In this document: piece by piece, positions 1 to 26,415 of the stretch
How positions within the stretch are numbered: the first letter of the stretch is position 1
How the letters are laid out: every line of letters starts with the position of its first letter
IMG/VR virus record: IMGVR_UViG_3300037722_001361
Coordinates: 1-26,415 of that record
Source: a virus
Taxonomy: Duplodnaviria > Caudoviricetes
Strand: one strand, 5' to 3'
Length of the DNA: 26,415 nucleotides
Position numbers and translations under genes: made by a program
The notes under the pieces: model-generated
What the model was told of the DNA's origin: nothing
Databases searched by the model: none
What the model saw: only the letters and a program-made list of their open reading frames with translations

Positions 1-41
1 GCTTTGGCGGCGGGCTTCTTGGGGGCTTTCTTCGTAGCCAT
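1..41 (-). CDS. 5' end of a protein with a Lys/Ala/Pro-rich histone-like N-terminus (MATKKAPKKPAAK...), truncated by the window edge
   Basis: ATG at 41 on the - strand with a GAGGAG Shine-Dalgarno just upstream; frame is open to the window edge. Confidence 0.75.
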   Translation of the reverse strand, partial: MATKKAPKKPAAK

Positions 42-73
42 GATTCGTCTCCTCGAAAACGTGTGCGATGGGT

Positions 74-134
74 TGGCTGCCATCATCAGGCTCGCGGAAC
101 CACCCGCGAACGACGCCCCGCAGGGCGTTTCGGC
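74..134 (-). ncRNA. Hammerhead ribozyme, type II, with pseudoknot
   Basis: The - strand reads GCC GAA ACGCCC UGCG GGGCGU C GUUCGCGG GUGGUU CCGCGAGC CUGAUGA U GGC AGCCA. It has the intact CUGAUGA and GAAA cores, a GUC cleavage triplet, stems III (6 bp), I (8 bp) and II (3 bp), and loop-I GGUU complementary to the 3' tail AGCC. Confidence 0.9.
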
Positions 135-386
135 TTACAGACCCAGCTCTTCCATGAGGCGGTTGACCTCGTCGACGCCCAACATGTCGGTGAGCGTGTC
201 GGCCAGCCATTCGGCCTGCCGCAGTCCCTTGAGCGCTTCTTCGTTGGCCGGTTTGTAGAACGCGGCCGGCTGAAGAAAGGCGATGATCGTAGCGACGCCC
301 TCGGGCGACAGGTTGTCGCGGATCACCTTCTCGAAGGCCTCTTGGTCGACAGCCCCGCTCATTCCTTCGTCGTTGTTCGCGTGCAT
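135..386 (-). CDS. Hypothetical acidic phage protein (83 aa, MHANNDEGMSG...)
   Basis: ORF with GC3-rich codons. GAGGAG SD about 7 nt upstream of ATG 386 favours this start over 404. Confidence 0.75.
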   Translation of the reverse strand: MHANNDEGMSGAVDQEAFEKVIRDNLSPEGVATIIAFLQPAAFYKPANEEALKGLRQAEWLADTLTDMLGVDEVNRLMEELGL

Positions 387-539
387 CGTTCGGCTCCTCG
401 TCATTCGTGTTGGAGTGCCCCGTTCGGACAGTCACAACAGGAGCCATGCGTTCGGAAGAACATCAAGCGCTGCCGGGCCAGTTCACACCAGAATTTGGCA
501 GATTCTTTTCAGGCGGAAACAGGCGCGGTTTCGCTTGAC

Positions 540-697
540 TTCGCGCGAATTCGGACATGTCCCGATTCGGCCCACACGTGCGGCCCACGTGGCCACGAGT
601 GGCCGGGTTGGCCTTTGTGGCCAGATGGCGCGCACGGCCGCGACGTGGGGCAACGTGGCGCGCCACGGCTGGCCACCAAGCGGAACTAACGGAGGCC
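540..697. repeat. Cluster of short palindromes and ~9-10 bp phased GGCC/GGCG motifs upstream of the terminase
   Basis: Palindromes TTCGCGCGAA (540-549), GGACATGTCC (553-562), CGTGGCCACG (588-597), CGTGGCGCGCCACG (654-667); GGCC at 569, 582, 591, 601, 610, 619, 636, 671, 694. Confidence 0.55.
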
Positions 698-704
698 ATC
701 GCGT

Positions 705-2930
705 GTGTCCAAAGTTCGCGAAATTCAAGCCCAGGCCAAAGCCAAGGCCGACTCGATCCGCAAGCAGCTGGCCGCGCTCGACAAGCTCACCGGCCGCAGT
801 TCGGAACGCGAGCGCGACGTCGAACGCAAGCGGGCCCAACGGGCCGCGTCGAAAGAAGTCATCATCCCGCCTTGCGCCGATCGGGCCAGACGCGAGCGAC
901 TCGAAGCCGACGACATTGCTTGGCTCATGCACTACTTCGGCAACGGCTGCGAACTCAAAGATCCGTTCTGGTATGAATTCACCACGCAGCAACGAGAAAT
1001 GATCAGCGCCATCCGACACGCCATCCTGTTCGGCGGTGACCAGGCGATCGCGGCTAGCCGCGGCGAAGGGAAGACCACGATCTTCGAACGCCTGTTGCTC
1101 AAGTACACGCTGCAGGGCGTGCTGTCCTTTTCCGTGCTGTGCGCGGCGACTGGCACGCTGGCGGCCGATTCGCTCGATACGATCAAGTCGGGCATCGAGG
1201 ACAACCCGCTCTTGCTGGTGGACTATCCCGAGGTCTGCGTGCCGGTGCGGGCGCTGGAAAACACGCCCAACCGAGCCGGCTATCAACTGGTGACGGGCGA
1301 GCGGCACGACAACGGCGAGCCATACCAGATGGCCTCGAGCAAGTTCACGTGGTGCGGACAGGAGATCGTGTTTCCGAAAGTGCCCGGCTCGCCGTCGGCG
1401 CAGGCGATCATCGCCACGCGAGGGCTCGATTCAGCCATTCGCGGGCTGAAGCGCAAGGGCCGGCGGCCGCAGCTCGTTGGCATCGACGACCCCGAGACCG
1501 AGGACACCGTCCGCAGTGCCGAGCAGGCCAAGAAGCTGGAAGATCGGATCGACCGCGCCCTGGGCGGGCTGGGCAGTCAGCAGAAGACCGTCGCCCGCGT
1601 GATGCTCACGACGCTGCAGAACCGCACGTGCGTGTCGTTCAAGTACACCGATCCCGAGCAGAAGCCGACCTGGAAGGGCAAGCGGTTCCGCTACCTGATC
1701 AAGCCGCCGGATCGCAAGGACCTGTGGGACGAATACGTCCTGCTGCGAGAGAAGGAGTTTAGAGAGTTTTCCGCTGGGCGCAGCCGTGATGAGCATTGCC
1801 GCCAGTCGCATCAGTTTTACCTCGACCACCGCGAGGTCATGGATGCCGGCGCCATTCTGGCCAACGAGAATCGCTTCGACGGCACGTTGCTGCCCGATGG
1901 TACGCAGGTGGAGGCGTCCGCGCTCCAGCACTACTACAACGAAGTCGCGCGCTTGGGTCCCGAGGCAGTCGCGGCCGAACTGGACAACGATCCGGCCGAG
2001 GACGAGAACGCGGCGTTGCTGCTCGTCCTGACGGCATACCACATCCAAAACAACTGCCTCAGCGGGCTCGACCGGCGGATCGTGCCGGACGGTACGGTCT
2101 GCATCACGGTTGGGGCGGACGTCCAAAAGCTGGGACTGCATTACGTCGTGATCGCCTGGGACGAGCACGCGGCGGGATGCATCCTCTATTACGACTTCTT
2201 CGAGTTCCTGACCGGGAACCGACCGGCGTCGGATTGCGAGGTGCTGATCCTCGAGGGGTTATTCGCCTGGCACGAGGCTCAGCAGCACTCGCCGTTCGTC
2301 TCGGCCAGCGGCGACGAACACTTTGCCGATCTCTCGTTGATCGATACCGGCTGGAAGCACGAAAGCTGGAACACGCAGCCCGTCCAGGTATTCTGCTCCC
2401 AGGTCGGCTATGGCGCCTTCATGCCATCGAAGGGCGAGTCGCCCTATCGCCGGCCACAAGACTCCGCTCGCGTGATCATCGGCGACAACTGGCACGTCAG
2501 CTTTCCAGGCGGCGTGCCGATCGCGGTTATGAACTCCGACCACTGGAAGCTCAAAGTCCACGAAGGCTTTCTTGCTGGCCAGTCCGACGACGGGGCGCTC
2601 TTGCCCGGTGCGCTCCGCGTCTTCAATCCGCCCAGCATCGACGGCCGTCCAAACCGCACGGCCCATCTGTCCTTCGCCAAGCACATCCTAGCCGAGACCT
2701 GGGAAACCCGTTTCGTCCCCGGCTTCAAAGGTAACCGCACCGGCTGGTGGAAGTCCCCTAAGCCCAACCACTACTTCGACGCCACCTACCAAGCCATCGT
2801 CGCCCGCTCTATGCGCGGCATCGGCGTTCTGGAAACACCCGCGCTGCCGACCATGCCCGCCGTGCAACCGACCGGGCCCGAGCAGCGCGCCACGTCATCG
2901 GTTGACATGTTCGAACGGAACCGTTGGTGA
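705..2930 (+). CDS. Phage terminase large subunit (N-terminal ATPase, C-terminal GpA-like nuclease)
   Basis: Walker A ASRGEGKT, Walker B LVGIDD, nuclease motifs VGADVQ...YVVIAW, IDTG and NHYFDATYQA; GGAGG SD at 691-695; position before the portal. Confidence 0.9.
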   Translation: MSKVREIQAQAKAKADSIRKQLAALDKLTGRSSERERDVERKRAQRAASKEVIIPPCADRARRERLEADDIAWLMHYFGNGCELKDPFWYEFTTQQREMISAIRHAILFGGDQAIAASRGEGKTTIFERLLLKYTLQGVLSFSVLCAATGTLAADSLDTIKSGIEDNPLLLVDYPEVCVPVRALENTPNRAGYQLVTGERHDNGEPYQMASSKFTWCGQEIVFPKVPGSPSAQAIIATRGLDSAIRGLKRKGRRPQLVGIDDPETEDTVRSAEQAKKLEDRIDRALGGLGSQQKTVARVMLTTLQNRTCVSFKYTDPEQKPTWKGKRFRYLIKPPDRKDLWDEYVLLREKEFREFSAGRSRDEHCRQSHQFYLDHREVMDAGAILANENRFDGTLLPDGTQVEASALQHYYNEVARLGPEAVAAELDNDPAEDENAALLLVLTAYHIQNNCLSGLDRRIVPDGTVCITVGADVQKLGLHYVVIAWDEHAAGCILYYDFFEFLTGNRPASDCEVLILEGLFAWHEAQQHSPFVSASGDEHFADLSLIDTGWKHESWNTQPVQVFCSQVGYGAFMPSKGESPYRRPQDSARVIIGDNWHVSFPGGVPIAVMNSDHWKLKVHEGFLAGQSDDGALLPGALRVFNPPSIDGRPNRTAHLSFAKHILAETWETRFVPGFKGNRTGWWKSPKPNHYFDATYQAIVARSMRGIGVLETPALPTMPAVQPTGPEQRATSSVDMFERNRW

Positions 2931-2940
2931 GGATTTTTAT

Positions 2941-3210
2941 ATGCCCAAACTGAAGAATGAGAACGCGACGCCCAACACCGTCCTGATCGAATTGCCGATC
3001 GCCGAAGTGCCGCCGGCGACCTGGGGGCTGCACATCAACACTCATCTGAATCCTGAACAGTCACACGCACTTCGCAGCGTAGCGACAGCCCTCGACGAGC
3101 GGCTCGCTCGGCTTTCAAATGGAAGGCGAGTAGTTAGTCATTGCGATGCGTTAAAGTATGTGCTTGAGGAGGTGTTCGCAAGCGTCGCAGCGAGCATGTC
3201 GTCCGACTAA
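2941..3210 (+). CDS. Hypothetical phage protein (89 aa)
   Basis: ATG 2941 lies 10 nt after the terminase stop with a GAGGA SD; predicted helical C-terminal half. Confidence 0.7.
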   Translation: MPKLKNENATPNTVLIELPIAEVPPATWGLHINTHLNPEQSHALRSVATALDERLARLSNGRRVVSHCDALKYVLEEVFASVAASMSSD

Positions 3211-3242
3211 GCAGAAGCCCAAACATTAACGCTGCCACGCGT

Positions 3243-5078
3243 TTATTTGCGCCTCACGTTGAAGCTCTTCTTGCAGTGCGGACAGGTGTTATTTCCAGCC
3301 TGCAGGGTGGAGATGACCAGGGGCCCCTTGCAGGACGGGCACGGGACAGTCTTCTCGTTGGCGTGATCGGGGGCAGGTTGCTGCGGGGACGCCTTCTCAA
3401 CTCGGCCGTCATGCTCCTGTGCTCTTTGGTTTATTGGCATGGTGTGCGCGCCCGCTGGGACGGGTTCGGTCGGCCTTGCGGCAGGAACTTCCGTCGGGGT
3501 TGTGGCCCTGGAAGCCGGCATGGGCTGTTCGGAAACCTGCGCGACTGGCGAACCCACCTCACGTACTACGCTCTCTCGGCCTTGGGACTTTTGAACGGCG
3601 AGTGTCTCTCGATATTCAACAGCCTCCGCAACCATCGTCCATTTAACACTGATTCCCATTTCATCGACGACGTTCTTGATGTCAGTAATCCTCGTCCTAA
3701 AGAATTCCTTTCGTGGGTTGACGAGATTAACCTGATTGTCCCTGAACAAGTTGTGGAGTCGTGACTCCAGTGCGGGGGCGTCTTCGCTGAACATCATTGC
3801 ATGGATGTCAAACTCGAATGGGACACTGGCGTCGCCCAGTTCGCGAACTCGATCACTTGGTTCGAGCCGGCGCGTCAGCCCGATCTTGAAGACGTCGTCG
3901 CCAAAAGACCCCACGTTGGAGATGATATAGACGTGCCCTTGCTTGGTCTGTTGGGCCATTGAAATCGCGCGTTGATTCTTTTCCTCGGCCGCTTTCAGTT
4001 TCTGTTCCAGTTCTTCCAGTCGGCGTTGATACTCGGCTCGCTGCTCTTCGCTGGCGCTCTGGATATCCTGCTTCGCCTGCTCCATGGCCTGCTGGAGGAG
4101 CTTTTCTTCCTTTTCCGCTTCCTTGATGGCCTTTTCATACTCTTTGCGTGCGCGCTCTTCTTCGCGCATTTGTTCTTTTATCTGTCGCTGCTCCTCTTGT
4201 TCCTGGTTGCGAAGTTCGTTGGCGGCAACCGTCCACCGCAGTTCCGATCGTCGCGCCTCGAGGTACTGAGGTTGGATTCTGGCGTTTCGGAACGCTTCGC
4301 CGTTGTGGTTTACGAGACTAAAAGCATCTCTGACTTCCTGATCCAGCTTCCCAAAGTTGTCATGCTTTGCCCTCGACAGAATCGTATCGACCTTGCCGTT
4401 GAAGGCGTCCAGGATGAAATGAACAGCCGTTTCTTTGCGAAGTGCTTCCGCGTAGTCGCAGGCCGCGGCGAGACCGGACTTCACCATCTGTCGAGAATGC
4501 TCCCTTGCCGTCTTAAGCTCAAGCCCCGCTTCCTTGTGCGAGAAGTCCTCAGCAAGGTCGTCGATGAGACTTCGGTTTGGTACGAGGTACTCATCACCGT
4601 ACCCTTTGATGATGTTCTTCATCGCCTTGGCGGTTGCCTCGAGTTGCTTCGCCTCCCTGAGTGCGATCATCGCATCGCCGGCAACCTCGTTCGCACGTAC
4701 GTTCGCTTCTGCAACGATGCGCGACGCCTGCTGAGAAGCCGATCTCAGCGTATTGGCTTGCAGCTCTTTCGTTTCGCGAACCAAATCGGCAGCTTCTCGC
4801 CTCCTCTGCTGAACGTCAAGTTCTGCTTCCTCTCGAAGTCGCTGGATCTCTGTACTCGCATTCTCCTGAGCCTGTGTGATGTCGCGTCGTCGATCTTCTA
4901 CTTCACGATCGACTTCGAGAATCCCTTCGTAACGGGAGAGTTCGCGATTCTTCTCTGTGAGTTCACGGATGCGTAGAGTGCTTTCGGCTTTCGCCTTTTC
5001 TGATCTCTGCATCGTGAGCCAGAGAATCGCGCCGAGAATCCCTGAAATGATGAGGAGTAAGAGTGCGACTATGTACAT
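3243..5078 (-). CDS. DUF4041 plus T5orf172/MUG113 (GIY-YIG-like) domain protein with N-terminal TM helix, coiled coils and C-terminal CxxC-CxxC zinc ribbon; moron
   Basis: N-terminal hydrophobic MYIVALLLLIISGILGAILWL; motifs GHVYIISNVGSFGDDVFKIGLTRRLEP..RV.EL..ASVPFEFDIH and VNPRKEFF; C-terminal CPSC...CPHC; opposite strand and lower GC than the flanks. Start at ATG 5078 preferred over TTG 5138. Confidence 0.88.
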   Translation of the reverse strand: MYIVALLLLIISGILGAILWLTMQRSEKAKAESTLRIRELTEKNRELSRYEGILEVDREVEDRRRDITQAQENASTEIQRLREEAELDVQQRRREAADLVRETKELQANTLRSASQQASRIVAEANVRANEVAGDAMIALREAKQLEATAKAMKNIIKGYGDEYLVPNRSLIDDLAEDFSHKEAGLELKTAREHSRQMVKSGLAAACDYAEALRKETAVHFILDAFNGKVDTILSRAKHDNFGKLDQEVRDAFSLVNHNGEAFRNARIQPQYLEARRSELRWTVAANELRNQEQEEQRQIKEQMREEERARKEYEKAIKEAEKEEKLLQQAMEQAKQDIQSASEEQRAEYQRRLEELEQKLKAAEEKNQRAISMAQQTKQGHVYIISNVGSFGDDVFKIGLTRRLEPSDRVRELGDASVPFEFDIHAMMFSEDAPALESRLHNLFRDNQVNLVNPRKEFFRTRITDIKNVVDEMGISVKWTMVAEAVEYRETLAVQKSQGRESVVREVGSPVAQVSEQPMPASRATTPTEVPAARPTEPVPAGAHTMPINQRAQEHDGRVEKASPQQPAPDHANEKTVPCPSCKGPLVISTLQAGNNTCPHCKKSFNVRRK

Positions 5079-5166
5079 GGCGCTTTTGAGATGAAATGAG
5101 ACGGTTGGCGCAACGGCCCCGACATCGATAGGTATCAAATACCCACCCTACCTTCCGTACCGCACT

Positions 5167-5193
5167 TTGCCAACACAGCGCGGCCATTACGAT
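5167..5193 (+). promoter_or_regulatory. Putative sigma70-type promoter giving a leaderless transcript for the head operon
   Basis: TTGCCA (5167-5172), 15-nt spacer (short), TACGAT (5188-5193), then ATG at 5200 six nt later with no SD. Confidence 0.4.
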
Positions 5194-5199
5194 TGAAGT

Positions 5200-5505
5200 A
5201 TGGCCGATCTCACTACGCTCTCCGGCATCGAAGCAGAACTCGCCGACACGGCGGATTACGACGTCGCGATCGACGTTTCCAAGGCAAAGCGTCGCGTGGC
5301 GGCGCTGCGCCGCAAGCTGGACTTTCCGCAGTCGACGGGACGCGGGGAGCAGAATATCGCATTCGCCATGCAGGCGATCGAGAACCAGTTGCAGCAGGTT
5401 TTGGCCTGGATCGCGGCGAACGACACACCGAGTGAGGCCCAGCGGCTGGCCAATCCTGACGTCGTGCACGCTGACTTTTCGACGTTCCGAGGGTACTCGT
5501 GCTGA
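5200..5505 (+). CDS. Probable head-tail adaptor / head completion protein (gpW position)
   Basis: 101 aa, helical, directly upstream of and overlapping the portal start (TGATG); lambda gene order. Confidence 0.6.
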   Translation: MADLTTLSGIEAELADTADYDVAIDVSKAKRRVAALRRKLDFPQSTGRGEQNIAFAMQAIENQLQQVLAWIAANDTPSEAQRLANPDVVHADFSTFRGYSC

Positions 5506-7244
5506 TGATCGCACCGGCACACAACGCGAACGGGCATGCTGCTGGCGCAGGACCACTCGACATTCTCGACCGGATCGTCGAGCTGGACCGGGCCTATCGT
5601 GAACGGCGGCAGGACCGCGAGGCCGCGTCGACCTACGCCGCCGGAACGGCCGACCGCATGAACCCGATGCCCAAGGGGATCGATCCTCTGGGTACGGATG
5701 CGGACTATCACTACCGCACCGAGCACAACTACTTCCTGATGGTCGAGCGCGCCCGGGCCTTAATTCGGAATCACCCGCTCGGCGAGCAAGGGGTCAATCG
5801 CCTGCTGGCCAACATGCGGCTCGACGAAATGACCCTCGACGTCGCCAGCGGCGATCCGGCGGTGGACGCCGACCAGAAGGCTTTTTGGTACGACTGGTGC
5901 GACGACCCTCGGCAGGTCGACTACGAGGGTCGGCGGACGCTGCCGCAGATCGCCCGGCAGTCGTTCTTCTCGCAGGTGGTCGACGGCGACATCCTGCACC
6001 TGCCGCTTGAGGAAGGCTCGCTGCAGACCTGGGAGTCGCATCACATCCGCAATCCGTGGGGGCGCTATTCGACCGGCTCCGACACGAACGGGATCGTGCA
6101 TGGGGCCGAAGTGGTCAACGGCCGCACGGTGGCTTATTGGGTCACGCCGCGCCACCTGATGTCCCATCAGTCGGCCCGGCGCGGCGAGTCGCGGCGGTTC
6201 CCGGTGTTCGACGCCGAAGGCAACAAGATCGCCTTCTGGCTCGGCTTCACGCACCGCTTCATGCAGCGCCGGGGCATTAGCCGCCTGTCGGCCCCGCGTG
6301 AGGCGATGAACGGCTTTGACGATCTGAACTACGCACACATTAAGAGTGCCCTGCGACGCGCGCTGATCTCGTATCTGATGGAAAGCAACCAGCCGCTGGC
6401 GCCGCAGTTGCCCTTGGGCGGGGGCGCGAAGCTGCCGCAATCGGGCTCGCGATACGCCGTGCTCGATAGCGGCCAACATCCGGGGCTCGACCTGCAAACC
6501 GCGATCATCGAGCAGATGGGCGAGCCGGCACAGGTGCTGAAGGCACCGGCCGGGCACAAACTGCAAGGCTGGAACGCCAACCTGCCGAGCGCGGCATTCT
6601 TCGAGCACGCGGCGCTGATGCTCACGATGCTGGCCGTGAATCTCGATATCCCGCTGATGTTCCTGTTGCTCGATGGTTCGCTCGTCAACTTCCACGGCGG
6701 GCGGATGACGTTCGACCAGGTTAAGCTGCGGCTGGAGCAACTGATCTCGGATCAGATCACCGGTTTCTATGCACCGGTCTACCGTTGGAAGACCCGGCAG
6801 CGAATCACGCCGGGCAGTCCGCAGTTCGACCCGGCTCTCTACAGTGCCGTACAGCGCGGGGCGAACCCGTTTGAGTTCATCTTCCGGCCGAAGGGCTGGC
6901 CGTACGTCAAGCCGCTGGAGGACGCGGCGGCCGAGGACCTGGCCGAGCGGCGGAACCTGAAGAGCCTGAAGTCGATTCTAGCCTCGCGGGGCGTGGATGA
7001 GGATGAGCACGTTGCCGAGGTCGTTGCTGGCCGAGGGAAGTTCATCCGCGCCGCGATCCGCGAGGCCCAGGCCATCGCCCAGGAGTTCCCCGAGGTCGTG
7101 GCCCAGGAAGAAGTGCCACGTCTGTGGCGCGAACTGCGCTACGGCAACGAGGCCAGCGGCGTGCAACTGGCAGTCACCGCCGACACCACCAGCGGCGAAA
7201 CAGCGGCCACGGCGGACGCTGCGGGAGGCAATCGTGGAGAGTGA
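5505..7244 (+). CDS. Phage portal protein, lambda gpB family
   Basis: Motifs RARALIRNH, VVDGDIL, GAEVVNGRTVAYWV, QRRGISRL, VNFHGGR, GWPYVKPLED; size and position fit. Alternative GTG start at 5499. Confidence 0.9.
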   Translation: MIAPAHNANGHAAGAGPLDILDRIVELDRAYRERRQDREAASTYAAGTADRMNPMPKGIDPLGTDADYHYRTEHNYFLMVERARALIRNHPLGEQGVNRLLANMRLDEMTLDVASGDPAVDADQKAFWYDWCDDPRQVDYEGRRTLPQIARQSFFSQVVDGDILHLPLEEGSLQTWESHHIRNPWGRYSTGSDTNGIVHGAEVVNGRTVAYWVTPRHLMSHQSARRGESRRFPVFDAEGNKIAFWLGFTHRFMQRRGISRLSAPREAMNGFDDLNYAHIKSALRRALISYLMESNQPLAPQLPLGGGAKLPQSGSRYAVLDSGQHPGLDLQTAIIEQMGEPAQVLKAPAGHKLQGWNANLPSAAFFEHAALMLTMLAVNLDIPLMFLLLDGSLVNFHGGRMTFDQVKLRLEQLISDQITGFYAPVYRWKTRQRITPGSPQFDPALYSAVQRGANPFEFIFRPKGWPYVKPLEDAAAEDLAERRNLKSLKSILASRGVDEDEHVAEVVAGRGKFIRAAIREAQAIAQEFPEVVAQEEVPRLWRELRYGNEASGVQLAVTADTTSGETAATADAAGGNRGE

Positions 7245-8607
7245 TTTCATCCTGCAGCCGCGATTCGAGCTCGTTGCGCCGCAGATGGCCGACTACTTCG
7301 GCCTGTGGTGTGTAGAGGAACAGGCGTTCCGGGCGCTGGTCGATCGGTTCAACGGCATCAACTTGCATGCGCACTTTACGTCAGCGGCGCCTGCCGAGGC
7401 GGCCAGACGGCAGAAGCAAGTCGAGCTGAATGTGACCCCCGAGGGCATCGCGCTGCTGCAAGTCAATGGGCCCATGATGAAGAACGTCTCGTCGTTGGGC
7501 GAAGGTTCGAGCACCGTGCAGTTGCGGCAGCAGTTGCGGGCCGCACGGAAGAACCACGAAGTGATCGGCGCGATGTTGGTGATGGACACGCCGGGCGGCA
7601 CGGCCAAAGGGAACCGCGATCTGGCGGACGAAGTGGCGCGGTTCGCCGAGGCCAAACCCATCTATTCGTACACCGAGGATCAAAACACGTCGGCGGGCGT
7701 GTCGGTCGCAAGCCAGGCGACCCGGCGATTTGCCAATAACGCGACGGCGCTGTACGGGGCGATGGGCACGTACTCGGTGCTGCTGGATCAGAGCGGCTTG
7801 GCCGAAAAGCTGGGTGTGAAGGTCCACGTGATCAAGGCCGGCGAGTTCAAGGGCATGGGCGAGCCTGGCACCCCGATCAGCGAGGAGCAGCTCGCCGAGG
7901 CCCAGCGGATCGTCAATGCCCTGAACGACGGCTACCTGGAGACGATCGCCCGGGGCCTGGGCAAGGACGTGGGGACCATTCGCGCGCTTGCCGATGGCCG
8001 TGTGATCATGGCAGCCGACGCCGTGCGCATGGGCCTGCTCAATGGTATCCAGACTTTTGACGAAACGTACGCGCAACTCGTGAACGACGCCCGGCTCGTA
8101 GCCGGGCCAGGCACGCAAGCGCACAAAGGGAGAGGTTTTACGATGGACAAGACACCCGCAACACTGGCCGACTTGAAGGCCGCGTTCCCGAACTCGACGG
8201 CCGAGTGGCGGGAGTCGCAACTGGAAGCCGGCGCCGATCTGCCGACCGCTGCGGTCGCCTATGCCAAGCACGTCGAGTCGCAGCTCACTGAGGAGCGAGA
8301 CGCGCACTCGAAGGCACTTGCGCAAGCTGCGGCGAAGAATAACGCTTCGCTGGGTCACGTTCCGCTCACCGAGCGCCATGCCGGCGGCGGCGATGAACTG
8401 ATCGAGTCGGGCGACCCGATCGAAGACTTCAACGCGGCGGTCGCGGCGCTTGCGGGTCGCAGCCCAACGCTCCAGCGTCGGCATAACGCCGTGCGCGCCG
8501 TAGCGCGGAAGAACCCGGAGCTGTACCAGGCCTACTTGCTGGCGACCAATCCCGGCCGGCTGCAGGCCCGGCTGATCACCGAAAAACTCGAAGCGGCCGC
8601 CAAGTAA
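7234..8607 (+). CDS. S49 (SppA/ClpP-like) prohead maturation protease with C-terminal scaffold domain (lambda gpC-like)
   Basis: Motifs MDTPGG, TSAGVSVASQA (catalytic Ser region), GAMGT, KAGEFK, ADGRV..AADAVRMGLLNGI. True start GTG 7234 with GGAGG at 7224-7228; the ORF-track N-terminal extension overlaps the portal. Confidence 0.9.
   Translation: MESDFILQPRFELVAPQMADYFGLWCVEEQAFRALVDRFNGINLHAHFTSAAPAEAARRQKQVELNVTPEGIALLQVNGPMMKNVSSLGEGSSTVQLRQQLRAARKNHEVIGAMLVMDTPGGTAKGNRDLADEVARFAEAKPIYSYTEDQNTSAGVSVASQATRRFANNATALYGAMGTYSVLLDQSGLAEKLGVKVHVIKAGEFKGMGEPGTPISEEQLAEAQRIVNALNDGYLETIARGLGKDVGTIRALADGRVIMAADAVRMGLLNGIQTFDETYAQLVNDARLVAGPGTQAHKGRGFTMDKTPATLADLKAAFPNSTAEWRESQLEAGADLPTAAVAYAKHVESQLTEERDAHSKALAQAAAKNNASLGHVPLTERHAGGGDELIESGDPIEDFNAAVAALAGRSPTLQRRHNAVRAVARKNPELYQAYLLATNPGRLQARLITEKLEAAAK
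8143..8607 (+). CDS. Nested in-frame scaffold protein (Nu3-like, 154 aa, MDKTPATLADLK...)
   Basis: In-frame ATG after the protease domain, preceded by GGGAGAGG at 8128-8135; Ala/Glu-rich helical sequence; same arrangement as lambda C/Nu3. Confidence 0.6.
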   Translation: MDKTPATLADLKAAFPNSTAEWRESQLEAGADLPTAAVAYAKHVESQLTEERDAHSKALAQAAAKNNASLGHVPLTERHAGGGDELIESGDPIEDFNAAVAALAGRSPTLQRRHNAVRAVARKNPELYQAYLLATNPGRLQARLITEKLEAAAK

Positions 8608-8630
8608 GCGGCGCAGAAAGGACGACTCAC

Positions 8631-8996
8631 ATGACGGCACTTGCACACTTTGGCACTCGCACCTTCCCCAAGGACGGCACTGAGCTGGGACCGTACCTGC
8701 GGGTCATCTTGAACAGCGGCGTTCTCGCACTGGCTGGCGCGGCCAGCGGATACGAGCTGGGGGTGATGGAGCAGCGGGCGCTGGCCACCGACGCTACCGG
8801 CACAGTCCGCCTGAACGGCACGAATCAAACCGTGCGCGTTGTGGCGGCAGGCGCGATCCCGACCGGCGATGGCGTTTATCGGGCAGCGAACGGCAAGGTT
8901 GCCGCGACCGGCACCGAGCTTTTCGGCCTCGCCCTGGAGGCCGCCAGTGGAGACGGGTCGGTCATCGAGGCCCTGCGCACCGTCGACGTCCCCTAA
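8631..8996 (+). CDS. Capsid decoration/cement protein (DUF2190-like)
   Basis: 121 aa; AAGAIPTGDGVY.AANGKV...GLALEAASGDGSVIE pattern; lies between protease and capsid genes. Confidence 0.75.
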   Translation: MTALAHFGTRTFPKDGTELGPYLRVILNSGVLALAGAASGYELGVMEQRALATDATGTVRLNGTNQTVRVVAAGAIPTGDGVYRAANGKVAATGTELFGLALEAASGDGSVIEALRTVDVP

Positions 8997-9028
8997 GAAA
9001 CCAACAACCAAGCATAGGAGAATGAGGC

Positions 9029-10072
9029 ATGGCTTCGCCTTCCACCGCCATCACGCGGTTCGATCTATCGCTCACCTACCAGGAATTCTCGCTGCTGGCG
9101 AACCAGCAGAAGTTCATCGGCCTGCAGGTACTGCCACCGATCGCCGTTTCGCAAGAGGGTGCGGAGTTCGTCCGCATCGACATCGCCTCGCTGCTCTCGA
9201 AGATCGAGGACACCAAGCGGGCCCCCAAGTCGACCTACAAACGGGACGATTGGGAATGGACCAAGGACAGCTACGCCGTCGAGGAGCACGGCGTCGAGGA
9301 AGTTGTGGACGATGCCACCGTCGAAAAGTACGGCGACCTGTTGCGCACCGAGCAGATCGCCACGACCCGGGCCGTCAACCGCGTGCTGCAGCGGCTGGAA
9401 TTCGACATCGCGGCCGCCGTGTTCAACACGACCACTTGGACCGGAGCCGCCTTGACCACCACGCTCGGCACGGCCTGGACGACTGTAGCAACGGCGGACC
9501 CGATCGGTGACGTCGACGCGGCGCACGAGAAGGTGAACGTCGGCTGCGGCGAGGACGCCAATACGCTGGTGGTGACCAAGAAGAGTTTTCGGGCGATGGT
9601 TCGCACGGCACGCCTGGAAGGCCTTTTGAAATACGACGCCAGCGAACTGCTGATTGCCCTGAGCACGGGCCAGAACGAATCGATGGTCGGCCAGATCGTC
9701 AGCGGCCTGAAAGACCTGTTGCAGGTCGAGCGCATCATGGTCGGCCGAGGGTTCAAGAACACGGCCGACAAGGGGCTGCCGCCGAGCCTGTCGCGGGTGT
9801 GGGACGACACCAAGGCCATGCTGTGCGTCATTCACGACGACGGGCTGGATGGCGATCTGGAAAACCCCATGCCGCAGATCGGCCGCACGATCTTCTCGAC
9901 CAAGAACGACGAGCCGCTCCCGGGCTCGGGCGACGCAGGCTTCGGTTCGCTCATCATCGAGGAGTATCGCGAGAACCCGGTGCGCGGCGGCGTGATCCGC
10001 CCGCGGAACAAGCGGCAGGTCAAAATCCTGCACCCGCAGGCCGGGCACCTGCTGCAGGGAGTGACTGCATAG
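9029..10072 (+). CDS. Major capsid protein (lambda gpE-like, HK97 fold)
   Basis: 347 aa; FIGLQVLPPIAV, TKRAPKS, SYAVEEHGVEE, ADPIGDV, N.LVV motifs; good SD; position. Confidence 0.88.
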   Translation: MASPSTAITRFDLSLTYQEFSLLANQQKFIGLQVLPPIAVSQEGAEFVRIDIASLLSKIEDTKRAPKSTYKRDDWEWTKDSYAVEEHGVEEVVDDATVEKYGDLLRTEQIATTRAVNRVLQRLEFDIAAAVFNTTTWTGAALTTTLGTAWTTVATADPIGDVDAAHEKVNVGCGEDANTLVVTKKSFRAMVRTARLEGLLKYDASELLIALSTGQNESMVGQIVSGLKDLLQVERIMVGRGFKNTADKGLPPSLSRVWDDTKAMLCVIHDDGLDGDLENPMPQIGRTIFSTKNDEPLPGSGDAGFGSLIIEEYRENPVRGGVIRPRNKRQVKILHPQAGHLLQGVTA

Positions 10073-10129
10073 CGTCAACAGTAATGACCTAAGCCCCGGA
10101 AAACCGTCAATACCGTTGACGTTGACACG

Positions 10130-10507
10130 ATGGCATCCCAAGTCGACGAGCTTCTGGAAGTTTATGGAGCGGCGCAGCTCGAGCAGGGCTTTGGCGTCTC
10201 GGTGGTGCTGATGCGCGGCAGTCTCGAAACCGCCCCGTTCACTGCCACCTGGGAACGGGTCGAGTACGAGATCAGCGACCAGGAGGGTTTCCTCACGAAA
10301 CGAACGTCGCGGGATTTCGTATTCCCGACAGCAGCGGTCGTGCTGAGCGGTCAGACGGCGGAACCTCGAGCCGGCGATCGGCTGCGGCTCACCGAGGCAG
10401 GCACGACCCTGGAGTATGAGCTGGTGCCGATGGGTAAGCTGCCGGCGGTCGAAACCATGCCCGGCGGATATCGCTGGAAGGTGCATACCAAGAAGGTGGA
10501 GGGATGA
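10130..10507 (+). CDS. Head-tail joining protein (FII/stopper-like)
   Basis: 125 aa beta-rich, with EPRAGDRL motif typical of stopper proteins; follows the capsid gene. Confidence 0.65.
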   Translation: MASQVDELLEVYGAAQLEQGFGVSVVLMRGSLETAPFTATWERVEYEISDQEGFLTKRTSRDFVFPTAAVVLSGQTAEPRAGDRLRLTEAGTTLEYELVPMGKLPAVETMPGGYRWKVHTKKVEG

Positions 10508-10998
10508 GCGAGGCCGTCGAGGTCAGCGTGGCCAAGGCGGTGGTGACGGAACTCGCGGCCGCCACGTTGAGCCAGAAGATCACGCCGGTGCGGAGCTGGG
10601 CTGATTGGGTGCAACCGCTGGAGACCGACGACACATGCAAGGAAAACACGCTGTATGTCGACGTGGTTCCGGTGGCCACTGCCCAGGAAATCGAAGCCTC
10701 CTCACGGAGCACGCTTCGCTACACCTGCCCTATCGATATTGCCGTGCGCAAGAAGTTCGGTGCCGACCGGCAGGATCAGGACACCGGCCGGATCGCGATC
10801 GAGGAGGTCGACGCCCTGATGCTGTTGGTGCAGGAGATTCACGAACTGTTCACGCTTGCCCGAATGCAGGATTTTGGCGCGGCCGCCTGGCAAGGCACCA
10901 AGCAGCTCGTGGCGCCGCACAAGCCGCACCTGCGCGATATGCGGCAGTTCACTGGGATCGTGCGGGTGAGTTTTCGAGTGGATCGCAAGGTGGTGTGA
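10504..10998 (+). CDS. Putative tail terminator (gpU-like)
   Basis: 164 aa alpha/beta pattern; ATGA overlap with the upstream gene; position. Confidence 0.5.
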   Translation: MSEAVEVSVAKAVVTELAAATLSQKITPVRSWADWVQPLETDDTCKENTLYVDVVPVATAQEIEASSRSTLRYTCPIDIAVRKKFGADRQDQDTGRIAIEEVDALMLLVQEIHELFTLARMQDFGAAAWQGTKQLVAPHKPHLRDMRQFTGIVRVSFRVDRKVV

Positions 10999-10999
10999 G

Positions 11000-11389
11000 A
11001 TGTTTGGCCTGAAATTCAAACTGCTGAACCTGACGGAGCGCGTGAAGGCTGCCGCCGATAAGGCTGCGTTTCGCAGCTTCAGCCACGCCGCTGCGTCGAT
11101 CCGCAAGGACGCCGTCGCCTCGATCGAAGTTTCGCCAGAACCCTCGCCGCCGGGCGATCCGCCGCACACCCGGCGTCGACTCCTGCCGCGCGCCATGCGA
11201 TTCGCCGTCGACAAGCAAGGGGCTGTCATTGGCCCGATGGCCAGCATGGCCGGCCAGGTCGGCGGCACCCATGAGTTTGGTGGCCAGTACAAGGGCGAGC
11301 AGTACCCCGAGCGGCCGTTCATGTTCCCCGCGCTTGAGCGGGGCGTGCCGCGCTTCGCGGGCCAGTGGAGAGGTTCGATCGGAGAGTAA
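11000..11389 (+). CDS. Tail completion / neck protein (HK97 gp10-like)
   Basis: Basic 129 aa with SPPGDPPHTR, HEFGG and YPERPFMFPALE motifs. Confidence 0.75.
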   Translation: MFGLKFKLLNLTERVKAAADKAAFRSFSHAAASIRKDAVASIEVSPEPSPPGDPPHTRRRLLPRAMRFAVDKQGAVIGPMASMAGQVGGTHEFGGQYKGEQYPERPFMFPALERGVPRFAGQWRGSIGE

Positions 11390-11392
11390 ACC

Positions 11393-11824
11393 ATGTCGAA
11401 TATCAAGATGGGCTTTGAGGGGCAGGTCTACTTTAGCGCCACACCCGGCGCGACGGCCACCACGCTGCTCGAAAACGTCAAGGACGCCAACTACAACTTC
11501 GACGTCGAAAAGGGGGATACGACCGTCCGCGGCGACGGCACCGTGCCACCCCCCAAGACCGAGGACGTCACGATCCGCAATGGAACGATCGACTTCACGA
11601 TGATCAAGGACACGACGGATACGGCGCTCGAAGCCCTGCTTACGGCCGTGTATGCCGGCGCCGGCGTTGCGATCCGCATGAAGGATTTCGCGGCCGGCAA
11701 AGGCTATGACGGCGACTGCACGGGAACCGTCTCGCGTGGCAAGCCCTTGAACGGCGAGCAGACGCTGCAATTCAACTTCACACCCAGCCGAAGCTACGGC
11801 CGCGCGCCGCAGTTCTACGTCTGA
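11393..11824 (+). CDS. Major tail (tube) protein
   Basis: 143 aa, Thr/Gly-rich beta protein; GGAG SD; position between connectors and chaperone. Confidence 0.65.
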   Translation: MSNIKMGFEGQVYFSATPGATATTLLENVKDANYNFDVEKGDTTVRGDGTVPPPKTEDVTIRNGTIDFTMIKDTTDTALEALLTAVYAGAGVAIRMKDFAAGKGYDGDCTGTVSRGKPLNGEQTLQFNFTPSRSYGRAPQFYV

Positions 11825-11843
11825 GCCAGGAGTCTCCGAACCA

Positions 11844-12479
11844 ATGCCAACACTCAACTACAGCGTCGCGGTCTCCGGGCTGGGCGGCAACATTGCGCAA
11901 TCGATCCCTCGCTCGGCCGACGCCGGCGGCATCCGCGAGATCGATCTGCCGGTCGGCAAAGCCGGCACGCTCCCCACGCGGACCGACGACAACACCGGCA
12001 CGATCACCATGAGCGACGCCGGCCACGGCATTCAAACCGGGGCGAACGTCGACGTCTATTGGGACGGCGGCGTGCAATACGACGTCACGGTGGGCACCGT
12101 AATCGGAACCACAGTCCCGATCGACCTGGGATCTGGCGACGTGCTGCCGACCGATACGCCTCCCACGGCGGTCATCGTGAGTCTGCGGACGCAGATCAAC
12201 CTCGATATCGACGGCGACAACCTGGTCTTGCTGGCGGTCAAGCAGAAGTACAACTCGAACACGATTGCGGCCGACTCGCATGTCGACTTTCAGGACTCGG
12301 GTAGCGCCGAGATCGCCGAGGTGGACCTGGAGGCCAACGGGCCGCAGGTGTGGGATATCGCCGGCGGCTCGGCCAATCCCTTCACCGGTAACCCGATCAC
12401 CAAGGCGTTCGCCTCGAACGGATCGACAACCGACGTGGCCACGCTTCAGCTGCTGTGGCTGCAGGATTCAACGCCGTAA
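11844..12479 (+). CDS. Acidic beta-rich virion structural protein, function unknown
   Basis: 211 aa, D/G/T-rich; AGGAG SD; phage-like codon usage; within the tail operon. Confidence 0.7.
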   Translation: MPTLNYSVAVSGLGGNIAQSIPRSADAGGIREIDLPVGKAGTLPTRTDDNTGTITMSDAGHGIQTGANVDVYWDGGVQYDVTVGTVIGTTVPIDLGSGDVLPTDTPPTAVIVSLRTQINLDIDGDNLVLLAVKQKYNSNTIAADSHVDFQDSGSAEIAEVDLEANGPQVWDIAGGSANPFTGNPITKAFASNGSTTDVATLQLLWLQDSTP

Positions 12480-12490
12480 GGAGGGACGAA

Positions 12491-12667
12491 ATGATTAAAG
12501 TCTACGCCTGCCTTGTGTGTGGCCGTCCACGTGCTGACAAGGAGATGGTTCGTGGCCGGTGTCTCTATTGCCAACTGACCGAGGATACTTTCGACCGCCA
12601 AGATCGCCAGAACTATCGCCGCGACGATCGCCGCCGCCGACTGCTCAAGCCCACTCCCTCATCCTGA
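12491..12667 (+). CDS. Small CxxC...CxxC zinc-finger-like protein (58 aa)
   Basis: AAGGAGG SD upstream of ATG 12491; MIKVYACLVCGRPRADKEMVRGRCLYC...; fills the gap between two tail genes. Confidence 0.55.
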   Translation: MIKVYACLVCGRPRADKEMVRGRCLYCQLTEDTFDRQDRQNYRRDDRRRRLLKPTPSS

Positions 12668-12668
12668 T

Positions 12669-13205
12669 ATGCGAACGTTTCTCGATAACCAGCAGCAACA
12701 GTGGTCGATCACGATCGACGCGCCGACGATCCTGCGGGTGCGCGCCGGCACGTGTGATGTGGCGAACTGCAAACACCTCATGGGCTCCGGCTGCACCGGG
12801 GTCGATATTGGCGACCCAGAGGAAAGCTGGAGGTCACGCTGCCGTCGCGACGTCGTGCTGCTGGTCAATACGATCTACCTTGTCTGCCAGCCTGAGGCGC
12901 ACGGCAGAGGCGTCACGGATGCACAATTTGGGGCCCTAATTGTGGGTGACGCGATCAAAAGCGCCACCATCGCGATGGACGAGGCCATCGCCGATTTTTT
13001 CCCGGAGGAGAACCGGGTGATTCTGCGCGCGCTGACGGCCAAGGACGAGGAGGTCCGCAAGCTGGGGATGGAGCGGGCGCTGGCCAGAATCAACGATCCG
13101 AAACTGGCCAGGGAGTTCGTGGCAGCGCTGGAAGCACAACTGGACGAGGAAATGAAAAACCTGTTGACCCGGTCGAGCTCTGCTACGAGTTCGCCGGCAT
13201 CGTAG
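12669..13205 (+). CDS. Tail assembly chaperone (gpG-like)
   Basis: Helical 178 aa upstream of the tape measure gene, followed by an overlapping -1 frame. Confidence 0.7.
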   Translation: MRTFLDNQQQQWSITIDAPTILRVRAGTCDVANCKHLMGSGCTGVDIGDPEESWRSRCRRDVVLLVNTIYLVCQPEAHGRGVTDAQFGALIVGDAIKSATIAMDEAIADFFPEENRVILRALTAKDEEVRKLGMERALARINDPKLAREFVAALEAQLDEEMKNLLTRSSSATSSPAS

Positions 13206-13357
13206 GCATCCACCCCGATGGCCGCTCGCTGCGCGAGCTGTACATGATGGCCAAGGGCAAGGCGCGGTTCCTGGGTGCGACGTCCGCGGGCGAGCCCACG
13301 ACCGAAGTCATTCCTTACAACCCGGCAATCCTGCAGGCGGCAGCAGGAGCGATGTGA
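13154..13357 (+). CDS. gpT-like C-terminal extension reached by a -1 frameshift (G-T fusion 12669-13357)
   Basis: After ATG AAA AAC (13152-13160) the -1 frame reads PVDPVELCYEFAGIVGIHPDGRSLRELYMMAKGK...GAM* with GC3-rich codons and no good independent start. Confidence 0.7.
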   Translation, partial: EKPVDPVELCYEFAGIVGIHPDGRSLRELYMMAKGKARFLGATSAGEPTTEVIPYNPAILQAAAGAM

Positions 13358-13399
13358 CTCAACAGCTGAAATCGATTTTCGGGGGCGAGACCGAAATTC

Positions 13400-13756
13400 C
13401 TAAAAGTTTGGCTCTGGCAAATTCAGAATCTGCCATGCGGTCGCTAATCCAAAGGCGAGAACGGCGGAGGCCATGACGGCAAATAACAGCGTGCGCGTGC
13501 CGAATCGCCATGTGGCTCTTTTCGGCAGTCCATTAGCCGCAAGATCGACAACAAGGCCGACAACTAGGCCAGCAATTGCGCCGCCGAGCGTCCATTTCAC
13601 GCCTGCGACTTCCATTTGCTGGAGCCTGATTCCGCGTCGACCTGCTTCTGGGTCTTGCGCGTACGGCACCAGTAAGAAGGGAATCAGAACTCCTCCCAAC
13701 AAAGTGAAGGACGCCACAATCCCATGTTTAGCACGACGGCCGTTGGTGTTGCTCAC
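13400..13756 (-). CDS. Small membrane protein with three hydrophobic segments; moron
   Basis: Opposite strand, lower GC, three predicted TM helices; sits between the chaperone and tape measure genes. Confidence 0.7.
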   Translation of the reverse strand: MSNTNGRRAKHGIVASFTLLGGVLIPFLLVPYAQDPEAGRRGIRLQQMEVAGVKWTLGGAIAGLVVGLVVDLAANGLPKRATWRFGTRTLLFAVMASAVLAFGLATAWQILNLPEPNF

Positions 13757-13762
13757 TCTGAC

Positions 13763-13768
13763 ATTATA
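13763..13768 (-). promoter_or_regulatory. Consensus -10 box TATAAT for a leaderless moron transcript
   Basis: TATAAT on the - strand ends 6 nt before the GTG start at 13756; no SD and no clear -35. Confidence 0.55.
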
Positions 13769-13806
13769 ACCGGCCGCGATTACTGACCCCGCCGCGCGAT
13801 CTGAAA

Positions 13807-15495
13807 ATGCCTGGACGAAGCGACATAAAGGCGGGAGGCGCGTACGTCGAACTGACGCTGCGCAATCCCCTGTTCCTGGCCGGGCTGAAAGGCGCGATGC
13901 GGCACCTGGGCGGTTTTACACGGCAACTGTTCAGCCTCAAGGGATTGCTGGCGACCGTTGGCGGCACGGCTGGCCTGGGCCTGGCTCTGCGCTCGTTCAT
14001 GAAGACGGGCGACGAGCTCGACAAGATGCGTCAGCGAACCGGTCTCTCGGTCGAGACGCTTTCGGAGCTGCGGCACGCGGCCGACCAGTCGGGCAGTTCG
14101 ATTCAGGATCTGGAAAACGGCATCCGCAAGATGCAGCGCGAGATCGGCAAGGCCGGCAAGCCGTCCATCGAAACGACTGATGCCCTGGCCGCCCTGGGGC
14201 TCACGCTGTCGCAGTTGCAGGCCATGTCGCCCGATCAACAGTTCGACACGATCGCCAAGAAGATCGGCGCGGTGACCGACCCGACGAAGCGGGCCGCCCT
14301 GGCAATGCAGTTCTTCGGCAAAAGCGGTACGAAGCTGCTGCCTATGATCGAGGACATGGAGGCGCTGCGTGCCGAAGCCCGCGAGATGGGCTTTGTGATG
14401 AGCGGCCAAGGGGCGGCCAACGCGGTGAAGCTGGGCGACAAGCTCGCCAACCTTTGGAAGACGGTCAAGTTCGGCGCCATCGCCATCGGTGAAACCCTGG
14501 CGCCGGCCATGATGAAGTTCGTCGAGATGGTCCAGCCCATCGCCACGGCCACGCTCAAGTGGATGCAATCGATCCGCGACGCGATCCTGGGCGGCCAGAT
14601 CGAACTGGCCGGCAAGATCGCCTTCGCCGGCCTGCGCATCGCGGCTCTGCAAGGCGTCGTCGCGCTGTCCGATGCCGTGGGCGGCGCCGTGGGTGATTTC
14701 CTGGGGTCGATCGGCAGCAAGTTCATCGGCGGTGATTTTCAAGGGGCGTGGAACGACGCCGTCGCCGGCATGCTGGAAACGTGGAGCAACTTCTCGCAGG
14801 GCATTGTCGAGGTCTTTGGTGTGGCCGCCAACTTCATCCTCGACCAGTGGCAGAAGATCGAAAACACGATCACCGATTTCTTGCTCAAGAACGCGGCCGA
14901 GGGAGGCATCTTTGGCAAGCTGGCGCTGGCCGGTACCGGAATTGACTTCCAGAAGGAGGTCGAGCGCGGCAAGCGCATTGCGCAGCGCCAGCGGGAGTTG
15001 GGCATTGCGACCGGCAAGGACACACTGACCGAAGCCCAGCAGACGGCCCGTTCGATCACCGCCGGCCGAGCCGATGCCGCTCGCGAAAAGCTCAACGCGG
15101 CCATCGATGCCATGCGGGCCGCTGCCGAACAGAACGCCGAGGAAGCCCGCCGCCGTCGCGAGCAGCAGACGGGAGGCGGTGCCAGCCGGGCGCAGGACGC
15201 ACTGGCCCAGGCCCAAGCCGAGCTCGATGCACTTCGCGCTCAGATCAAGCAGCAGCAGGCCGAGGCCGAGGTTCCCGGCGCGGCTGGTGTTGGTGGGGCC
15301 GCCGACATTGGCAACCTGCGCAACCAGGTGGCCGTCACGTTCTCCGCAGCCGCCGCTGCGGCCCTGGGCGGCGGCGGTTCGCCCGTCGAGCGTATGGCCC
15401 GCACGCTCGAGGAAATTCGGGCCGTCAACCGCCAGCAATACGAGGAGCAGAAAGAACTGCGCCGCAAACTGGCCGAAGGAGCAGTCGTCGCGTAA
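13807..15495 (+). CDS. Tail tape measure protein (562 aa)
   Basis: Ala/Gly/Leu-rich helical; AGGAYVEL N-terminus, GDELDKMRQRTGLSVETLSEL and AMQFFGKSGTKLLPM tape-measure motifs. Confidence 0.88.
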   Translation: MPGRSDIKAGGAYVELTLRNPLFLAGLKGAMRHLGGFTRQLFSLKGLLATVGGTAGLGLALRSFMKTGDELDKMRQRTGLSVETLSELRHAADQSGSSIQDLENGIRKMQREIGKAGKPSIETTDALAALGLTLSQLQAMSPDQQFDTIAKKIGAVTDPTKRAALAMQFFGKSGTKLLPMIEDMEALRAEAREMGFVMSGQGAANAVKLGDKLANLWKTVKFGAIAIGETLAPAMMKFVEMVQPIATATLKWMQSIRDAILGGQIELAGKIAFAGLRIAALQGVVALSDAVGGAVGDFLGSIGSKFIGGDFQGAWNDAVAGMLETWSNFSQGIVEVFGVAANFILDQWQKIENTITDFLLKNAAEGGIFGKLALAGTGIDFQKEVERGKRIAQRQRELGIATGKDTLTEAQQTARSITAGRADAAREKLNAAIDAMRAAAEQNAEEARRRREQQTGGGASRAQDALAQAQAELDALRAQIKQQQAEAEVPGAAGVGGAADIGNLRNQVAVTFSAAAAAALGGGGSPVERMARTLEEIRAVNRQQYEEQKELRRKLAEGAVVA

Positions 15496-16298
15496 TGCCT
15501 GAGCTGTTCGAATTCAACGAGCGTCCCGACTCGCGGGCCTGGACCACCGATCCGCCGAGCGTCACCTACCGCTACAAGGCCAGCGGCCAGCACGACGACG
15601 GGATCGTGCGTGCCTACGCGCTCAGTGCCACGCCGCTGGTAGTGTTCGCCGACGTCGGCACGCTCTTTCGCGGCAACGTCCAGATCGACCCTGACGGCCA
15701 CAAGCAATACGTGGTCAGCGTCCCCTACGGGCCCCGCAAACGCGAGACCGGCTCGTCGACCTTCCGCTTTGACACCACCGGCGCGACGATCAACGTCAAG
15801 GCAGCGAAGGAGCACATGGGCTCGTATCCGCCTGGAGCTCCGGCGGACCCGCACAAGGCGGCGATCGGTGTCACCAAGGACGGCAAGGTTGAGGGGGCGG
15901 ACATTATTATCCCGGCCCTCAAGCTGATCTACACCTTCAAGCACCCCGCCGGCGTGATCAACGAAGGCCACGCCCGGGCGCTGGCCGGCGTCACCGGGAT
16001 GACCAATGCTGCCCCATTCCGCGGCTTCGCGGCCGGCGAGCTGCTCTACATCGGCAGTACCGGCGAAGACGGAACAGAAACCGAGGCTTCGGTCGACTAT
16101 TCCCTGGTGGCCAGCAAGAACGTCACCGATCTGCGCGTGGGTGACGTCCTGAACATCGTCAAGGGTGGCCATCACCTACTGTGGATCGAGTTCAAGAACG
16201 AGGTCGAGTCCGGCAAGCCGGCCGTGCAGCCGGAGCGCGTGCACATCGAGCGCGTCTATGATCCCGTCGATTTCGCTGCCGCCTTCGGCTGGAGCTGA
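15495..16298 (+). CDS. Tail tip / distal tail-like protein
   Basis: 267 aa beta-rich, TAATG-coupled to the tape measure gene; function inferred from position. Confidence 0.6.
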   Translation: MPELFEFNERPDSRAWTTDPPSVTYRYKASGQHDDGIVRAYALSATPLVVFADVGTLFRGNVQIDPDGHKQYVVSVPYGPRKRETGSSTFRFDTTGATINVKAAKEHMGSYPPGAPADPHKAAIGVTKDGKVEGADIIIPALKLIYTFKHPAGVINEGHARALAGVTGMTNAAPFRGFAAGELLYIGSTGEDGTETEASVDYSLVASKNVTDLRVGDVLNIVKGGHHLLWIEFKNEVESGKPAVQPERVHIERVYDPVDFAAAFGWS

Positions 16299-16300
16299 GC

Positions 16301-17851
16301 ATGGCTTGGGAAAAAGTCGCCGCTGGCCAGAAGCTCAGGCAAACGCCGATCCATCACGCCGGCTACATCAACGACACGATCGATGTCGTCAATGCACACA
16401 AGGAAGGTCGGCTGCAGGGGCCCAGCAGTTCCCGTCAAGGCTCTCAATCCCGCGTTCAAGTCGAGGTTCGCAATCTGACGGGCGGCGACCTGGGGCGTGG
16501 CCAACTTGTCCAACTCGGGGCGCACCTGCTCACGGACGTCTCGGAAGAGCATCCGTGGTTCGAAGGCAATACGGTTGCCGATCCGGTCCGCAGCAGGTTC
16601 GCAATCCTCAACCGGCCCCTCAAGGCTGGCGAGATCGGACCAGCACAGATCGCCGGTGTCTGCCTGGCCTACATCTTTATCCTCGACACGGCTCACAAAC
16701 ACGCGGTGCCGTCGGACGGCGCTACCGTACTGGTTTCGAGCAAAGTAGGCCCGGTGGAACTCCTCATGCCGGCGCCCGGGCTGGGCCTGAGGCACGTGTG
16801 GGTCAAGCTCGATCACAAGGAGAACTACTGCTACCACGTGACCCTCGGCGCGGGCATCTCCGCCGGCGGCAGCGGCAGCGTGCTTCTGCCCGACAACACA
16901 ACGATCACGGCCGTCAACTGGTCCGCCGATACGGCGCTCTCGTCCGGCGACCGCTGCCTGTGCTTCAAAGACCTGGTCGACGACACCTACTGCCTCATCA
17001 AGACCGGCGGTCAGTCGCAGACGAAGATCTGGCATTCCGCAGCCAATGCCAACATCGCGGCCGGCGCCAGCGGCGGCGTCACGCTCTCGACGGGCGCAAT
17101 CGTCACGGCGACGAACTGGTCCAATGACGTCGACATCAACACCTCGGACAAGATTCACGTCTACCAGGACCCGTTCGATAGCCTCTATTACGCGATCAAG
17201 TCGGGCGGCGGCAGTGGCGTCCGTCGCTTCAAGGGCAACCTGTACACAAACCTCACCCACACGGATGCCACGGCCCAAGTTACGAACCTCGCGGCCCTGG
17301 ACGGGGCGGGCGGGCTTCCGGCAACGCCGTTGACCGTCGTGAATCTGTTCGACCTGGCCGGCGAGACCGGCGACGACGTGTTGTTGACGGAGGATTTATC
17401 GGGTGAAGGCACCCAGTACCTCTTGGAGCAGATCAAGCACAAGGCCATCGAAGACGTGATTGACGTAAAGACGGATGACGATTTTGACCCGACGAAGATC
17501 CAGCAGACCAAGCGAACGATTCTGGGCGTGGCCGGCATGGACGACGCCGAGGATGAGGATGTCTTGGAATGGAGCACGATCAATCTCGTTCAGAACGTGG
17601 CGGTCGACAGCACCAGCGATCCCACGAAGCTCTACGAAACCTTCGTGATCGTTCCCGTCCTGCCACGCACCACCTACAGCCCGAGCAACAGCGACATCGT
17701 CGACCTGGAGGATGTCGAGGTCGATACCGACGTCAAGACCGACAGCCCAGGCAACCCGACGAAGCTGCAGCAGACCAAGCGGACGATCAAGTCGTTCCCC
17801 AAGCCCGACGACTCGGCCGACAGCGACATCATCGGCATCGAGGAGTGCTGA
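16301..17851 (+). CDS. Tail spike/fibre-like protein with two sets of internal repeats
   Basis: 516 aa; duplicated ~60-aa unit (TAVNWS/TATNWS...IKTGG/IKSGG) and three acidic ~45-aa units containing PTK(I/L). Confidence 0.6.
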   Translation: MAWEKVAAGQKLRQTPIHHAGYINDTIDVVNAHKEGRLQGPSSSRQGSQSRVQVEVRNLTGGDLGRGQLVQLGAHLLTDVSEEHPWFEGNTVADPVRSRFAILNRPLKAGEIGPAQIAGVCLAYIFILDTAHKHAVPSDGATVLVSSKVGPVELLMPAPGLGLRHVWVKLDHKENYCYHVTLGAGISAGGSGSVLLPDNTTITAVNWSADTALSSGDRCLCFKDLVDDTYCLIKTGGQSQTKIWHSAANANIAAGASGGVTLSTGAIVTATNWSNDVDINTSDKIHVYQDPFDSLYYAIKSGGGSGVRRFKGNLYTNLTHTDATAQVTNLAALDGAGGLPATPLTVVNLFDLAGETGDDVLLTEDLSGEGTQYLLEQIKHKAIEDVIDVKTDDDFDPTKIQQTKRTILGVAGMDDAEDEDVLEWSTINLVQNVAVDSTSDPTKLYETFVIVPVLPRTTYSPSNSDIVDLEDVEVDTDVKTDSPGNPTKLQQTKRTIKSFPKPDDSADSDIIGIEEC

Positions 17852-18498
17852 TGGTCGCCCTCAAACGCAAGGCCAACACAAGCAAGCTACTCCGCAAGAC
17901 GACCAGCCCGGCTCTGACCACCGATCCCAAGTGCTGCTGCGGACCATTCGTCGCCATCAACGTCTGCAACTTCAACAAGTGGTCCGACGAGATCCACGAC
18001 GCGGTGCTCAACGGCAACATGCTCACCCGGCCGACCGTGCATGCCGACGGCGCCTGCGGCGGCGGCTATTACGCCAACATCGATCCGCTGCCAGCCTACT
18101 GCGCCCTCCAAACCACCGGCGGCGTCAAGTTCCGCTGCTGCGGCACCCAGGTCGGCGGCACATGCGGCGGCACGACGTACCCATCGGGCGTCTATCCGGC
18201 GACCGGCGCCGCGAACGAAGACCCATGCGCCTCGCCCAAGTCATCGAATACGCAGAACTGCGGCACGCTTGGCGATTGCAGCGGCGACCTGATCACGCAG
18301 TCCTTCCCATCGAGCTACCTGGTCACCGGCACGAACACACTCACCGTCAATCGAACCGGCGCGACGCGCTCAGCAGGCAGCTATGGCGTCGTCGAGGTCG
18401 CCAAGCTCGAGCTCGTCTCGGGCACCTGGCGCATCAACACGTTCCTGGCCACCGGCACCTACGGCTCCGGCAACCTCACCCTGACCTGGAGCCTATAG
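17851..18498 (+). CDS. Cys-rich putative tail/receptor-binding protein (215 aa)
   Basis: TGATG coupling and AGGAG SD give start 17851 (MVALKRKANTSKLLRK...KCCCGP); Gly/Thr/Cys-rich. Confidence 0.7.
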   Translation: MVALKRKANTSKLLRKTTSPALTTDPKCCCGPFVAINVCNFNKWSDEIHDAVLNGNMLTRPTVHADGACGGGYYANIDPLPAYCALQTTGGVKFRCCGTQVGGTCGGTTYPSGVYPATGAANEDPCASPKSSNTQNCGTLGDCSGDLITQSFPSSYLVTGTNTLTVNRTGATRSAGSYGVVEVAKLELVSGTWRINTFLATGTYGSGNLTLTWSL

Positions 18499-18501
18499 AT
18501 A

Positions 18502-18894
18502 ATGTCAACATCCTGGCAGTGGTTCCCCGACACCAAGACCGCCATCTGCTGCTACTGCGGCTTTAGCGCCACCTACGCTAGCGACTTCCCCGGCCACATC
18601 GATCACGACTGCGATCCGGCTCGGCATCCACCGATCGCCACACCCCAGGGCCTGCCCGTCGGCCGCAGCCCGCGCCCGGAAAACCTCTCGCACACTCCGC
18701 TCGACCGACTCCTGGCCTGCATCCACCGCGGCCCCGAGCTGCGCCAAGAACCCTGCATAACCTGCCCCTCCGGCACCCGCATCAAGATCTTCGCCTGCGC
18801 AATCCATGGCGACTGCCAACTGGACGATAAGATCCCAGGCCTGAAGTCGTGTTGCGTATGCGCTGAGCGCACGCCCACTCCGGTTGGACAGTAA
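18502..18894 (+). CDS. Cys/His-rich hypothetical phage protein (130 aa)
   Basis: CCYC, CIHRG, CITC, CAIHGDC and CCVC motifs; starts 3 nt after the upstream stop. Confidence 0.75.
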   Translation: MSTSWQWFPDTKTAICCYCGFSATYASDFPGHIDHDCDPARHPPIATPQGLPVGRSPRPENLSHTPLDRLLACIHRGPELRQEPCITCPSGTRIKIFACAIHGDCQLDDKIPGLKSCCVCAERTPTPVGQ

Positions 18895-18908
18895 CGACGG
18901 GGCGTCAG

Positions 18909-19202
18909 CTACCAGCGCCGTCGACCTCTGCGCCGCGTTGGTCTTCGCCCATCTGGGTGCCACCCTCGTCTGCGCCGACGTGAAGGCGCTTGGCCGCCGA
19001 AACTGGAAGCCAGTACACCCAACACGATAAACGGAAGAAGCAAACATGTCCGTAGGATGGCCCCGATTCCGCGCAGGGCGATCCATATCAAGTCCCTCAC
19101 CAAAACGCCGGCGGCAACGTCGAAGATCCGGCCGCCCAACAGCATCCGGCCTAGGAAGAATAGCATCACCAAAGGCATGAGCATGGCAACGATCACTTCC
19201 AT
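18909..19202 (-). CDS. Small membrane protein with ~2 TM segments and an Arg-rich C-terminal tail
   Basis: Hydrophobic N-terminal and central segments; tail RRRRRGWHPDGRRPTRRRGRRRW; GAGGA SD. Confidence 0.7.
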   Translation of the reverse strand: MEVIVAMLMPLVMLFFLGRMLLGGRIFDVAAGVLVRDLIWIALRGIGAILRTCLLLPFIVLGVLASSFGGQAPSRRRRRGWHPDGRRPTRRRGRRRW

Positions 19203-19242
19203 TTGTCATTTCCTCAGCGTCTTTGTGTGAAGGGCAGTGAAG

Positions 19243-19279
19243 AACCGCGCCGACGACACGCGACGCCATCGGCGCGGCT
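19243..19279 (-). terminator. GC-rich hairpin, terminator- or attenuator-like
   Basis: GCCGCGCCGAUGGC...GUCGUCGGCGCGGU stem whose G-U pairs only form on the - strand, followed by UCUUCAC (weak U tract). Confidence 0.45.
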
Positions 19280-19305
19280 TAGTTGAGCCTCTCGGGCACG
19301 TCGGT

Positions 19306-19467
19306 TTAGCCGAAAATCCAGCGAAGCACCCTCGACTTCCGCGGCCTTTGCCCGTTCCGGTTCAAGCGGAAGTTTCGGCAGAAGAACGAGTAGCACCGCT
19401 TGCACAAAATCCGGCCGCCCCACACGCGGATGCGCCGAATTCTCCGACCACATGACGAACACTTCAT
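19306..19467 (-). CDS. Tiny basic zinc-finger protein (53 aa, MKCSSCGRR...LCKRC)
   Basis: GGAGGT SD upstream of ATG 19467; CxxC-x15-CxxC; very Arg-rich. Confidence 0.65.
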   Translation of the reverse strand: MKCSSCGRRIRRIRVWGGRILCKRCYSFFCRNFRLNRNGQRPRKSRVLRWIFG

Positions 19468-19559
19468 GGAACACCTCCGGTGAAGTTGAAAGGGAACCGG
19501 CGGGTGTGCGTCCTTTCCCTGCCGGTCGTGGATCAGTTGCCGGCTCCGCCGACAGACAA

Positions 19560-20258
19560 CTAGGCCGAGCGAATGTCCCGAGCTTGAAGTCCCTTCGGAA
19601 CGTCGACGACCACGAAACTCACGCGGTCGCCAACGCGGAACCTGAAGCCCGTCGGAGCATGGCTGACGTGGCACCACACCGTCTGGCCGAGAACCTCATC
19701 GTTCGCGAACGCGAACCCGCGCCCCTCGGCCACGTAGCTGATCCGCCCGAAGTGCCGGGCGAGATCGGTCACGTGTAGCCGCGCGGTGTTGTTCCCACCC
19801 GTGATCTTCTCGTGGTGCACCGACCGAATCGTGGTCCCCCTCGCCTTCGGGTGCTCCTCCTTGTTCGACCATGGCACATTCAACAGGTGCTTGAGGAGGT
19901 CCCTCTGCGAACGGTCGCACCAGGAGATCGAGAACAGGTGCTCCACGATCAGACTCGGCGGCAACAGGGGTAGCTCGATGCCACGGCCGGCATCCACGCA
20001 CCTCCCGTTGCCGTTCGCGTTGGGGGAAAACTCGATCGTATGATCGAACACCACGTGTCGGTTCGCCCCCAAGTACTCCACCGTCACGCTCTTCAGATTG
20101 TTGAACGTGCGAATGACCTGAAGGTCATGCAGCACGTTAGCGCGCTCGGCAGCAGACGAGAAGAGCCGCCGGTTCAACCGCCGGGCCACGAACTCCAGCG
20201 CGTGAACGGCCTTCTCCACCTGCTCACGAACGGCCTGTGGAACTTGGAAATCATGCAT
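19560..20258 (-). CDS. Cold-shock (OB-fold) domain protein with an N-terminal domain resembling bacterial HORMA (232 aa)
   Basis: GGAGGT SD before ATG 20258. C-terminal CSD motifs G.I....GRGFAFA, VWCHVS, GDRVSF, KGLQARDI. The N-terminal ~160 aa resemble the bacterial HORMA pattern by eye. Confidence 0.75.
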   Translation of the reverse strand: MHDFQVPQAVREQVEKAVHALEFVARRLNRRLFSSAAERANVLHDLQVIRTFNNLKSVTVEYLGANRHVVFDHTIEFSPNANGNGRCVDAGRGIELPLLPPSLIVEHLFSISWCDRSQRDLLKHLLNVPWSNKEEHPKARGTTIRSVHHEKITGGNNTARLHVTDLARHFGRISYVAEGRGFAFANDEVLGQTVWCHVSHAPTGFRFRVGDRVSFVVVDVPKGLQARDIRSA

Positions 20259-20356
20259 CAAAGCACCTCCATCATTTGTTCGCCGCTCCCGTTCCATAGG
20301 AGGCGGCGCAACAGAAACAGAATGGGCAAATCTTCCTGATGCCCCGAACAAAACCT

Positions 20357-20393
20357 GGAGGCGGGCGGCACCAGGAGGGGTGCCGCCCGCTCC
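20357..20393 (-). terminator. Strong hairpin (perfect 12-bp inverted repeat), possible attenuator
   Basis: GCGGGCGGCACC (20361-20372) / GGTGCCGCCCGC (20379-20390) with a 6-nt loop; GGTTTTGTT follows shortly after on the - strand. Confidence 0.55.
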
Positions 20394-20403
20394 TTGCGAC
20401 CGG

Positions 20404-20583
20404 CTACACGCCAGCCAACTGTTTCCGCGCCCGGCGAGCCGACTTGCGCTCGTCCCGGAGCAACCTGCGACGGCAGCGCGCGTCGCAGAAGATCCGCCCC
20501 GCCGTGTCCTCCACTGCTTGGTGCCACCACAGGCGGCCACCGCAATTTGCACAGAGTTCCCTGCATTTGTTCGAGCGTCTCAT
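20404..20583 (-). CDS. Tiny TRASH/MYM-like zinc-finger protein (59 aa), absent from the ORF track
   Basis: GAGGA SD; MRRSNKCRELCANCGGRLWWHQAVEDTAGRIFCDARCRRRLLRDERKSARRARKQLAGV, with CxxC...FCxxxC signature. Confidence 0.65.
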   Translation of the reverse strand: MRRSNKCRELCANCGGRLWWHQAVEDTAGRIFCDARCRRRLLRDERKSARRARKQLAGV

Positions 20584-20939
20584 CTGGTGTCCTCATTTCG
20601 TTGTGACCGCTATTCAGTGGGCCGCGGCCGATTACCCGTTGCCATATCCGAGTAGTCAGCAAAGTTGGCTGAATCCGGCACCGTAGCTTCCAAAAAAACT
20701 GGCGATGACGGCGCGGCGCGAACCTGTGCGGCACTGAGGCCGGAAATTGCGGCGGAAGCGTTAGATGCGGCCCCACGCGATTGCCACCGGCCGAGCACAG
20801 AAGTTTTCTTTCAGCGGCCCGACTGGATCGCTAGAATGAAGTGCTGGTGGCGGTAGAAGGACTTCCGGCACACGCTGAGGGCTTAAACGTGCTGCCCAAA
20901 TCCGGCCAATAGGCTTTGCATTGCGCTCGGAGGTTCCCA

Positions 20940-21527
20940 ATGGGTCAAGCGGGTGACGAGGCGGGGGCGCGTTCCACACGGGCTCGCGAGTCAGATTTAC
21001 GGGCGGAGTACGCCAAGCAAGTCAACGAGCGATACCTCGTGCGGCTGAAAAACTTCGTTCGGGCGACGCTCAATTCGCGTATCCGCAGGCGGGAAGGAAC
21101 GAGTGATGTCGTTCAGGATGCCCTCAAGAGCTTTTTTGAGAGCAGCGCAGAGATCGATGATCCCGATGGACTTTGGCCGCGCCTCCGGCTTTTTGCAGAG
21201 CGAAAAGTTAAGAACGCTGCAAACAAACATAGGGCAGCAATGCGCGACGTCGGCCGCGAGGCCACAGTGTCAGCAACGGCACATTACGATTCAATGGATC
21301 CGCTGATGAACGCCATCGACCCCGCAAGCCAAGGGGCACCATTGGAGGCGCTGATCATCGCTGAAGAATTGACCCGTTTGACGGCCGACGAAATGGAGAT
21401 CGTGTCCATGCGTCGCGAGGGAGCTAACTTCAACGCGATCGGTGCAAAGCTGGGGTGTGACGAGAGCACCGTCAGAAGAAAGTGGAACCGCCTCCTGGCC
21501 CGTTGGGACGCCGAGACCGAGGACTGA
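20940..21527 (+). CDS. ECF sigma factor, Ser/Thr-kinase-associated type
   Basis: GGAGGT SD; region 2 IRRREGTSDVVQDALKSFF and RRAAMRDVGRE-like motif (HRAAMRDVGRE); region 4 HTH EGANFNAIGAKLGCDESTVRRKW; directly upstream of a kinase. Confidence 0.88.
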   Translation: MGQAGDEAGARSTRARESDLRAEYAKQVNERYLVRLKNFVRATLNSRIRRREGTSDVVQDALKSFFESSAEIDDPDGLWPRLRLFAERKVKNAANKHRAAMRDVGREATVSATAHYDSMDPLMNAIDPASQGAPLEALIIAEELTRLTADEMEIVSMRREGANFNAIGAKLGCDESTVRRKWNRLLARWDAETED

Positions 21528-21547
21528 CTTCACTGCAGGGTGCTCAA

Positions 21548-24500
21548 ATGAGCACGTCCGATGTGCGCCTGCGACAACAGGATCTGACGCCCACTGGTTC
21601 TCCGATCAGTGAGGCTGACTCGGATCATCGCGCCCATCGTATTGACTGCTTTGAAATCATCAAAGAGCTTGGTCGGGGTTCGTTCGGAGTCGTGTATTTG
21701 GCTCTTGAAGTCCAGCCCAACCGCCAGGTTGCCATCAAGGTACCGATTCTTCCCAGGGATCCGATCGCCCGGCGGGAACTCGCTGACAGGTTCCTGGACG
21801 AGGCGGGGAAAGCAGCAGCCTTTACCCATCACGGCATTGTCGAAATCTATAGGGTCGGGGTGACGTCGGGGTCGCCTCATTGGCCCGACGGGACGCCATT
21901 CGCTGTTATGCCGTATCTCGAAGGGGGGACTCTGCAAACGCTTCTGGACGAGTACAAAGACCGGGGAGAGACGCTTCCGTATCGTGAGACGGCGCGCATC
22001 TTGATGCAGGTCGCGGACGCCCTCCACACTGCTCACACGACGGGCCGCCTCATTCACCGGGATCTTAAGCCATCAAACATACTCCTCGACTCAGAACGAA
22101 CGCCGCGGGTGGCCGACCTTGGCCTAGCCATTCACAAGTCGCAACTGGCCACGGGTGCGAGCATCCTCGCCGCGGGCACACTTGCGTATATGGCCCCCGA
22201 GCAGCTCGCGGGGAGCACGGCGTTGGATCGCGCCGACATCTACAGTTTCGGCGTCATTCTTTATCGGATGTTGACCGGCGAGCTTCCGTTCGAGGAAACT
22301 CCTCAGCACTTGCTGATGGTCAAAATCATGCAAGATAATCCAGAGCCAGTCCGGCAACGAGCTCCATTCGTGCCGCGCTTGCTCGCGGACATTTGCGAAC
22401 AGTGCCTGCGGAAGGACCCCGCAGATCGTCCATCAACTGCAAGAGACCTCTTCAGTTCGCTCCAGAAATGGCTAGCTGACGACGCAATTCGCCCCGAGCC
22501 GTCGGGCTTGTTTGTGCCGAATTGGACGCTGGCACAAACGCCACCGAAGCAATTGCTGTGGCGTGGGAATTTTATCGGCCGCCGGGCGCAGCTCGCCGAT
22601 CTACAAGCGCGACTCGGGCCGAACCACATCGTGCCAATTGTGGGCCCCGTGAACTCAGGGAAGTCTGCGTTGATCGCGAAGTTCTTTTCGGAACCTGAAC
22701 GGCCAACCGAAGTGGCCGCGAGATTCATCGTCTCGTCTTCCTATCCGATTGGCCTAGGCTACATAGACCTCGCAGCACATAGCCCTCGCTCGTCGCCGGT
22801 TCTGCGTGGACTGTGCGTCATGCTCGGTGCCAAACTCGGAAGTATGCAGCTACTTGACGATCCCGAACGCGTAGACGAGCGTTGCCAGGCGTATTTGTTC
22901 GATGAGTTGATACCAGAGAGATTTGCCAGCTTAGTTCCACTTCTGGTATTCGACAATGCAGATGCTGTGCTGGCGCATCCCGCACATCGCGGCGATTTGG
23001 ATCGCGTATTGAAACTTTCTCACTTTGAGGCTGGCGGTGCCATCGTCGCGATCGCGAGCGGTTCAGTGCCCGACGGGGCGGGCAAGCGTCGGATCCAGGC
23101 TCCCATCGTCCTTGATGCTTACCTCACGTCCGACGAATGGATTGAGGCGAAGGCATTGTTCGTGGATGCTGGGGCAGATGAGCAAGTTGTTTCTGAGGGG
23201 ATTGCTATGTTGGGAGGCGAGCTCGCGCTGTTCACTCCCGGCGACGTTATTGAGGCAATACGAACGACCCAGCGGAAGTCTGAAAGCCAACAGTTTGGCG
23301 CGAGCGATGTGATTAGCGCTTTATGGGCTGCTTCCTCTATTTCGAAACAAGTTTCGGACCATCTTGAACGCATCGGGCTACCCCAGGGCGCGGTCGAACT
23401 TGCTGAGCTCAGTCAACGGGGCTGGCTTCTGGTTCTTGCGATCCTTGCCAGGGAAACACAACTGCGCCAGTCGATTAATGATGTCTTGCAACCTGAACTC
23501 GCATCCCTTCTGATCTCGAATGAGGTTCTAGTTGCGAACTCGGATGGAACCCTTTTGCTCTCGCAGACCATTGCAAATGTACTCCGTCTGGAACTCATTG
23601 GTCGGCTGGCTGGCCAGCAAGGAACAGTACTCGAAAGGTTGCTCGCCGATGGTGTGGATCGCCTACTTCTGATCGCAAGTCGCGGCGCGAACTCCGAGTC
23701 AGGGCCCATGGTGGGCGTCGAAGAGGCCGTGGCATGGCTGGAACGAGCGGCCCCGGGCGCCGTCGTTCTACGCGATCGATTGATCGGCTTTCTCGCTATC
23801 GAGGCCGTCGATGACGTTATCTACCCAGTCGCTCGGGATGACGCGGTGGGATTCGCGCAACGCTCCGTTCCGATCTCTTCGGGCGATGTCCTTCAGCCGT
23901 TGTTGGGTCAGCTCGCGGTGGCCACTCGCTTTGAACAGGACACAACTGCTATGTTCGCCCTTCTATCGTCGGCGATTCGCGTGGCGGACAACGCCGACTC
24001 ACTGTCGAGCACCGAGGTGCGACTCTTAGACATTGCAGGCTACGTAACCGCAAGACGATACAGAAGGTTTAGCGAAATAGTCGGCGTTCGGGAAATGCTC
24101 GTACCGCGACTCCGCGAGTTGCTTATTGACGAAACGTGCGACGACGTAGGCCTAGTGAAATGGAGTGCAAGCTGGTTTCTCAACTGCGCATGGTTGTGTG
24201 TCGCAATCGGCCAATTCCCTCAAGGACGCGATTATCTGCACTTTGCCAAACAAGCTATCCACCAGCTTCCATCCGCGTCGTCTTTACACAGCATGCTCGA
24301 TTCGATGTGGCTCAGGGCACGATGTGCCACGATCGAGGCACGTCTGGCGGCAGGCTCGGCCGATAGAAGGGCAGCGCTTCGAGCCGCTGCTGATGCCACG
24401 GCTGACGGCCTGACGACCTCGAACGGCCACCCAACCTGGGTTCGCAGGCATCTTTCTTCGGTCAGGCGCTTGCTCGATGAAGTCGGCGAGCGGCACAATC

Positions 24501-26203
24501 GACTCCAAATTACTCAGGCAGCTGAGGATCGTGTTGCAGACTCGCTTAGGCAATCCGATGATCGGTCCTGGCCACTAGCGGTGTCCACTAGCGCGTCGGC
24601 CCTCTGGCGCTTTTGTGCCGAACGCGAAGCCGACTCCGAGGCGCAGCACTCAGCAGCATGTCGCGCGCTCGCACTTCTGCGCTGTCGACAAGCCGAAGTG
24701 GATGCAGCATTGGCGCGCAAAGATGGGGAGGCGGCGCTTGAACTGGGGCGATCACTGGCCCTCGTTTCCTCGTGTAAGTGCTCCTCAAAGGACCTCCTTG
24801 CCCGCAAGGAGCTGCTCACGGAGGCGCAAAGGCTACTGGCGAGGACTGTAGATCTGGCGCCAACGGCTGAGGCTTGGCGCTTGTACCTGCGCGTGCTGGA
24901 TTTGGACGACCCGGACGCGGCTATGAGCGAATGGACATCTGAGGTAATGCGACCCCGAAGACCGATCCCGCCGGCGCTCCGAAGCGCGATCACGACCTAT
25001 CGTGGATGGGGGAAAGCACGTCGCACGGCTCAAGATGGAAGAACGGAGCTATGGTGCTTCCAGCGGGAATGGGAAGCTGCTTGGTCGTTCGAGCAGATAG
25101 CCCTATCGCAGTATGCCGTCGATTGGGAACGGTTGCCTCCTCGCGAGAGGCAAAAGGTTGTGAGGAAATACTACGCAGATCGCCTCAAGCGCTTAGACTG
25201 GCTTAGACGAGAATTCGAGCCCTTCCCTCAGGTTTTTGTCACTTTGGCGTGGACTGAATGCCAGTGTCAGCATCTCTTGGGCTTTCGTGTGAATGGCGGC
25301 TCCGGAACCAGTGATTATACCGCCGTGGCACGCATCTTTGCCGACGCTGACAAGGTGCTGCCAGACAACTGGCATATTGCCGCAGCTAGAGCGCGTTTCT
25401 TGAGGTATGTGTGGAATCACGATGAGGCAATCGCAATGTATAGGAACGCCATTGCGATGGCGCCTCGCGCTGGTGAGCGTCGTAGATTAAGTATCCAATT
25501 CGCAGAGGTGATTTTGACCAAGATCCGGCATTTGGATGATAGCCCCCGATCAGCCGAGGACGTGTCGCTTTTGCGAGAGGCTTGGGATTGCCTTCAGGGC
25601 CTGGAAGCCTTTGTAGGCGACGCTCGAAGCGCGTCGATGTTGCGCGATCGCGTCGCTTTCGAGCTCGGCTACCGGATCGACTGGAACGAACTCGACCACG
25701 CATATGCACTCGTGATGGAGGGAGATGACTACGTGCAATCTGTGGTGAAGAACGGTCCAGCGATACGAAGCCAATCTCCCGAGAGGGCTGAGCGACTGGC
25801 AGAAGCCGTCCAGATGCATTTTACGGATGTTGATATTCTACGCAGTTTCGGCAGCTTGTTGCTGCGCCGGGCGGAGCGATGTGACAATGTCGAGGAATCG
25901 ATGCGCTATGCGAGGATGGCGTATACGTCGTATACAGCTTGCCGCGTACTTGAAGAAGCATGGTGGAAAAAGGACAAAGAGAGGCCCACTACTCGCTTTC
26001 AGCGCGCGCGATGCATCCTAGTAGCTGCCGAACGGTCAAGGCGTGTTTCTCCATTTGAGATCGACCTGGAGGGGAAACCGAATAATCTCCGTTACGCGCA
26101 AAGCCTCTTCAACGGGGTGGCGAACCGGTCCGTCGGCGCCTTCAGTCGGATGGCAAGTTCAATGACCGGCGCGGCCGCCCGGCTCGAAAACGTCCTTACG
26201 TAG
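21548..26203 (+). CDS. Hanks-type Ser/Thr kinase fused to a STAND-like P-loop NTPase and a long helical/TPR-like region (1551 aa)
   Basis: Kinase motifs LGRGSFGVVY, VAIK, HRDLKPSN, DLG, GTLAYMAPE, DIYSFG; NTPase motifs FIGRRAQL, Walker A GPVNSGKS, Walker B LLVFDNAD; ~1000 aa Ala/Leu/Arg-rich helical tail; no clear TM helix. Confidence 0.88.
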   Translation: MSTSDVRLRQQDLTPTGSPISEADSDHRAHRIDCFEIIKELGRGSFGVVYLALEVQPNRQVAIKVPILPRDPIARRELADRFLDEAGKAAAFTHHGIVEIYRVGVTSGSPHWPDGTPFAVMPYLEGGTLQTLLDEYKDRGETLPYRETARILMQVADALHTAHTTGRLIHRDLKPSNILLDSERTPRVADLGLAIHKSQLATGASILAAGTLAYMAPEQLAGSTALDRADIYSFGVILYRMLTGELPFEETPQHLLMVKIMQDNPEPVRQRAPFVPRLLADICEQCLRKDPADRPSTARDLFSSLQKWLADDAIRPEPSGLFVPNWTLAQTPPKQLLWRGNFIGRRAQLADLQARLGPNHIVPIVGPVNSGKSALIAKFFSEPERPTEVAARFIVSSSYPIGLGYIDLAAHSPRSSPVLRGLCVMLGAKLGSMQLLDDPERVDERCQAYLFDELIPERFASLVPLLVFDNADAVLAHPAHRGDLDRVLKLSHFEAGGAIVAIASGSVPDGAGKRRIQAPIVLDAYLTSDEWIEAKALFVDAGADEQVVSEGIAMLGGELALFTPGDVIEAIRTTQRKSESQQFGASDVISALWAASSISKQVSDHLERIGLPQGAVELAELSQRGWLLVLAILARETQLRQSINDVLQPELASLLISNEVLVANSDGTLLLSQTIANVLRLELIGRLAGQQGTVLERLLADGVDRLLLIASRGANSESGPMVGVEEAVAWLERAAPGAVVLRDRLIGFLAIEAVDDVIYPVARDDAVGFAQRSVPISSGDVLQPLLGQLAVATRFEQDTTAMFALLSSAIRVADNADSLSSTEVRLLDIAGYVTARRYRRFSEIVGVREMLVPRLRELLIDETCDDVGLVKWSASWFLNCAWLCVAIGQFPQGRDYLHFAKQAIHQLPSASSLHSMLDSMWLRARCATIEARLAAGSADRRAALRAAADATADGLTTSNGHPTWVRRHLSSVRRLLDEVGERHNRLQITQAAEDRVADSLRQSDDRSWPLAVSTSASALWRFCAEREADSEAQHSAACRALALLRCRQAEVDAALARKDGEAALELGRSLALVSSCKCSSKDLLARKELLTEAQRLLARTVDLAPTAEAWRLYLRVLDLDDPDAAMSEWTSEVMRPRRPIPPALRSAITTYRGWGKARRTAQDGRTELWCFQREWEAAWSFEQIALSQYAVDWERLPPRERQKVVRKYYADRLKRLDWLRREFEPFPQVFVTLAWTECQCQHLLGFRVNGGSGTSDYTAVARIFADADKVLPDNWHIAAARARFLRYVWNHDEAIAMYRNAIAMAPRAGERRRLSIQFAEVILTKIRHLDDSPRSAEDVSLLREAWDCLQGLEAFVGDARSASMLRDRVAFELGYRIDWNELDHAYALVMEGDDYVQSVVKNGPAIRSQSPERAERLAEAVQMHFTDVDILRSFGSLLLRRAERCDNVEESMRYARMAYTSYTACRVLEEAWWKKDKERPTTRFQRARCILVAAERSRRVSPFEIDLEGKPNNLRYAQSLFNGVANRSVGAFSRMASSMTGAAARLENVLT

Positions 26204-26415
26204 CCCGATGCGCGGTGCTAAGACGTCCTGCCCGCCGGCGCTCACCTCCGACGGCCACCCGCAAACTGTGCTTGAAGCGCCGGTCATAAACAGCGGCGGT
26301 TACCAGCTACTCGAAGAACTCTAGCAACGCATCTGGAGGGATTTTGCTCAACCTGATGTTCCCAGATGCGCACGACTTTCCACCCGAGGCGACGAAGACG
26401 CCGCATGTTCTTTCG

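Follow-up and report, generated by a model that had tools for sequence, protein, structure and literature searches.

STAND proteins respond to ligand binding by oligomerization of their NTPase and activation of an effector, and in the Avs and bNACHT proteins an N-terminal enzyme is followed by a STAND NTPase and a long helical C-terminal region, with no membrane segment. Among ECF sigma factors, groups ECF43, 59-62, 217, 267 and 283 are kinase-associated, according to the portion of PMC7826278 available. The HORMA clamp fold is known from cell-division checkpoints and from bacterial antiviral signalling (10.1101/694695, in the portion available), and the bacterial HORMA proteins in the accessible parts of the literature covered are exclusively regulators of CD-NTases that are reset by TRIP13. 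In CBASS, the same partial source describes TRIP13 as gripping an alternating Ser/Thr ladder at the HORMA protein's N terminus (10.1101/694695).

The locus described here brings together a HORMA domain fused to a cold-shock domain (CSD), an ECF sigma factor and a kinase-STAND protein, and what is conserved and new in it is the HORMA-CSD cluster rather than the sigma-kinase pair.

Organization of the element and its cassette

The window, by which we mean the whole stretch of 26415 bases analysed, is a single virus record with plus-strand phage genes encoding terminase, portal, S49 protease, head-tail and tape-measure proteins. Both the sigma factor and the relatives of HORMA-CSD suggest a planctomycete as host. 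Directly after the last tail-region gene lies a cassette of six genes, with the following features.

18909..19202, minus strand: 2-TM protein, 97 aa, two hydrophobic segments, Arg-rich tail
19306..19467, minus strand: ZnF2, 53 aa, basic and Cys-rich
19560-20258, minus strand: HORMA-CSD protein, 232 aa
19560..19763, minus strand: cold-shock domain, residues 166-232 of HORMA-CSD (Pfam CSD, structure match)
19764..20258, minus strand: HORMA domain, residues 1-165 of HORMA-CSD, with complete safety belt and terminal hairpin (model, structure match)
20361..20390, minus strand: perfect 12-bp hairpin just past the ZnF1 stop codon, a candidate attenuator or processing site
20404..20583, minus strand: ZnF1, 59 aa, four-Cys zinc-finger-like, the first gene of the cluster
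20584..20939: divergent intergenic region, 356 bp
20940..21527, plus strand: ECF sigma factor of planctomycete type (TIGR02984, planctomycete ECF profile)
21548-26203, plus strand: kinase-STAND gene, 1551 aa
21548..22441, plus strand: Hanks-type Ser/Thr kinase domain, residues 35-298 (Pfam Pkinase)
22571..23827, plus strand: STAND-type P-loop NTPase with the helical part after it, residues ~342-760 (motifs, Atlas feature matches)
23828..26203, plus strand: orphan helix-rich C-terminal region, presumed sensor

All six genes agree in coordinates and strand with the original prediction, including the four minus-strand genes that lie back-to-back with the sigma and kinase genes, and each of these four is preceded by a purine-rich ribosome-binding site. 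The prediction of a 2-TM protein with a basic tail is borne out by hydropathy peaks of 2.35 and 2.33 ahead of the Arg-rich tail; it matches a holin Pfam family weakly, below the cut-off, and we reject a holin identity. That the cluster abuts the tail genes also holds, in that one contig of the likely source run covers positions 17963-20226 with zero differences and at the depth of the phage genes. Phage and cassette pieces in this run are mostly of similar depth (~7-8), and a second sample contains identical pieces of both parts at a depth of ~3. Because of the contig across the junction, the similar depth and the identical pieces in the second sample, a chimeric or artefactual junction is ruled out. 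We found no att-like repeats in the window. The element carries other low-GC3 cargo, which PADLOC reports as PD-Lambda-1-like.

The HORMA-CSD protein and its relatives

The central gene had been predicted to encode a HORMA-like-CSD fusion, and by its structural model it is a true one. The AlphaFold2 model, made from a 128-row alignment (pLDDT 95.1, pTM 0.89), has the helical core, three-stranded sheet and C-terminal safety belt with hairpin of a HORMA domain, and the top six of 48161 chains compared with it by structure are all HORMA proteins. The best of these is Pseudomonas aeruginosa HORMA2 (6p8r; Z 14.4, rmsd 3.9, 146 residues aligned, residues 2-165), followed by Mad2 (Z 12.8), Rev7 and the Escherichia coli HORMA protein (both 12.1), HORMAD1 (11.5) and HTP-2 (11.1). 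The belt region of the model aligns with full-length HORMA chains, and the belt-less chain 6p8o aligns to residues 6-130 only; residues G141, S146, H148 and G155 of the belt are conserved. An N-terminal strand is absent from the model, as it is from the closed state of HORMA proteins (10.1101/694695, in the portion available), and the modelled fold thus fits the closed state.

In the model the CSD starts straight after the last strand of the safety belt. Residues 166-232 match CspB (Z 10.9, rmsd 1.4, 63 aligned), forming an OB barrel in which the aromatic residues of RNP1 and RNP2 are kept. Counting the alignment rows that have a residue at each position, the binding face is conserved as F/Y182 (93%), F184 (97%), an aromatic residue at 195 (98%) and H197 (73%).

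Sequence models reach the HORMA part less readily. Pfam bacHORMA_1 matches 14 of 128 aligned family members (best 1.6e-9), PADLOC HORMA models match one to five members each, weakly, and the window protein itself matches no HORMA sequence model. A profile of the basal clade reaches the HORMA protein of E. coli MS115-1 (6p8v_H) with E 0.0071; the three other family queries reached no HORMA chain among the PDB sequences, and the Atlas gave no usable match for the HORMA part. An N-terminal Ser/Thr ladder (three or more in register) occurs in six of the 128 members and not in the window protein, and 11 of the 128 have an N-terminal membrane anchor.

Of 682 candidates in a first search with the 232-aa protein, 11 matched, counting the protein itself. 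With a 17-row profile against 1.84 billion representatives (E up to 1e-10) the number rose to 145, of which ~110 span both domains. No relatives were found in the viral contigs, annotated phages or plasmids searched, nor any of ZnF1 in the viral contigs searched. The family is rare in genomes: besides the centre genome it occurs in 0/400 genomes of the phylum, where only six candidates were scored per genome, and in 4/400 of the order. A scan of 301 genomes with bacHORMA_1 gave no match, with a control equally without signal, and the ZnF1 profile gave one weak match in 401 genomes, in another setting. In a tree built by quick search only from 119 rows, without 11 fragments, the nine rows of the window clade group together (SH-aLRT 99), as do the CRISPR-type rows and locus L008 (SH-aLRT 90), both groups lying within a common branch (SH-aLRT 96).

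Gene contexts were read at 11 distinct loci besides the window, compared with the ~110 full-length members; the counts exclude L007, which encodes a CSD alone, and treat L005 and L009 as one locus. Seven of the 11 are linked to CRISPR, mostly type III and next to Cas2-Cas1-RT, and with one further locus these make eight defence neighbourhoods. The type III-D loci are L004, L005/L009 and L011. Each has CARF-HEPN on the upstream side, joined in L004 and L005/L009 by Cas6 and a ZnF-CSD-CSD gene, while downstream come Cas2 and after it Cas1 and/or RT; L011 carries a truncated HORMA-CSD copy. Two further loci, L010 and L018, belong to type III-B and have Cas2-Cas1-RT; in L006, Cas2 was read from its likeness to L005, and L019 shows CRISPR-like repeats only. 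In the eighth, L003, the HORMA-CSD gene comes after a probable sensor-regulator pair, together with an OB/CSD gene, an NYN nuclease domain and a PARP-like gene. At L008 the ZnF-CSD-CSD partner is present and the contig ends there; at L020 the HORMA-CSD gene faces a gene of 1028 aa that has no family match. No model of a CD-NTase or of TRIP13/Pch2 matched in the window or in 83 flanking ORFs (best five families per protein), these being taken mostly from 124 listed with probable shadow frames excluded, and a Walker A scan of all 124 gave a single unrelated frame and no TRIP13-like ATPase.

Two loci are closest to the window. In L001 the order is exactly that of the window: divergent ECF gene, ZnF1, HORMA-CSD, ZnF2 and a 2-TM gene. 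In L002 the ECF gene, again divergent, is a fragment, and it lies beside ZnF1, HORMA-CSD, what is left of ZnF2 and a small hydrophobic gene. In each case the contig stops within the sigma gene. The HORMA-CSD proteins of the three loci are only ~60% identical. ZnF1 has no Pfam or NCBIfam match and is 56% identical in L001 and 53% in L002, with its four Cys residues invariant, and a fourth ZnF1 (P0169) and the HORMA-CSD protein P0005 are each on a contig of 6711 bases, probably the same one on circumstantial grounds. ZnF2 has a counterpart in L001, correspondingly placed (tblastn E 4.5e-5), and in L002 a 3' remnant only; the 2-TM homologue of L001, likewise correspondingly placed, is 31% identical (pairwise E 1e-6).

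The sigma-kinase pair and its possible link to the cluster

The best NCBIfam match of the window sigma is TIGR02984 (E 2e-13, under the cut-off), and it scores 84 bits on a planctomycete ECF profile with the motif aligned. In its sigma2.2 region G-T-S55-D replaces DAED, and the Ser at position 3 (Ser55) corresponds to the Thr phosphorylated in EcfP under the motif rule given in the accessible parts of PMC8999054 and PMC13147305, marking it as a putative phospho-activated ECF sigma. The Hanks kinase gene is adjacent, starting 20 bp past the sigma stop codon, and there is no anti-sigma gene. Such pairs are ordinary in planctomycetes, since a kinase is found within 1.5 kb at 14 of 26 PF07638 loci in five genomes (the sigma count excludes L037, half of the L028 gene). 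These genomes have 0-9 PF07638 matches each, an undercount given that the window sigma itself scores only E 4e-4 on this model.

The L001 sigma matches PF07638 (E 2.4e-16) and fits another subfamily, TIGR02999, and the sigma2 fragment of L002 scores 20 bits, with decoy frames below 0 (four listed of five). The motifs at the DAED position in the window, L001 and L002 (GTSD, QQSD and DTAE) all contain Ser or Thr. The window sigma has no tblastn match to either locus and a pairwise E of 2.0 with L002. As judged from sequence, then, no two of the three sigmas are closely related and, with that of L001 in another subfamily, they probably read different promoters.

The kinase-STAND protein was predicted to be a soluble fusion of kinase, STAND NTPase and helical repeat, and it stands as such except in its last part. 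The kinase domain is a clear Pkinase match (residues 35-298, E 6.5e-42) with all catalytic motifs present and DLG in place of DFG, and there is no transmembrane segment in the protein, the highest 19-residue hydropathy being 1.36. The NTPase has FIGR342, Walker A (GPVNSGKS366), Walker B (LLVFD465) and a degenerate GxP-like motif (GGELAL556), the arrangement of a STAND NTPase; its best Pfam match is weak (AAA_22, E 2.6e-4, under the cut-off), and Atlas feature matches of 0.94-0.96 connect it with ten listed look-alikes, mostly AAA_16/AAA_22/NB-ARC/MalT-WHD/NPHP3_N clusters and two with no or few families. Helix-forming residues abound in the last 850 aa, where neither Pfam nor self-comparison detected a TPR family or internal repeat. 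Residues 330-1551 found no homologue other than the protein itself among 8000 scored candidates of similar length, and residues 331-884 (the STAND part) had no match in 401 genomes, a scan without a positive control. PADLOC, which the original prediction had proposed to run, matched the kinase domain to the PD-T4-6 and MAD6 kinase models and reached the HORMA family weakly, with no Avs model among the matches listed (25 of 33 families).

We tentatively propose, at somewhat less than an even chance for the chain as a whole, that the sigma-kinase pair is a sensor that switches on the cluster by sigma phosphorylation, and that HORMA-CSD is a predicted peptide-gated RNA-binding switch in defence. 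The trigger would be infection or a similar intracellular stress. By analogy with other STAND proteins, a cytoplasmic ligand would bind the orphan C-terminal region, and the NTPase would oligomerize and activate the kinase. The kinase would then, quite probably if EcfP and EcfK are a guide, phosphorylate Ser55, the position of the EcfP phospho-Thr, and the sigma would bind core polymerase. That it transcribes ZnF1-HORMA-CSD-ZnF2-2TM is suggested by the head-to-head layout of the three close loci and could go either way. If the belt closed around a peptide, the RNA-binding CSD would be shifted or held in place, because it adjoins the last belt strand; with neither TRIP13 beside HORMA-CSD nor a Ser/Thr ladder, switching would go in one direction only. 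The sensor pair would be an exchangeable cassette and the HORMA-CSD unit a conserved one, reused in type III CRISPR loci and beside NYN/PARP-like genes.

In support of this proposal are the HORMA fold with complete belt, the conserved CSD face, the divergent ECF gene in both close loci against a background of 0-9 PF07638 matches per genome, the Ser or Thr in all three sigma motifs and the 8/11 defence neighbourhoods; counting against it are the distant sigmas, the want of a shared promoter, the non-kinase part of the kinase without a homologue, and the nine of 11 other HORMA-CSD loci that have no adjacent sigma within the stretch examined. The 356-bp intergenic region contains no sigma-70 consensus site or other promoter consensus, its likeness to L001 and L002 is limited to the last ~40 nt before ZnF1, and no shared promoter was seen across the three. 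The original prediction treated both halves as one system and looked to neighbour recurrence for a decision: the halves do co-occur, an ECF gene and ZnF1 recurring beside HORMA-CSD in L001 and L002, but the kinase-STAND gene is seen in neither, both contigs stopping within the sigma gene, the sigmas are not close relatives, nine of the 11 other loci are in other settings, and recurrence does not establish the six genes as one fixed system. We place a functional link between the sigma-kinase pair and the HORMA-CSD cluster at about an even chance.

The two halves could instead be independent passengers, an ordinary planctomycete sigma-kinase pair with targets elsewhere and a HORMA-CSD unit of a defence island under another promoter, brought side by side by a shared insertion spot. 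The frequency of kinases near planctomycete ECF genes, the differing sigmas, the nine loci lacking one and the presence of other low-GC3 cargo are all in keeping with this, as is GC3, at 0.82 in HORMA-CSD, 0.78 in the zinc fingers and 0.79-0.87 in the phage core, compared with 0.65 in the sigma and 0.62 in the kinase; this gap fits a swapped sensor module, and equally a late unrelated insertion. Independence is nevertheless on the unlikely side, since 3/3 close loci carry a gene of this kind in identical orientation, at only ~60% HORMA-CSD identity and with at least two sigma subfamilies. Another view makes the kinase-STAND protein itself an Avs-like abortive-infection protein, in which phage sensing releases a toxic broad kinase and the sigma and HORMA cluster are accessory. 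Its soluble effector-STAND-sensor layout with an orphan sensor, the kinase-model matches and a prophage location with other defence cargo would suit this role, which we think quite improbable given that the PADLOC matches span only the generic kinase domain and that 20 bp separate the gene from the preceding sigma, which is of the kinase-associated type and has Ser at the phospho position. Equally doubtful is a non-immune stress regulon, in which HORMA-CSD would be an RNA chaperone or antiterminator acting on hairpins like that after ZnF1, with HORMA a locked, non-switching scaffold: the CSD face is intact, a hairpin is predicted at this position in 3/3 close loci, TRIP13 and ladder are missing and locked bacterial HORMAs such as P. 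aeruginosa HORMA1 exist (10.1101/694695, in the portion available), but the hairpin is below shuffle level in only two of the three (fold z -2.84, -2.79 and +0.89), the known neighbourhoods are mostly CRISPR, NYN or PARP-like, and the belt residues are conserved.

Comparison with known systems

The literature searched, with subscription papers and supplements mostly outside its coverage, describes no HORMA-CSD fusion, no HORMA protein in CRISPR loci and no STAND-kinase-sigma antiphage circuit. Burroughs et al. 2015 reportedly first named the bacterial HORMA, and that paper and its supplements could list a HORMA-CSD fusion. None is shown in the available portions of PMC7159879, PMC6601020, 10.1101/694695, PMC12657230 and PMC12839542. 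As HORMA-CSD relatives are located inside CRISPR loci, it is likely that they belong to an undescribed RNA-level branch of bacterial immunity. The ~110 distinct fusions, with neither CD-NTase nor TRIP13 found beside them, widen the range of the HORMA clamp, and the protein is small, soluble and confidently modelled, making peptide selection and RNA binding directly testable. If the link to the sigma is true, this would be an example of a STAND receptor that induces genes rather than killing the cell.

More speculatively, and we think it unlikely as a whole, HORMA-CSD may represent a third use of the bacterial HORMA clamp, independent of TRIP13 and cyclase, in which capture of a foreign peptide leads directly to RNA binding and which is plugged into different immune systems. 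The STAND-kinase-sigma circuit would prime HORMA-CSD in the window, as a bacterial parallel of receptor-kinase-transcription-factor innate signalling, and the sister clade would license, in type III CRISPR, the capture of RNA spacers by RT-Cas1-Cas2 or ancillary nucleases.

With the HORMA proteins of type III CBASS (Cap7/Cap8; 6p8v/6u7b, 6p8r) the family shares the fold with full belt, the bacHORMA_1 relation and the defence neighbourhoods (10.1101/694695, in the portion available). It differs in the fused C-terminal CSD, in the absence of CD-NTase and TRIP13 from the window and the 83 flanking ORFs, in the rarity of the ladder and in the occasional membrane anchor, and we reject membership of CBASS for want of CD-NTase, TRIP13/Pch2 and ladder. 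The sigma-kinase pair resembles EcfP-PknT, EcfK-PknS (ECF43) and planctomycete ECF59, 61, 62 and 217 in the sigma-then-kinase order, the lack of an anti-sigma and the Ser at DAED position 3, and its sigma keeps an acidic fourth motif position as does EcfK (QATE); in contrast to PknS, a transmembrane receptor, the window kinase is soluble, with a STAND NTPase and orphan sensor (PMC8999054, PMC13147305 and PMC7826278, each as far as available). Like Avs and bNACHT, it has an N-terminal enzyme, a STAND NTPase, a long C-terminal region (here helix-rich) and no membrane segment, whereas its enzyme is a kinase coupled to a sigma, a TPR family was not detected and no Avs model is among the PADLOC matches listed. 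Unlike type III CRISPR systems with RT-linked Cas1-Cas2, the window contains no cas genes, and it is the sister HORMA-CSD clade that lies next to Cas2-Cas1-RT in III-D and III-B loci, so that a switch of checkpoint type is found within the adaptation regions of type III CRISPR.

Cargo and orphan genes of the phage region

Window 3243-5138 (-): PD-Lambda-1-like defence gene (PADLOC E 2e-115; DUF4041, T5orf172)
Window 17851-18894 (+): a 215-aa and a 130-aa orphan protein, both rich in Cys

The PD-Lambda-1-like gene, which lies between the terminase and head genes in the opposite orientation and has a low third-position GC (0.625), is a second site of defence cargo in the window. The orphan proteins close the tail module and match no family in Pfam, PHROGs or NCBIfam.

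The zinc-finger gene ZnF1 and its leader

Window 20584-20625 (-), L001:790-831, L002:622-663: short leader before ZnF1, common to the three loci
L024:2508-3824: ECF-like sigma, small partner and ZnF1-like zinc finger

The leader can fold into a stem whose loop begins with GGCC, but its fold energy lies within the range of shuffled sequences. The surroundings at L024 are mobile-element-like and lack a HORMA gene.

HORMA-cold-shock-domain (HORMA-CSD) fusions in other settings

L003:3657-12570: probable sensor and NtrC-like regulator, then OB/CSD, HORMA-CSD, NYN domain, Cys/His-rich and PARP-like genes
L020:5698-10223: 1028-aa protein (no match in Pfam, NCBIfam or PADLOC) facing an OB/CSD-like gene and divergent HORMA-CSD
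L004:6432-10618, L009:8803-13638, L010:8938-13529, L018:8787-12875: HORMA-CSD adjoining Cas2-Cas1-RT
L021:2388-4112: CARF-AAA-HTH regulator, RtcR/PspF-like, directly before Cas10

The four Cas2-Cas1-RT neighbourhoods belong to planctomycete type III-D and III-B loci, where HORMA-CSD often carries a membrane anchor at its N-terminus and has a ZnF-CSD-CSD partner; the L021 Cas10 and regulator are part of a type III-D locus that bears HORMA-CSD. HORMA-CSD beside Cas2-Cas1-RT is a candidate new CRISPR ancillary module.

Follow-up and report, generated by a model that had tools for sequence, protein, structure and literature searches.

The gene at 19560..20258 (-) of a 26,415-nucleotide virus record (the window, by which we mean the whole stretch analysed) encodes a 232-amino-acid protein, P0001, in which a predicted HORMA domain is fused to a C-terminal cold-shock domain (CSD). 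P0001 is, by its predicted fold, a member of the HORMA superfamily whose closest sequence family is bacHORMA_1, yet it does not qualify as a component of type III CBASS. The reading that we favour, to which we give somewhat less than an even chance, is that the protein acts as an unreset closed-state adaptor that would tie a peptide of a partner to RNA or single-stranded DNA, probably inside defence modules. We infer peptide capture, nucleic-acid binding, the lack of an ATPase reset and a role in defence from the evidence set out below.

Predicted structure of the HORMA domain

An AlphaFold2 model of P0001, built from an 11-sequence alignment, has a pLDDT of 88.4 and a pTM of 0.83. Foldseek placed the E. 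coli HORMA chain 6u7b_B first among the matches to this model (E 1.7e-5), followed by P. aeruginosa HORMA2, CspA, Mad2 and Rev7. Alignment with VIA-align, run on 998 of the Foldseek chains, matched aa 1-165 to P. aeruginosa HORMA2 (6p8r_C, chain residues 4-166) at Z 15.9, with 154 residues aligned and an rmsd of 3.6 A; the corresponding Z-scores were 14.0 to Rev7, 13.9 to Mad2 and 13.2 to the E. coli HORMA. The HORMA domain (aa 1-165, 19764..20258 (-)), which is thus defined by model and structure match, has helices A (8-27), B (36-51) and C (116-125), named from the HORMA2 match, and strands at 55-63, 69-77, 106-113, 141-146 and 157-164. It contains the features expected of a HORMA domain, namely a sheet of three strands against which helices A, B and C pack, a C-terminal safety belt and a beta8'/beta8'' hairpin. 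The putative belt is the coil that leads from helix C to the hairpin (aa 127-140, including W130; 19839..19880 (-)), and the predicted hairpin (aa 141-164; 19767..19838 (-)) carries the family motif H148-x-x-K-I-T-G-G155; the HORMA2 match includes both belt and closing hairpin, up to residue 165. A HORMA domain had been proposed for aa 1-165 in a sequence-only reading of this DNA, from the order of its motifs, and the AlphaFold2 model and the Foldseek search bear that proposal out; all of the motifs then quoted are present in P0001 and conserved in its family.

The model is in the closed form with its safety belt empty, and it overlays peptide-bound HORMA2 at an rmsd of 2.7-2.8 A. The three best structural matches are chains that are described as closed by Ye et al. 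(10.1101/694695).

Searches by sequence detect the CSD and not the HORMA domain. P0001 itself has no match to a HORMA profile, aa 1-165 has none in the PDB by phmmer or profile, the HORMA part finds nothing in NCBIfam or PHROGs, and the ESM Atlas gave no usable match (its own model of the protein is poor, with a pTM of 0.30). Among 46 family members, the PADLOC HORMA profile weakly matches two, and PF18138 (bacHORMA_1) matches 20 at E<=1 in the region from helices A-B to the first strands; the best of these matches (E 1.9e-4) scores 21.8 bits, below the gathering cut-off of 35.6. Apart from the CSD and PF18138, no family was matched by more than two members.

The most conserved positions of the HORMA part are D45, L55, G93, E95, P97, L126, W130 and H148-G155. 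W130 in the belt is kept in 45 of 46 members, as are H148, I152 and T153 individually, and belt residues 131-140 are variable at a preserved belt length. One rival reading is a locked scaffold, in which the HORMA domain would no longer bind peptide and would instead provide dimerisation or an extra nucleic-acid surface for the CSD. Conservation is strongest in the hairpin (H148, K151, I152, T153, G154 and G155) and in the D89/G93/E95/P97 loop, both of which adjoin the CSD, and not in the variable stretch 131-140 of the belt; four CSD alignments start at residue 95, which hints that the D89-P97 loop lies beside the CSD; and P. aeruginosa HORMA1 is, according to 10.1101/694695, a scaffold that does not bind peptide. 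However, the belt has kept both its length and W130, and the model superimposes well within 3 A on peptide-bound HORMA2. Since main-chain peptide capture by HORMA domains needs no conserved belt residues, the variable belt does not tell against capture, and we consider loss of peptide binding unlikely.

The cold-shock domain and the constancy of the fusion

The remainder of the protein (aa 167-232; 19563..19760 (-)) is a CSD with the RNP-type aromatics F182, F184 and W195 together with H197. The Pfam CSD profile matches P0001 at E 9.5e-4 with a score of 19.4, below its cut-off of 27, and aa 166-232 of the model align with CspA (1mjc) over 67 residues at Z 12.3 and an rmsd of 1.4 A. F184 is present in all 46 members, position 182 is F or Y in 44, position 195 is F, W or Y in 44, and H197 is kept in 28; model and conservation together show a five-stranded OB barrel with RNP1 and RNP2 aromatics. 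Position 175, which corresponds to the first-strand aromatic of CspA (taken to be Trp11), is not conserved. CSD searches returned CspE/CspD-type matches, as well as weak matches, to the CSD only, of two retron effector profiles (PADLOC CSD_V and NCBIfam retron_eff_Se72). It is likely that this domain holds single-stranded RNA or DNA.

The C-terminal CSD had also been called from the sequence, and its fusion to the HORMA domain extends throughout the family. Three family searches gave 11, 46 and 21 proteins, and the HORMA-CSD family is rare, with about 60 proteins whose named members belong to the Planctomycetota and, in one case, the Verrucomicrobiota. In the third search the profile was confined to the HORMA part and the range was 79-293 aa, so that stand-alone domains would have been findable; 19 of its 21 proteins carry a CSD, and the other two end in the middle of the HORMA domain. 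Similarly, 61 of 64 scored proteins pass the threshold of a CSD profile that was built from 46 of those same proteins, and one of the 61 (P0047) looks frameshifted in its tail. The fusion searches covered proteins of up to 466 aa. Full-length matches were found in 5 of the 401 genomes of an order sample and, in a phylum sample, in the seed genome only, with seven candidates scored per genome in these samples. Seven weak phylum-sample matches, and the locus L008, match nothing but the CSD and do not enter the locus counts. In a quick tree the window group (8 rows, 100%) and a CRISPR group (20 rows, 98% SH-aLRT) form separate clades, and a third group of 38 rows holds most of the family members, almost without context data.

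The N-terminus and the predicted closed state

In the model no strand precedes helix A, that is, there is no N-terminal beta1, although a single model may miss an open state; many members have only about 4-8 residues ahead of helix A. Trip13 grips an alternating Ser/Thr N-terminus that is conserved to residue 17 (10.1101/694695). An alternating Ser/Thr run of at least three is present in 1 of 59 HORMA-CSD members and one of at least four in none of the 59, and in 26 of 59 (four of these being truncated rows) no more than 16 residues lie before K16; in 12 of 64 members the N-terminal segment is hydrophobic instead. Mad2 that has lost beta1 is locked in the closed form (PMC13381836); HORMA-CSD proteins are therefore unlikely, if the model is right, to switch from open to closed as the CBASS HORMAs do. 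Meiotic HORMADs, according to PMC13381836, have no stable open state and bind peptide by way of an unbuckled state. A role as clamp or adaptor fits HORMA-CSD better than one as gate.

A gated protein would be a peptide-dependent sensor and effector in one, in which the HORMA domain closes in response to a phage peptide and the CSD, thereby positioned or freed, binds RNA and arrests the cell. Almost no linker separates the two domains; the CSD begins about 4 residues past the last hairpin strand (strands 157-164 and 169-177), so that movement of the belt would move the CSD, and the pTM of the model suggests a defined domain arrangement. The CSD is catalogued as a retron effector in the two profiles that P0001 weakly matches, and the retron CSD effector has an anti-phage role. 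According to 10.1101/694695, moreover, CBASS HORMAs signal only when closed. Against gating stands the missing beta1, given what its loss does to Mad2, and with neither beta1 nor a Trip13 handle it is hard to see how the protein would be turned off or reset; we therefore think it improbable that the protein works as a sensor of this kind.

The gene and its surroundings in the window

A Shine-Dalgarno-like GGAGG (20266..20270 (-)) stands 7 nt before the ATG of the fusion gene, and homologues share the start methionine of P0001. Around the gene we found no sigma-70 promoter, no excess of terminators and no Rfam match, and no RNA runs are listed as holding the region. The runs that best hold the stretch are sediment metagenomes. 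A Logan contig of run X1, which may be the source sample, spans 17963-20226 with zero differences, so the end of the phage tail region is joined to most of the HORMA-CSD gene in that contig as well; partial coverage of the gene, also with zero differences, comes from two further runs (X2 and X3).

The virus record that makes up the window is linear and estimated to be about 59% complete; genes for the terminase, portal, head protease, major head and tape-measure proteins lie between 705 and 15495. Between terminase and portal, on the strand opposite to the phage genes and in a low-GC stretch, it carries a PD-Lambda-1-like anti-phage gene (3243-5138 (-); PADLOC E 2e-115) with DUF4041 and T5orf172/MUG113. 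At the end of the tail region (16301-18894 (+)) are three unannotated ORFs, two of them Cys-rich and none with a PHROG match.

The HORMA-CSD gene belongs to a four-gene unit on the minus strand, directly after the last plus-strand ORF of the phage side (18502-18894). Upstream of the fusion is the gene for a 59-aa Cys4 zinc-finger-like protein with a basic tail (20404..20583 (-)), and downstream are those for a 53-aa basic protein with a CxxC/CxxC pattern (19306..19467 (-)) and a 97-aa hydrophobic protein with a basic tail and weak holin-like matches (18909..19202 (-)). The upstream gene is kept at two other loci, L002 (57%, E 2e-16) and L003 (53%, E 2e-13). L002 shares both downstream genes, the 53-aa protein at 48% (E 2e-4) and the 97-aa protein in the same position at 31% (E 1e-6), and L003 has a weak trace of the former, in its C-terminal half only (E 0.03). 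Just past the unit in L002 lies an ORF (L002:2908-3204) whose product looks, by eye, like a REP-associated tyrosine transposase. Beyond the unit in the window come a divergent ECF sigma factor (20916..21527 (+)) and a 1573-aa Ser/Thr kinase (21482..26203 (+)) that has a weak AAA_22 domain and, towards its C-terminus, a long region of which about 1000 residues are unannotated; over the kinase the GC content drops from ~0.63-0.66 to 0.55-0.60. The kinase is not a Trip13, and it was not found at the other loci. The zinc-finger/HORMA-CSD/zinc-finger/membrane-protein set is a conserved unit that in the window probably stands at the end of a prophage, and the region would represent either the prophage end itself or its flank.

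This setting raises two further interpretations. The first is a regulator outside defence, an RNA chaperone or antiterminator that would be controlled by the ECF sigma factor and would bind the co-encoded zinc-finger or membrane protein. The window and L002 each have a divergent ECF sigma gene upstream, and L003 may have one too (judged by eye, with no Pfam match); the sigma factors of the window and L002 give no mutual BLASTP alignment. The CspE/CspD-type CSD matches would suit such a regulator, and the window unit contains no recognisable toxin or nuclease. However, the family is rare and patchy, as the 5 of 401 genomes indicate, and is found at CRISPR, NYN/PARP and prophage sites in the manner of defence cargo, which makes a purely regulatory role quite doubtful, more so than the scaffold or the gated sensor. 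The second is a phage-borne decoy that jams the type III CBASS of the host, as might be imagined for a gene in a virus record whose unit lies right after the tail genes. Relatives of HORMA-CSD were absent from three viral-contig scans and from annotated phage and plasmid records (noise at E=6 only), and the other loci look chromosomal or CRISPR-linked; we regard a decoy as very improbable.

Gene neighbourhoods across the family

We compared 13 distinct loci, namely the window, L002-L007, L009-L012 and L029-L031, with L006 and L010 counted once as they hold the same proteins. Seven of the 13 (L005, L006/L010, L007, L011, L012, L029 and L030) are CRISPR-linked. Cas2-Cas1-RT genes adjoin the fusion gene by profile in L005, L006/L010, L011 and L029 (the Cas2 of L011 by eye) and by eye in L012; in L007 a Cas2 is seen by eye at the contig end, and L030 has only a short CRISPR array. 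At five of these seven loci there are type III effector genes, Cas6 or CARF-HEPN to the side, and the RNA-related or defence neighbours across all loci comprise Cas2, Cas1, RT, Cas6, Cas10, Cmr/Csm, CARF-HEPN, CRISPR arrays, NYN and PARP. Two of the seven CRISPR-context copies are broken, L012 being a C-terminal remnant and L030 frameshifted, and because the CRISPR-linked members fall into one clade of the quick tree a single event may account for the link. In the clade of the window there is neither a CRISPR gene nor a tandem-CSD partner (below) nor a recognisable effector, and six L005 spacers gave only chance matches of 10-14 nt to the window.

L005, L010/L032 and L012 are type III-D-like CRISPR loci with CARF-HEPN and a separate RT gene after Cas2-Cas1, and L032 also has a CARF-AAA-HTH regulator. 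Between HORMA-CSD and cas2 in L007 (1442-1607) and L010 (10590-10860) is a gene for a small hydrophobic protein with a Gly-Cys-Gly-Cys start. A LemA-like gene is present in L009.

At 7 of the 13 loci (L004, L005, L006/L010, L007, L009, L011 and L031) the gene directly upstream of the fusion encodes a tandem-CSD protein (L005:6432-7145, L010:8803-9597, L009:1638-2258, L011:8938-9681, L004:9267-9821 and L031:8959-9483). The partner is made up of two CSD-like domains, to which members of the CRISPR clade add a zinc ribbon; a G-x-G-x-x-x-G motif is conserved throughout the six sequences aligned. The partner also occurs in the large third tree group (L004 and L031). This (zinc ribbon)-CSD-CSD family is uncharacterised and has been seen so far only directly upstream of HORMA-CSD genes; a search for it matched 3 of 401 genomes, all of them already in the query alignment, and is therefore circular as support. 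Directly after the HORMA-CSD gene of L004 (L004:10681-12567) are an NYN nuclease-like gene, a gene for a 184-aa Cys/His protein with no Pfam match and a PARP-like gene, a candidate defence operon.

These neighbourhoods suggest how a closed-state adaptor might act. The safety belt would clamp a short stretch of a partner protein in a one-way manner, with the peptide probably captured via an unbuckled state as in the meiotic HORMADs, while the CSD would hold single-stranded RNA or DNA; no ATPase would reset the HORMA domain. The partner is likely to be either a co-encoded protein, namely the tandem-CSD protein (seven loci) or the small zinc-finger or membrane proteins (window), or a phage protein. 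The adaptor would then bring RNA to the machinery of its module, RT-Cas1-Cas2 or type III CRISPR in one clade and the NYN nuclease in L004. This adaptor role is favoured by the match to closed folds, the constant fusion, the kept CSD aromatics, the missing Trip13 handle, the RNA and defence contexts and the PD-Lambda-1-like gene in the window; the confinement of the CRISPR link to a single clade, the two broken CRISPR copies, the lack of CRISPR, tandem-CSD or effector genes in the window's clade, the variable position 175 and the tendency of AlphaFold to give one state count against it. HORMA-CSD likely belongs to a defence module that has not yet been described. More speculatively, and in our view with a rather low probability, the family could stand for a class of bacterial HORMA defence module free of second messengers, in which the HORMA-CSD protein holds a peptide of a phage or a partner and itself delivers RNA or sequesters it; in the RT-linked type III CRISPR clade it would, together with the tandem-CSD protein, select and load RNA for spacer acquisition by RT-Cas1-Cas2.

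CBASS parts at the loci

Neither a CD-NTase nor a Trip13 was recognised among the 26 window ORFs scanned, in 119 ORFs of 11 loci by Pfam (an ORF set that missed some real genes) or in 61 selected ORFs by PADLOC. The SMODS profile, which covers only part of the CD-NTases, matched in none of eight records searched, the window's among them, with positive controls and on incomplete assemblies; six of the loci are on contigs of less than 8 kb. A Walker A scan of 14 sequences found only the window kinase and one unrelated frame in L004. No second HORMA was recognised at the loci; searches of 401 Planctomycetota genomes with PF18138 and of eight records with the PADLOC HORMA profile, each lacking a responding control, gave no match. 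The original remark that no CD-NTase or Trip13 lies nearby thus holds for the window, and the three marks of type III CBASS that we looked for, a CD-NTase in the operon, a Trip13/Pch2 in the operon and a Ser/Thr N-terminal tail, were not found. Elsewhere, in genome G004 (L035:3-1951), a JAB-domain gene truncated by the start of its contig is followed by a membrane protein; the gene could belong to a type II CBASS that lost its cyclase at the contig break.

Comparison with known systems

No such fusion came up in our literature searches, a set that excludes Burroughs et al. 2015, in which bacterial HORMAs were defined and which may mention it; PMC7159879 mentions HORMA and CSD separately. CspA/CspE, the retron Se72-type effector and CSD-Cmr6 share the CSD fold and RNP aromatics with P0001, and CSDs appear in defence catalogues; these proteins differ in having no HORMA domain in the records compared, and the matches are weak and to the CSD only. 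The type III CBASS HORMAs (E. coli MS115-1, PDB 6u7b/6p8v; P. aeruginosa HORMA2, 6p8r/6p8s/6p8u), which we take to be those named Cap7/Cap8, have the same fold, belt and closing hairpin (Z 13.2-15.9). In contrast, HORMA-CSD is only 9-18% identical to them, lies below the Pfam cut-off and is fused to a CSD; no CD-NTase, Trip13 or second HORMA was recognised at its loci, the Ser/Thr handle is missing and the model has no beta1, and some members have a hydrophobic N-terminal anchor.

Rev7 and Mad2 (Z 12.3-14.0) are adaptors that in their closed state hold the peptide of a partner; they differ in consisting of one domain, with no CSD, and in having an open state in which beta1 takes part. HORMAD1 (8j69) matches the P0001 model at Z 11.7, and meiotic HORMADs are remodelled by Pch2/TRIP13. 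As described in PMC13381836, these proteins lack a stable open state, and Hop1 has a C-terminal chromatin-binding domain. They are eukaryotic and carry a different appended domain, and the likeness is one of architecture, with no shared ancestry claimed. HORMA-CSD may work more like Rev7 or a meiotic HORMAD than like the CBASS switch.

In the literature covered (without Burroughs et al. 2015), bacterial HORMAs appear only alongside a CD-NTase and a Trip13-like ATPase. In the HORMA-CSD family the fold is used with neither partner recognised, fused to a nucleic-acid-binding domain and encoded beside genes for RT-Cas1-Cas2 or NYN. With only two domains and a small size, HORMA-CSD lends itself to testing what bacterial HORMAs clamp and whether they function without an ATPase reset, and it bears on a possible use of accessory RNA-binding factors in RNA spacer acquisition. 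The family is also a third architecture among bacterial HORMAs through which the relation of bacterial to eukaryotic HORMA proteins can be viewed.
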